From: an uncultured Flammeovirgaceae bacterium
Lineage (GTDB): Bacteria > Bacteroidota > Bacteroidia > Cytophagales > MED-G16
DNA: 58,601 nt
Assembly: GCA_913046795.1 (NCBI GenBank)
Contig: CAJWTC010000003.1
Coordinates: forward strand, 1-58,601
Direction: 5' to 3'
Shown: positions 1 to 58,601 of the stretch, piece by piece
How the letters are laid out: every line of letters starts with the position of its first letter
How positions within the stretch are numbered: the stretch's first letter is position 1
Position numbers and translations under genes: made by a program
Notes under the pieces: model-generated
The model's input: only the letters and a program-made list of their open reading frames with translations
Told to the model about the DNA's origin: nothing
Databases searched by the model: none

Positions 1-108
1 CCTCCGTATCCTCCGTATCCTCCGTATCCTCCGTATCCTCCGTATCCTCCCATACCTCCGTATCCTCCCATACCTCCGTATCCTCCCATACCTCCGTATC
101 CTCCATAT
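1..108 (-). repeat. 9-bp tandem repeat, at least 12 units (cctccgtat / cctcccata), encoding GGY/GGM in BamA
   Basis: Read directly. The minus-strand translation is ...YNPYGGYGGMGGYGGMGGYGGMGGYGGYGGYGG... and runs off the window edge. Confidence 0.95.
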
Positions 109-1889
109 GGATTATATCTCCCACTACCATAAAAATCTAACATTCTATTTACAGAATAACTGTAGTTTATACTAAAGTTATTAGGTTTTCTTCCGCCTAA
201 CCATGGCTCAGAAAAGGTAAATGAATAAGTTTGAAATTGTCTTCCGTTTGCCTGAACCCTAACAGAAAGTTTTTGACCATCACCAACAGGAAGAGGTCTC
301 CACTTACTAAAGTCTTTAATATTTTTTACAGAGAAGTTACTAAAACTTAATCCGACTGTACCAACAAAACCAAAGTAGCCACCCCAGCCACCAGATAGTT
401 CAACTTGGTCACTTGGTTTCTCTTTTAATTCCCAGGTTATATCTACAGTCTCATTTTGAGGATTTGGAACAGGAATAGGGTTTATGCTTTCAGGATCAAA
501 ATACCCAAGTTGCGAAAGTTCTCTTTGAGTTCTAATCAATTCTGATCTATTATATTTTTGACCGGGTATTGTGCGAAGCTCTCTTCTTATAACGTGGTCA
601 CTTGTCCTATCATTCCCTGTTATATATATTTTATTTATAGTGGCTTGAGCACCCTCATAAACTCTCATCTCAATATCTACAGAATCGCCAATAACACCAA
701 CCTCAATTGGCTGTATATTTGAGAATAAATATCCATTATCTTGATATAAAGATGAAACATCAGATCCTTTAGGATTATATGTTATTTTCTTTTCCAAGGT
801 TTCTGTGTCATACACATCTCCAGATGAAATAGCTAGCACCTCGTTAAGTACATCTTTGCTATATATGTAATTTCCTGTCCAATCAATATTTCTGAAGTAG
901 TATTTTCTACCAGGATTAATTTCTAATTCTATATTAACATAATCTCCATCTCTAACTATATTTTCACCAACAACTTTAATATCTCTATACCCTTTAGATT
1001 CATAGAAAGAAATTAAATTTTCTTTATCATTTTTGAACTCTTTCTCAATAAACTTACTAGATTTAAGAAAATTTATTTTTGCATTATCGGTTATAAAATT
1101 TAGTGCTTCTTCTTTTTTAATGCCTTTTTTTTCTCCAAAAAAGTTTTTTGGTTTTAATAAATTAACGGATTTATTGAAGACTTCTTTGAAAAGAGTAACC
1201 CGTACCCTCTCTCCACTTTTTTTAAGTTTACCTTTTAATTTAGCATCGGAAAACTCTTTATTACCTTCAAATTTTACATTATTTATTTTGACCTTTTTGT
1301 TTTTTTCAACAGTTATGTCAAGTTTAATACTATTTGCGACTACTGAGTCTTCAAGCTCTAATATTTTAACTTTTGTATTGAAGAAACCTTTCTTATTATA
1401 AAAGTTTTGAATAATATTTTGAGTGTTTTTAATTGTTGCGTCTGTAACAATTCTTCCTCTAATTAAATTTAGTTTTTCAGTTAATTCAGACTTTTGGGTC
1501 TTTCCTATCCCCTTTATATTAAACGTACTTAACCTAGGCCTTTCAGTTAGATTAATAACTAAATAAACCTTATCATCTTCAATTTTTTTTATAGAAATTT
1601 TAATATCTCCAATTATACCCTGTCTCCATAGTTTTTTTATAGCTCCTGAAATTGCTTCACCAGGTATTGAAATTTCATCACCAACTTTTATGCCAGCTAA
1701 TGACTTTAATGCTATCTCATCTAAATATTTTTCTCCAATGACATCTATTTCTGCTACTTCATATTTTTTTGGATTGGTGTAACTAATTGCAATCTGTTCA
1801 TCGATAGCATTCATATTATATCTAATTTGAGAATATGCATAATGTTGCATAAAAGCAATTAAAAATATAAGCAGACTTATTTTTTTCAT
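1..1889 (-). CDS. bamA: Outer membrane protein assembly factor BamA, 3'-truncated by the window edge
   Basis: Not in the ORF track because no stop lies within the window. Manual translation from ATG 1889 gives a signal peptide (MKKISLLIFLIAFMQHYAYS), POTRA-like segments (GNDRTSDHVIRRELRTIPGQ) and barrel start (SDQVELSGGWGG...FSEPWLGG). Follows uppS, as is usual in Bacteroidota. Confidence 0.93.
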   Translation of the reverse strand, partial: MKKISLLIFLIAFMQHYAYSQIRYNMNAIDEQIAISYTNPKKYEVAEIDVIGEKYLDEIALKSLAGIKVGDEISIPGEAISGAIKKLWRQGIIGDIKISIKKIEDDKVYLVINLTERPRLSTFNIKGIGKTQKSELTEKLNLIRGRIVTDATIKNTQNIIQNFYNKKGFFNTKVKILELEDSVVANSIKLDITVEKNKKVKINNVKFEGNKEFSDAKLKGKLKKSGERVRVTLFKEVFNKSVNLLKPKNFFGEKKGIKKEEALNFITDNAKINFLKSSKFIEKEFKNDKENLISFYESKGYRDIKVVGENIVRDGDYVNIELEINPGRKYYFRNIDWTGNYIYSKDVLNEVLAISSGDVYDTETLEKKITYNPKGSDVSSLYQDNGYLFSNIQPIEVGVIGDSVDIEMRVYEGAQATINKIYITGNDRTSDHVIRRELRTIPGQKYNRSELIRTQRELSQLGYFDPESINPIPVPNPQNETVDITWELKEKPSDQVELSGGWGGYFGFVGTVGLSFSNFSVKNIKDFSKWRPLPVGDGQKLSVRVQANGRQFQTYSFTFSEPWLGGRKPNNFSINYSYSVNRMLDFYGSGRYNPYGGYGGMGGYGGMGGYGGMGGYGGYGGYGGYGGYG

Positions 1890-1893
1890 CAAA

Positions 1894-2601
1894 TTAGATT
1901 TTTCCAAACCTTCTATTTCTTTTATTAAACTCGAAAATAGCATTATTTAATTCTTTTTTATCAAAATCAGGCCATAAAATATCTGTAAAATACAACTCTG
2001 TGTATGCAGACTGCCACAAATAAAAATTACTAATTCTTTGTTCTCCACTAGTCCTAATCATAAGTTCTGGATCAGGAATACTAGATGTTGCAAGATACTT
2101 TTCAAAAACTTTTTCGTTAAAGTTCTTTAAAATATTATTTTTTGAGTCTGATATTACTTTATCTACCGCATTATATATATCCCACCTTCCAGAATAGTTT
2201 ATTGCTAAAATTAAATTTAGCCCATCATTATTTTCTGTTAAATTCTCTATTTTTTTAATGCTCTTAACTGTTTTATTAGGTAATGGCCTAATATCTCCTA
2301 TAGATACAAACTTTATATTTTGTTTTATAAGGCTTTCAGCTTCCTCATTTATAACTACATCGAGTAAAGACATTAACGCATTTACCTCAATTTTTGGCCT
2401 AGACCAGTTTTCAGTTGAAAAAGCAAAAAGACTTAAATATTTGATTTTATTTTCAACACAGCATTCGATGCATTCCTTAACACTTTTCCTAGCATGAATA
2501 TGACCTTTAATTCTACTTTTTTTTCTTTTTTTTGCCCACCTTCCGTTACCATCCATTATTACTGCAATGTGATTTATTTTGTTCTCTAAATTTCTGGACA
2601 T
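1894..2601 (-). CDS. uppS: Undecaprenyl diphosphate synthase (isoprenyl transferase)
   Basis: HIAVIMDGNGRWA, FAFSTENWSRP and IRTSGEQRISNF motifs. Confidence 0.97.
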   Translation of the reverse strand: MSRNLENKINHIAVIMDGNGRWAKKRKKSRIKGHIHARKSVKECIECCVENKIKYLSLFAFSTENWSRPKIEVNALMSLLDVVINEEAESLIKQNIKFVSIGDIRPLPNKTVKSIKKIENLTENNDGLNLILAINYSGRWDIYNAVDKVISDSKNNILKNFNEKVFEKYLATSSIPDPELMIRTSGEQRISNFYLWQSAYTELYFTDILWPDFDKKELNNAIFEFNKRNRRFGKI

Positions 2602-2609
2602 ATGTAAAT

Positions 2610-3359
2610 TTAATATATACTATTGATAGGTGCAGAGTTTTTAGGACATGGTATCTTGTAAAAGATATAACTTAAACTTATACCTGTAAAATAATAGAAG
2701 TCCTTATCGTTACCACTACCATACTGATAATTCTTATTAAAATTTTGAATTGTGCTATTTGGGAGAGTTAGGCCTGTAATATTATCAATGTCACTAGTAT
2801 TTGCACCACTTGTTAAATCAAAGTTATCATTAAATGTTTTTTTTACTTCAAACTCAATAGCAAGAGAGAACTGTTTGTTGATTAGGTATTTAAAACCTAT
2901 ACCAAAAGGAATATTCATTATTAATTTTTTGTTTTTTCCAACAGGATTATCTCTATCATATGTATTTTTAAGTAGTGTTGTTCCAATGCCCATAAAAAAG
3001 TATGGGGTAAAATTTTCTCTTTTTATCTCATCAAAATAGTCAAGAAAATTGTACTCAAATTTTAATGATAGTTCTGAAAATTTAGATTTAAACCACATAT
3101 TCCTATTAGATGACAAGTTGTCGTTAACTCTATCCTTGCCTTTTAAACTTCCTCTCTTATAGGATATTTTAAATGTCTGATGTGAGCTTATATTAAATCT
3201 ATTAAAAACCTCAAAACCTAATGAGCCGTCTGATATTGAGTATCCTCTTTTTAAGTCCCCTGAATAACTATTAAGCCCAACACTCAGCCCAGGCTCTAAA
3301 AATTGAGAGTAACAGACTGAAGATATAAAAAAAAGAATAAGAGTAATATTTAATTTCAT
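2610..3359 (-). CDS. DUF6089 / PorG-like outer-membrane beta-barrel protein
   Basis: Signal peptide, YSGDL, EYNF..FTPY, IPFGIGFKY and C-terminal CP. Lies between nadK and uppS-bamA, as for Bacteroidota PorG homologues. Confidence 0.7.
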   Translation of the reverse strand: MKLNITLILFFISSVCYSQFLEPGLSVGLNSYSGDLKRGYSISDGSLGFEVFNRFNISSHQTFKISYKRGSLKGKDRVNDNLSSNRNMWFKSKFSELSLKFEYNFLDYFDEIKRENFTPYFFMGIGTTLLKNTYDRDNPVGKNKKLIMNIPFGIGFKYLINKQFSLAIEFEVKKTFNDNFDLTSGANTSDIDNITGLTLPNSTIQNFNKNYQYGSGNDKDFYYFTGISLSYIFYKIPCPKNSAPINSIY

Positions 3360-3392
3360 GACCTTATTAACGTTAAAAAATTAATAATCTTA

Positions 3393-4256
3393 TTAATTTC
3401 TTAAATCATATCCCCAGTTTAATTTTTTTCTTAATGTTTCAAAAAAATCAAAATTATCCGGATGAATTAAATTAGCATTAAATTTAGATTTTGAAATTAA
3501 TAGGTCCTGGTCTTTTTTTAACGTTTTAGATCTAGAGTCAAGAGAAACTAGATAATTATTTCCTTCACTTTCTACCTTTAATTTAATTTTGGAATCGTCA
3601 GATATAATTAAACTTCTAAGCCCTAAATTATGGGGGCTTATAGGTGTAATAATTAGGTTTTTTGTATCTGGTGTTAGGATTGGACCCCCACATGATAGTG
3701 AATAACCAGTTGATCCAGTAGGAGTAGATATTATTAAACCATCAGACCAATATGTACATAGAAATTTTTCGTTAATATAACAATGTATTCTTATCATCGA
3801 AGAAGAATCTTTCTTGACGACAGATATTTCATTAAGTGCAAAGTTTTTTTCTATTTTTTTTTCTTTGACATCAATTGTTACAAGTGATCTTTCTTCTAAA
3901 GTAAACTTTTTTTCATCTATATCATCTAGCATTTTTTCAAAGAATGTATATACATCATATGACAAAAAACCTAGCTTACCAATGTTAATTCCTAATATTT
4001 TAGTCTCATACTTTCCTATTTGAGAGACTGTATTAAGTAATGTTCCATCACCCCCTAGACTAATAATAAAAAGAAAATTTGAAAGATTTTCACTAGTGTA
4101 TGATTTATAATTTTCATTCTTGAATGTTTGGAGTAATTTATCTGAAAAATAAATAATATATCCTTTTCTTTCTAGACATTGAATTAGACTTTTTAGTCTC
4201 TTTCTATTTTCGCCTTTGATTTTTATTCCGTTTATTCCTATCTTTTTAGTTTTCAT
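3393..4256 (-). CDS. nadK: NAD kinase
   Basis: SLGGDGTLL, ALNE and DGLIISTPTGSTGYSLSCGGP motifs. Confidence 0.96.
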   Translation of the reverse strand: MKTKKIGINGIKIKGENRKRLKSLIQCLERKGYIIYFSDKLLQTFKNENYKSYTSENLSNFLFIISLGGDGTLLNTVSQIGKYETKILGINIGKLGFLSYDVYTFFEKMLDDIDEKKFTLEERSLVTIDVKEKKIEKNFALNEISVVKKDSSSMIRIHCYINEKFLCTYWSDGLIISTPTGSTGYSLSCGGPILTPDTKNLIITPISPHNLGLRSLIISDDSKIKLKVESEGNNYLVSLDSRSKTLKKDQDLLISKSKFNANLIHPDNFDFFETLRKKLNWGYDLRN

Positions 4257-4983
4257 CTAAAAAAGATTTTAAAATTGAGTTAAATATTTTTGGCCTTTCC
4301 ATCATAGGAGCGTGGCAACATCTATCGATAAACTTTAGTTTAGACTTAGGGATCATCTTATTAAACTGATGTGCAACTGAGGGAGGTGTTATAGTATCGT
4401 TTAATCCCCAAATAAGAAAAGTAGGACATTTAATTTTATACAATTTTTTTGCTAAGTTATTTCTTTGAGCCGACCTTGCAATATTTATTATATTCAAACA
4501 CTTTTCGTTATTGTTTAATGTTTCAAAAATATTATCTACATATTTTTTAGTTAATATATCTGGGTTATAAAAAGTATGATTAATTCTTTCGTTTATATAA
4601 TTATAATCTCCTCTTTTTGGAAAGGAACCACCAAAAGAGTTTTCATATAAACCAGAGCTTCCTGTTAAAACTAATCTTTTTACTTTAGAGGGATTTTGAA
4701 TAGTATAAATCAACCCTATATGACCGCCTAAAGAATTTCCTATAAGAGTAAAGTTTTTCAATTTAAATTTCTCTATAAAATTACTTACTGATTTGGTTAG
4801 GCTTTCTAGATTTGCGTCTTTTACATTTACCTCTGTTAGTGGGATTCTTGGTATTATTACTCTGTATTTTTTTGAAAATGAATCTACAACACTTTTCCAA
4901 TTACTTAGGGCACCAAATAAACCATGAAGCAAAATTATAATTTCTCCACTTCCTTTGTCGATATGGGGTTTTGTTATATTCAT
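4246..4983 (-). CDS. Alpha/beta fold hydrolase
   Basis: LLHGLFG, GNSLGG nucleophile elbow and C-terminal catalytic His (CCHAPMME). Confidence 0.9.
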   Translation of the reverse strand: MNITKPHIDKGSGEIIILLHGLFGALSNWKSVVDSFSKKYRVIIPRIPLTEVNVKDANLESLTKSVSNFIEKFKLKNFTLIGNSLGGHIGLIYTIQNPSKVKRLVLTGSSGLYENSFGGSFPKRGDYNYINERINHTFYNPDILTKKYVDNIFETLNNNEKCLNIINIARSAQRNNLAKKLYKIKCPTFLIWGLNDTITPPSVAHQFNKMIPKSKLKFIDRCCHAPMMERPKIFNSILKSFLDEN

Positions 4984-5517
4984 TTATACATCAATTTTTT
5001 TTAAACCATCGCCGTTTTCTACAATTACCTCTAAAGAAGGAAAAAAGTCTACAAACACAGAGAGAGCTCTAGGGGCAAAATCCATAAGAAGATAACTTAA
5101 TATTGACCCTCTAATTTCTTCTTCCATTATTCTAATATCAAAATATTGAAAAATATTTATTAAAAAACTTATTATTAATGCAGATTTAACAAAACCAAAT
5201 ACTGCTCCTGAAACATCATCAAAGAAGCCAATAAAGGTCAAATCTATTAGGTTTTTTAAAGATTTTGTAATCCAATTGATTATTAAATACGATATAATAA
5301 ATGTTGCTATTATAGATATAAACCCAATTAATAAATTATTTGATTCTGGGAAAAATTTAACTAATAAATCGGAAAAAAAATTAGAGAAGTTTAATGATAA
5401 AATAATGCTTACAATAAAAGAAAATAAGGAGACAAAACCTATTATAAGCCCCTTTTTATACCCTTTGTAAGTATAGAAAATTAAAAAGAAACTAAAAATC
5501 AAATCGATTAAGTTCAA
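4984..5517 (-). CDS. CvpA family membrane protein
   Basis: N-terminal D...GYKKGLI pattern, several TM helices and D...GAVFG. Adjacent to a YqeY-family gene. Confidence 0.85.
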   Translation of the reverse strand: MNLIDLIFSFFLIFYTYKGYKKGLIIGFVSLFSFIVSIILSLNFSNFFSDLLVKFFPESNNLLIGFISIIATFIISYLIINWITKSLKNLIDLTFIGFFDDVSGAVFGFVKSALIISFLINIFQYFDIRIMEEEIRGSILSYLLMDFAPRALSVFVDFFPSLEVIVENGDGLKKIDV

Positions 5518-5951
5518 CTCAATAATTTTTTTACGTAAACAGAAATTCTAGAATTATCAGCTTTTCCTTCGAGCTCCTTAGATGCAATACCCATTATTTT
5601 TCCCATATCCTTCATTGTAGAGGCGTTCTCTGATGTAATTATTCTTTGAATTATTTTTTCTAGGTCATTGTCATTCATCTGTTTTGGAAGAAACTCTTCG
5701 ATTATTTTTATTTCTTTAGACTCTTTATCAGCTAAATCTTTTCTATTTTGTTTTATATAAAGATCTCTTGAATCTTTTCTCTGCTTAATTAATTTCATTA
5801 ATAGGTTTAAAGAATTAATATTATTTTCATTTCCACTTTTTTCTTCAAGAAGAATAGCTGACTTTATAGCTCTTAATGCCAAAAGTCTAGTCTTTCTTTT
5901 ATTTAACATTGATTCTTTAATTTGATTATCTATTGTATTTTTGAATTCCAT
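5514..5951 (-). CDS. GatB/YqeY domain protein
   Basis: LRAIKSAI, KQRKDS, FLPKQM and MKDMGKIMG motifs. Confidence 0.92.
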   Translation of the reverse strand: MEFKNTIDNQIKESMLNKRKTRLLALRAIKSAILLEEKSGNENNINSLNLLMKLIKQRKDSRDLYIKQNRKDLADKESKEIKIIEEFLPKQMNDNDLEKIIQRIITSENASTMKDMGKIMGIASKELEGKADNSRISVYVKKLLS

Positions 5952-5983
5952 AACTACAAATTTATCAAATACTTACATTAATA

Positions 5984-6697
5984 ATGACTAGATTAAGCGT
6001 AAATGTAAATAAGATAGCTACACTAAGAAATGCTAGAGGAGCAGATAACCCTAATTTAGTTCAGGTAGTTAAATACTGTGAAAAGTTTGGAGCTCAAGGG
6101 ATTACTGTTCATCCTCGAAATGACGAAAGGCATATTACTATGAAAGATGTTTATGATATTGCGTCTATCGTAAAAACAGATTTTAATGTTGAGGGTTACC
6201 CCGATAAAAGATTCTTAAAAATTATTAATGATATAGCTCCAGATCAAGTAACCTTAGTCCCTGATCCTCCAGAAGTTTTAACCTCAAATATAGGCTGGAG
6301 AAAATCCGACTTAAATGTTGATTTAAAAGGAATCATAAAAGATATAAAAAAGTTAGGATCAAAAGTTGTCATTTTTGTAGACCCAGATAAAGAAATGATA
6401 GACTTTGCCAAAGAAATAGGGTCAGATAGAATAGAGCTATACACCGGAACATATGCAAAAGAATATTTGAAAAATAGAGAGGTTTCAGTTATTGATTATG
6501 TAAATGCATCAATTTATGCAAAAGAAATAGGAATTGAAGTTAACGCTGGTCATGATTTAGATTTAAATAATTTAAGATATTTCAAAAAATCAATTCCCCA
6601 TATTTACGAAGTCTCAATAGGCCATGCCCTTGTGTCGGATGCTCTTTATTTAGGTTTAGAAAAGTCTATTAAATCATACCTAAGTTGTTTGAAATGA
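5984..6697 (+). CDS. pdxJ: Pyridoxine 5'-phosphate synthase
   Basis: LSVNVNKIATLRNARG, GITVHPR, NAGHDL and EVSIGHAL motifs. Confidence 0.97.
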   Translation: MTRLSVNVNKIATLRNARGADNPNLVQVVKYCEKFGAQGITVHPRNDERHITMKDVYDIASIVKTDFNVEGYPDKRFLKIINDIAPDQVTLVPDPPEVLTSNIGWRKSDLNVDLKGIIKDIKKLGSKVVIFVDPDKEMIDFAKEIGSDRIELYTGTYAKEYLKNREVSVIDYVNASIYAKEIGIEVNAGHDLDLNNLRYFKKSIPHIYEVSIGHALVSDALYLGLEKSIKSYLSCLK

Positions 6698-7458
6698 TTA
6701 ATCAATTAAATTTCAGGCAGTTAGGTTCTGGAAAAGATATAATTATATTACACGGACTTTTAGGGTCGCTTGATAATTGGATTTCTGTTGCACATAAATT
6801 AGCTTCTAATTATAAGATTACAATTCTTGACCTTCCTAATCACGGTAAATCATATCACAGTGATTTGTTTTCATACAAAGAAATGGCCGATGTCTTGAAT
6901 AACTTTATTGAAAAAAAAAATATTTTAAATCCAACAATTATTGGCCATTCTATGGGCGGAAAGGTAGCTCTTCAATACGCGGAACTTTTTCCTAAATCCA
7001 TATCTCAACTGGTAGTTGTAGATGTTTTTAATAAGGAATATGATACAAAAAGATTTGCTCATATATTTAAAGCAATTTCTGTTATTTCATCTTCAAAATT
7101 TAATTCAAGAAAAGAGGCAAATGATCTTATTAAAGAAATCGTTGTAAGTGAGGGGGAGAGGAATTTTGTTTTAAAAAATTTAAAAAGAAATGAAGACGGG
7201 TTTTCTTGGTATCCAAATGTTGATTTGCTTAATAAATCTATTTTTGAAATTTCTTCTAAAATTCATTTAACATCAAAAGTTGATATTAGCACTTTATTTA
7301 TTAAAGGACAAAATTCTAACTATATTATGAATGAAGATATTGACGGTTTACCAAACCTATTTTCTAATTTTAAAGTTATTGAAGTTCCTAATTCCGGACA
7401 TTGGGTTCATGCAGAAAATCCTTCAGCTTTTATATCTACTATAGAAAATTTTATATAA
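6694..7458 (+). CDS. Alpha/beta fold hydrolase (YbfF-like esterase)
   Basis: LHGLLGSLDNW, GHSMGGK and GHWVHAENP. Start placed at ATG 6694, overlapping the pdxJ stop (ATGA). Confidence 0.9.
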   Translation: MINQLNFRQLGSGKDIIILHGLLGSLDNWISVAHKLASNYKITILDLPNHGKSYHSDLFSYKEMADVLNNFIEKKNILNPTIIGHSMGGKVALQYAELFPKSISQLVVVDVFNKEYDTKRFAHIFKAISVISSSKFNSRKEANDLIKEIVVSEGERNFVLKNLKRNEDGFSWYPNVDLLNKSIFEISSKIHLTSKVDISTLFIKGQNSNYIMNEDIDGLPNLFSNFKVIEVPNSGHWVHAENPSAFISTIENFI

Positions 7459-8337
7459 TTAATTTGCTCTAGGATGAGATTTTTTATGTGTCTCCTTTAG
7501 TTTTTCAATCGAGTTGTGAGTATAAACTTGAGTTGCAGCTAGACTCTCGTGTCCTAGTAGATCCTTTATCGCATTTAGATCAGCTCCCCTGTTGAGAATA
7601 TGTGTTGCAAAAGAATGCCTTAGAAGGTGCGGATTATACTTTTCACTATTTATAAGTGATGACAAACAGCTTTTTACTGTTCTATATATCATCATAGGAT
7701 AAATTTTTTGTCCCTTATTAGTTAGAATTAAAAAATCACTATTGTATTTTTTTCTTTTATTATGATCAAGGTAAAGTTTTGTTTTTATAATAATATTATT
7801 ATTTAATGGAATTATCCTCTCTTTATTTCTCTTCCCTAAAACTTTAATTTGACTTTTTTTAATATTAAAATTTTTAGTTTTAAGATTAATTAATTCATTT
7901 ATTCTAATGCCAGTGCCATAAAGTAATTCTAAGACTAAATCAGTTCGAATTTCTTCAAGGGTATTGTTAATATTAATATTTTTAAATAGTTCAATCATAT
8001 CGTTTTCTTTTATAAAAAGAGGTAAAGATTGTTTCGTTTTAAGACTTTGAACTAGAGTGGCAGGGTTTTTTTGGATTAATTTTCTTTTGACCAAAAATTT
8101 AAAGAAAGACTTCACGCTAGCAATTTTTCTATTTATTGAATTATTAGATAATTCTTTAGTAGATAATTCAATAATCCAAGCTCTTATTGTCCTATTGTCT
8201 ATTGATAATATTTCTTTGGAATTTTCATACCTTTCGCTGAAGGTTAGAAACTGATTTAGATCATTACCATAACTTTTAATGGTATTTGAACTAACTCTCT
8301 TTTCAAATTTGAGGTGTCGAATAAATTTATCTTTCAT
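7459..8337 (-). CDS. xerC: Tyrosine recombinase XerC-like
   Basis: LYGTGIR, GKRNKER, HLLRHSFATH and LLGHESLAATQVYTH catalytic motifs. The rpsU-xerC order is typical of Bacteroidota. Confidence 0.88.
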   Translation of the reverse strand: MKDKFIRHLKFEKRVSSNTIKSYGNDLNQFLTFSERYENSKEILSIDNRTIRAWIIELSTKELSNNSINRKIASVKSFFKFLVKRKLIQKNPATLVQSLKTKQSLPLFIKENDMIELFKNININNTLEEIRTDLVLELLYGTGIRINELINLKTKNFNIKKSQIKVLGKRNKERIIPLNNNIIIKTKLYLDHNKRKKYNSDFLILTNKGQKIYPMMIYRTVKSCLSSLINSEKYNPHLLRHSFATHILNRGADLNAIKDLLGHESLAATQVYTHNSIEKLKETHKKSHPRAN

Positions 8338-8362
8338 ATTTTAATATGAAAGATAGATAAAA

Positions 8363-8554
8363 TTATAATTCTTTAGATCTTAATTTTTGGACGTATTCTG
8401 CTTTAAGCTTCTCTTCTCTGAGTGTAACAGATTTCTTAGTATAATAGGCATTGTTTCTATATGTTCTTATTACCTGAGCTTTTTCAAATTTCTTCTTAAA
8501 TCTTTTAAGTGCTCTGTTGATGTCTTCTTTCTCTTTGATATTTACTTTGACCAT
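8363..8554 (-). CDS. rpsU: 30S ribosomal protein bS21
   Basis: INRALKRFKKKFEK...YTKKS. Likely start is ATG 8554 rather than the upstream TTG. Confidence 0.93.
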   Translation of the reverse strand: MVKVNIKEKEDINRALKRFKKKFEKAQVIRTYRNNAYYTKKSVTLREEKLKAEYVQKLRSKEL

Positions 8555-8572
8555 TTTAAAAATTTTGTGTCG

Positions 8573-8580
8573 CAAATATA
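8573..8580 (-). promoter_or_regulatory. Bacteroidota -7 promoter element for rpsU
   Basis: TATATTTG matches TAnnTTTG, 18 nt upstream of the ATG. No clean -33 element seen. Confidence 0.55.
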
Positions 8581-8636
8581 AGAAATCAATTGAATTATTA
8601 AAATTTTTATTAAAATGACGTAAATCAAAAAAAATT

Positions 8637-10325
8637 TTATACCCAGTTTTTAAGTTTGCTGGTTTTTCCTATCCCTGGGTTAAACATATTAGTTGGATCA
8701 AGTTCTTTATAAAAGTTAGACAAATTAGATTTTGCATAGTATTCATGCCCAACATTATGTTCGGCTGGATACTCTGCCCCTCTTTCGTCAAATACCTTCA
8801 AAAGTTTTTCTTTTAGCAGTTCTGCATCAACGTCTTTTTTCAGAATATAATTCTGATGTAATACATGACAGAATAAGTGTCCGTAATAAAGTTTCATCTC
8901 AAACATGTCATCAATTTCTTTTGGTAACTTTTCAAACCAATTTTTTTCATTTCTTGGAAAGGCAATGTCCATAGACATCATTTCACCATGTTTTTTTGAG
9001 TTAAGTATATGATACCTTCCTATTGCACTTGCCGAAACGAACCTATGAAGAGAAGCTTTTTTTGCTTCATGATCATTACAAATAAAGTAACCGCCTTCTT
9101 TATTTTTAAAAATTTTTTTAAAATAATTCTCTGCTTCTTCTATGCCATCATCTGACATTTCAATCACCCAGTGGTGCTCATATAAATCTCTAAACTTTTC
9201 CATTCTTTTTGGAAGGTGATTGGGCCAAAAATTACTTAAAAACTGCATCAATCTATCTGAAAAGTTATTGGGGAGAATTTTTAATTTACTTGCTATAATA
9301 TCAATAGACCTTTTAAGTTCAAAAAGTGTTGGAAGAAATTTTGTCCCTAATTTTTCTATGACAACGAAGTTATCTTTACTATATTTTTTAGCTGCATCGT
9401 AGCAATCTCTGTGCAAATAATCGCCTAGAGTAGGGAGTGTTTTGAATTTTGATAAGATATCTCTCCTTATTCTCCAAAAGACATCAGGGTTATTTGATCC
9501 GACATAAAATACTTTATTTTTTTTTGGGGTTGGGTATGTGTCTAACCTTACTGCAAAAACAGCTACTTTCCCAGCGCTTCCTGATGCTCCATATAATAGT
9601 CTGTTATCAGAGTTGTATCTAGCAGGTGTGCTTTTATTTATTTGCCTTACAATTTCAGAATACATATTGTCTGAAGCTAATTTGTTGGAACTAATAATGT
9701 CAGACATATTATAATTTTCATTTTGTAAATTTTTAAGTATCTCTTCTGTGCTAGAGCCTAAGTTAATTCCAAGCTCATTAACTAATTCCAACCTTCCTTT
9801 TTTATTGATTTTTGCATATAATGCTAATTCTGTGTAAGCTGGACCTCTTTTAACTAGAGAGCCTCCAGAATTATTACATACTCCTCCTATAATAGAGGCA
9901 CCTATAGAGGTTGATCCAATAATCGAGTGAGGCTCTCTTCCATAAGGTTTTAGTTTTTTTTCTAAATTATATAAAGTGCTTCCAGTCAATCCAATAATCT
10001 GTTTGCCATCATTTATGATATGGATGTCATCAATAAGCATAGTATTGATAATTAGTATTTTACGATCATAATCGTCTCCATATGGAGTTGAGCCTCCAGT
10101 CAAACCAGTATTTGCAGCCTGCATTATTATAATTATGTTATCTCTTACGCATATTTCTAAAACTTTCCATATTTCAATTAGGGAATTAGGCTTTGCCACA
10201 GCAAAAGCTTTACCTTCACCATATCTCCATCCCTTAGAGTAAGGTTCTTTTCTCCACTCAGAAGTGATTAACTGTCTTTTTCCAACAATGTTCTCTATGT
10301 CTTTTATAGTTTTAGATAAACTCAT
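8637..10325 (-). CDS. dld: FAD-dependent (quinone-linked) D-lactate dehydrogenase, E. coli Dld type
   Basis: MQAANTGLTGGSTP, GREPHS, NNSGG, RGPAYTE, GAEYPAEHNVGH and DPTNMFNPGIGKTSK motifs. Confidence 0.93.
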   Translation of the reverse strand: MSLSKTIKDIENIVGKRQLITSEWRKEPYSKGWRYGEGKAFAVAKPNSLIEIWKVLEICVRDNIIIIMQAANTGLTGGSTPYGDDYDRKILIINTMLIDDIHIINDGKQIIGLTGSTLYNLEKKLKPYGREPHSIIGSTSIGASIIGGVCNNSGGSLVKRGPAYTELALYAKINKKGRLELVNELGINLGSSTEEILKNLQNENYNMSDIISSNKLASDNMYSEIVRQINKSTPARYNSDNRLLYGASGSAGKVAVFAVRLDTYPTPKKNKVFYVGSNNPDVFWRIRRDILSKFKTLPTLGDYLHRDCYDAAKKYSKDNFVVIEKLGTKFLPTLFELKRSIDIIASKLKILPNNFSDRLMQFLSNFWPNHLPKRMEKFRDLYEHHWVIEMSDDGIEEAENYFKKIFKNKEGGYFICNDHEAKKASLHRFVSASAIGRYHILNSKKHGEMMSMDIAFPRNEKNWFEKLPKEIDDMFEMKLYYGHLFCHVLHQNYILKKDVDAELLKEKLLKVFDERGAEYPAEHNVGHEYYAKSNLSNFYKELDPTNMFNPGIGKTSKLKNWV

Positions 10326-10342
10326 ATTTGTTTATGCGGTTA

Positions 10343-11503
10343 TTAGAATTTTATAATTTCCTCTCCGTTCTCAATTATTAATTCTTTTTTTTCTGATTTC
10401 TCTACTCTGCCAATAACTTTAGCCGCAACATTAAAATTTTCACTTATTTCAATTATTGAATCAGCAAATTCCTTATCACAATATATCTCCATTCTGTGTC
10501 CCATATTAAAAACACTATACATTTCTTTATAACCGCACATGGATTCTTTCTTAATTATTTTAAATACCTCTGGTGTCTCAAAGAGATTATCTTTTATAAT
10601 TCTATTACTTTCTGTGAAATGAAGAACTTTTGTCTGACCACCACCTGTGCAGTGGATTATCGCTGATATGTTTTCCTTATTATCTTTTAGGATATTTTTA
10701 ATTACAGGTGCATATGTTCTTGTTGGTGAAAGTAGGGACTCTCCTATATTTAATTCTGATTCTGTTTTATCAGTTAAGCGTTTACTACCACAATAAATAA
10801 ATTTATCTTTAGTTTCCTTGCTGAATGTCTCAGGAAAATGTTCTTTATAATAACTAGATAAGACATCATGACGTGCTGAAGTTAATCCATTACTACCTAT
10901 TCCACTATTATATTTATTTTCATAACTAGACTTTCCAAAAGATGAAAGGCCTACAATTACATTTCCAGGTCTAATGTTGCATTCTATAATTTTATTCCTT
11001 TTCTCTCGAGCAACAATTGTACTGTCTACTAAAATCGTTTTAGTTATATCACCAACATCTGCTGTTTCGCCACCCGATGATGAAATTTTAATACCATTTT
11101 CATTGAGGAGCGAAATGATGTCATTATTACCTTCTATAATTTCAGAAATAACCTCTCCAGGTATAAGATGTTTATTTCTGCCTATAGTCGACGACATCAC
11201 AAAGTTATTTGTAACACCAACTGCAATTAAGTCATCAATATTCATTATTAATGCATCCTGAGCAATACCTCTCCAAACTGATATGTCATTTGTCTCTTTC
11301 CAGTACAAATAAGCAAGAGCTGATTTTGTGCCTGCCCCATCTGCATGCATTATATTACAATAAGAATTATCATTTGATAGAATATCAGGTATAACCTTAC
11401 AAAATGAATTTTTAAAAAGACCTTTATCTATATTTTTAATTGCATTATGAACATCTTCTTTTTTTGATGAGACTCCTCTTTCTAAATATCTATTAGCTGA
11501 CAT
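10343..11503 (-). CDS. purM: Phosphoribosylformylglycinamidine cyclo-ligase (AIR synthase), Bacteroidota type
   Basis: RGVSSKKEDVH, MHADGAGTKS, GGETADVGD and FNMGHRME motifs. Confidence 0.93.
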   Translation of the reverse strand: MSANRYLERGVSSKKEDVHNAIKNIDKGLFKNSFCKVIPDILSNDNSYCNIMHADGAGTKSALAYLYWKETNDISVWRGIAQDALIMNIDDLIAVGVTNNFVMSSTIGRNKHLIPGEVISEIIEGNNDIISLLNENGIKISSSGGETADVGDITKTILVDSTIVAREKRNKIIECNIRPGNVIVGLSSFGKSSYENKYNSGIGSNGLTSARHDVLSSYYKEHFPETFSKETKDKFIYCGSKRLTDKTESELNIGESLLSPTRTYAPVIKNILKDNKENISAIIHCTGGGQTKVLHFTESNRIIKDNLFETPEVFKIIKKESMCGYKEMYSVFNMGHRMEIYCDKEFADSIIEISENFNVAAKVIGRVEKSEKKELIIENGEEIIKF

Positions 11504-11505
11504 TA

Positions 11506-13464
11506 TTAATTATTATTAAAGAATCTTTCATCGTCACCAGGCTCATCCCTTTCAACAAATTCATAACTTGTTACTTTAAATTCTGTTCTTCTATTAATCT
11601 GATGCTCTTCTTCATTCTTTGCATTGGTAATTAAGAGTTGAGATTCACCATAACCTCTTGCTGTAATTCTATTTTCATTTATACCTTTATCTATTATATA
11701 GACTACAGCAGATTCTGCTCTTCTCTGGGATAGGTCTTGGTTATAATCTACAGATGATCTGTCATCAGTATGAGAACTTAATTCAATTGATATAGATGGA
11801 TTATCTCTCATAATAATAACTAATTTATCTAACTCAATTGCAGCATCTGGACGAATTTCTGATTTATTTAGGTCATAGTAGATATTATCAAGAACTATAG
11901 ACTTATTCATTATGATTTTATCTAATACTAAATTCTTTTCAAACTCTACATCAGTTATAAACTCCTTTAATTTTGATTTATCTAATGATTTTCCTATGGT
12001 TGAGAAATCACCTCTGGTATTAAAATAATTTTCTTTTTCTCCAATTAATATATAGTCTTCCTCTGAGTAAACTTTAAACTGAAAATTTCCATCATTGTCA
12101 GTAAAAGTTTCTTCAATTATATTTTCATTTTTATCTAAAAGCTTTACTACACTATTACCAAGAATTTCTAAATCATTACTCTCATCTCTTGGTGTCAATG
12201 TTGAACCTTTTAAAATATAATTTACAATCTTTAGGTTAGGGTCGTCATTTACGAATGTATATATATCATCATCTCCTTTTCCACCTGTCCTGTTAGAAGT
12301 AAAAAAACCTCTAGTAGGATTAAATGGATTTACTCCAAAATCATCACCAGTTGAATTTAGCGGTTTGCCTGGATTGGAAATTTCAATTTCTCCAGCCCGT
12401 CTTGTTGCTACAAAAATATCTAGCCCACCAAACCCTTCGTGATTATCAGAAGAAAAGTATAATCTACCATCTTCTGTCACAGATGGAAAAACCTCATTAC
12501 CTGGTGTATTTATCACTGGACCCATATTCTGGATATTTATCCACCTTCCTCTTCTGTTAAGGTTTGCTTTATAGATATCAGTTCCACCATAGCCTTTGGC
12601 CCTATTAGATGCAAAGTATAATGTTTTTCCATCTTTTGATAAAAAAGGTGTTGAGTCCCAACTTCTTGACGTATTAACATTGAGAAGTCTAGGGTTAGAC
12701 CATCCACCTCTTCTGTATCTTGAAAAGTAAAGGTCTACATTATTTCTTCCAGAACTTTTTCCATCATTTCCCTTCGCAAAAATCATATACATTCCATCAT
12801 CAGAGAAAGTAATAGACCCTTCATTTACCTGTTCACTATTAATATTTTCTCCAAGTTTTTTAAGGCTCTCTATCTCTACATTGGCACCTTTAGTAATAAC
12901 TTCAAATAAATCGGTAAATGGAGTTCCTGTCCCTTTATAAAGCTTCTCGGTTGACCTATTAGATACAAAATATAATTTTCCTTTAGAGTAGGAGGGTGCG
13001 TAATCAGCAAAAGTTGTATTTATTGCATTAAGATTTTTTACTTTGTAATAACTTGTATCTGGATACTTTTTTAGGTTTTCTATATATATAGATTCTTTAT
13101 TTATTAAGTTAATAACATTTTCATCTGATCCTATCTGTAGATATTTTTTTGCTATAGAGTCTGCAGCATCATATTTATTATTTGCCTTGAGTGATATAAT
13201 TAGGTAATAGTATGCTAATTCATTATCAATACCTTCTTTAATACTTTGAAAATAATACTTTTCTGCATCCCATATTTGATTAGATTTCCTGAATGCCTCA
13301 GCAATTAAAAAATTAGTTTTTGGGTCATTATCCTTTACAACTTTTTTAAATTTTTCAGCTGCCACGTTATACTCTGCGCTATTAAAACTTTTTAATGCAG
13401 ACTTATTGCTTACACAGGAGGATAGAACAATAGCAAAAGCTAAAAAATTATAATAATTTATCAT
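11506..13464 (-). CDS. OmpA-family lipoprotein with TPR, PD40 propeller and OmpA C-terminal domains (PorE-like)
   Basis: Lipobox LSSC, PD40 repeats (LYFASNR..GYGGTDIY) and OmpA domain (IELSSHTD, LSQRRAES, NRRTEF). Start at ATG 13464 overlaps the upstream stop (ATGA). Confidence 0.88.
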   Translation of the reverse strand: MINYYNFLAFAIVLSSCVSNKSALKSFNSAEYNVAAEKFKKVVKDNDPKTNFLIAEAFRKSNQIWDAEKYYFQSIKEGIDNELAYYYLIISLKANNKYDAADSIAKKYLQIGSDENVINLINKESIYIENLKKYPDTSYYKVKNLNAINTTFADYAPSYSKGKLYFVSNRSTEKLYKGTGTPFTDLFEVITKGANVEIESLKKLGENINSEQVNEGSITFSDDGMYMIFAKGNDGKSSGRNNVDLYFSRYRRGGWSNPRLLNVNTSRSWDSTPFLSKDGKTLYFASNRAKGYGGTDIYKANLNRRGRWINIQNMGPVINTPGNEVFPSVTEDGRLYFSSDNHEGFGGLDIFVATRRAGEIEISNPGKPLNSTGDDFGVNPFNPTRGFFTSNRTGGKGDDDIYTFVNDDPNLKIVNYILKGSTLTPRDESNDLEILGNSVVKLLDKNENIIEETFTDNDGNFQFKVYSEEDYILIGEKENYFNTRGDFSTIGKSLDKSKLKEFITDVEFEKNLVLDKIIMNKSIVLDNIYYDLNKSEIRPDAAIELDKLVIIMRDNPSISIELSSHTDDRSSVDYNQDLSQRRAESAVVYIIDKGINENRITARGYGESQLLITNAKNEEEHQINRRTEFKVTSYEFVERDEPGDDERFFNNN

Positions 13465-13940
13465 CTTAAGAAGGTTTTTAGCCACGAATCTTTTATCTGT
13501 ATTTTCCATGAACTCTCAAATTCATTTTTATTTCTAACAGTAGTATTAACCATATTAGTAGACAAGGAAATTTCATTTTTTCGTATCAAATCAATAATTT
13601 CGTTTTTATCGTAGAAATGAATGATTTCTTTTTTAAATATACCAATTTTAGAGTTAGGGTTTAAGCTGATTCCTAGAACATTTGATATTCTCATCATTTC
13701 CTTATTTATTGAATCAATAGAGCATCCGCTTACATCATTTTCTTCAGCAAATAATATTATAAATTGTTTGTCTATAATCTTATAATTTGAGTTAATAGTT
13801 TTTCCATGCGATACCCAGCTATCACATATTCTTTCTAACTCAAAATTTAATTCTTTTACCAAAGTATTTGTTAAAGGACTTTTCAATATGTAAATCCAGC
13901 ATCTTGCTTCTTGAGTCAAATTTCTAAATTTTAAATACAT
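13461..13940 (-). CDS. Conserved Bacteroidota hypothetical protein
   Basis: RCWIY, WVSHG, SGCSIDS and C-terminal SW pattern of a family common in Bacteroidota. No P-loop is visible. Confidence 0.75.
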   Translation of the reverse strand: MYLKFRNLTQEARCWIYILKSPLTNTLVKELNFELERICDSWVSHGKTINSNYKIIDKQFIILFAEENDVSGCSIDSINKEMMRISNVLGISLNPNSKIGIFKKEIIHFYDKNEIIDLIRKNEISLSTNMVNTTVRNKNEFESSWKIQIKDSWLKTFLR

Positions 13941-13988
13941 TTTTTATATATATAATTATTGATACGAGATTATTTCAAAAATAATAAT

Positions 13989-14019
13989 TTTGGTAGATAT
14001 CTTTATTTATTTAGGTTTG
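13989..14019 (+). promoter_or_regulatory. Bacteroidota housekeeping promoter for tRNA-Phe
   Basis: TTTG (13989-13992), 19-nt spacer, TAGGTTTG (14012-14019). Confidence 0.75.
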
Positions 14020-14033
14020 CATCTTATTAATTA

Positions 14034-14106
14034 GGTGCTGTAGCTCAGTTGGTAGAGCATCGGACTGAAAATCCGTGAGTCGGTGGTTCGAATCCGCCCA
14101 GCACCA
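14034..14106 (+). tRNA. tRNA-Phe (GAA)
   Basis: Acceptor stem GGTGCTG/CAGCACC, D arm GCTC-AGTTGGTA-GAGC, anticodon loop CTGAAAA, T loop TTCGAAT. CCA not encoded. Confidence 0.96.
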
Positions 14107-14115
14107 CTATAAACT

Positions 14116-14445
14116 ATGAAATGGCTTTATCTTGGAATTGCTATTATTATGGAGGTCATTGCAACTAGCGCCCTCAAGGAAAGTAATAACTTTACAAAAC
14201 TTCTTCCTTCCATTTTGGTTGTGGTTGGTTATTCTTTTACTTTTTATTTTATGTCTTTAACTTTGAGAGATATGTCTGTTGGCATAACTTATGCTATATG
14301 GAGTGGAATGGGGATTTTTCTAATTTCTCTAATAGGGTATTTTAGGTATAACCAGACTCTTGACACCCCTGCTATTTTAGGTATGAGTTTTATAGCTCTA
14401 GGTATAATCATTTTAAGGTTTTTTTCTAAATCAATAAACGCATAA
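14116..14445 (+). CDS. SMR family efflux transporter (EmrE/QacE-like)
   Basis: 109 aa with four TM helices, conserved TM1 Glu (IMEVIATSALK) and YAIWSG. Confidence 0.92.
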   Translation: MKWLYLGIAIIMEVIATSALKESNNFTKLLPSILVVVGYSFTFYFMSLTLRDMSVGITYAIWSGMGIFLISLIGYFRYNQTLDTPAILGMSFIALGIIILRFFSKSINA

Positions 14446-14449
14446 TATA

Positions 14450-16687
14450 TCAGAAGTAATATCTTTTAAAAGCTTCCATAGATCCGTATTTTGCAAGACC
14501 AAGATCAGAAAATAATTTTGCTGTATTCTTATTTCTATCTTCTGCCCTTTGCCAAAACTCTCTTGAATCTTGCCCTGGGAAAATTATTACATCTTTTTGA
14601 GATAGGTGCTTATAAATGGCCCTTCTCTTTTTTAGTATTTGTTTTGGGCTTAGCGGAACTGCCATATCAATTTCATCTATTCTCCACTCATCCCAAGCGC
14701 CGCTATATAGCCACACATTACAATTCTTCATGAATGATTTTGATTTCAAGTTATCTATAGATTTATATATTGATCGAAGACAAAGTCTATGAGTACCATG
14801 GGGATCACTCAAATCACCAGCTGCATAAATTTGATGTGGTTTTATTCTATTTATTAAATTTTGAACAACTTTAATATCTGCACTAGATAAATCTTTCTTT
14901 TTTATTTTTCCAGTTTGATAGAATGGCATGTCTAAATTATAAATTTTATTTTTTTCTAACCCTATATAATTACACGCCTGTAAAGCTTCTGATTTTCTTA
15001 TAATTCCTTTGATTTTATTTAATGTATTATCCCTATCAATATCAATTTTTTCTGTTATTAACCTTTTTAAACTATTATGAAAGTTTATTCCCCAAACGAT
15101 ATGATTTTTTTCTAATTTATTTTTTCCGTCACTTATCAACTTATTAAGTTCATTTGTTGATAATGAGACAGTAAGTCTCTTGATAAGTTCTGCTATTTCT
15201 AAAACTTTTTCATTGCTCACAGCTATGTTTCCAGAAGTCTGATATGCTACGTGGACATCGTGTCCTTGATTAATTAGTTTAGAAAAGGTACCCCCCATCG
15301 ATATTACATCATCATCTGGATGTGGAGAGAAAATTAATACCCTTTTTTTATAGGGTTTTGATCTCTCAGGTATATATGAGTCATCAGAATTTGGTTTGCC
15401 TCCAGGCCAGCCAGTTATTGAGTGTTCCAGCATATTGAATACAAGAATATTTGTATCGTATGCAGATTTATAATTTTCAAATATTCCACCCATTCCATTT
15501 TCATTATAATCTTCATCAGTTAACTGTAGTATTGGTTTATTTTTTTTGATACTTAACCATATTATAGCTTTTTTAATATTAATATCCGACCATCCAACTA
15601 TAGATGTACTTAATTTATTTTTAGGTTTTTTATTTATGTTGGTATAGACCCAAGGGCATCTAATTCTATTTAGGCTGGATGCAGATTCTTTATCTAGAAT
15701 AAAAGTACAGTTAGGGTGGTTTTGAAGCAATGACGCTGGTACTAACTCATTTGTTTTTTCTTCGACGGATTTTTTAACAATATTAGATTTACTATCTCCC
15801 CAAGCCACTAGAGTTATTTTCTTGGCCTTAAGAATAGTTTTAATCCCCATAGAAATAGCATCTTTAGGTACGTTTTCAATACCAGTAAATTCGTCTGCTG
15901 CGTCAAATCTTGTTGTTTCTTCAATTTTAACTTTTCTAGTTACTGATGATTCAATAGATCCAGGTTCATTAAATCCAATATGGCCATTTCTACCTATACC
16001 TAATAACTGGAAATCTAATCCTCCAGCTAATTTTATTTTATTTTCAAAATCAACACAGTGACTTTCTATATAATTTGGATTTAAGTCTCCTCTTGGAATA
16101 TTAATATTTTTTTTTTGAATATCTATATGATCAAAAAGAAAATCAAACATAAACTTATGATAGCTATGTCTGGAGTTTGGTTGCATTGGAAAATATTCGT
16201 CTAGATTGAATGTAATTACATTATGAAAGCTTAGTTTTTCTTCTTTGTGCATCCTTACTAGTTCACTATAGATTGAGATAGGAGATGATCCTGTAGCTAA
16301 GCCTAAAACACAGCTTTTTCCTTTGGACTGTTTATCTCTTATTAGGTTTGCAATTTCTAAGGCTACAGACTTTGAACCAATTTTTGGATGTTCAAATAAT
16401 TTAACAGCAATTCTTTCCTTAAAAATACTTTGCTCGTAAAAAATATCACGTGGATCTTCATTTAAATCATAATCTTTTTGGATTGAGTAGTTTAAATTAT
16501 TCTCAATTAAAGTTTTGAGTTCTTTAAGTAAAGATTTTCTTTTATCTAAATTCTTTTCTTTGTTTGGAAATAAATTTTGATTGAAATTGTTACCGTTATA
16601 TACTCTTATTCTTTTTCCTTTTTTATTGTAATAACAGAACGATCTTTCTTTATTAAAATTTATTTTTACTTGTATCTCATGAGACAT
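14450..16687 (-). CDS. nagB: Long-form glucosamine-6-phosphate deaminase (NagB plus PIG-L/LmbE-like domain) with an extra N-terminal putative DNA-binding domain
   Basis: GLATGSSP, FNLDEY and GIGRNGHIGFNEPGS (deaminase); FSPHPDDDVISMGGT and DPHGTH (PIG-L-like). The first ~75 aa are not NagB-like. Confidence 0.92.
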   Translation of the reverse strand: MSHEIQVKINFNKERSFCYYNKKGKRIRVYNGNNFNQNLFPNKEKNLDKRKSLLKELKTLIENNLNYSIQKDYDLNEDPRDIFYEQSIFKERIAVKLFEHPKIGSKSVALEIANLIRDKQSKGKSCVLGLATGSSPISIYSELVRMHKEEKLSFHNVITFNLDEYFPMQPNSRHSYHKFMFDFLFDHIDIQKKNINIPRGDLNPNYIESHCVDFENKIKLAGGLDFQLLGIGRNGHIGFNEPGSIESSVTRKVKIEETTRFDAADEFTGIENVPKDAISMGIKTILKAKKITLVAWGDSKSNIVKKSVEEKTNELVPASLLQNHPNCTFILDKESASSLNRIRCPWVYTNINKKPKNKLSTSIVGWSDINIKKAIIWLSIKKNKPILQLTDEDYNENGMGGIFENYKSAYDTNILVFNMLEHSITGWPGGKPNSDDSYIPERSKPYKKRVLIFSPHPDDDVISMGGTFSKLINQGHDVHVAYQTSGNIAVSNEKVLEIAELIKRLTVSLSTNELNKLISDGKNKLEKNHIVWGINFHNSLKRLITEKIDIDRDNTLNKIKGIIRKSEALQACNYIGLEKNKIYNLDMPFYQTGKIKKKDLSSADIKVVQNLINRIKPHQIYAAGDLSDPHGTHRLCLRSIYKSIDNLKSKSFMKNCNVWLYSGAWDEWRIDEIDMAVPLSPKQILKKRRAIYKHLSQKDVIIFPGQDSREFWQRAEDRNKNTAKLFSDLGLAKYGSMEAFKRYYF

Positions 16688-16742
16688 TATAAATAATATA
16701 TTTTATTAAATATAAATATATAAAATATATCTCATGAGACAT
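16673..16742. repeat. Two identical 15-bp sites TATCTCATGAGACAT with palindromic core TCTCATGAGA
   Basis: Copies at 16673-16687 (covering the nagB start codon) and 16728-16742, separated by 40 bp of pure A/T. Confidence 0.92.
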
Positions 16743-16759
16743 AATTTAAATTTCTTACT

Positions 16760-17479
16760 TTAAAATGATTTAAGTGTTCTAATCTCGTTTTCGGTTAACT
16801 TTCTCCACTTCCCTCTAGGTAAATTTTTTTTTGTTAAAGTCCCAAAAAGGACTCTATCAAGCTTATCTACTTTATAATTTAATGACTCAAAGATTTTCCT
16901 TATAATTCTATTTTTTCCTATATGAATTTCAACTCCTACTTCATCTTTTTTATCTAACCTACTGATATTATTTACATTGACTGATTCTTCATCTATTTTT
17001 ATTCCTAGTTTTATTTTTTTTAAATCTGATTCTTCAAGTGCTCTATCTAGCTTTACATAATATACTTTTTTTACTTTATGTGATGGATGAGTTAATTTTT
17101 TTGTTAAATCACCATCATTCGTAAATAGGATTAAACCCGTAGTTTTTCTATCTAATCTTCCGACATGAAAGACTCGTTCATTCACCCCCTTTAATAATTC
17201 AAAAACTGTTCTTCGACCATGTGTGTCTTTATTTGTTGTTATGAAATCTTTAGGTTTATTTAATAGTATATAGATTTTTTTTTCTCTCTTTACCTCTTTT
17301 TTTTCTATAAAAACCTTATCACTTAACTTAATTTTTTGACCAAGAGTGATGCATTTTTTTCCATTTATGCTAACTAACCCCTTTTTTATTAGATTATCCG
17401 CCTCTCTTCTTGAGCATATTCCTGATTGTGAGATGAATTTATTTATTCTAATTTCTGAAGATTCAGACTTCTTCTTCAT
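16760..17479 (-). CDS. rluB: S4-domain rRNA pseudouridine synthase (RluB/RsuA family)
   Basis: RINKFISQSGICSRREAD, LLNKPK and VGRLDRKTTGL. Follows scpB. Confidence 0.85.
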   Translation of the reverse strand: MKKKSESSEIRINKFISQSGICSRREADNLIKKGLVSINGKKCITLGQKIKLSDKVFIEKKEVKREKKIYILLNKPKDFITTNKDTHGRRTVFELLKGVNERVFHVGRLDRKTTGLILFTNDGDLTKKLTHPSHKVKKVYYVKLDRALEESDLKKIKLGIKIDEESVNVNNISRLDKKDEVGVEIHIGKNRIIRKIFESLNYKVDKLDRVLFGTLTKKNLPRGKWRKLTENEIRTLKSF

Positions 17480-18026
17480 CTCCTATGGAGTTTTCTTCTT
17501 TTTTAAAATCTTTAATAGTAGGAAGCTGGTCTAAATTATTAATCCCAAAATAATCCATAAACTTACCACTAGTAATATAAATTAGAGGCCTACCAACTTT
17601 ATCAGATTTCCCCTTAATAATGATTAACTCCTTATCTAAAAGCTTTTGAATAGTGTAATCACAGCTAACTCCTCTTATTTTTTCAATTTCTGACTTTATG
17701 ACGGGTTGTTTATAAGCTATTATAGCTAGAGTCTCAAGTGCAGATATTGACAGTCTCCTCTTAGACTGCTGTTTTAGTAGTATTTCGTTTAAACTAGAAA
17801 ATTCATTTTTTGTTAAAAACTGAAAACCTCCTCCTGACTCTATTATTTCAAATGGATATGAAGCATCCTTGTATTTATTAATTAATTTAGATAAAGTTTT
17901 TTTAATCTTTTTATCATCATAATTTTTATTGTTATTTTCTGCAAAAACCTTTATAATTTCTTCAACTTTAATTGGTTTTGGAGAGCAAAAAATTAGTGAC
18001 TCTATACCTGATTCAAGAAAACTCAA
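17463..18026 (-). CDS. scpB: SMC-Scp complex subunit ScpB
   Basis: LSISALETLAIIAYKQP, IEKIRGV and GRPLIY motifs. Confidence 0.95.
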   Translation of the reverse strand: MSFLESGIESLIFCSPKPIKVEEIIKVFAENNNKNYDDKKIKKTLSKLINKYKDASYPFEIIESGGGFQFLTKNEFSSLNEILLKQQSKRRLSISALETLAIIAYKQPVIKSEIEKIRGVSCDYTIQKLLDKELIIIKGKSDKVGRPLIYITSGKFMDYFGINNLDQLPTIKDFKKEENSIGDEEEV

Positions 18027-18027
18027 A

Positions 18028-18411
18028 CTAACCTCTATTTAATTTAGCTTCTATAGATTGAGTTGCATGTGGGACTGCTCTTAATCTTTTTTTATCAATT
18101 AACTTACCAGTGTCTTTACAGATACCGTAAGTCCCGTTTTTAATTCTTATTAAAGCTTTTTCAAGATTATTTATAAATGTTTGCTGCCTTCCTGCAAGTT
18201 GACTTAAGCTTTCTTTTTCCATTGTATCTGCACCATCTTCAAGAGTTTTAAGAGCCCCCTGTGTTGAGTCAGTTCCAGAGAGATTTTTTCTAAGTAGAGA
18301 TTCTTTAATAAAGTCTAGTTCACTTTGGGCATTATCTCTCTTCTCAAGGATAAGTTTTTCAAATTCTTTTAATTCCTTTAAGTTAAATTTTGTTTTTTCT
18401 TTTTTAGGCAT
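18028..18411 (-). CDS. TraR/DksA family transcription factor
   Basis: Coiled coil with acidic tip (EDGAD), then ALIRIKNGTYGIC..TGKLI...RLRAVPHA. Confidence 0.9.
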   Translation of the reverse strand: MPKKEKTKFNLKELKEFEKLILEKRDNAQSELDFIKESLLRKNLSGTDSTQGALKTLEDGADTMEKESLSQLAGRQQTFINNLEKALIRIKNGTYGICKDTGKLIDKKRLRAVPHATQSIEAKLNRG

Positions 18412-18420
18412 AATGCAAAT

Positions 18421-20802
18421 TTAAAGTTTTCTTTTAATTTCTTTAATTTCAAAAGATTCAATTATATCTCCAACCTTTATATCATTATAATCAGCTATAC
18501 TTAAACCGCACTCGTAACCATTTTTAACTTCGTTTACATCATCTTTAAATCTTTTCAGTTGTTTTATTTTTCCAGTATACACAACGATTCCATCTCTTAT
18601 GAGTCTTATCTTATTCTTTCTTAAAATATTTCCATTAGTAACATAGCAACCAGCTATCGTACCTATTTTTGATATTTTATACGTTTCTCTTATTTCTACA
18701 TTTCCTACAATGGATTCCTCTTCTGTAGGTTCTAACATCCCCTCCATTGCACTCTTTATCTCATTTATTGCTTCATAAATAATAGAATATAATCTTATAT
18801 CGATTCCTTCTTTTTCTGCAAGAGATCGAGCACTTTGAGATGGTCTTACCTGGAAACCAATAATTATTGCATCAGAAGCTGAGGCAAGAAGAACATCAGA
18901 TTCTGTAATTTGCCCAACGCCTCTGTGTATTATATTAACTGATATTTCTTCTGAGGATAGTTTTTCCATAGAGTCAGATAATGCCTCAATTGATCCATCA
19001 ACATCACCTTTTAAAATAATATTTAACTCTTTAAAGCTACCTAGAGCCAGTCTTCTTCCAATTTCATCCAGAGTTACATGTTTTTTTGTTCTAAGTTTTT
19101 GTTCTCTAATCAGCTGCTCTCTTTTCGTGGCAATTTCTCTGGCTTCCTTATCAGTATCAAAGACGTTAAATTTATCTCCCGCCTGTGGTGCTCCATTAAG
19201 ACCAAGCATAAGAATTGGTGTTGCTGGTTCTACAGTTTTTTTCTCGGCCCCTCTATGATCAAACAATGCTTTAACTTTTCCATATTGAGAACCAGCAAGT
19301 ACTATGTCTCCTATATTTAACGTTCCTCCTTGCACCATTATTGTAGTAAGGTATCCTCTTCCTTTATCTAGTTCAGATTCAATAACTGTGCCGATAGCTT
19401 TTTTGTTAGGATTAGCTTTTAATTCAAGTAGCTCTGCTTCTAATAATACTTTTTCAAGTAATTCCTCAACTCCTTCACCTGTTTTAGCAGATACTTCCTG
19501 GCACTGATACTTACCACCCCAGTCCTCGACTAGAATATCAATTTTAGATAGGTCTTCTTTAATTTTATTAACGTTTGCGTTTGGAGTATCAATTTTATTT
19601 ATAGCGAATACTATAGGTACTTCCGCAACTTTACTGTGGTTGATTGCTTCTTTTGTTTGGGGCATGACTGTTGAGTCTGCAGCTATAACAATTATAACTA
19701 AATCAGTAATTTTTGCTCCTCTTGCCCGCATTGCGGTAAAAGCTTCGTGCCCAGGTGTATCAAGAAAAGCTATTTTTTGACCACTATCTGTTTGGACATC
19801 ATAAGCTCCAATGTGTTGGGTTATTCCACCAGCTTCACCTTCTGTAACTTTTGACTCTCTGATGAAATCCAATAAGGAAGTTTTACCATGATCAACATGA
19901 CCCATTATTGTAACTATAGGAGCTCTATTTTTCAGCTCACCTTCTTTATCAGGTACTTCTGTAACAACTATTTCTTCTTCTTCTGAGGTTGTGAACTCAA
20001 CCTTATACCCAAACTCTTCAGCAATTATTGTCATTGTCTCAGCATCAAGTCTTTGATTTATCGATACAAACATTCCAATCTCTAAATATTTTGATATTAC
20101 ATCATTAACACTTACATCCATTAATTTTGCAAGGTCGTTAGCTGAAATAAATTCAGTTACTTTTAATACTTTTGACTCCTCCTCAAGTTTTATCTTTTCT
20201 TCTTCTATGGCTTCTGCATGTTGTGACCTTTTCTCTTTCCTATATTTTGATCTCTTGGTGTCAGAATCTTTTGTTCCACTTAACTTTGCAAGGGTAGACT
20301 TAATTTGATTTTGAATTTCTTTATTTTTTTTATCTTGATCTTCTTGGTTAACTTTTTTAGTATCGTTATTTTTATTAGAGATAATCCTTTTCCTTGGCCT
20401 TCTTTTCTTTTTAGATTGGTCTGATGAAGCAACTCTATTCTTCGTCTCTCCTAGATCAATTTTTTTAATTATTTTGATCTTGCTTACTTCTTTTTTTTCT
20501 TCTTTTTTTTCTTCTTTTTTCTCTTCAATTTTTACCTTATCATTTTCCTTTACACCAACACTCTCAACTTTTTCTATAAATGACTTTTTCTCCTCAAGCC
20601 CTATTTTAATATTTGAGGCAACTTTTTTTTCAACAGCTGAATCTTGAAATGCATTTTCTAGTAATGAAAAGAGTTCTTCATTAATTTTTGTATTTGGATT
20701 AGAATCAATTTCAAATCCTTTACTCTGAAGAAATTCTATTATGGTATTCCTTCCTACATTTAATTTTCTGGCTACCTGGCCTAATCTAATTTGTTTAGAC
20801 AT
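18421..20802 (-). CDS. infB: Translation initiation factor IF-2
   Basis: [24 protein letters not shown] and [16 protein letters not shown] motifs. Confidence 0.98.
20491..20526 (-). repeat. 3 x 12-bp in-frame repeat (EEKK)3 in the IF-2 N-terminal linker
   Basis: Read directly; protein [14 protein letters not shown]. Confidence 0.8.
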
Positions 20803-20811
20803 AATTAATTA

Positions 20812-22053
20812 TTACTCAAATTCTTTTTTAAGTGTATTAATAACTTCTTCGACAGTATTTTCTTCAAGATCAGCTCTTTTAACTAATTCGCTTTTATCAA
20901 GGTTTAAAACTGCTTTTGCAGTATCAAGACCTATTCTTTTTAATTCATCAATTATCCAATTTTCTATTTCATCTGAGAACTCATCTAAATCAACATCTTC
21001 TTCCTGAGATTCATCTAATTCTCTAAAAACATCGATCTCCATCTCAAGTAACCTACTTGCCAATTTTATATTTTGGCCCCCTTTTCCTATCGCAAGGGAT
21101 ACTTGGTCAGGTTTAAGATAGACAGAGACTCTTTTTTCTTCATTATCTATCTTCATGCTTGTTATTTTTGCAGGGCTGAGAGCTCTAGTTATATAAAGCT
21201 CTTGATTATCAGTGAAATTAATAACATCTATATTTTCATTCTGCAACTCTCTAACTATTGAGTGAATTCTCGAGCCGTTCATACCAACACAGGCCCCAAC
21301 TGGATCAATCCTGTCGTCATACGACTCTACACAAATTTTTGCTCTTTCTCCAGGTTGTCTAACAGCCTTTTTAATAGTGATTAATCCATCAGAAATTTCA
21401 GGAACTTCATTCTCAAATAACTTTTCAAGAAAAAGGGGACTGGTTCTAGATAGTGTTATTTTAGGATTTCCTCTAAACATTTCAACACTAGTTACAACAC
21501 CTCTTAATGCGTCTCCTTTTCTATATTTGTCTTTAAATATCTGCTCAGATCGAGGTAGAGATATTTCATTCCCTTCTACATCAACAAGTAAAACCTCTCT
21601 GCTTAATGTTTGATAAATTTCTCCTGTTATGACTTCACCTACAAGATCTTCATATTTATTTATTATAACCTCTTTCTCTAGGTCTTTTACTCTTTGTATA
21701 AGTGTTTGTTTAGCAAGGATCACTGCTCTTCTTCCAAAATCTTTGATTTTTATTTCTTCAGCTACCTCATCTCCTATTTCAAAATCTTCTTCTATTTTCT
21801 TAGCATCAGATAGGGTAATTTTATCAAAGTCCCATATATCTTCAGAGTTATCATCAACAATTTCTCTAAATCTCATAATTTCTAGATCGCCTTTATCAGC
21901 ATTAATTACAATATCAAAGTTTTCATCATATTCAAATTTTTTTTTTATCATAGCCCTAAAAACATCTTGTAATATTCTTATCATTGTTGGCCTATCAACG
22001 TTCTTCTGTTTAGCAAATTCTGTAAATGTTTGTATAAGTACTCTTGTGTCCAT
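20812..22053 (-). CDS. nusA: Transcription termination/antitermination factor NusA
   Basis: FGRRA, DPVGACVGMNGSRI and LAIGKGGQNIKLA motifs. Likely start ATG 22053 (MDTRVLI). Confidence 0.97.
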   Translation of the reverse strand: MDTRVLIQTFTEFAKQKNVDRPTMIRILQDVFRAMIKKKFEYDENFDIVINADKGDLEIMRFREIVDDNSEDIWDFDKITLSDAKKIEEDFEIGDEVAEEIKIKDFGRRAVILAKQTLIQRVKDLEKEVIINKYEDLVGEVITGEIYQTLSREVLLVDVEGNEISLPRSEQIFKDKYRKGDALRGVVTSVEMFRGNPKITLSRTSPLFLEKLFENEVPEISDGLITIKKAVRQPGERAKICVESYDDRIDPVGACVGMNGSRIHSIVRELQNENIDVINFTDNQELYITRALSPAKITSMKIDNEEKRVSVYLKPDQVSLAIGKGGQNIKLASRLLEMEIDVFRELDESQEEDVDLDEFSDEIENWIIDELKRIGLDTAKAVLNLDKSELVKRADLEENTVEEVINTLKKEFE

Positions 22054-22063
22054 AATATTTTTC

Positions 22064-22088
22064 AAAAAAAATGGGGACAAATGTCCCC
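22064..22088 (-). terminator. Intrinsic terminator-like hairpin in the nusA 5' leader
   Basis: Minus strand reads GGGGAC-ATTT-GTCCCC-A-T8, between the promoter and the start codon. Confidence 0.7.
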
Positions 22089-22109
22089 GCTTCCATTTAA
22101 ATTAGTATG

Positions 22110-22140
22110 CAAACTTAACTTTTTTTAGAAAGAAGACAAA
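22110..22140 (-). promoter_or_regulatory. Bacteroidota housekeeping promoter for nusA-infB
   Basis: Minus strand TTTG (22140-22137), 19-nt spacer, TAAGTTTG (22117-22110). Confidence 0.75.
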
Positions 22141-22157
22141 CTTTGTGATATAAATCT

Positions 22158-23627
22158 GTGAAATTGAAAACAAACTCACTTAAAATTTTTAATTCATTAG
22201 GCAAAAAGAAACAAGCTTTTAAGTCAATTAATAAGGATAAGGTTCTAATGTATGTTTGTGGACCTACGGTATATGATCTATTACATGTTGGGAATTTTAG
22301 GGGTCCCGTATTTTTTAATTTTCTTAGAAATTGGTTAGAACACTTAGGATATAAGGTTGAGTATGTATATAACTATACTGATATAGATGATAAAATTATA
22401 AATAAATCAAATCAGGAAAATAAATCTACAAAAGAGGTATCAGAAAAGTTTATAAATGAATTTAAGAAAGATTATGATTCGCTTAAAATAACAAGACCAA
22501 CTAAAACACCAAAGTGTACAGAACATATTGATGATATCATAAATTTTATCCAAGGATTAATTAAAAAAAAATCTGCTTACTCATCTGAAGGCAGTGTGTT
22601 TTTTTCAATTGATAAATTTAATGGTTACGGTAAACTATCTGGTAAAAAACCAGAGGATCTGCTAGCCGGCCATAGAGTTGAGGTTAATAGTAATAAAAAA
22701 AACCCAATGGATTTTGTTTTATGGAAGCCTTCTAAGGACAAAGAACCAGGATGGAATTCACCTTGGGGGTTTGGAAGACCAGGCTGGCATATAGAATGCT
22801 CAGCTATGTGTAACAAAATTTTAGGACCAAGAATAGATATTCATGGAGGAGGTGCTGATTTACTCTTTCCTCACCATGAAAATGAAATTGCACAATCTGA
22901 ATCAAACTTTTCTAATCAATTTTCTAATTTTTGGGTCCATAATAATCTTATAAATTTTGATAATCAAAAGATGTCTAAGTCTTTAGGAAATATTATAAAG
23001 GCAAGAGATTTCATAGAAGATAATAGCGCAGAGATATTTAAGTTTATAATTCTCAGTGTTCATTATAGATCAATTTTAAATTTTAATGACAAAATTATTA
23101 ATCAGACAATCAATAATCTTTTTAAAATTTATTCTTCTCTTAAACTTTCATCTGAAATAAATAATTCAGAGATAGATGCCGCATATGTAAAAGAGTACGA
23201 AAATTATTTTACTCTTAAAAAAGAAGAAATAGATTCTTATATAAATAATGATTTCAATACTCCAGGAGCATTCGCAGTTATATTTGATATAATTAAAAAG
23301 TTCAACCTTTTAACTGTAAATAAACAATTAAGTTCAGAAATTAAATATTTTTCAATCCATTTTGATAAATTTTTTAATTTGTATGGAGGAATTTTAGGTT
23401 TATTCCAGGAAAATAGAAAAGATTTTATTGATAGTTTAAATAATTTGTTATTAAAATCTAAAGAAATTTCAGAACAATTTATTTTATCTAAAATCACAGA
23501 AAGAAACCATGCTAGAAAAGAAAAAGATTTTAAATTATCAGATACAATACGAGATGATCTTATGAATTTGGGTATAGAGTTAAAGGATAACCCTGATAGC
23601 ACAACAAGTTGGTACATAAAAATATAG
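22158..23627 (+). CDS. cysS: Cysteine--tRNA ligase
   Basis: MYVCGPTVY, HVGN (HIGH), GRPGWHIECSAM, DIHGGG, FPHHENE and KMSKS motifs. Confidence 0.98.
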   Translation: MKLKTNSLKIFNSLGKKKQAFKSINKDKVLMYVCGPTVYDLLHVGNFRGPVFFNFLRNWLEHLGYKVEYVYNYTDIDDKIINKSNQENKSTKEVSEKFINEFKKDYDSLKITRPTKTPKCTEHIDDIINFIQGLIKKKSAYSSEGSVFFSIDKFNGYGKLSGKKPEDLLAGHRVEVNSNKKNPMDFVLWKPSKDKEPGWNSPWGFGRPGWHIECSAMCNKILGPRIDIHGGGADLLFPHHENEIAQSESNFSNQFSNFWVHNNLINFDNQKMSKSLGNIIKARDFIEDNSAEIFKFIILSVHYRSILNFNDKIINQTINNLFKIYSSLKLSSEINNSEIDAAYVKEYENYFTLKKEEIDSYINNDFNTPGAFAVIFDIIKKFNLLTVNKQLSSEIKYFSIHFDKFFNLYGGILGLFQENRKDFIDSLNNLLLKSKEISEQFILSKITERNHARKEKDFKLSDTIRDDLMNLGIELKDNPDSTTSWYIKI

Positions 23628-23628
23628 T

Positions 23629-24192
23629 TTAAACTCCCTCTGCAACGACTTCTTTAACTTCTGGAATAAATCTTTTTAAGAGTTTCTCGATACCAGACTT
23701 AAGCGTTATCATAGATGATGGGCATCCACTACATGCACCTTGTAATGCTACCTTAACTGTACCTTTTTCAAATGATTCAAATTGAATTGCGCCACCATCT
23801 TGCTCAACTGCTGGCTTAATATATTCTTCTAGAATTTGAATTATTTTTTTATCAATATCTTTAAGCGACTTACTTTCTTCTTTTTTATTTATGGAGTTGT
23901 TTATTATTTTTCCTTCTTCCTCAATAAATTTTTTTATAAAGTTTCTAAGTTCAAGTTTAACTTCATCCCAGTCTACCAAATCATTTTTTGTAATAGTTAT
24001 GAAATTACTCATTATAAATACTCTCTCAATGTACTTAAATTCAAATAATGCCATAGCAATTGGAGACTCTACAGCGCTTTTTGCATTTGGATAGTCTTTA
24101 ATTTCATTATTTGATAAAAGCATTCTGTCAGCCACAAACTTAAGTGAGTTTGGGTTTGGGTTTGCTTCAACATATATATTAACATTACTCAT
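23629..24192 (-). CDS. NifU/Nfu-family Fe-S carrier protein
   Basis: N-terminal EANPNPNSLKF scaffold domain and C-terminal DGG...GACSGCPSS. Confidence 0.93.
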   Translation of the reverse strand: MSNVNIYVEANPNPNSLKFVADRMLLSNNEIKDYPNAKSAVESPIAMALFEFKYIERVFIMSNFITITKNDLVDWDEVKLELRNFIKKFIEEEGKIINNSINKKEESKSLKDIDKKIIQILEEYIKPAVEQDGGAIQFESFEKGTVKVALQGACSGCPSSMITLKSGIEKLLKRFIPEVKEVVAEGV

Positions 24193-25477
24193 TTTCTTGA
24201 ATATACTTTATTTTTTCTCCTTCACTAGACGCAACTACACTGGCTACGGTTGCATCCCCTGTAACATTTACTATTGTTCTACACATATCGAGTGGTCTAT
24301 CGATAGCAATAATTAATGCGAGACCCTGTGGATCAATACCTATAGCTCCAAGAACAATGACTAACATAATGAGACCGGCTCCAGGAACTGCTGCTGCACC
24401 TATCGATGATAGGGTAGCAGTTAAAACAATAACCATTTGGTCAGCAAGTGTCAGATCTTGCCCAAAAGCTTGTGCAATAAAAACTGCTGAAATTGCTTGA
24501 TGTATACTTGTTCCATCCATATTTATTGTTGCTCCCAATGGACAAACAAAACTTGTAACTTCTTCTGATACATTAAGATTTTTTTCAACTCTTTTCATTG
24601 TAACAGGTAAAGTTGCAGCACTTGAGCTTGTTGAGAAAGCTAACATCTGTGCTGGAAAAATAGCCTTAAAGAAACTTTTAATATTTACTCCTGTAACAAA
24701 ATAAATTATGAGAGGATAAAAAACAAAAACCATAAAAGCTAACCCTATTAATACAGTTATTGCATAGAATAAAAGTGGTTTTAGTGTAGTTATTATATTA
24801 TTTGGATCATCGCCAGCCAGATCTACTATTAAACCAGCTAGTAAAGCAAATACTCCAATCGGAGCATACTCCATTATTATTTCTACAATCTTAATTATTA
24901 TCTCATTTAGGCCATCAAAAGCTTTTTTTATTGGTTCGGATTTTTTTTGTGAAGATAAAACCAACGCGACACCAAATAAGATGGAAAAAAATATTATTTG
25001 TAACATGTTCTTGTTGTTACTAGCTGAATGGAAAAAGTTATCAGGGACAACATCTACCATCATTTGTAGTGGACCAGATTCTTTAACACCCTCTGCGCTT
25101 GTAATCTTCATATTCGCATCAGAAGCATATTTTTCTTTAAGCTCTGCAGTTTTTTCTTCTGGAAAGTATTCACCTGGCTCAAGGGTATTAGCTAAGATAA
25201 GTGCTAATATTATTGCTGAAATAGTTGTTAGGACATATATACCAAATGTTTTCCCTCCAATTCTGGATAATTTTGATGTGTCTCTTAAATTAGAAATTCC
25301 AGATACCAATGATACAAAAATCAAGGGAACAGCAACTAATTTTAACATTTTAACAAAAACTGTACCAAAAGGCATAACCCAGTCTGTAATAAAATTACCT
25401 ATACCAATAAAAACAGATGTGACTCCTACTATTAGACCTAATATTAACCCAAGAATAATTTTATTATGAAGTGGCAT
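24185..25477 (-). CDS. Dicarboxylate/amino acid:cation symporter (GltP/GltT family)
   Basis: AFSTSSSAATLP, PLGATINMDGT and DMCRTIVNVTGD motifs. Confidence 0.95.
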   Translation of the reverse strand: MPLHNKIILGLILGLIVGVTSVFIGIGNFITDWVMPFGTVFVKMLKLVAVPLIFVSLVSGISNLRDTSKLSRIGGKTFGIYVLTTISAIILALILANTLEPGEYFPEEKTAELKEKYASDANMKITSAEGVKESGPLQMMVDVVPDNFFHSASNNKNMLQIIFFSILFGVALVLSSQKKSEPIKKAFDGLNEIIIKIVEIIMEYAPIGVFALLAGLIVDLAGDDPNNIITTLKPLLFYAITVLIGLAFMVFVFYPLIIYFVTGVNIKSFFKAIFPAQMLAFSTSSSAATLPVTMKRVEKNLNVSEEVTSFVCPLGATINMDGTSIHQAISAVFIAQAFGQDLTLADQMVIVLTATLSSIGAAAVPGAGLIMLVIVLGAIGIDPQGLALIIAIDRPLDMCRTIVNVTGDATVASVVASSEGEKIKYIQENE

Positions 25478-25483
25478 AATTAT

Positions 25484-26554
25484 TTAACTTTTATTTTGTA
25501 GATATAAATCAACAATTACATTAGCAGCCATACTTTCTACTATAGGCACTGCCCTTGGCACTACACAGGGGTCATGTCTTCCCTTGCCCTTTAAAGTTAC
25601 TACCTTATTTTTTGAATCAACACTTTTTTGATCCTTCATGATAGTAGAGACTGGTTTAAATGCTACATTGAAGTATATATCTTCACCATTACTTATTCCA
25701 CCTTGTATCCCCCCAGAAAAATTTGATTTTGTAGAAATTTCTCCCTTTTCAGATAGTTCAAATTCATCGTTATGATCCGAACCATTCATTTTAGCCCCAT
25801 TGAATCCACTTCCATATTCAAAACCTTTTACTGCATTTATTGATAACATTGCTTTACCTAATTCTGCATGTAGTTTGTTAAATATAGGCTCTCCAATTCC
25901 TACTGGACACCCTTGAATGATACATGTTATGATACCTCCAACTGTATCAAGACTTTTTCTGGTATCATCAATAAGATCAATAAATTTATTAGCAAAAGAT
26001 GGATCGGGACATCTTACAATATTTTTTTCTGAGTTATCTAAATTTAATTTTGAATAGTGAGTAGTCATACTAATATTTCCTACTTGTGATACATAAGCAT
26101 TAATTTTTACATTTAACTTCTTTAATATTTGTTTTGCTATTGCACCAGCTGCAACCCAATTAGCTGTTTCTCTTGCAGAACTTCTACCTCCTCCTCTGTG
26201 ATCTCTATTCCCATATTTTTTAAAATATGTGTAATCTGCATGAGAGGGTCTAAAAGATTCTGAGATATGTTTGTAATCACTACTTCTTTGATCTTTATTT
26301 TTAATTTGTAAGCTTATTGGTGCTCCGGTAGATTTACCTTCAAATATTCCTGATAAAACCTCCACTAAATCTTTTTCTTTCCTTGGCGTTGTTATTTTTG
26401 ATTGACCGGGTTTCCTTCTATCTAACTCACTTTGTATATAATCCGTATCTATCTCAACTCCAGGTGGACACCCGTCTATGATAACACCTATAGATTTTCC
26501 GTGCGATTCACCATAGGTTGATATTTTATATATTTTTCCAAATGTATTACCCAT
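25484..26554 (-). CDS. aroC: Chorismate synthase
   Basis: [21 protein letters not shown] and GRHDPCV motifs. Confidence 0.98.
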
Positions 26555-28010
26555 TCCTATTATAAATTATAAATGTTGATGTTATAATTACTAAAGTAAT
26601 AATAATAATACTTAGAAAATTACTATTTAATAAGTGTTTTTTATTCTCTTTTAGTTCATTTGATTGATCTTTAATGAATTCAATAAAACTTTTAGACTCT
26701 TTATTTACTATTATGTTTTCCTTTTTTTTATCACCATATGAATTAATGATTGTTTTAGATTTTAGGGTATCATAATCTTTCAATTGACTATTAAAAAATA
26801 TCCAATTTATTTTTTTTGAAAAGTCATATTCTCCTGGTTCAATAGGAATGCCATAGTAACTATATTTTTTAGACCCATAAACTTTTCCTCTCTCCCTATT
26901 AATTATTTGTTCTGAATTAGGTGGGTAAAAATCAATGTTATTTAAATCAATCGATGGCTCATTTATTGCTGAAATATTTCCCTCTCCAACTATCTCAAAT
27001 ATATAGTTAAAACTATTTCCAGTTTCTACTCTTTCTGAATCAATACTTTCTCTAAGTTTAAAGTTCCCTACCACAACGTTATCTTTTAGGGGGTGATCAG
27101 GTAATTTTTTAACATTAACTGATATTGGTTTTGAATAAAATTTTTCATAATCTTCAATCTTATTCCTACCAAAAAAAGAAGGTCTTTTTGATACTTTATA
27201 TTTAATAAGTTCTAAATCTAAACTTGGAAAGTTGATGGGCTCATCATTAAATGGATAATATGTGGCTTGAAAAATTTTATATTGATTATACCTTTTATTA
27301 TTGATCTCAACAGGTATACTATTTATATTTTCAATATTAAAGTTTTCCTCCCAGCAGTTTCCTGGTTTAATTTTTTTTAGAATTTCTGTAAGCTGCCTAC
27401 CAAGTTCATAAAATCTCATATCCGCTACATTACTTTCGCTAACATAAAATGCTAAAGTAGTATTGAACCCTTCACCAACAAAGATATCTTTTTTGTCTGT
27501 AGTTAGGCTAAGGAATGCATCTGCCTCAACCTCATAGAATTCATCGTTATTTCTGTCAAAAAAATTGTCAAATGGATCATCAAATGGATCAAAAAAATTA
27601 TTTAACGGATTATTTCTATTCGTTCCAGTTGGCTTCTCAACCAATATTGATTTTCCCTTCACATTTATATTTTTATTATTTATTTCTATATCAAAATCAG
27701 GAATGATAAAAGTTCCCTCTTCTTGTGAAATATAGTTTTGAATAATACTTTGGGAAGATGACATCTTCCCATTTATAAAATTTGTAGAGCTAGATGAAGA
27801 AATCCCCCCCTTAATAAAGCCATTTATCTCAGGAAATGAGCTATAATTTTTGATTTGATCATTTTTTATGGACAATGTAATTTGCAGGTCACGACCTAAC
27901 TGAACTCTTTCAGGTTCTATTGAAACACTTACTTCTTGGGCATATACGCTAATTAAAGCAAACGTTTTTAACAATAAAATTTTTATAAACTTTTTTAAAA
28001 ACACTATCAA
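26547..28010 (-). CDS. BatD family protein
   Basis: Signal peptide, [14 protein letters not shown]..., GEGNI and a C-terminal TM anchor. The exact start is uncertain. Confidence 0.78.
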
Positions 28011-28063
28011 ATTTAACTATCTATTAACTTTTAACTCACTAAAAAAAATTAAAAAAAGTTAAA

Positions 28064-28981
28064 TTAATTTGATGCCTTTATGTTTCTGATTATTCCTTGA
28101 TATTTGGACCTCTTCACAGCGGAACCTTCAAAAATTCTATTAAATGTTTCTTCTGTTAATTCTATCCAATCACTTTTTTTTAAAGAGCTTAACTCATCAT
28201 TAGGAATAAATTTTTTTTCATTATGAGGTTTTGAAAACTTATTCCAAGGACAAACATCTTGACATATGTCACATCCAAAAATCGCATCGTTAAGATTATT
28301 TTTTAATTCGTCAGGAATTTGATTTTTATTTTCAATAGTTAGGTAAGAGATACATTTATTTGCATTTATAACTTGTGCTGATGTTATAGCATCTGTTGGG
28401 CATGCATCTATGCATTTTGTGCATTTACCACACCTATTTTTTGCAGGTGAATCATAATCTAACTCAAGGTCACAAATTATTTCAGCTAAAAAAAAATAGC
28501 TTCCTCTCTTTTCATTTATGAGCAAAGAATTTTTACCAATCCAACCTAATCCTGATAATTTAGCCCATGCCCTCTCGTGTACAGGTGCAGAGTCAACGAA
28601 AACCCTTCCTTCAACTGCTCCTATTTTTTCTTTTATAAATTGAAATAGCTTTTTTAATTTTTTTCTGATAACGTTATGATAGTCTTTACCATAAGCATAT
28701 TTTGATAATATAAAATTATTTTTTTGTTCTATTTTTTTTTGAGGATAATAATTATAGCTTAATGATATTACTGACTTTGATCCAGGAACAAGTTTTCTTG
28801 GGTCTAACCTTTTATCTAAATTTCTTTCTAAGTAACTCATGGATCCTTGATACCCGTTGGATAACCATTTTTCAAAATTATCTTCTTCCTCATGTAGATG
28901 TCTTGACTTTGAAATACCACAGCTAGTAAATCCTAAGTCTTTAGCTTTATTTTTAATTAGCTCAGTATTTTTTTTACTCAT
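28064..28981 (-). CDS. queG: tRNA epoxyqueuosine reductase
   Basis: YAYGKDYH, VDSAP, CGKCTKCIDACPT and GCDICQDVCPWN motifs. Confidence 0.96.
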   Translation of the reverse strand: MSKKNTELIKNKAKDLGFTSCGISKSRHLHEEEDNFEKWLSNGYQGSMSYLERNLDKRLDPRKLVPGSKSVISLSYNYYPQKKIEQKNNFILSKYAYGKDYHNVIRKKLKKLFQFIKEKIGAVEGRVFVDSAPVHERAWAKLSGLGWIGKNSLLINEKRGSYFFLAEIICDLELDYDSPAKNRCGKCTKCIDACPTDAITSAQVINANKCISYLTIENKNQIPDELKNNLNDAIFGCDICQDVCPWNKFSKPHNEKKFIPNDELSSLKKSDWIELTEETFNRIFEGSAVKRSKYQGIIRNIKASN

Positions 28982-30005
28982 TGAACATTATTTTTTGAAA
29001 ACCTCCAGGTGGGTTTAGTCCGAGATGTTCATAACAAGTTTTTGTTGCAACTCTTCCTTTTTGTGTTCTCTTAATATACCCCTCTTGAACCAGATAAGGT
29101 TCATATACTTCTTCGATAGTATTTGCTTCCTCTCCACATGCTGTCGCAATTGTTTTTATACCTACGGGTCCACCATTGAATTTTTTAATTATAGCTTCAA
29201 TTATTTTATTATCCATTTCATCTAAGCCCTTTTTGTCAATTTTAAGAGCATCTAGACTTCTCATAGTAATATGTTTTGTTATTTTACCATCACCCTCTAC
29301 TTCAGCAAAATCTCTTACTCTTCTTAGTAAATTATTTAATATTCTTGGGGTGCCTCTACTTCGGGAAGCAATTTCGGTAGATGCAAGACTTTCTATTGGT
29401 ATTTTTAGAATTTCTGCTGAACGATTTACTATTCTTGTTAATATTTTTTTATCATAATATTCTAATCTAAAATTTATTGAAAACCTTGATCTAAGAGGAG
29501 CAGATAAGAGCCCAGATCTAGTTGTTGCTCCAATCAATGTGAAAGGGTTTAATTTAATTTGTACTGATCTAGCACTTGGACCTGAATCTATCATCAAATC
29601 AATCTTATAGTCTTCCATTGCAGAATATAAATATTCTTCAATCACTTTGTTAAGCCTATGTATCTCATCAATAAACAAAACATCTCCCTCTTCGAGATTT
29701 GTAAGTAGACCAGCTAAATCTCCAGCTTTTTCTAGGACTGGTCCAGAAGTTACTTTAAGACTACTAGATAATTCATTAGAAATAATATGTGAAAGAGTTG
29801 TCTTCCCTAGTCCTGGTGGGCCGTGAAGCAGAACATGGTCAAGAGGTTCTGACCTTTTCTTTGCTGCTTTTACAAAAACTTTAATGTTATTTATTATTTG
29901 ATCTTGACCAAAAAAATCATTGAATGATTTAGGTCTAAGAATATTTTCAAATTCTTTATCTTTAGAACTTGAGTTATTATCAGATTTTAAATAGTCTTCT
30001 CTCAT
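28974..30005 (-). CDS. ruvB: Holliday junction branch migration helicase RuvB
   Basis: LRP..F..FFGQ, GPPGLGKTT, FIDEIHR and SRGTPR motifs. Confidence 0.98.
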   Translation of the reverse strand: MREDYLKSDNNSSSKDKEFENILRPKSFNDFFGQDQIINNIKVFVKAAKKRSEPLDHVLLHGPPGLGKTTLSHIISNELSSSLKVTSGPVLEKAGDLAGLLTNLEEGDVLFIDEIHRLNKVIEEYLYSAMEDYKIDLMIDSGPSARSVQIKLNPFTLIGATTRSGLLSAPLRSRFSINFRLEYYDKKILTRIVNRSAEILKIPIESLASTEIASRSRGTPRILNNLLRRVRDFAEVEGDGKITKHITMRSLDALKIDKKGLDEMDNKIIEAIIKKFNGGPVGIKTIATACGEEANTIEEVYEPYLVQEGYIKRTQKGRVATKTCYEHLGLNPPGGFQKIMFNE

Positions 30006-30032
30006 ACAGTAGTTGCTAATTTAATTATTTTT

Positions 30033-31055
30033 ATGCGTCGTATATTAATCTCTTTAATTTTTGTTTCCAGCATTTTTGTTTTCTTCTTAACAAGAAAAAA
30101 TAGTATTGAGTATGAAATATCTGGACAAACCATGGGTACTATTCAGTATAATGTTAAATATATATCTGAAGAAAAAAGAATATCTAAATCAGATTTAGAT
30201 TCCATACTCATAAATTTTAATAATATATTTTCAACTTATATTCCAAATTCAGAAATATCAATAGTTAATGAATCTGAAGGTAGAATAAAAGTTAGCAAAG
30301 AGTTCGGGAAGTTGATTACTGAGAGCAATATCATATATAAGCTTACAGATGGAATGTTTGATCCCACAGTAGGACCTCTGGTTAATGATTGGGGTTTTGG
30401 ACCAGGGAATTTTGAAAAGCTTCCTTCTAAACAAAGGATACAAGAGCTTTTACAATATGTTGGATTTGATAAAATAAGTTATGAAGATGGTCACCTTCAT
30501 AAAAAGTTCAAAAAATCCTATATTGATTTTAGTTCTATAGCTAAAGGTTATGCTGTTGATCTAATTCATGACTATCTAAAATCTAAAAATATAGAAAATA
30601 CTTATATTGAAATAGGAGGAGAGGTAAGGGTAAGTGGTGTAAATAAAGATGGTAATAATTGGGTTTTAGGAATATTAGAACCCAGCTTTGATAAAAAAAT
30701 TAATTTATCAGCTACAGTTTCTTTAGCAAATATGGCCCTTGCAACGTCTGGAAATTATATGAATAATTATTATGTTGATGATAGTTTGTTTTTTCATACT
30801 ATAAACCCAAAAACTGGTCTGCCAGCTTATACAAATATGTTAAGTGCATCTGTTTTTTCTTCAAATTGTTTATCTGCTGACGCCTACGCTACAGCATTTA
30901 TGGCTATGAATTTTATTGAATCAAAAAGTATTTTAGATTCCTCTAGTGATCTTTTAGGTTATATTATTTACAAGGAGAAGGGAGAGGTAAAAACCTATAT
31001 TTCTGATGAATTGAAACCCTATATTAGAATTGTTGAAAAAACTAACTCAAATTAA
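30033..31055 (+). CDS. apbE: FAD:protein FMN transferase
   Basis: TMGT, FDPTVGPL, IAKGYAVD, EIGGE, ATSGNY and ADAYATA motifs. Confidence 0.95.
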   Translation: MRRILISLIFVSSIFVFFLTRKNSIEYEISGQTMGTIQYNVKYISEEKRISKSDLDSILINFNNIFSTYIPNSEISIVNESEGRIKVSKEFGKLITESNIIYKLTDGMFDPTVGPLVNDWGFGPGNFEKLPSKQRIQELLQYVGFDKISYEDGHLHKKFKKSYIDFSSIAKGYAVDLIHDYLKSKNIENTYIEIGGEVRVSGVNKDGNNWVLGILEPSFDKKINLSATVSLANMALATSGNYMNNYYVDDSLFFHTINPKTGLPAYTNMLSASVFSSNCLSADAYATAFMAMNFIESKSILDSSSDLLGYIIYKEKGEVKTYISDELKPYIRIVEKTNSN

Positions 31056-31070
31056 TTTCTTTTCCTTTAT

Positions 31071-32042
31071 TTAAAGAATTTTAATTCTTGTCAAGAACAT
31101 ATCAGATGTCATATACAGGTATTCAAATTTATTATCAAACGCACAGTTTGCAGTTCTTACTTCGGTTCTAATTGTGCCAATATGTTCACCATTTTCTTTG
31201 ATTACTAAAACACCTCCTGGCCCTGTTGCAAAAATATTTCCAGTAGGATGAACTTTTAGCCCGTCAAATAATCCCACATCTTTTTTTGCTAATTCTTTTC
31301 CATCAAAAAATACTTTAGGATTTTTAACACCATTTTCAGTCAAGTCATATCTCATAATTATAGGATTGTTATTATCAGAATTTGCAACATATAGAGTTTT
31401 TTCGTCATTTGAAATACTTATTCCATTAGGTCTAGTCAGATTTTTTATGAGAACTTCTACATTCCCATCAGGAGACAGTTTGTAGACACCGTTGAATGGA
31501 ATTTCCTTTAATTTATCATCATCACCTTCTAGAAGTCCGTATGGAGGATCGGTAAAAAAAAGATTTCCCTCCGAATCATAAACTAAATCATTGGGGCTAT
31601 TAAAAAGATTGTCCTTGAAATTACCAACAAGAGTACTCATCTTATTAATATTTAAATCTTCCATGATAGCAATTTTTCTATCACCATGCATACAAATTAT
31701 GAGATTCCCATCTGAGTCTATTGTCAGGCCGTTGGTTCCTGCTTTTTTAAGGTTTGGCACCTCTCCGCTGTAACCTATTGGTTTTGTAAAAACATTTAGA
31801 CCTTTATCCTCATTCCAGGTATATATTACGTTTTCAGGAACGTCTGAAAATAAAACAGAGTTGAGTTCGGTAGACCATATCGGCCCTTCTGACCACTCAA
31901 ATCCTTCAGCAATAATTTCTATCTTTGAATTTTTATCTATTAAATTGTTAATTTCAGGAGATAATCTCTCTACAGACCCTATATACTTTTCTTGACTTAT
32001 TGAGGTCAGATTTAATAAAAGTATTATAAATTTTAATATCAT
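31071..32042 (-). CDS. SMP-30/gluconolactonase family protein, secreted
   Basis: WSEGPIW, NSPNDL, FTDPPYG, PNGI, DGLKV and TGPGG motifs. Confidence 0.92.
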   Translation of the reverse strand: MILKFIILLLNLTSISQEKYIGSVERLSPEINNLIDKNSKIEIIAEGFEWSEGPIWSTELNSVLFSDVPENVIYTWNEDKGLNVFTKPIGYSGEVPNLKKAGTNGLTIDSDGNLIICMHGDRKIAIMEDLNINKMSTLVGNFKDNLFNSPNDLVYDSEGNLFFTDPPYGLLEGDDDKLKEIPFNGVYKLSPDGNVEVLIKNLTRPNGISISNDEKTLYVANSDNNNPIIMRYDLTENGVKNPKVFFDGKELAKKDVGLFDGLKVHPTGNIFATGPGGVLVIKENGEHIGTIRTEVRTANCAFDNKFEYLYMTSDMFLTRIKIL

Positions 32043-32070
32043 TAATTAAGATATTAGGTAGAAAATTTTT

Positions 32071-34425
32071 CTAACTTCCGCACATCTCACAATCATCTTG
32101 ATTGTCAATAGAACATTGCATAGCAGCTTCCTTTTCTTCTTTAGTTTGAGATTTTTCATCCTTAACTATAGTAAACTTAATTGCATCAGCGGCAGCTTTT
32201 GTTCTCAAATAGTAAAGCCCAGTCTTAAGGCCTTTCTTCCATGCATGGAAATGCATTGATGTTAACTTACCGAAGTTAGCATCTTGCATATGAATATTCA
32301 TGCTCTGGCTTTGACATATATAAGCACCTCTGTCAGCGGCCATATCAATAATACTTTTTTGTGATACTTCCCATACGGTACGATAAAGCAGTTTAATGTC
32401 GTCAGGAATTTCTTTTATTCCTTGTACTGAACCATTGGCCTCCATTAGTTTGTCTTTCATAGACTCGTTCCAGAGTTTCAGTTTAATTAAATCTTTAAGT
32501 AAGTGTTTATTTACAACAATGAACTCACCAGACAAAACTCTTCGGGTATAGATATTAGATGTATATGGCTCAAAACACTCATTATTACCAAGAATTTGAG
32601 ATGTAGATGCAGTTGGCATAGGTGCTAGTAATAGTGAGTTTCTAACTCCATTTTTCTTTACCTCTCTTTTTAATTTAGTCCAATCCCATCTTTTTGATGT
32701 TGGAGCAACTCCCCACATATCAAATTGGAATATACCCTTAGATACTGGTGACCCTTCATAAGTTTTATATGGACCTTCCTCTTTTGCAATCTCCATAGAA
32801 GCTTCCATCGCACCAAAGTAAATAGTTTCAAAAATTTCTTCGTTTAATTTTTTTGCTTCTGGCGAATCAAAAGCATTTCTCATAAGAATAAAAGTATCTG
32901 CAAGTCCTTGAACACCAATTCCAATTGGCCTGTGTCTCATATTCGAGTTTCTGGCTTCTTCAACTGGGTAGTAATTTACATCAATAACTTTATTAAGATT
33001 TCTTGTTATAACTTTTGTGATTTCATACAGCTTTTGATGATCATATGTTAAATCATCCTTAACAAATTTATTTAAAGCTATGGATGCTAAATTACAAACA
33101 GCAATTTCATCAGGAGATGTATATTCTACAATCTCGGTACAAAGGTTTGATGATTTTATGGTACCCAGGTTCTTCTGATTGGATTTAATATTACAGGCAT
33201 CTTTATACAATATGTATGGGTTGCCTGTTTCAATTTGGGACTCCAATATCTCGAACCATAAGTCTTGAGCTTTTACTGTCTTTCTTGCCTTACCTTCTTT
33301 CTCATACTTGTCATATAGTTTTTCAAACTCTTCACCGTATGTCTCATGTAGATCTTTAGCTTCATCAGGGGAGAATAAAGACCAATCACTATTCGATTCA
33401 ACTCTTTTCATAAAGAGGTCAGGAATCCACATGGCATAAAATAGATCTCTAGCCCTTAGTTCTTCTTTACCATGATTCTTTTTTAGTTGAAGGAACTCAA
33501 AAATATCGGAATGCCAAGGTTCTAGATATATAGCAAAGCTTCCTTTCCTCTTACCACCTCCTTGATCAACGTACCTTGCAGTCATATCAAAATTTCTGAG
33601 CATAGGAATAATTCCATTAGAAACACCATTAGTACCTTTAATGTATGATCCTGTAGCCCTGACATTATGGATGCTTAACCCTATACCTCCTGCGGACTGT
33701 GAGATTTTTGCGCATTGTTTTAAGGTATCATAAATTCCGTCGATACTGTCATCCTTCATAGTCAAAAGAAAACAAGAAGAAAGTTGTGGCTTAGGAGTAC
33801 CAGCATTAAACAATGTTGGAGTAGCATGTGTAAACCATTTTTCTGATAAGAGGCTATATGTTTCAAGAACTTTGTCCATATTATCCATATGAATACCAAT
33901 AGCAACTCTCATCAACATATGTTGTGGCCTCTCAACTACTTTACCATCAAGTCTTAACAGATATGATTTCTCTAATGTTTTGAAGCCAAAGTAGTCATAA
34001 CTAAAATCTCTATCATATATAATAGATGAATCTAGAAGTGCAGCATTTTTATTGATTACACCATAGACTTCTTTTGACAACAGAGATGCATTTTCACCAG
34101 TTTTTGGGCTAACATATGTGTATAGTCTCTTCATAGTTGAAGAAAAAGATTTGCTAGTTGTTTTATGTAGATTTGAAACCGCTATTCTTGCCGCAAGTGT
34201 TGCAAAATCAGGATGTTTAGTTGTAAGAGTTGCTGCAGTTTCAGATGCAAGTTCGTCAAGTTCTTGAGTTGAAACACCATCATAAAGACCATCTATTACT
34301 TTTTTTGCAATTTCAATTGTTTTGACAAATTCAGTGTTGAGTCCGTAACTTAATTTTTCAATCCTTGCAGTTATCTTATCGAACTTTACAGATTCTTTTC
34401 GGCCATCTCTTTTTATTACTAACAT
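32071..34425 (-). CDS. nrdA: Class Ia ribonucleotide reductase alpha subunit with ATP cone
   Basis: VIKRDG ATP cone, [22 protein letters not shown] and C-terminal CEMC. Confidence 0.98.
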
Positions 34426-34436
34426 ATACTATAAAT

Positions 34437-35429
34437 TTAAAAGTCTTCTTCTAATGAAAATTTTGGTGTATCAGCTTCTTCATCTTTTTTAAGGACTCCA
34501 GCCTTTTGGTATTCTGCAACTCTCTTCTCAAAGAAATTTGTTTTTCCCTGGAGAGAAATCATATCCATAAAGTCAAAAGGATTAGATGAGTTATATGCTC
34601 TAGGGCAACCTAGCTCTACTAAAAGTCTGTCAGCAACAAACTCTATGTACTGACACATTAAATCAGAATTCATACCAATAAGCTTTACAGGTAAAGCATC
34701 AGTCACAAACTCTTTCTCTAAGTTAACGGCATCTTTAATAATTTCTACTACAGTTTCTTTTGGAAGAGTATTAATTAAATGTTTTGTATATATATGACAA
34801 GCAAAGTCACAGTGAAGACCCTCATCTCTTGAAATAAGCTCATTAGAAAAAGTCAATCCTGGCATTAGGCCTCTTTTCTTAAGCCAAAAAATTGAACAAA
34901 AACTACCAGAAAAGAATATACCCTCTACCGCCGCAAAAGCTATAAGCCTTTCTGCAAAAGTTCCATTATCTATCCATCTTAAAGCCCAATCTGCTTTTTT
35001 CTTTACACAATCAAGAGTTTCAATTGCATGTAATAGAGTGTCTTTCTCTTTTGAATCATCAACATAAGTATCTATTAGAAGAGAGTATGTTTCAGAGTGT
35101 ATATTTTCTATTGCTATTTGAAAACCGTAGAAAAACTTTGCTTCTGTATACTGAACATCTGAAACAAAGTGTTCAGCTAAGTTCTCATTAACAATCCCAT
35201 CACTTGCTGCAAAAAAAGCAAGAACATGTTTTATAAAGTGCCTCTCACCATCATTTAAATTTTCCCAGTCTTTTAAATCTTGACTTAAATCAATTTCTTC
35301 TGCTGTCCAAAAACTTGCTTCAGCTTTTTTATAAAATTGCCATATATCATCATGTTCTATTGGAAATAAAACAAATCTGTCTGCATTATCTTGTAGGATT
35401 GGTTCTGGTTTTAAATTAGCATTTGACAT
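34437..35429 (-). CDS. nrdB: Class Ia ribonucleotide reductase beta subunit
   Basis: [29 protein letters not shown] and RDEGLH motifs. Confidence 0.98.
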
Positions 35430-35460
35430 TATATATTATAATTTGTAACGTTTAACATTC

Positions 35461-35602
35461 AAAAAATGACAAAAAATCCCCGAGTCATTATATTAGAAAT
35501 CAATAACATAATGACTAAAAAATTTAGTCAATAAGTGGTTTATAATCTGTTGTGTTTGGAAGCTGTGATCGTGAGTTTCTTATAAAAAAAGTTCTCTCGA
35601 TC
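35461..35602 (-). promoter_or_regulatory. Putative structured 5' leader or operator array of nrdBA
   Basis: Several overlapping inverted repeats built on (A)TGAC(T)/(A)GTCA(T), plus an upstream GATCG..CGATC hairpin. Function is inferred only. Confidence 0.5.
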
Positions 35603-35664
35603 TAGGCATTACAAATATTATAAAAAGACTTTAAAATATCAAAACTTATTTACAACGTTTTTTA

Positions 35665-35683
35665 GTTTTTTTTTTTTTTTTTT
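35665..35683 (+). repeat. Poly-T homopolymer (about T19)
   Basis: Read directly, in the divergent nrdB/rplU intergenic region. Confidence 0.9.
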
Positions 35684-35701
35684 CTAAATTGATTTTTTTG
35701 A

Positions 35702-35732
35702 TTTGAATAATTAATATAAAATCATAAATTTG
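35702..35732 (+). promoter_or_regulatory. Bacteroidota housekeeping promoter for rplU-rpmA
   Basis: TTTG (35702-35705), 19-nt spacer, TAAATTTG (35725-35732). Confidence 0.78.
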
Positions 35733-35752
35733 CACACGTTAAAAAAAAAGGT

Positions 35753-36061
35753 ATGTACGCGATAGTTGATATTTCAGGTAAACAGTTTAAGGTAGAAAAA
35801 AATAAGTTTATCTACACAGATAAAATTGTACCTAAGTCAGGAAAAAAAGTTGAATTCAATAATGTGTTATTCATATCCGACAAAGGAAAAGCTAAAATTG
35901 GTAAGCCGATGGTTAAGGGATCAAAGGTTACGGGCGAGGTATTAGATCAGATTAAAGATGATAAAGTTATTGTCTTCAAGAAAAAAAGGAGAAAGGGATA
36001 TAAAGTTAAGAATGGACATAGACAAGAACTAACTAAAATTTTAATAAAGGAAATAAAGTAA
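35753..36061 (+). CDS. rplU: 50S ribosomal protein bL21
   Basis: MYAIV..GKQFKV and FKKKRRKGY...GHRQ. Confidence 0.98.
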
Positions 36062-36065
36062 TATT

Positions 36066-36323
36066 ATGGCACACAAAAAAGGAGCTGGAAGTTCAAAAAA
36101 CGGAAGAGAGTCACATAGTAAAAGGCTCGGGATAAAAATTTTTGGTGGACAAAAAATTATAGCAGGAAATATAATAGTTAGGCAAAGAGGAACAAAGCAT
36201 CATCCTGGAGAAAATGTAGGAATAGGTAAAGATCATACATTGTTTGCTCTAACTGATGGCGTAGTAGAATTTAAGAAAGGAAGGAATAATAGGTCTTTTG
36301 TGTCAGTGGCTCAGGCTAACTAA
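36066..36323 (+). CDS. rpmA: 50S ribosomal protein bL27
   Basis: [16 protein letters not shown] and IIVRQRGT. Confidence 0.98.
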
Positions 36324-37288
36324 TTAATTCTTACCATCATCTCATTAAAGTATTCACTTAATATTACTTTATAATCACTTTCACTTTTAATCTCTTCTAG
36401 TTCATTCAGGGCAGTTTTGAAATAATCTCCGATTGTTTTTTTTGCTAAAATATTAATCCCATACTTTATCATCAACTCACTTATTAATTTAATCTTTTCT
36501 TTATCATTATTTGAGTTTTTCAACCCTTCTATTATTTTAATATCTTTCTCGTCGGACTTTTTCAAAAGATTAATCATCAGATACGTTTTCTTATTAGCTA
36601 TTATATCTCCTCCAATTTTTTTACCAAAACCTGGGCTACCAAAGACATCAAGGTAATCATCCATTAGCTGAAAACCTATACCCAACATCTCCCCAATACT
36701 ATATAATTTATTTGTGGTATTTTTATCTACATCAGCTACCATTCCTCCAAGCTCTAAACTGAACCCAATAAGGACTGCAGTTTTTAATTTAATCATTTCA
36801 AGATACTCTTCTTCTGAAATAAGAGCCTTCTCCTCATAATCCATATCAAATTGTTGTCCCTCACAAACCATTATAGATATCTCATTAAATCTTTTTAATA
36901 TTTTTCCATAAATTTTTGCTTCTAATCCTTCTAAAAGACTGTAGGCATATATCATAAGGATATCTCCAGATAATATACCTATGTTTTTATTCCATTTTTT
37001 ATGAACAGTTTTTTTTCCTCTCCTTAAATCTGCGTTGTCCATTATATCATCATGAATTAAAGTGAAATTATGAAAAAGTTCTAAAGAAATTGAGGGTATA
37101 AGAATATTATCTAAATCATTTTTAAACAATTTATAAGATAAAATTGATAGTGTTGGCCTTACTCTTTTGCTCTTTAGAGAGAGAATATATTTAATTGGTT
37201 TATAAAGATTTTCTGGTTTCTTATAAAAATTTATTTTATCAATTTCCTTATTTAAAATTTCTTGATATTTAAGTATTTTCTTTTTCAT
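36320..37288 (-). CDS. Polyprenyl synthetase (trans-prenyltransferase)
   Basis: [25 protein letters not shown] and FQLMDDYLD motifs. Confidence 0.95.
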
Positions 37289-39225
37289 ATTAAATCAAGG
37301 TCGATTGTTCTTTTCTCTATATTTGTTCCTGCAACAGCTACTTTTATTGGCTGCCCTAAACCAAATGATTTTTTAAATTTTCTTCCAACTATAATGACCT
37401 TTTCATTATTGAAATCATATTTATCATCTGTAAGTGAAGAAATCTTAACTAAACCCTCGCATTTTGTTTTAACAATTTCAACATAAATACCCCATTCGGT
37501 TATCCCAGAAATTACTCCCTCAAATTCCTGTCCAATAAAGTTTGCCATGTATTCAGCCTGTTTATACTTAATCGACTCCCTTTCAGCTTTAGTAGCATTT
37601 ATTTCCATTTTCGAACAGTGCTTACAAAGAATATCATAATAGAGTTTATCTTTGGGTTTACTGCCATTAATATAATATTGAAGAAGCCTATGTACCATAA
37701 CATCAGGAAATCTTCTAATTGGAGAAGTAAAGTGGGAATAGTTTTTGAAAGCTAACCCAAAGTGCTTTTCTTTTTCAGTTGAATACCTTGCTTTAGACAT
37801 TGACCGAATAGCAAATTTTTCTATCGAATTTTCTTCTGGTTTACCCTTTATCTCTTTCATTAAGTTGTTTATAGATGAAGAAAGATTTTGTTCATTTACA
37901 TTAATTGTGTAACCAAATTGTTTAATATATTTCTGGAGTTCTATCAATTTAACTTTGTCTGGATCTTCATGAATCCTATAAACGAAAGTGAATTTTTTAT
38001 TATACTTTTTTTCATATTCATTTATCTGTTCAGCAACAATTTTATTTGCTAGTAGCATAAACTCTTCAACTAACTTATGTGTATCTTTTCTCTCTTTCTT
38101 TACAATTTCTATTGGCTTTTTTTGTTCATCTAATTGAAATTTAACTTCATTCGATTTAAAATTAAAAGATCCGTTTTCAAAACGCTCTTGCCTTAAATGT
38201 TTTGCTATTTTATTTAATCTAATTAACTCTTTAGAAAATAAACCTTCACCCTTATCAATTACATTTTGAGCATTTTCGTATGTAAACCTTTTTTTTGAAT
38301 GGATTACTGTTTTACCTACCCACTTATCAATTATTTTAAAGTCTTTATTTATTTTAATAATTACAGAAAATGTTAATCTATCAATATCGGGTTTTAATGA
38401 ACAAAGGTCGTTTGATAGTTTTTCAGGAAGCATTGGAATAGTTCTATCAACAAGATATACAGAGGTAGCTCTCTTTTCAGCTTCTTTATTTAACAAACTT
38501 TTATTATTAAAGAAGTGAGATACATCGGCTATATGAATACCTACTTCATAAATCTCTTTATTTATTTTTACAGATAGGGCGTCATCAAAATCTTTAGCGT
38601 CCTCAGGGTCAATTGTAAAGGTTATATCTTTTCTTAAATCTAGTCTTCTTTCAAATTCCTTCTCTGATATTTTTGAATTTAATTTTTCAGCTTCTTTATT
38701 TACTTCAATAGGAAATTTAATAGGTAAATTAAAATCATGCATAATTGTGTGTATTTCTGCCTCATTACTTCCAATATCTCCAATGCATCTAATAACTTTT
38801 GCAAACGGTTTTTTGCCTCCTGTCCAACTGGTTATCTTAGCTAGATATTTTTTTTTACTACTATACTTTTCAGAATTTCTTTTTTTAATAAAAAAGTCAG
38901 AATATATCTTCCTGTGATTTGGAATAAAGAATGCGAAATCCTTATTATCTTCAATTATTCCTGAAAATTCTGATAATTTTCTTTTAACTACTTTCGTGAT
39001 TTTGCCCTCAATTTTTGAAGAGTAATTATTTAATATATGTAGCTCCACTAAATCTTCATGAATTGCGCCATTCATATTTTGAGATTTGACTTTGATGTCT
39101 TCGGTCATTCCCTCTACTGATATAAAACAAAATCTTTGTTTCACATGATCAACTACACCAGTTAGCTTAACTAACTCTTTTCTTTTCTTTTTATTTTTTT
39201 TCAATTCATAAAATTTTAAAATCAA
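37285..39225 (-). CDS. rnr: Ribonuclease R
   Basis: TIDPEDAKDFDDA, VEEFMLLAN, HFTSPIRR and a C-terminal S1 domain. The start may instead be the in-frame TTG at 39204. Confidence 0.93.
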   Translation of the reverse strand: MILKFYELKKNKKKRKELVKLTGVVDHVKQRFCFISVEGMTEDIKVKSQNMNGAIHEDLVELHILNNYSSKIEGKITKVVKRKLSEFSGIIEDNKDFAFFIPNHRKIYSDFFIKKRNSEKYSSKKKYLAKITSWTGGKKPFAKVIRCIGDIGSNEAEIHTIMHDFNLPIKFPIEVNKEAEKLNSKISEKEFERRLDLRKDITFTIDPEDAKDFDDALSVKINKEIYEVGIHIADVSHFFNNKSLLNKEAEKRATSVYLVDRTIPMLPEKLSNDLCSLKPDIDRLTFSVIIKINKDFKIIDKWVGKTVIHSKKRFTYENAQNVIDKGEGLFSKELIRLNKIAKHLRQERFENGSFNFKSNEVKFQLDEQKKPIEIVKKERKDTHKLVEEFMLLANKIVAEQINEYEKKYNKKFTFVYRIHEDPDKVKLIELQKYIKQFGYTINVNEQNLSSSINNLMKEIKGKPEENSIEKFAIRSMSKARYSTEKEKHFGLAFKNYSHFTSPIRRFPDVMVHRLLQYYINGSKPKDKLYYDILCKHCSKMEINATKAERESIKYKQAEYMANFIGQEFEGVISGITEWGIYVEIVKTKCEGLVKISSLTDDKYDFNNEKVIIVGRKFKKSFGLGQPIKVAVAGTNIEKRTIDLDLI

Positions 39226-39913
39226 AAACCTTAGAAAGGTTTACAATTACTTTATTTTCAACTTCTTCTAATGAAACTTTTTTATTTAGTTCTTTTTCTA
39301 GAGAAGTCACATCTTTATTTTCAATTCCACATGGAATGATATTTTTAAAATATTTTAGTTCTGGACAAATATTAAATGCTAACCCGTGCATTGTAACCCA
39401 TCTACTTGTTTTAACACCTAGAGCACAAATTTTTTTTGGGTTATTTTTTTTATGATTTATCCAAACACCTGTTAAACCTTCTACTCTTCCAGATTCTATA
39501 TTATATTCTTTCAAAGTTAGTATAATTGATTCTTCTAAGTACCTAAGGTATTTATGAATGTCTGTAAAGAAATTTTCTAGGTCAATAATTGGATATATAA
39601 CAAGTTGACCTGGCCCATGGTATGTTATATCACCTCCTCTATTTATTTTATAATATTCTAAATTTCTTCTTTCAATCTCCTTATCATCAATTAATAAATT
39701 CTTTTCGTTTCCGCTTTTACCTAGTGTATAAACGTGGGGATGTGAGCACGTTAAAATATAGTTTTTTGTCTTTTTCTGATTTTTTGTCTTTCTATTATAA
39801 ATTTTTGTATCTATAATGCTATTGAATTTCTCCTCTTGTCTCTCCCAAGCATTTTTAAACTTAATCCTTCCTAGTTTTAAAACTTCTACTTCCTTACTTA
39901 TTACCGAATTCAA
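39206..39913 (-). CDS. lipB: Octanoyltransferase
   Basis: HPHVYTLG, RGGDITYHGPGQ, KICALG, HGLAFN and PCGI motifs. Confidence 0.96.
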   Translation of the reverse strand: MNSVISKEVEVLKLGRIKFKNAWERQEEKFNSIIDTKIYNRKTKNQKKTKNYILTCSHPHVYTLGKSGNEKNLLIDDKEIERRNLEYYKINRGGDITYHGPGQLVIYPIIDLENFFTDIHKYLRYLEESIILTLKEYNIESGRVEGLTGVWINHKKNNPKKICALGVKTSRWVTMHGLAFNICPELKYFKNIIPCGIENKDVTSLEKELNKKVSLEEVENKVIVNLSKVFDFKIL

Positions 39914-39934
39914 ACCTTCAAAGTTTCTTTATAT

Positions 39935-40735
39935 TTAATTTTTTGTGAATAGATTTCTATCGTATATCAATTTACCATTATTATTCCATTCCCTTATTAT
40001 AAACGAGGGATTTGTAGAAAATGGGAGATCGTCATATTTAATTTCTCTCTTCTTTTTTCCTGACTTATAAAACTCTGTCCATGTACCAACCTTTGAGTTA
40101 TTAATGTAATCTCCTCTTGCTGCGACTTTTCCATCTCTAAAAAAAGCATAATATTTTCCATGCATCTCTCCATATTTTATTGGAATAATTTCTTTTAAGT
40201 TTACCTTATCGTAATCCCAATAATACCTTAAAGATTCATTCTGCCAACCTAACATATAATTCTCTTTATCTTGTAAGATATCTGATCTATTCAACCTAAC
40301 CCACCTTCCTTGTTTTAGTCCATAATAGAAGTAACCCTCTTCTATTATCTGATTATTAAGCCTTTTTACATATGGTCCATGTAAGAGAAGGGTATTATCA
40401 GAAATTGATTTTGATCGTATAATTTTTCTTGATTTCTTATCAAAAAAATGAATTTCTTGAGCGTAGGGATTTTTAATTTCAGAACTTACAATAAAGTGAA
40501 AGTTTTCATAGATATTGTTTCTTCCCTGCGCTACTCTAATAAATCCTTTTTTTGTTTTTATCCCAAAGAAAATATTTTTTTTAGTCTTTTTTTTATTGTT
40601 AATTGATATAGTGTCATCTACACTTTTAAATAGCAGATCATCTCCTGAGATGGTGTCTACATTTAACCTAAAGATATCCTGAGAAAAGGAAATATAGTTT
40701 AAAGCAATAAATAAAAGAGTAAATGCTAATCTCAT
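39935..40735 (-). CDS. Secreted MORN-variant/YwqK-like repeat protein
   Basis: Signal peptide and repeats such as LHGPY, EEGYFYYGLKQGRW and GTWTEFYKSG. Confidence 0.7.
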   Translation of the reverse strand: MRLAFTLLFIALNYISFSQDIFRLNVDTISGDDLLFKSVDDTISINNKKKTKKNIFFGIKTKKGFIRVAQGRNNIYENFHFIVSSEIKNPYAQEIHFFDKKSRKIIRSKSISDNTLLLHGPYVKRLNNQIIEEGYFYYGLKQGRWVRLNRSDILQDKENYMLGWQNESLRYYWDYDKVNLKEIIPIKYGEMHGKYYAFFRDGKVAARGDYINNSKVGTWTEFYKSGKKKREIKYDDLPFSTNPSFIIREWNNNGKLIYDRNLFTKN

Positions 40736-40763
40736 AACTAATACGTAACTCTATAACGAAAAA

Positions 40764-42656
40764 TTACTTTGATAGTATATCAATACTCCTCTGAACAAAT
40801 CCAGTTAGCTTAGATCCAGTTAACATATTCTGAGATAAAAGGGCAAGATCATAAACTTGTGAGGCAATCTTCTCTTTTGTCTTATTTGTTTTAGCTTTTA
40901 GGATCTTATCAATCAGTTTGTGGTTGCCATTAATGCTTACAGAAACCATCTCGCCAGGACCCCCCATCATCATAGGATTATTTCCACTTGATTTTGCCAT
41001 GTCTTGCATTCTCCTAAAAAACTCTGGAAGAGTAATTACTACTGGGTTTTCATTAATGCTTAACGACTCTACATTTATAACAGTTGAAGGATTATTTATT
41101 ATTTTTTCAAATATCTTTTTTAATGACTCTTTCTCACCATCAGATATAACAGTTTCTTTCTTCTCACCCTTGTCAATTAATTTATCTAGAATATCTGAGT
41201 CTACCCTTTTAATTTGAACTTTATCAATTTTTTGTTCTATATGGTTTATATAATGACTATCAATTACATTATCAAATAGCACAATATCATAGTTTCTTTT
41301 TTTTGCTTCTTCAATAAAAGAGTCTTGTTTCTCAGGATCATTTGAGTATAAAATAACTGTATTCTTATCTTTATCTTTTTGAGTTTTGGAAACAAATTTT
41401 TTGTACTCATCAAAAGTTCTCATTTTATTGTCTAGGCTTTGGAGCAGAGCAATTTTTTCAACCTTTTCATAAAACTTTTCCTCAGATATCATCCCATACT
41501 TAACAAAAAGATTTATATCCTTCCACTTCTCATCATAAGAATCTCTGTCCTCTTTATATAGCTCAGAGAGCTTATCTGCAACTTTTTTTGTTATGTAAGA
41601 ATTTATTTTTTTTACATTTCCATCTGATTGTAAGTAACTTCTTGATACATTCAACGGTATGTCAGGTGAATCTATAACACCGTGCAGTAGCATTAAAAAT
41701 TCAGGGACAACATCTTTCACTTCATCAGTTATAAATACTTGTCTAGAGTAGAGTTGAATTTTATTTTTTTGTACCTCAAAATCATTTTTAATTTTTGGAA
41801 AAAAAAGTATACCTGTCAAATTAAATGGGTAGTCTACATTTAAATGAATCCAGAAAAGAGGTTCTTCTGAGAATGGATGTAACTCTTTATAGAACTCTTT
41901 GTAATCTTCGTCCTTTAGGTCTTTAGGACTTTTGTTCCATATAGGATTAGGGTTGTTAATAATGTTATCCTCTTTTACAGATTTATATTTTGGCTTACCT
42001 TCCTTATCTTTTCCATCTTCGACTGATGTTTCCTTCTGACCAAACTTGATTTCTACTGGAAGAAACCTACAGTATTTCTTCAAAATTTCTTCAACCTTAC
42101 TTTCCTCAAGAAAGTCTTTTGAATCATCATTTATATGTAAAATTATTTCAGTGCCTCTCTCTTTTTTATCAGAAGGCTTTATCTCAAACTCTGTGTTACC
42201 GTCACATTTCCAGTAGGCAGATTTATTTTTAGTAATGTAAGATTTTGATTTTATCTCAACATATTTTGAGACCATAAAAGCTGAATAAAAACCTAGTCCA
42301 AAATGTCCAATAATCTGACTTGAGTCATCTTTATCTTTATATTTTTCTATAAATTCTGTAGCTCCAGAAAATGCAATTTGATTTATATATTTTTTTATTT
42401 CATCGGCAGACATGCCTATACCTTTATCAGATATTGTTATGGTCTTTTTCTTTTTATCTAATATTATTTCGATAGTTAAATCCCCAAGCTCGTCTTTCAT
42501 ATCTCCCATTTGAGAGAGACTCTTAATCTTTTGAGTTGCATCTACTGCGTTTGAAACTAATTCTCTAAGAAAGATGTCCTGGTCAGAGTATAGGAATTTC
42601 TTTATTATAGGGAATATGTTTTCTGTGTTAATTGAGATGTTGCCTTTTTCTTTCAT
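40764..42656 (-). CDS. htpG: Molecular chaperone HtpG
   Basis: FLRELVSNAVDA, DKGIGM, IGHFGLGFYSAFMV and DIPLNVSR motifs. Confidence 0.98.
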   Translation of the reverse strand: MKEKGNISINTENIFPIIKKFLYSDQDIFLRELVSNAVDATQKIKSLSQMGDMKDELGDLTIEIILDKKKKTITISDKGIGMSADEIKKYINQIAFSGATEFIEKYKDKDDSSQIIGHFGLGFYSAFMVSKYVEIKSKSYITKNKSAYWKCDGNTEFEIKPSDKKERGTEIILHINDDSKDFLEESKVEEILKKYCRFLPVEIKFGQKETSVEDGKDKEGKPKYKSVKEDNIINNPNPIWNKSPKDLKDEDYKEFYKELHPFSEEPLFWIHLNVDYPFNLTGILFFPKIKNDFEVQKNKIQLYSRQVFITDEVKDVVPEFLMLLHGVIDSPDIPLNVSRSYLQSDGNVKKINSYITKKVADKLSELYKEDRDSYDEKWKDINLFVKYGMISEEKFYEKVEKIALLQSLDNKMRTFDEYKKFVSKTQKDKDKNTVILYSNDPEKQDSFIEEAKKRNYDIVLFDNVIDSHYINHIEQKIDKVQIKRVDSDILDKLIDKGEKKETVISDGEKESLKKIFEKIINNPSTVINVESLSINENPVVITLPEFFRRMQDMAKSSGNNPMMMGGPGEMVSVSINGNHKLIDKILKAKTNKTKEKIASQVYDLALLSQNMLTGSKLTGFVQRSIDILSK

Positions 42657-42662
42657 AATATT

Positions 42663-43151
42663 TTATCTAATTCTTTCAGATTCTCTTACTAATAATTCAT
42701 CTTTTCTAATAAACCTATTTGATAGGAAATTGAAAAATATCGCCAAAAATATCAAATAAAATGAAATAAGAAAACTGATTTTATCATTGATATTAATGTA
42801 TGTCTCATCGTAAAACACCTGATATAAAAAGAAAAAGATAAGTATTGACGTTAGAAGAGAGTTTAATGTGCCAATTTTTATTTGAGTGAGTCTGTTCTTA
42901 TAACTAAAAATAGAATATAAGGAAAGTCCACAACAAAGGATTATAATACCTGAGATATAGAAGTAATCGTAAACTATACCAGAACCTTTAGCAATCTCTT
43001 CTACAGAGCTGCTTGAGATATAACCTGTTACCATAATTTCTGGCGATTCGTTTTCCGACATTTCTATTTTCTGCCACACAGGAAAGAAAAATGTTGATAT
43101 TAAACTAGCTATAAATAAGATTAGGAATATTGTTTGGATTCTCTGTATCAT
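42663..43151 (-). CDS. DUF4293 family membrane protein
   Basis: MIQRIQT N-terminus, four TM helices, YKNR..Q and IRKDELLVR..ERIR. Start at ATG 43151. Confidence 0.85.
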   Translation of the reverse strand: MIQRIQTIFLILFIASLISTFFFPVWQKIEMSENESPEIMVTGYISSSSVEEIAKGSGIVYDYFYISGIIILCCGLSLYSIFSYKNRLTQIKIGTLNSLLTSILIFFFLYQVFYDETYININDKISFLISFYLIFLAIFFNFLSNRFIRKDELLVRESERIR

Positions 43152-43201
43152 GAATGTATTTTGTACAAAGAAAAAAAAATTAGCTAACAAAATATATATG
43201 C

Positions 43202-43945
43202 ATGAGATATTTTATTAATATATCTTATAATGGAAAAGATTATCATGGTTGGCAGATTCAAAAAAATGCTGTTTCTGTTCAATCAACTTTACAGGATATA
43301 TTATCAAAAATCCTAAGACAAGAAATAGTTATTTTAGGAAGTGGGAGAACTGATACAGGTGTTCATGCAAATTCTCAAGTGGCACATTTTGATGTAAATA
43401 ATAAAATAGAAGATGATTTTATTTTTAGGGTTAACTCTTTTTTGCCTCATGACATATCAATAAATTCAGTTAGGCGTGTTAAAAAAGATTCTAATGCAAG
43501 ATTCGATGCTATCTCAAGAGAATATATTTATAAAATTCATGGTGTAAAGTCTCCTTTTGTGAATGGGTTATCAATGCTTTACAGTATTCATATGAATAAA
43601 GAATTAATAAAAGATGCTTGTTCTATTATTTGTGATAATAGAAACTTCCAAAGTTTTTCAAAGGTCAAGACGGAGGTTAATAATTTTAATTGTAAAATTT
43701 CTCATGCTTCATTACAAAAAATAGAGGGTAATTACTTGTTTAGATTTTCCTCAAATAGATTTTTAAGGGGTATGGTTAGAGCTCTTGTAGGCACTTTATT
43801 ACAGTTAAATGAAGGGAAAATTAATCTTGAAGATTTTAAAAATATTTTTACTAAAATGAATAGAGAGTATGCAGGTCCTTCGGCTCCTCCTTATGCTCTT
43901 TATTTAAATAGTGTGAATTATAATTCAGATATTTATTATGACTGA
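43202..43945 (+). CDS. truA: tRNA pseudouridine(38-40) synthase
   Basis: YHGWQ, GSGRTDTGVHA and FLRGMVR motifs. Confidence 0.97.
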   Translation: MRYFINISYNGKDYHGWQIQKNAVSVQSTLQDILSKILRQEIVILGSGRTDTGVHANSQVAHFDVNNKIEDDFIFRVNSFLPHDISINSVRRVKKDSNARFDAISREYIYKIHGVKSPFVNGLSMLYSIHMNKELIKDACSIICDNRNFQSFSKVKTEVNNFNCKISHASLQKIEGNYLFRFSSNRFLRGMVRALVGTLLQLNEGKINLEDFKNIFTKMNREYAGPSAPPYALYLNSVNYNSDIYYD

Positions 43946-45704
43946 CAATAATAAAGTAAGTGGGAATCTCTTTGATTTCAAAATAGTGAGGAGGTTAATG
44001 GTCTTTTGTAGACCTTACATGAATGTTTTCTATCTCCTTATATTTTTAACATTAAGTCTCTCTGTTCTTCAACCCATTAGGCCATTTATCACACAAATAA
44101 TTATAGATGACTACGTTACATTAGGGGATTCTGAAGGCCTAGTAAGGATGACAGTACTACTTTTAATACTTCTTCTTATTAATGCTGTGGTTATGTATTA
44201 TCACACCTACCTATCTGGATGGCTAGGGCAGAATATAATAAAAGATATAAGGATCAAACTCTTTTCTCATATTCAGGGCTTTAAACTTCAATTTTTTGAT
44301 AAAACACCTATTGGTAGAGTAGTTACTAGAAATATTTCAGATATTGAGACAATAGCTGATATTTTTGGTCAGGGTATTGCATCAATAATAGGCGATATTT
44401 TACAATTGCTCGGAATTGTTATTTTAATGTTTTATTTAAATTGGAAATTAACCCTTATTAGCCTTGCGACTCTCCCATTTTTATTTTTGACTACATATAT
44501 ATTCAAAGAGAAAGTAAAGATATCTTTTAATAATGTCAGGACTGCTGTAGCTAATCTCAATTCCTATGTTCAAGAGCATATTGTCGGAATGAATATTGTT
44601 CAGGTTTTTGGTAATGAAGACCGTGAGTATAAAAAGTTTATAAGAGTAAATAAAGAACACCTTCATGCTAACCTTAAAGCAGTACTCTACTATTCTATTT
44701 ATTTTCCTGTGATGGAATTATTTACATCTATTGGTCTAGGTCTTTTAATCTGGTATGGGTCAGGTCAAATATTTTTGGAGGAAGTCTCTCTTGGTGTCCT
44801 GATTGCCTTTATAATGTATCTACAACTTTTTTTTAGACCAATAAGAGCCATAGCAGACCGTTTTAATACACTTCAGATGGGTGTGGTAAGTTCTAAAAGA
44901 ATTTTTGATCTGCTAGATAGAGATGAAGACATAGTATCAAATAATGAGAGAACCCTATATAAAATTAGAGGAAGTGTTGAATTTAAAGATTTATGGTTTG
45001 CCTATAATGATAATAACTATGTTTTAAAGAATATAAACTTTAAAATTAAAGAGGGAGAATCAATTGCATTTGTTGGAAGTACTGGATCAGGAAAGACTTC
45101 AATTATTAATTTAATTAATAGATTTTATGAATTCCAAAAAGGTAAAATTTTAGTTGATGGAGTTGACATAAAAAAAATAAACTCATCAGATTTAAGAGAT
45201 GATCTAGGACTTGTTTCTCAGGATGTGTTTCTATTTTCAGATACAATCTATAATAATATTACTTTATTCAATGATAAGATTGATGAGAGTCAGGTTTGGG
45301 ATTCTATCGACCAAGTGGGTGCTAGAAAGTTTATCGAGGCATTACCAAATAAACTAAACTTTAACGTTAAAGAGAGGGGAGCTTCATTATCAGTTGGACA
45401 AAGGCAGTTAATTTCTTGTATAAGAATTATGTTATATAATCCCAAGATTATTCTCTTAGATGAGGCCACTTCCTCTGTAGACTCTGATACAGAGACTCTG
45501 ATACAATCTGCAATTTCTAAAATTTTAAAAAATAGAACTTCTATAGTTGTTGCTCATAGGTTGTCAACGATCAAAGAGGTAGATAAAATTATTGTTTTAG
45601 AAAATGGTGAGATTAAAGAGATGGGAGATCACAGAACACTAAATAATTCTGGGGGTTATTATAAAAAGTTATATGAGATGCAGAACAAAAATATTTTAAG
45701 CTAA
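43938..45704 (+). CDS. ABC exporter, fused permease and ATPase
   Basis: TM domain, Walker A GSTGSGKT, degenerate signature LSVGQ, Walker B LLDE. Confidence 0.93.
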   Translation: MTDNNKVSGNLFDFKIVRRLMVFCRPYMNVFYLLIFLTLSLSVLQPIRPFITQIIIDDYVTLGDSEGLVRMTVLLLILLLINAVVMYYHTYLSGWLGQNIIKDIRIKLFSHIQGFKLQFFDKTPIGRVVTRNISDIETIADIFGQGIASIIGDILQLLGIVILMFYLNWKLTLISLATLPFLFLTTYIFKEKVKISFNNVRTAVANLNSYVQEHIVGMNIVQVFGNEDREYKKFIRVNKEHLHANLKAVLYYSIYFPVMELFTSIGLGLLIWYGSGQIFLEEVSLGVLIAFIMYLQLFFRPIRAIADRFNTLQMGVVSSKRIFDLLDRDEDIVSNNERTLYKIRGSVEFKDLWFAYNDNNYVLKNINFKIKEGESIAFVGSTGSGKTSIINLINRFYEFQKGKILVDGVDIKKINSSDLRDDLGLVSQDVFLFSDTIYNNITLFNDKIDESQVWDSIDQVGARKFIEALPNKLNFNVKERGASLSVGQRQLISCIRIMLYNPKIILLDEATSSVDSDTETLIQSAISKILKNRTSIVVAHRLSTIKEVDKIIVLENGEIKEMGDHRTLNNSGGYYKKLYEMQNKNILS

Positions 45705-47470
45705 GATATTTTTTCTTTTTCTATCTGGTTGCTATATGTTTTGTAGTAGTTGCCTTTTCTCTTTAGGAGTTCTTCGTGCGATCCGACTTCAATAACTTTT
45801 CCATCATCCATAACAAGTATTTTCTTTGCTAACTTAACTGATGATATCCGATGAGAAATTATTATAGTTGTTTTTTCAACCATAATTTTTTTTAAATTTT
45901 CTAATATTTTATTTTCAGTTTTAGTATCGACAGCAGATAGACAATCATCTAAAATTAATATTTTAGGTTTTTTTATTATTGCTCTAGCTATTGAAATTCT
46001 TTGTTTTTGACCTCCAGATAAAGTGATTCCCCTTTCCCCAACTCGGGTTTTGTACCTGTCTGGAAAAGATTTGATATTCCTAGTTAGGTCTGCATTCTCT
46101 GCTGCTTTATGGACATCCTCAATTCCTTTTCCTCTAGTTCCAAATAGAATATTATTTTCAATAGTATCTGAGAATAGGAAGACATCTTGGGGTACATAAC
46201 CAACTTGTCTTCTGAACTTAATAATATTTAAATCTTGAATTTTGTGATCGTCAATTAGTATAGACCCGTCATCAATATCAAATAATCTTAATATACTATT
46301 AGCAAGAGTACTCTTTCCTGATCCAGTTGTCCCTATTACCCCTAGAGAATCTCCAGGTTTAATGGTAAACGAAATATTTTTCAGACCTGTAATGTTTGTG
46401 TCTGAGTATTTAAATGATACATTTTTAAATTCGATTTTACCTTTTACATCAATAGATTTATTTTCAAGTGTTAAAATATTATTTTTTTCTTTAAGAAATT
46501 CATTGATTCTTTTCTGAGAAGCAGATGCCCTCTGGACTATACTAGTTATCCACCCGAGAGCTGTTACTGGCCAGGTGAGGAGATAGACATATATTAAAAA
46601 CTCAGCAATGTTTCCAATGGATATATTTTTGTTAAATACCTCTACAGCTCCAATATATACAGTGATGATAATACTTAGACCTATTAATGTCATTATTATA
46701 GGAAAGAAAAGAGATAATACAAATTGAAGTCTTAGTGACCTGTCTTTGTATTCGATACTTTTTTCAGAAAATACTGAAGAAAAGTTGTCTTCTCTTACAA
46801 ATGATTTAATGAGTCTAATCCCAGAAAAGGTTTCTTGGACATAGGTAGATAAGTCTGATAATGATTTCTGAATTTCTTCAGATCTTTTGTTTATTATGTT
46901 TTGAACATAGTAAATAGCTATTACTAACATTGGTAGTGGCAAAATACTATAGAAGGCAAGTTTAGTGTTTATATAAAACATAAAAGGGATAATAGTTAAC
47001 ATTAAAATGGTAACATTCATTCCGTACATAAGAGCAGGCCCAACATACATTCTTACCCTGCTAACATCCTCAGATATCCTATTCATAAGGTCACCTGTGT
47101 TATTCTCTTTATAGAACTGCATTGGGAGTGTTTGGTAATGGAAAAAGATTTCATTTTTTAAGTCGTATTCAATTTTTCTTGATGCAACAATAATTGTCTG
47201 TCTCATCATGTACATAAACAAACCTCTTATCACTGCGGCTAAGATTATACCTAAAGCGTAAAGAATAACAGTATTTAGTGTTTCGTCTTTAGCACCTACA
47301 CCTCCACTCGAGAATAGGGCAACTCCTTCTTCTATTAAATCAAAAGTTTCTCTTATCAAGGTGGCTGGAATTAGAGCAAAAAAAGTTGATATGAAAATAA
47401 ACCCTGTACCAAGTAGATAGAATTTTTTGTATTTGAATAGGTATTTATTTAAGTAGGATAGCTCTTTCAA
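45701..47470 (-). CDS. ABC exporter, fused permease and ATPase
   Basis: TM domain, GTTGSGKS, LSGGQ and degenerate Walker B ILDD. Confidence 0.93.
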   Translation of the reverse strand: MKELSYLNKYLFKYKKFYLLGTGFIFISTFFALIPATLIRETFDLIEEGVALFSSGGVGAKDETLNTVILYALGIILAAVIRGLFMYMMRQTIIVASRKIEYDLKNEIFFHYQTLPMQFYKENNTGDLMNRISEDVSRVRMYVGPALMYGMNVTILMLTIIPFMFYINTKLAFYSILPLPMLVIAIYYVQNIINKRSEEIQKSLSDLSTYVQETFSGIRLIKSFVREDNFSSVFSEKSIEYKDRSLRLQFVLSLFFPIIMTLIGLSIIITVYIGAVEVFNKNISIGNIAEFLIYVYLLTWPVTALGWITSIVQRASASQKRINEFLKEKNNILTLENKSIDVKGKIEFKNVSFKYSDTNITGLKNISFTIKPGDSLGVIGTTGSGKSTLANSILRLFDIDDGSILIDDHKIQDLNIIKFRRQVGYVPQDVFLFSDTIENNILFGTRGKGIEDVHKAAENADLTRNIKSFPDRYKTRVGERGITLSGGQKQRISIARAIIKKPKILILDDCLSAVDTKTENKILENLKKIMVEKTTIIISHRISSVKLAKKILVMDDGKVIEVGSHEELLKRKGNYYKTYSNQIEKEKIS

Positions 47471-47528
47471 TTTTTATACATTTACATAAATACAACTAAC
47501 CGTAAATCTATTACTTAAAATCATAATT

Positions 47529-48596
47529 ATGAGTAAAGATCAAACTAAATCAATTTTTAATTATTTAAACGAACATGAGCATGAGCAGCTGATATATTGT
47601 CATGATAAGGAATTAGGATTAAAGGCTATTGTAGGTATACATAATACTGCACTTGGACCTGCAATGGGTGGGACAAGGATGTGGAATTATACTTCTGATG
47701 AGGAGGCTCTTAACGATGTGATCAATCTGTCTATGGCAATGTCATACAAATCATCCTTAGCAGGATTAAATGCTGGGGGAGGCAAGGCGGTAATTATAGG
47801 TGACCCAAGAATTAAAAATGAAAAATTTATTAGAAGGTATGCCGAATTTTTAAATGATCTTAAAGGTAAATATTGGACAGCTCAGGATGTTAACATGACA
47901 TCTGAGGATATAGTTAATATAAAAAAAACAAGTAGATACGTAGTTGGTCTACCTAAAGAACACGGTGGACTTGGGGACTCTTCAGTGCCAACTGCTTATG
48001 GCGTATATCTTGGAATGAAATCTGCTCTAATGAATGTAACTGGAAAGGACTCTCTTTCAGATAAAAAAATACTTATTCAAGGCGTTGGAAAGGTAGGCGG
48101 CAAATTAATTGATTATCTTCTCGAAGAAGGCTCTAAGATATACGCTTACGATATCAACAAAAACAATTTAGAAAAATTTAATAGATCTAATATTATAATT
48201 TTGAAAGAAGAGGATATTTTTAAAAATAGATACGATATTTATTCTCCATGTGCTCTTGGTGGGGCAGTAAATAAAGACTCAGTAGATCAGATTGAATGTG
48301 ATATAATTGCTGGAGCTGCTAATAATCAGATTTCAGATGAAGATATTGTGTTGCCAAAATTGAAAGAAAAAAATATCTTATACATTCCAGACTTCCTGAT
48401 AAATGCTGGTGGAATAATTAGTGTCTATCACGAACAGATAAATGACCTTGATACAAAAAAGGTTATGGATATGACTAGTGATATCTTTGATAAAGTTACA
48501 GATGTTTTAAAATTTTCTTCCGAAAATAATATTTCAACATTTCAGGCTGCTGTTCAGTTAGCGAAGGATAGAATAAATAAAGTTTCTGAAAAATAG
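47529..48596 (+). CDS. Glu/Leu/Phe/Val dehydrogenase (leucine dehydrogenase-like)
   Basis: LGPAMGGTR, GGGKAVI, QGVGKVG, GAANNQ and PDFLINAGG motifs. Confidence 0.93.
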   Translation: MSKDQTKSIFNYLNEHEHEQLIYCHDKELGLKAIVGIHNTALGPAMGGTRMWNYTSDEEALNDVINLSMAMSYKSSLAGLNAGGGKAVIIGDPRIKNEKFIRRYAEFLNDLKGKYWTAQDVNMTSEDIVNIKKTSRYVVGLPKEHGGLGDSSVPTAYGVYLGMKSALMNVTGKDSLSDKKILIQGVGKVGGKLIDYLLEEGSKIYAYDINKNNLEKFNRSNIIILKEEDIFKNRYDIYSPCALGGAVNKDSVDQIECDIIAGAANNQISDEDIVLPKLKEKNILYIPDFLINAGGIISVYHEQINDLDTKKVMDMTSDIFDKVTDVLKFSSENNISTFQAAVQLAKDRINKVSEK

Positions 48597-48630
48597 CTAT
48601 TATTGCACCTCGTTCTTTAAATGAAGTGCT

Positions 48631-49578
48631 ATGTTAAATAGAAGAAGTATTCGGATTAAAGTATTACAACATATCTATTCTTTCGGACTTAATGTTCGCC
48701 TTTCAGAAGATGTTGAAGTTCTAAAATCAAATACTTTAGTCAATCTAAAAAGTTCAATCTCTAGTATAGACACCTACTACATCCAAGTAATTGTCTTAGC
48801 ACTCAATTTCCAAGAAATAGATATTAAAAAGAAGGCCTTACAAAAGAAGAATAAATTAAATTTCAATTTATCTCAAAATAAAATTTTAGAACTTTTCAAG
48901 AAAAAGCCTGTCATTAAAAATGAGATGATATCCTTTAATTCATCATTATCTAGTGAGATAGAGTTGTTAAAGGATTGGTATAAATTATTAAAAAGTGAGA
49001 CATTTTTTGAGACCTATAATAAAAAAGATAATCCCTCTATTGATGATGACATAGAGTTTATTAAAGGTTTAATATTTGTTTTCATCCTGAAGAATGAAGA
49101 TATAAATTCTTTTTTTGAATCAAGGAATATATACTGGGACATTGACAAGCAGATAATTAGGTCTATGTTAAAAACATCAATAGGATCTTTAAATTCAACA
49201 GATTTTAATACATTTGCTGTCGCAAGTTTATCTGAAAACATTAAAGAAGATATTGAATTTGCAAGCTCTTTGTTCGATTGTGTTGTTTCAAATACAGATA
49301 AGTATGACTCATATGTCAAAAAATTTGTTAAGAACTGGGATATAGATAGAATCTCAAAGATGGACCTTTCTGTAATAAGATTGGGTATAGCTGAGATGAC
49401 ATCATTTAATCATATACCAGTAAAAGTTACAATAAACGAGTGCATAGACTTAGCTAAAAATTTCAGCTCTCCAAAGAGCGGAAAATTTGTAAATGGACTT
49501 TTAGATGTAATTTCATTAAATTTGCAAGAAATAGGTCAAATCAAGAAAACAGGTAAGGGTTTGATCGATAATAAATAA
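48631..49578 (+). CDS. nusB: Transcription antitermination factor NusB (long Bacteroidota form)
   Basis: MLNRRSIRIKVLQ, NWDIDRI, IPVKVTINE and KSGKFVNGLLD motifs. Confidence 0.95.
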   Translation: MLNRRSIRIKVLQHIYSFGLNVRLSEDVEVLKSNTLVNLKSSISSIDTYYIQVIVLALNFQEIDIKKKALQKKNKLNFNLSQNKILELFKKKPVIKNEMISFNSSLSSEIELLKDWYKLLKSETFFETYNKKDNPSIDDDIEFIKGLIFVFILKNEDINSFFESRNIYWDIDKQIIRSMLKTSIGSLNSTDFNTFAVASLSENIKEDIEFASSLFDCVVSNTDKYDSYVKKFVKNWDIDRISKMDLSVIRLGIAEMTSFNHIPVKVTINECIDLAKNFSSPKSGKFVNGLLDVISLNLQEIGQIKKTGKGLIDNK

Positions 49579-49586
49579 TTATAATT

Positions 49587-49886
49587 ATGAGTAAAAATTC
49601 TACAAATTCATTTATTAGCTTATTAATTGGCTTAATTGTCGGTGGGATAGTAGGTATATTATTTGCACCCGATAAAGGAAATAATACGAGAGACAGATTA
49701 ACATTTAGACTTAATCAGTATAGAAAGAAGTTAGAAGATTTGATTGCTGAGATAACTGATGAGAAAGAATTGGTAAAATCTGAGGCTAAGGATAAGGGAA
49801 ATAAAGTTGTTAACGAAGCTAAGACAAAGGCTGAGAGACTACTGAAAGATGTAGACGGAATTTTATCTAAAATAAAAGAAAATTAA
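49587..49886 (+). CDS. YtxH domain protein
   Basis: GGIVGILFAPDKG..TR followed by a coiled coil. Confidence 0.9.
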   Translation: MSKNSTNSFISLLIGLIVGGIVGILFAPDKGNNTRDRLTFRLNQYRKKLEDLIAEITDEKELVKSEAKDKGNKVVNEAKTKAERLLKDVDGILSKIKEN

Positions 49887-49894
49887 TATTAAAC

Positions 49895-50362
49895 ATGAAA
49901 AAATTTATATCAATACTTTCAATTGTATTCATTTCCGCTTGCGGATCAAAGGTTAGCGACCTAGAGTTAAGGGTTGCAAAACTAGAAACAGAAATAGCTT
50001 CAATGAGAAAAGGAGGTGTTTCTACTATCGTGCCTGTTGGTGCTTACCCAAAGTTCACTTTTGACCAAGAGGAACATAATTTTGGTCAGATTAGAGACGG
50101 TGACATTGTTAGTCACACTTTTAGGTTTACCAATACAGGAGAGGCTCCACTTATTATATCAAAAGCTACTGCTGCATGTGGTTGTACTGTTCCACAGTGG
50201 CCAAAGCAACCTATTCCTGCTGGAGGGTCTGGAGAGATTCAGGTGCAATTTGATTCAAGTAACAAGCCTGGTATGCAAAACAAGGTAGTAACTATTACAG
50301 CTAATACTGAGTCTAAAGTAAAGAAGCTTCTTATAAGAGCACAGGTTAATCCGAGATCTTAA
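49895..50362 (+). CDS. DUF1573 domain lipoprotein
   Basis: Lipobox ISAC, HNFG, FTNTG..PLII and CGCT motifs. Confidence 0.9.
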   Translation: MKKFISILSIVFISACGSKVSDLELRVAKLETEIASMRKGGVSTIVPVGAYPKFTFDQEEHNFGQIRDGDIVSHTFRFTNTGEAPLIISKATAACGCTVPQWPKQPIPAGGSGEIQVQFDSSNKPGMQNKVVTITANTESKVKKLLIRAQVNPRS

Positions 50363-50367
50363 ATTAG

Positions 50368-50661
50368 ATGGTTCTATTACAGTCTTTTGGATCTGGCTTA
50401 GCTCAGCTTTTCTTTCCGCTTGCTATACTTGCTGTATTCTTTTTCTTTATATACAGACCTGAGCAGAAAAGGAAACAGAGACAATCTGACTTCATCTCTT
50501 CACTTAAAAAGGGTAGAAAAGTTGTTACAAATGGTGGTATTCATGGAAAAATAACATCTATTGAGGGTAACAGCGTCATACTTGACGTGGACCGAGGTAC
50601 TAAAATTAAATTTGATAAAAATTCTATCTCATTTGAGATGTCTTCTCAGGAGAATAATTAA
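50368..50661 (+). CDS. yajC: Preprotein translocase subunit YajC
   Basis: FFFIYRPEQKR and LKKGRKVVTNGGIHG. Confidence 0.95.
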   Translation: MVLLQSFGSGLAQLFFPLAILAVFFFFIYRPEQKRKQRQSDFISSLKKGRKVVTNGGIHGKITSIEGNSVILDVDRGTKIKFDKNSISFEMSSQENN

Positions 50662-50697
50662 CTTTCAATTTTACATCATTTAAATTATAGTACCATT

Positions 50698-51288
50698 ATG
50701 TCTTTTCTTGTAGGTATTACAGGTGGCATTGGATCCGGCAAAACAACGGTTTCCAATATCTTTTTCCATTTAGGTTATAAAGTATATAACTCAGATGATA
50801 GAGCAAAGTATCTCATGGAGAGAGACAGTGATATGGTAGAAAAAATTACAGATCTTTTAGGGGACTCTGCTTATAAAAAAGGCTTTTTAAATAAAAAATT
50901 AATATCAGAATCAATATATAATAATAATAATCTTAGGGAAAAAATAAATGCAATAGTTCACCCAATAACAATTAATGATTTTAATCAATGGGTTAATGAA
51001 AACCCTGATGATATACTTATAAAAGAGTCGGCACTGATATATCAGACAAGTTCATACAAGGAATTGGATTGCATCATATGTGTCAAAGCAGACCAAGACA
51101 TAAGAATAAAAAGGATATTAAGTAGAGATAAACACAGAAATGAGGAGGATATTATGCAAATCATGAGGAGCCAGGTTATAAATAATAAAGGAGATTTTAA
51201 ATCTCATTATATTATTGAAAATAATGGCAAGGATTTACTTCTACCAAAGGTCATAGATATAGTTGAAGAGATAAAATCAAAAGTTTAA
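50698..51288 (+). CDS. coaE: Dephospho-CoA kinase
   Basis: GITGGIGSGKT, IVHP and R...RD motifs. Confidence 0.96.
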   Translation: MSFLVGITGGIGSGKTTVSNIFFHLGYKVYNSDDRAKYLMERDSDMVEKITDLLGDSAYKKGFLNKKLISESIYNNNNLREKINAIVHPITINDFNQWVNENPDDILIKESALIYQTSSYKELDCIICVKADQDIRIKRILSRDKHRNEEDIMQIMRSQVINNKGDFKSHYIIENNGKDLLLPKVIDIVEEIKSKV

Positions 51289-51354
51289 TTAATAAGAAAA
51301 CTTCAAGTAAATATATTTGTATACATTAGTAACATCACTCTAAATAAATTGATC

Positions 51355-51891
51355 ATGAAAAAACTTAGCCTTTACTTATTAGCACTAACTCTAATTATTT
51401 CTTCTTGCGGGCCTTCCTCACAAGAAAAGAAAATATTAGATGATGAAGAACAGCTTCAAAAAGATATTGCCATGTACAAAGAAACATGGTCTTTATTCTT
51501 AGCTGGTGACCCTAGTGTAATTAACTCAGAGAGGTTTCATGAAGATGTAGTCATAGTGACTCCTCAGGGAGATCTTGTAGGACTAGAAGCTTGTAAAAAT
51601 TTTTACATGAATTATGTAACAGGATTTTCAGATTTAGAATTCAAGATACTTGAAGTTTTAGGTCAAGGGAATAGGCTTGTAAAACACTGGAATTTTAAGG
51701 GTACACATACGGGTCCAGCATTTGGATTGCCAGCAACAGGAAATAAATTAGATTTATCTGGGACAACTCTTGTGACAATGAAGGATGGGAGGATAGCAAA
51801 AGAACAAGACTTTTTTGACGTTACTCAGATGCTTAATAAACTTACTACTGGTGATGTGAATGCGGATGCATCTAATCCAGGAGTGTTATAG
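51355..51891 (+). CDS. SnoaL-like ester cyclase family lipoprotein
   Basis: Lipobox ISSC and HWNFKGTHTG..FGLPATG...G. Start at ATG 51355. Confidence 0.85.
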   Translation: MKKLSLYLLALTLIISSCGPSSQEKKILDDEEQLQKDIAMYKETWSLFLAGDPSVINSERFHEDVVIVTPQGDLVGLEACKNFYMNYVTGFSDLEFKILEVLGQGNRLVKHWNFKGTHTGPAFGLPATGNKLDLSGTTLVTMKDGRIAKEQDFFDVTQMLNKLTTGDVNADASNPGVL

Positions 51892-51892
51892 T

Positions 51893-52612
51893 CTATTCTA
51901 GAACCTGATTAATTTCACTTTCAAGATCTTCTAATATAATAACATATAGTTTTAGAAAATTTAACTTATACTCTAGATATCTCTTTACCATTGTAAAGTT
52001 TGCTTTTAGTTTGATGTCTTTTTCAATTGCATCACTTAGTATCCTTATGTATTCTTTCATTGATATATTATCATCATCTCTAGCTATGATTGTATTTGGA
52101 TGGTTCTGTGCAATAAAAGGAAGAAAACTTTGCTTTAGTTGCTTTTCGTACTCTACTGTTGTCTCAACATAAGAAAATGAGGTATTATGAAGCCTACTTA
52201 ATACTTCTTTTATTTTATTAGATTTTACAAATCTCAAGTCTCCAGAATTAATTATGGAGTAGTACCTGTTCATTGGTGGTTCGAAAACTCTGTATATTAC
52301 AAGGAATGTTTCAATTCGACTTTTACTAGTTGTAATCTTAAGTATTGAGTCAATTCTAGAATTTATATTTTGCGGGGTCAGTAATAGACTGAGAAGATTT
52401 AGGTCTGTCTCCCACGTATTCTCTCTCTCATTTGTATAATTTCTTATCTCTTGAATTTCCATCATTAGACTATTTAGTACCTTAACTCTTTCACCCTCAT
52501 TCTGGTTATCAATAGATATTTCATTTAGCCAAAAAGACACGCTAATACCAAGAACAATCACGATAAATTCAAAAGAATATTTTATTATATATTTCTTGTC
52601 AATTTTAATCAT
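51893..52612 (-). CDS. Hypothetical protein with N-terminal membrane anchor (DUF6090-like)
   Basis: KY..EFIVIVLGISVSFWLNE N-terminus and YYSIINSG motif. Confidence 0.65.
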   Translation of the reverse strand: MIKIDKKYIIKYSFEFIVIVLGISVSFWLNEISIDNQNEGERVKVLNSLMMEIQEIRNYTNERENTWETDLNLLSLLLTPQNINSRIDSILKITTSKSRIETFLVIYRVFEPPMNRYYSIINSGDLRFVKSNKIKEVLSRLHNTSFSYVETTVEYEKQLKQSFLPFIAQNHPNTIIARDDDNISMKEYIRILSDAIEKDIKLKANFTMVKRYLEYKLNFLKLYVIILEDLESEINQVLE

Positions 52613-52639
52613 CTTAATATTTCTCAGTTAAATTTGAAT

Positions 52640-53788
52640 ATGAGAAGTTACTTAAATATTTTCATTTTTATTCTTTTAGTGTCTTCGTGTTCAGAAGAGG
52701 AGGAGATCACTTACGGAGTATCTGAGCCTGAAATAAATCCAAACACTGGTTCATCAGATAATTACGTAAAGGATATACTCAAAGAAAAAAATTATGATAT
52801 AAATAAATTTTTTGTTGGTGCAGCACTAAATACAAACCAGCTTAACACATACGTTGAGAATATTTTTCTTAAGGAGTTCAATTACTCGACTGTTGAGAAT
52901 AGCGCAAAGCAGACTATAGTTCATCCTGAACCAGGTGTGTGGAAATGGGATAGGTTAGATTCCTATTTAGGCTTTATAGAAAGAAATGATATAACTTCAC
53001 GAATTCATGGCCCAGTCGGACCTCAAAGTTCAAAGTGGGCTAAAAACGATTCAAGAACGGGGCAGGAGCTTATGGAAAATATGAGTGAGTATATGACTGA
53101 ATTAGCAAAAAAAATAAACCTTATTAATTCTGTGAAGTGGATGGATGTTGTTAATGAGACAATAACTACTAGTGGGCAGTGGCATGGGGAAAGGGAAGGT
53201 GATGACAAGTGGGAGAATCCATGGAAGCAGATTGGTATGAATGAGGACGGGGTCCCTCTTTACATCTGTAAAGCTTTTGAGTTGGCTGACGAGAATGCCA
53301 AAAATGTTAAACTTATTTTTAATCAGCATGGAGGCATGGAGGTTGCTATGTGGAACAAGGTAAAGGAGACTGTGCTCTATCTAATAGAAAAGGGTTATAG
53401 GGTTGATGGGTTAGGTTGGCAAGGACATTTAAGAGACGATAAAAAATTATCATTAAATAAAAACAGTTTAGAATATTTGTCCAGTCTTATTGACTGGACT
53501 CACCAGAATGGTTTAGAATTCCATGTGACCGAGATTGATTACGCAATAAATGAGGATCCCCCAACAACAAATTCTTTATACAGACAATCTCATGGTTACG
53601 CAAATATTTTGAAACTCCTTATATCTAAAAAAGACAATGGTGTGGTTACTTATAGTTCATGGGGAGTTACAGATAAAACAAATGAACACAAATTTTTATT
53701 TACAGAAGATTTTCAACCTAAACCGGCTATATTGAAAATAAGAGAGACGCTTGATAGTGAGAGTATGGATTTAGTTTACCTTGACTGA
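52640..53788 (+). CDS. Glycoside hydrolase family 10 (endo-1,4-beta-xylanase-like) lipoprotein
   Basis: Lipobox VSSC, EN..K, WMDVVNE (acid/base), VDGLGWQGH and FHVTEID (nucleophile). Start at ATG 52640. Confidence 0.88.
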   Translation: MRSYLNIFIFILLVSSCSEEEEITYGVSEPEINPNTGSSDNYVKDILKEKNYDINKFFVGAALNTNQLNTYVENIFLKEFNYSTVENSAKQTIVHPEPGVWKWDRLDSYLGFIERNDITSRIHGPVGPQSSKWAKNDSRTGQELMENMSEYMTELAKKINLINSVKWMDVVNETITTSGQWHGEREGDDKWENPWKQIGMNEDGVPLYICKAFELADENAKNVKLIFNQHGGMEVAMWNKVKETVLYLIEKGYRVDGLGWQGHLRDDKKLSLNKNSLEYLSSLIDWTHQNGLEFHVTEIDYAINEDPPTTNSLYRQSHGYANILKLLISKKDNGVVTYSSWGVTDKTNEHKFLFTEDFQPKPAILKIRETLDSESMDLVYLD

Positions 53789-54225
53789 TGAAAAAATTAT
53801 ATGTAATATTATTTCTGATAGTACCATTATCAGATACCTTCTCTCAGCAAGGTGTTTTCCTTACTGGAAGGGATAGTATTAAATTAAAGAAATTGGGTGT
53901 TGACCTTTTCCAAGATGGAATTACTATTAATAAATTTCAATTAGAAAATATTTTCTATCATGATAGAAGATATAAGGTCAACAAAGCATTTAACATTTTT
54001 TTTAAGGTAATAGCTGCTCCTTATGCAGTTTTAGGAGTTGCGTCATTTGCCTCAATTGGGAGAACTACTCCTGGTTGGAGAGGGTTAAATGTTTTAGCAG
54101 GTGTGGTTGGATTAGGGTTTGGAGGTGTAGGTTATGGTATATCAAGACCTTTTAGAAGAGGTTCTTTAAAAAATAAGTTTTTAAGAGATAGGATGATTCA
54201 AAAAATTCTAAAGGAAGCCAATTAG
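53788..54225 (+). CDS. Hypothetical membrane protein
   Basis: Signal peptide and two Gly-rich hydrophobic segments; coupled to the GH10 stop (TGATG). Confidence 0.75.
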   Translation: MKKLYVILFLIVPLSDTFSQQGVFLTGRDSIKLKKLGVDLFQDGITINKFQLENIFYHDRRYKVNKAFNIFFKVIAAPYAVLGVASFASIGRTTPGWRGLNVLAGVVGLGFGGVGYGISRPFRRGSLKNKFLRDRMIQKILKEAN

Positions 54226-54233
54226 TTTATAAA

Positions 54234-55025
54234 ATGTGGTTTAGATATATTTTATTATTTTTTATTTTCTCATGTAAGGAATTGAATTTAGATAGTTTTG
54301 ATTTCACTCAGCATGTTGACTCTCATAATCTTAGGATATTTGGTAAGTCAGATGTCTCACCAGAATTCTTAGATAAAGTTGCTCAGTCATACGATGCTAT
54401 GTTTGAGATAAATTCAAAAATAGATGAGTCAATGAGGGAAGATTATCTTTCTACTACTAAAGATAAAAATGTGTATCAGCGTGTAGGTCTTGAGTCCTCA
54501 TTTCAAAAAAATGAGGGGTATGCTGATAAAGGAAATGTTCCCAGTCCATACAGACATAATTGTACAGATTTTATATGGGAGGAAAAGAGGGGAGGTGAGA
54601 GGCAAATCAACGAAGTTATAGAACATCTGCTTCACACTGTTACCGCTGTAATTTTAAACCTTACTTATAAAAACGATTGGGATTATAATAATTCCTCATC
54701 AAGATTAAGGATGGCAATGCAAGAAGCTATCGACAAGGGAATATATGACGTTTCTTCCTACGATGATATGAAGGGAGACAAGGAGGGGTATAATCATGTT
54801 ACAACTCAAGAGTACGCATACTGGCTAGTATTAGCAGAGTGGAATTATTTTGAGCCAACGGGAAATAAGAAACAAGGTCTATCGGGTAATGATGAATTTA
54901 AACTAGGGTTACCAGAAGAGATAGCTTCCGAACTTCCAATAGGTCATCAGCTCTACAAAGATTATGTAGAGAAAATATTGAGTGTTCCTGATAAAGATTT
55001 AATAGTTTCTCTCTTTCCTAAATAA
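54234..55025 (+). CDS. Hypothetical lipoprotein with zincin-like EHxxH motif
   Basis: Lipobox IFSC, EVIEHLLHT and downstream QEYAYW. Confidence 0.7.
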   Translation: MWFRYILLFFIFSCKELNLDSFDFTQHVDSHNLRIFGKSDVSPEFLDKVAQSYDAMFEINSKIDESMREDYLSTTKDKNVYQRVGLESSFQKNEGYADKGNVPSPYRHNCTDFIWEEKRGGERQINEVIEHLLHTVTAVILNLTYKNDWDYNNSSSRLRMAMQEAIDKGIYDVSSYDDMKGDKEGYNHVTTQEYAYWLVLAEWNYFEPTGNKKQGLSGNDEFKLGLPEEIASELPIGHQLYKDYVEKILSVPDKDLIVSLFPK

Positions 55026-55030
55026 GATTA

Positions 55031-55534
55031 CTACTCAGACTCGTGAGGTTTCCTCTCGTACACAAAAACCTTTTTTATTCTGCTGTCAACAATTTGTGCA
55101 TCTACTACTCTCTGTACCTTAGTACTTGACTCTCCCTCACCAGTTATAACATCTAAGGTTGTAGTTACCCAGTTCTCTGATGGTTTACTCTCGAACTGTA
55201 TCTCCTGAGAAACAGACCATAGAATATCCCACCTCACACTGCTATTCGCGTCAAGAAATTGTTGTGATAGCTCTTTGTGTTTGTCTCTCCCCTCTATCAT
55301 CATACCATTAGGAGCGTAAAGTATAATATCATCATGTTCAAGTGCGTACACAGATTCTAAATCTCTATTGTTGTAGGCGTCAAAAAATTTCTCTATCACA
55401 TCGGTTGATGAAAGATTACCTACAGTAATAGCCACTTTTTTTGATTCCTCAATTTCGTAGCCTATCTTCTGAGTATCAGATGTAGCACAAGCATTTAAGA
55501 TAATTAGGGATATAAATAGAAGTAATTTTTTCAT
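55031..55534 (-). CDS. NTF2/SnoaL-like lipoprotein
   Basis: Lipobox LNAC and FFDAYNNRDL...DII...PNG..IEG pattern. Confidence 0.72.
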   Translation of the reverse strand: MKKLLLFISLIILNACATSDTQKIGYEIEESKKVAITVGNLSSTDVIEKFFDAYNNRDLESVYALEHDDIILYAPNGMMIEGRDKHKELSQQFLDANSSVRWDILWSVSQEIQFESKPSENWVTTTLDVITGEGESSTKVQRVVDAQIVDSRIKKVFVYERKPHESE

Positions 55535-55560
55535 TGATTAGAATTTTATTTTATTTAAAA

Positions 55561-56577
55561 TTAATTTTTTAATTTGATTCTGAACACCTTAGGGTTGTTA
55601 ACAAACCCTGTAGCGTAGAGGTACTCCTCGTTATTGTCAAATACGCAATTTGTTATGGGACCAAAATCAATTTTACCAAGCTTTTTACCTTCTGGAGAGA
55701 TAACTAGTAGTCCGCCAGGGCCTGAGGTAAATATATTTCCAGATGAGTGAACTTTCATCCCATCAAAATTTCCTTCGTCTTCCTGCGGTAACTCTGCACC
55801 ATCAAAAAGAGTTGTCATCTCCATGCTCTCAAGGTTTATTTTTAATATTTTTCTACTCCCATCTATAAAAGCCATCTTATTCACATACAGGGTCTTCTCA
55901 TCTGGAGATAGAGCAATCCCATTTGGTAAGTCTATCTGATCTGTGACAAGAGATAATTCTTCTGTGTTAACGTTATATCTAAATACTCCATTAAAGTTTA
56001 AATCTTTTAATTCTGATTCAACAAATTGAAAGGTTTCAAGATTAAAGAAACCAAAAGCGGGATCAGTGAAGTAGATGTCTCCGTTGCTAGCATAAGTAAG
56101 ATCGTTTGGGCTATTAAATCTTCCACCTTCGTAGTTGTCAACTATGGTAGTGAAACTTGGTGATGTAGTTGAGGCATTTTCTATTTTTGCTAATCTCCTA
56201 TCTCCGTGTTGGCAGATGATGATGTCACCGTTTTCATCGATATATAAACCATTTGCCCCTAAGAGTCCTAAGTCAATATTTGGTGCATAACCTGTATTTC
56301 CACTAGGTGAAATATACTCTCTTGTTCCCTCTTCTTCATTCCACTTGTAAAGTTTGTTCCCCATTACATCTACAAAAAGAAGAGAGTTTGAAGCCTTGTC
56401 CCATACCGGCCCCTCAGGTAGAGAGATAGAGTCTGCTAACTCTTCAATTTCAGAATATATGTCAATTATTTCTAATACCGAATCGTCATAGATTTCTATT
56501 TTAGCGTTAGGATTCTTTTCAGGTGAAGAGCATGATATAAATAAGATTAGAAAGTAAATAAGTGAAAAGTGCTTCAT
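55561..56577 (-). CDS. SMP-30/gluconolactonase family lipoprotein
   Basis: EGPVW, NSPNDL, FTDP, PNGIALSPD and DGMKV motifs. Likely start ATG 56577 (MKHFSLIYFLILFISC). Confidence 0.9.
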   Translation of the reverse strand: MKHFSLIYFLILFISCSSPEKNPNAKIEIYDDSVLEIIDIYSEIEELADSISLPEGPVWDKASNSLLFVDVMGNKLYKWNEEEGTREYISPSGNTGYAPNIDLGLLGANGLYIDENGDIIICQHGDRRLAKIENASTTSPSFTTIVDNYEGGRFNSPNDLTYASNGDIYFTDPAFGFFNLETFQFVESELKDLNFNGVFRYNVNTEELSLVTDQIDLPNGIALSPDEKTLYVNKMAFIDGSRKILKINLESMEMTTLFDGAELPQEDEGNFDGMKVHSSGNIFTSGPGGLLVISPEGKKLGKIDFGPITNCVFDNNEEYLYATGFVNNPKVFRIKLKN

Positions 56578-56739
56578 GATTTTTATTTTTAATTTAGGCG
56601 ATACTATTATTAAAAGCAAAATAGGAATTAATTTATTTAAATATCTAATATTTAAATTTTTCAATGTTGTTTAAATAAAAAAATGAGTTTTTCAGACTAT
56701 TTTTTTTGCATTTAGGATTTAAAATTCTAGATTGATGTT

Positions 56740-58362
56740 GTGAGGTTGCTTTCAATTATACTATTAATTTTTGTTTTTATTTCTTGCGCAGAGGAAACAT
56801 CTGAGTTATTATCACAATATACTTTATCGACTCAGATTATACCAACAGAAGGAGGCAGTGTATCTCCAGAAGATGGTGAGTTTAACGGAGGTACCCAAAT
56901 CTCTGTTGAGGCAACACCTAATCAGTACTATGAATTTGTTAAGTGGGGGGGTGACGGAAATGGAAGTGGAAGTAATCCGATCGGTTTAACCGTAAACTCT
57001 AATATAAAGTTGATTGCGGAATTTGACAAAAATGATGATGATGAGGATGGGATACTAGATCTAGAAGATTTATGTTCAAATACTTTGGCTGGTGATTTGG
57101 TTGATTCTAGTGGTTGCTCTGATTCTCAGAAGGACACACTATCTCTTACCTTAAATTCAGAATATGCTAACTTATCAAATGCCAATGTTGTTACTTGTGG
57201 AATTTTTGCAATATGGTGGGATAAGAACTTCGATCATAATCACTTATCAGAGTCAGATGTTACCTGTGAGTATTTAAAAGAAGTTAGAGAGAGGTCTCTG
57301 AATCAGTTGAACATGTTTGATCCTCCAAATTTGGATGCGGGATATTATGTTAATATCTATATTCACCATGAAGAAGATATTTTTCCATCATACTGGGGTA
57401 ATGGAGTAGGAACTGATTCATATGGTGTCCCTTACTGGGCAACAGGTCATGGTGGAGCTGTCGAAGCACCCAACGTATTTCATGAAGGGTTTCATATCTT
57501 CCAGTACAACCAAAATTCACCAGGATTTAGGTATACTGGAGATGGCATGTGGTATACTGAAGCTACTGCCCAATGGTTTGCTTTTACATATACCGAACAA
57601 AATGATAATTCCATTGTAGAAGCTGCATCACTAGTGATGAACCCACAAATAACTCTATGGCATAGTTTCCAGAATAGGGCTCCTAATGATCCAGTTACCT
57701 GGTTATATGAGGTAAGACAATATTCGATGCACGGCTATCTATATTACCTAACTGACATAGAAGGAGTAGACCCAAAATATATTACTAGTGGTTTCTCGGA
57801 GAATGTTCAGATTACTCCCCAACAATACCATTACGAAAAAATTGGGGGATCAAACTTACGTAGATACTTTGGAAATTGGGCTGCTGCTAATACATCTGAT
57901 TTGAGTTACCTTACAAGAGGTCAGGTAGCTAGGGCCTATCAAGAAGTTAATGGTTTAATTAATGCCGGTGTTACATCTGCAGATTATATAAACACTTACG
58001 CAATTGAAATTGATGCAAACGACTTAAAAAGTTCATATGAGCCACCTCCTGAACTAAGACCTAGGAGTTGGGCATATAATGTTATTAAAGTCATCAACTC
58101 TGCTAATAAAACTTTTGAAATAAACTTTTCTGGTTCTGAAAAGGGCTCACAGGGTGCAAACTCTTACTTTGAGAATAGAATTGTTACCAAGTCTGGAGAT
58201 ACATATTCTACAACAGATTTCAATTTAGATAATGGTCTATCTGGAAAGAAAACAATATCACTTTCCAATGACGAAGATGAATTTTACATTGTAGTCTCAT
58301 CTGTTCCTGAACAGTTTTCTGGAAATCAGAATTATAATTATTCTATTTCATTAGTCGAGTGA
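56740..58362 (+). CDS. Multidomain lipoprotein: InlB B-repeat-like domain, TSP3-like Ca-binding repeat and HExxH metallopeptidase-like (DUF6055-like) domain
   Basis: Lipobox FISC; GGSVSP..ATPN..YEFVKW; DDDEDGILD..DLC..T...VDSSGC; HEGFH followed by WYTEATA. Confidence 0.75.
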   Translation: MRLLSIILLIFVFISCAEETSELLSQYTLSTQIIPTEGGSVSPEDGEFNGGTQISVEATPNQYYEFVKWGGDGNGSGSNPIGLTVNSNIKLIAEFDKNDDDEDGILDLEDLCSNTLAGDLVDSSGCSDSQKDTLSLTLNSEYANLSNANVVTCGIFAIWWDKNFDHNHLSESDVTCEYLKEVRERSLNQLNMFDPPNLDAGYYVNIYIHHEEDIFPSYWGNGVGTDSYGVPYWATGHGGAVEAPNVFHEGFHIFQYNQNSPGFRYTGDGMWYTEATAQWFAFTYTEQNDNSIVEAASLVMNPQITLWHSFQNRAPNDPVTWLYEVRQYSMHGYLYYLTDIEGVDPKYITSGFSENVQITPQQYHYEKIGGSNLRRYFGNWAAANTSDLSYLTRGQVARAYQEVNGLINAGVTSADYINTYAIEIDANDLKSSYEPPPELRPRSWAYNVIKVINSANKTFEINFSGSEKGSQGANSYFENRIVTKSGDTYSTTDFNLDNGLSGKKTISLSNDEDEFYIVVSSVPEQFSGNQNYNYSISLVE

Positions 58363-58442
58363 ATCTTATACTTTCCGATTAAAAAAAGTAAAAAAATTTA
58401 AACTTGAAGTAGATATACTTACTAATTTTTTAGGGTCTTATT

Positions 58443-58601
58443 CTAAGGAAGTTTAAACAAATCTTCCACATTACATTTAAGTGTCTTTGCAATCTTCAAT
58501 GCTAGAACAGTGGATGGGACATAGATCCCATTTTCAATTGCATTGATACTTTTTCTTGAAACTCCAGCACTCTCAGATAATTCTTGCTGAGTTAGTCCAG
58601 C
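58443..58601 (-). CDS. XRE-family helix-turn-helix transcriptional regulator, 5'-truncated by the window edge
   Basis: Manual translation: AGLTQQELSESAGVSRKSINAIENGIYVPSTVLALKIAKTLKCNVEDLFKLP*. Confidence 0.9.
   Translation of the reverse strand, partial: AGLTQQELSESAGVSRKSINAIENGIYVPSTVLALKIAKTLKCNVEDLFKLP

Follow-up and report, generated by a model that had tools for sequence, protein, structure and literature searches.

Organization of the nagB locus

The window (the whole stretch of 58,601 nucleotides that was analysed) contains a nagB gene whose product begins with a domain derived from a tyrosine integrase. The features of the locus are as follows.

14034..14107, plus strand: intact tRNA-Phe(GAA) gene, convergent with nagB
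14116..14445, plus strand: SMR-family transporter gene between nagB and the tRNA gene, found in some relatives and not in others
14450..16687, minus strand: fusion gene for a protein of 745 aa, made up of an integrase-derived N-terminal domain, a linker and a long NagB (open reading frame, Pfam, NF002557)
14777..15337, minus strand: PIG-L/LmbE deacetylase-like domain, residues 451-637 (Pfam)
15716..16372, minus strand: glucosamine-6-phosphate deaminase domain, residues 106-324 (Pfam)
16436..16489, minus strand: linker, residues 67-84, variable in length and under much weaker constraint
16490..16687, minus strand: putative arm-type DNA-binding domain from a tyrosine integrase, residues 1-66 (homology and predicted fold)
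16673..16686, no strand assigned: proximal copy of a near-perfect 14-bp palindrome, lying on the start codon and agreeing with the family consensus at 13/14; candidate operator O1
16688..16727, minus strand: AT-rich spacer between the palindromes, judged by its sequence the likely position of the promoter
16728..16741, no strand assigned: distal copy, in non-coding sequence 55 bp upstream; candidate operator O2
16760..17479, minus strand: S4-domain pseudouridine synthase gene, upstream, forming the left border of a variable slot

The NagB part consists of a deaminase, a middle region and a PIG-L deacetylase-like domain. It passes the curated cut-off of the long-NagB model NF002557 (921 bits, cut-off 384) over residues 86-744 only, leaving about 85 N-terminal residues unaccounted for. 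Pfam recognizes the two enzymatic domains within the limits listed above and has no significant match in residues 1-75. Conservation within the extension runs from about residue 5 to residue 66, and a variable linker then continues to about residue 84. The deaminase motifs DEY (at 163) and GRNGHIGFNEP (at 232) are intact, as are the PIG-L motifs HPDDD (at 456) and DPHGTH (at 628); DEY163, GHIGFNEP, HPDDD456 and DPHGTH628, which presumably have catalytic roles, are invariant across 31 aligned proteins. The deaminase and PIG-L domains are all that follows the N-terminal domain, the core-binding and catalytic domains of an integrase being absent, and the fusion protein is not an integrase.

An earlier note on this DNA had described an uninterrupted reading frame of 745 aa, quoted its N-terminal sequence and reported no internal Met ahead of the deaminase motifs. 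Frame and sequence are as it stated, and codons 2-130 hold no in-frame ATG; GTG, TTG and CTG, at which an internal non-ATG start might have been placed, are absent from the same codons. The fusion is no assembly artefact, because 17 further genomes have the in-frame junction and window positions 16379-16557 are spanned by a contig from a public sequencing run, whose library is labelled as RNA and may contain DNA. Matches to the locus in public runs came from small-share contigs only.

The upstream S4-domain synthase gene is one that we take to be rluB-like. Reading names by eye, the region at 18028-22080 of the window contains nusA-infB, followed by a DksA/TraR-like gene, scpB and rluB; no rimP is seen before nusA in this region, and no rbfA after infB.

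Integrase origin of the N-terminal domain

The likeness of the extension to the N-terminal arm domain of Bacteroidota tyrosine integrases, proposed in the earlier note, is upheld as homology by profile searches and HHalign. Aligned with the N-terminus of a tRNA-associated family of Bacteroidota tyrosine integrases, the extension gives a probability of 99.0% and an E value of 5e-18 over 73 columns, and a profile search with the extension finds integrases at E 1.3e-9. With the extension profile, 120 of the 121 members of this integrase family score above 15 bits at their N-terminus, 106 of them at least 40 bits. Three integrases are the only proteins not of NagB type among the 54 matches of the search against longer proteins. 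The homologous segment lies N-terminal of the core-binding (CB) and catalytic (CAT) domains of these PF00589 integrases.

Three strands and a helix had also been anticipated, and the AlphaFold models of the domain have this layout, three beta-strands and then one helix (pLDDT 88.7 and 95.9); the fold is a prediction, made from an alignment that contains integrase rows. The same three-strand and helix layout is found in arm-binding (AB) domains (PMC8138268). R15, R26, Y30, N31, P41 and N42 are kept in all 12 aligned fusions, and residues 1-66 hold 15 K/R vs 6 D/E. The basic sheet residues that the domain has in common with the integrases are the invariant ones. Existing arm models of Pfam match only weakly: Arm-DNA-bind_2 in 6 of 70 rows (best E 0.005), Arm-DNA-bind_5 in four rows, and the Tn916 arm model in one fusion row at E 0.021. 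The ESM Atlas assigns residues 1-75 of an integrase homologue to Arm-DNA-bind_5 at 0.95, and makes no arm-domain assignment for the NagB extension.

The donor integrase is not resolved by the 73-column tree. At E 1e-30 the integrase (A2) profile has no match in G000, the genome of the window, which is 63% complete. One query (P0065) found nothing in 301 genomes of the phylum at E 1e-20 and another (P0066) nothing among viral contigs, and phage records gave matches to the catalytic domain only, at 25-28%. A search for other fusion partners in 401 genomes of the class led to eight other genomes, with frames of 356-395 aa and one frame that is broken. One of the four frames tested is an integrase by Pfam; incomplete references for the other three gave no family.

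Some members of the donor family have an arrangement of their own. About 19 loci (L075, L078, L080-L083, L087-L089, L091-L096, L098-L100 and L106) contain frames of about 300 aa that lack the N-terminal arm domain and, by eye, a tRNA fragment; this headless sub-group would be the mirror image of the NagB case. Weak second matches to the arm profile (E 0.003) occur in 387-aa frames of two genomes (G022 C15:10680-10775 and G020 C11:31762-31857), and are probably other integrases.

Distribution and selection

The domain stands at the front of nagB in 18 of the 25 genomes of the host family, which are 1.0-1.8 Mb in size, and occurs in all three genera (12 in g1, with one integrase hit set aside, 4/4 in g3 and 2/2 in g2). 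In a nineteenth genome (L013) the contig ends inside the domain. Three same-genus genomes (L028-L030) have at the same site a short NagB of 248-258 aa, 40-43% identical, which adjoins rluB directly and is without the head, the palindromes and the PIG-L domain. Three host-family genomes gave no nagB match, and in one of these, G010 (L175, C1), the slot is without nagB and closed up as rluB-SMR-tRNA-Phe. The extension is missing from all eight long NagBs that come from other families of the order. A tree of the deaminase domain (29 rows) splits the host family from the outgroups at 100/100 and places the three short NagBs inside the fusions as one long-branched clade; monophyly of the fusions is not rejected (p-AU 0.20). 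A single origin at the base of the family, followed by later loss, would be the simplest reading of these sequences, though not a proven one.

For residues 8-66, dN/dS does not exceed 0.21 in 10 of the 13 close pairs (0.21, 0.07, 0.09, 0.49, 0.09, 0.13, 0.15, 0.03, 0.08, 0.04, 0.32, 0.76 and 0.05), few changes lying behind the values of 0.49 and 0.76. These values come from pairwise counts, and the pairs are not independent. The deaminase domain ranges from 0.05 to 0.42 and is equalled by the N-terminal domain in most pairs. In the linker, six pairs have a dN/dS of 0.7-2.7, five have 0.2-0.4 and one has 0; for the remaining pair the ratio is undefined. Three distant pairs gave 0.20, 0.48 and saturation for the domain. 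The contrast between domain and linker makes a neutral scar unlikely. Recurrence and dN/dS had been proposed as checks in the earlier note; the extension, present in 18 of 25 genomes, is not unique to one assembly and is under selection, and the neutral scar that the note had offered as one explanation is refuted by family-wide retention and purifying selection. One selected polypeptide joins an enzyme to a domain that is, from its homology, putatively DNA-binding.

Palindromes at the nagB start

The two palindromes and the tRNA-Phe gene go beyond what was described earlier. The proximal palindrome is present with at most two mismatches in 18/18 fusion loci and in 0/11 non-fusion nagB loci, the best of which has five mismatches. 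A distal copy with at most three mismatches is found in 12 of the 17 fusion loci with enough flanking sequence (shuffle P 0.004 or less for each). Its spacings are 52, 52, 55, 54, 55, 54, 73, 62, 61, 61, 61 and 63 bp, near 5, 6 and 7 turns of the helix; with few independent classes, this counts as modest evidence. Among the five loci without a distal copy, L004 and L033 carry extra half-sites instead and three carry none.

Most genomes use the central ATG of the palindrome as start codon. The reading frame of the window, like that of two relatives, begins instead at an ATG on the left arm, and the palindrome is still kept; what is conserved is therefore the DNA and not the peptide. Across the three genera the non-coding arms of the palindrome persist, and the spacer diverges. 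Domain and sites are missing together in the three short-NagB genomes, and the sites are also missing in G010, which has no nagB at the slot. Apart from the two nagB palindromes, the 1.23-Mb assembly of G000 has no match within two mismatches, and only one of its 915 ORF starts lies within this limit, that of nagB itself. No wider regulon was found among the matches listed, nor, within two mismatches, elsewhere in G000. Exact matches to the core outside nagB fall inside ORFs in 15 of 16 cases examined (selected matches, one locus per genome). A sigma-70 promoter scan of the locus did no better than shuffles, with a model that does not cover Bacteroidota promoters.

Several details of the start region vary. 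At 16665-16679 (minus strand) of the window, the central ATG of the palindrome is out of frame and opens a frame of four codons. In genus g3 (L014-L017) the distal palindrome overlaps the stop codon of rluB. A divergent gene for a DUF5118/DUF5117/Met-zincin protein of about 800 aa shares the palindrome intergenic region in one locus (L033:1419-3830), and the same arrangement is seen in L004-L007, L010-L012 and L026; with extra half-sites nearby, this gene may be co-regulated. On contig C79 of G000 (L179:1433-1464), two palindrome-like sites with three mismatches lie 18 bp apart, upstream of a gene that by eye is sugar-phosphate nucleotidyltransferase-like; these may be due to chance, and the contig end is near.

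Integrase repeats and the tRNA-Phe slot

Tandem pairs of RYG[AC]GNCA, spaced by 11-12 bp, occur at the start codon in 21 of 57 integrase loci, against 0/57 in coding sequence and none in 200 shuffles; the motif was read off the same loci in which it was counted. The 57 are non-redundant loci with flanking sequence, ten having been dropped as duplicates or too short. From their position, these tandem repeats would be arm-type sites. The commonest integrase repeat is ATGCGCCA (16 counts), and the half-site of the nagB palindrome, ATGAGACA, is the second commonest (8 counts). The nagB half-site belongs to the integrases' own repeat class. No palindromes are apparent by eye near the integrase starts.

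In most integrase loci, a tRNA fragment on the opposite strand immediately precedes the gene. The fragment is of tRNA-Phe in 13/57 loci (12 on the opposite strand, one on the same strand) and in 4/4 integrases of the same order with an intact head. An element with that layout would be expected to have an intact tRNA gene at its far end, oriented towards the integrase. Downstream of nagB, and convergent with it, there is an intact tRNA-Phe gene in 16 of the 17 loci L001-L017, and the seventeenth ends at a contig edge; none of the eight outgroup nagB loci has one. The tRNA-Phe gene is the probable former integration target of the element. The slot between rluB and the tRNA gene is variable, as the SMR gene and the divergent Met-zincin gene come and go. 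In 12 genomes from other families, the surroundings of rluB contain no tRNA-Phe gene to a distance of about 1.5 kb; no empty integration site having been found there, we infer the history of the island.

One of the same-genus genomes with a short NagB, G002, contains on C4 (L147:3650-4765) an intact-looking integrase of the donor family. It has a tRNA fragment and a tandem repeat at its start, and adjoins genes that by eye are type I restriction-modification-like.

Proposed mechanism

Four things are in hand: homology, selection, conserved sites, and the co-occurrence of domain and sites. We consider it likely that the fusion is a domesticated autorepression cassette of an integrase. In the ancestor of this streamlined marine family, an integrative element of the tRNA-targeting Bacteroidota family would have resided at tRNA-Phe. 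A deletion would have fused the integrase start, its arm-type sites and the N-terminal arm domain in frame to a long nagB, and the core-binding and catalytic domains would have been lost in the same deletion. The host would have retained this module, and the tandem arm half-sites would have become overlapping inverted pairs, the 14-bp palindromes, conserved as one copy on the start codon and, in most cases, another at a distance of 5-7 helical turns upstream. The fusion protein, probably an oligomer presenting two or more heads, would bind the palindromes and repress its own transcription, possibly bridging both sites across the promoter. The likely benefit would be a deaminase that is capped, in cells carrying GlmS, without a separate regulator gene.

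Overall, the fusion is real and selected, and probably autoregulatory. A DNA-binding, self-regulating NagB had already been suggested in the earlier note; the suggestion is newly supported by conserved, operator-like palindromes that consist of the integrases' own repeat, and the repression itself is what we infer.

GlmS runs the opposite reaction, and an unregulated NagB would work against it. glmS is over its cut-off in 17 of the 25 family genomes, and in G000 only a piece of it is present, at a contig end. No nagA was over the cut-off in five genomes, and therefore the PIG-L domain may supply the deacetylase. A GntR regulator was found in none of the five genomes searched, and ROK matches were limited to frames of 326 aa or less.

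That GlcN-6-P or GlcNAc-6-P releases the repression is a tentative proposal. E. coli NagB is a hexamer with allosteric control, and an argument from that enzyme need not apply directly to long NagB. A fuller version of the proposal is a shade more doubtful. According to this, the complete autorepression unit of the element was taken over as a plug-in regulator, its sites were reshaped to in-phase dyads for an oligomeric enzyme, and an amino-sugar phosphate at the catalytic domains controls binding, which would make NagB its own inducible repressor.

Alternative explanations

The locus could serve in defence of a tRNA hot spot, with the fusion as a decoy: it would bind arm sites constitutively and repress or jam related integrases that enter the cell, NagB being only the carrier and the palindromes setting the dose. 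We regard this as improbable. Its location at tRNA-Phe, a fragment of which lies upstream of 13/57 related integrases and of all four same-order ones with an intact head, would suit such a role, as would the intact-looking donor-family integrase of the fusion-free relative G002, although one genome is no test. However, the sites have changed from tandem to dyad form, as suits a host oligomer acting on its own promoter, the slot is still variable in fusion genomes, and the fusion-bearing G020 and G022 also have the weak second matches in 387-aa frames.

It is also improbable that the palindromes are operators of a separate transcription factor and that the domain is kept for a role other than DNA binding, for example in folding or in contacts with a partner or within the oligomer. 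Against it, the half-site falls into the repeat class of the integrases, sites and domain appear and vanish together, the basic sheet residues common to the domain and the integrases are the invariant ones, and no other conserved targets were seen. In its favour, dyad sites are typical of dimeric repressors, and the screen, which covered the GntR and ROK families only, was of a 63% complete genome in the case of G000.

Translational control, in which the two copies pair as an RNA stem and hide the start codon in read-through transcripts from rluB, is highly improbable. The region folds strongly, with the copies paired, in the window (z -4.1) and in L015 (z -4.8), but any twin palindrome pairs by construction, and four other loci gave z values of -0.7, +0.3, +0.1 and -1.4. 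Strong folding is found in three of seven full regions. Covariation is little, with one both-sided change in the inter-copy register, and self-hairpins are no better than shuffles. In several loci the upstream gene is divergent, hence there is no read-through from rluB.

A frozen scar, in which nagB depends on a captured promoter and start and removal of the domain would cost expression, is largely refuted and very unlikely, for although a short NagB without the domain in three same-genus genomes and the lack of a gene at the slot in one speak for it, the domain being therefore dispensable in some lineages, in most pairs the domain and the catalytic domains have equal dN/dS and the linker next to the domain drifts, and the palindrome arms outlast the spacer across genera.

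Comparison with known systems

Autorepression by a domesticated integrase module, the reading preferred here, can be set beside several known systems. AB domains are the N-terminal domains of complex tyrosine recombinases such as lambda Int, Tn916 Int and CTnDOT Int (PMC8138268). The fusion resembles these in its homology to the N-terminus of PF00589 integrases, its strands and helix, and short repeats at the gene start near a tRNA gene. Unlike them it is without core-binding and catalytic domains, is attached to a housekeeping enzyme and is vertically inherited, and its sites are palindromes, not tandem repeats.

The integrase IntS of KplE1 represses its own promoter via overlapping arm-type sites, and this layout is predicted for most tRNA-linked integrases (PMC2951348). 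The fusion is similar in having candidate sites that overlap its own start and promoter region at a tRNA-linked locus, and differs in being a metabolic enzyme without recombination function, whose repression is a proposal.

The DNA-binding domains of BirA, NadR and PutA are HTH or ribbon-helix-helix domains. These three and RbkR, which has a winged HTH, are trigger enzymes with fused DNA-binding domains (PMC5397151). The fusion likewise unites an intact enzyme and a putative DNA-binding domain in one chain and has conserved, often paired palindromes; in contrast, its domain and site come from a mobile element, and its conserved candidate operator is at its own gene only. Ligand control is the defining trait of trigger enzymes, and the likeness of the fusion rests on domain and sites.

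Like the long NagB of Bacteroidota (NF002557 / PRK02122), the fusion is over the cut-off in residues 86-744 and keeps both motif sets, and it differs in its 85 extra N-terminal residues. No title or abstract within the scope of the literature search, outside which most subscription papers fell, describes a fusion of NagB with an integrase domain.

Biological significance

If this is true, the decay of a genomic island would have yielded a transcription factor together with its operator in a single step, and the donor, the target site and the sequence motif would all still be recognizable. The claim names a 66-residue domain and a 14-bp site, and would give an easy handle on arm-site recognition by an unstudied family of Bacteroidota integrases. 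For the host, it would mean that an uncultured, streamlined marine family can limit a potentially wasteful NagB/GlmS cycle.
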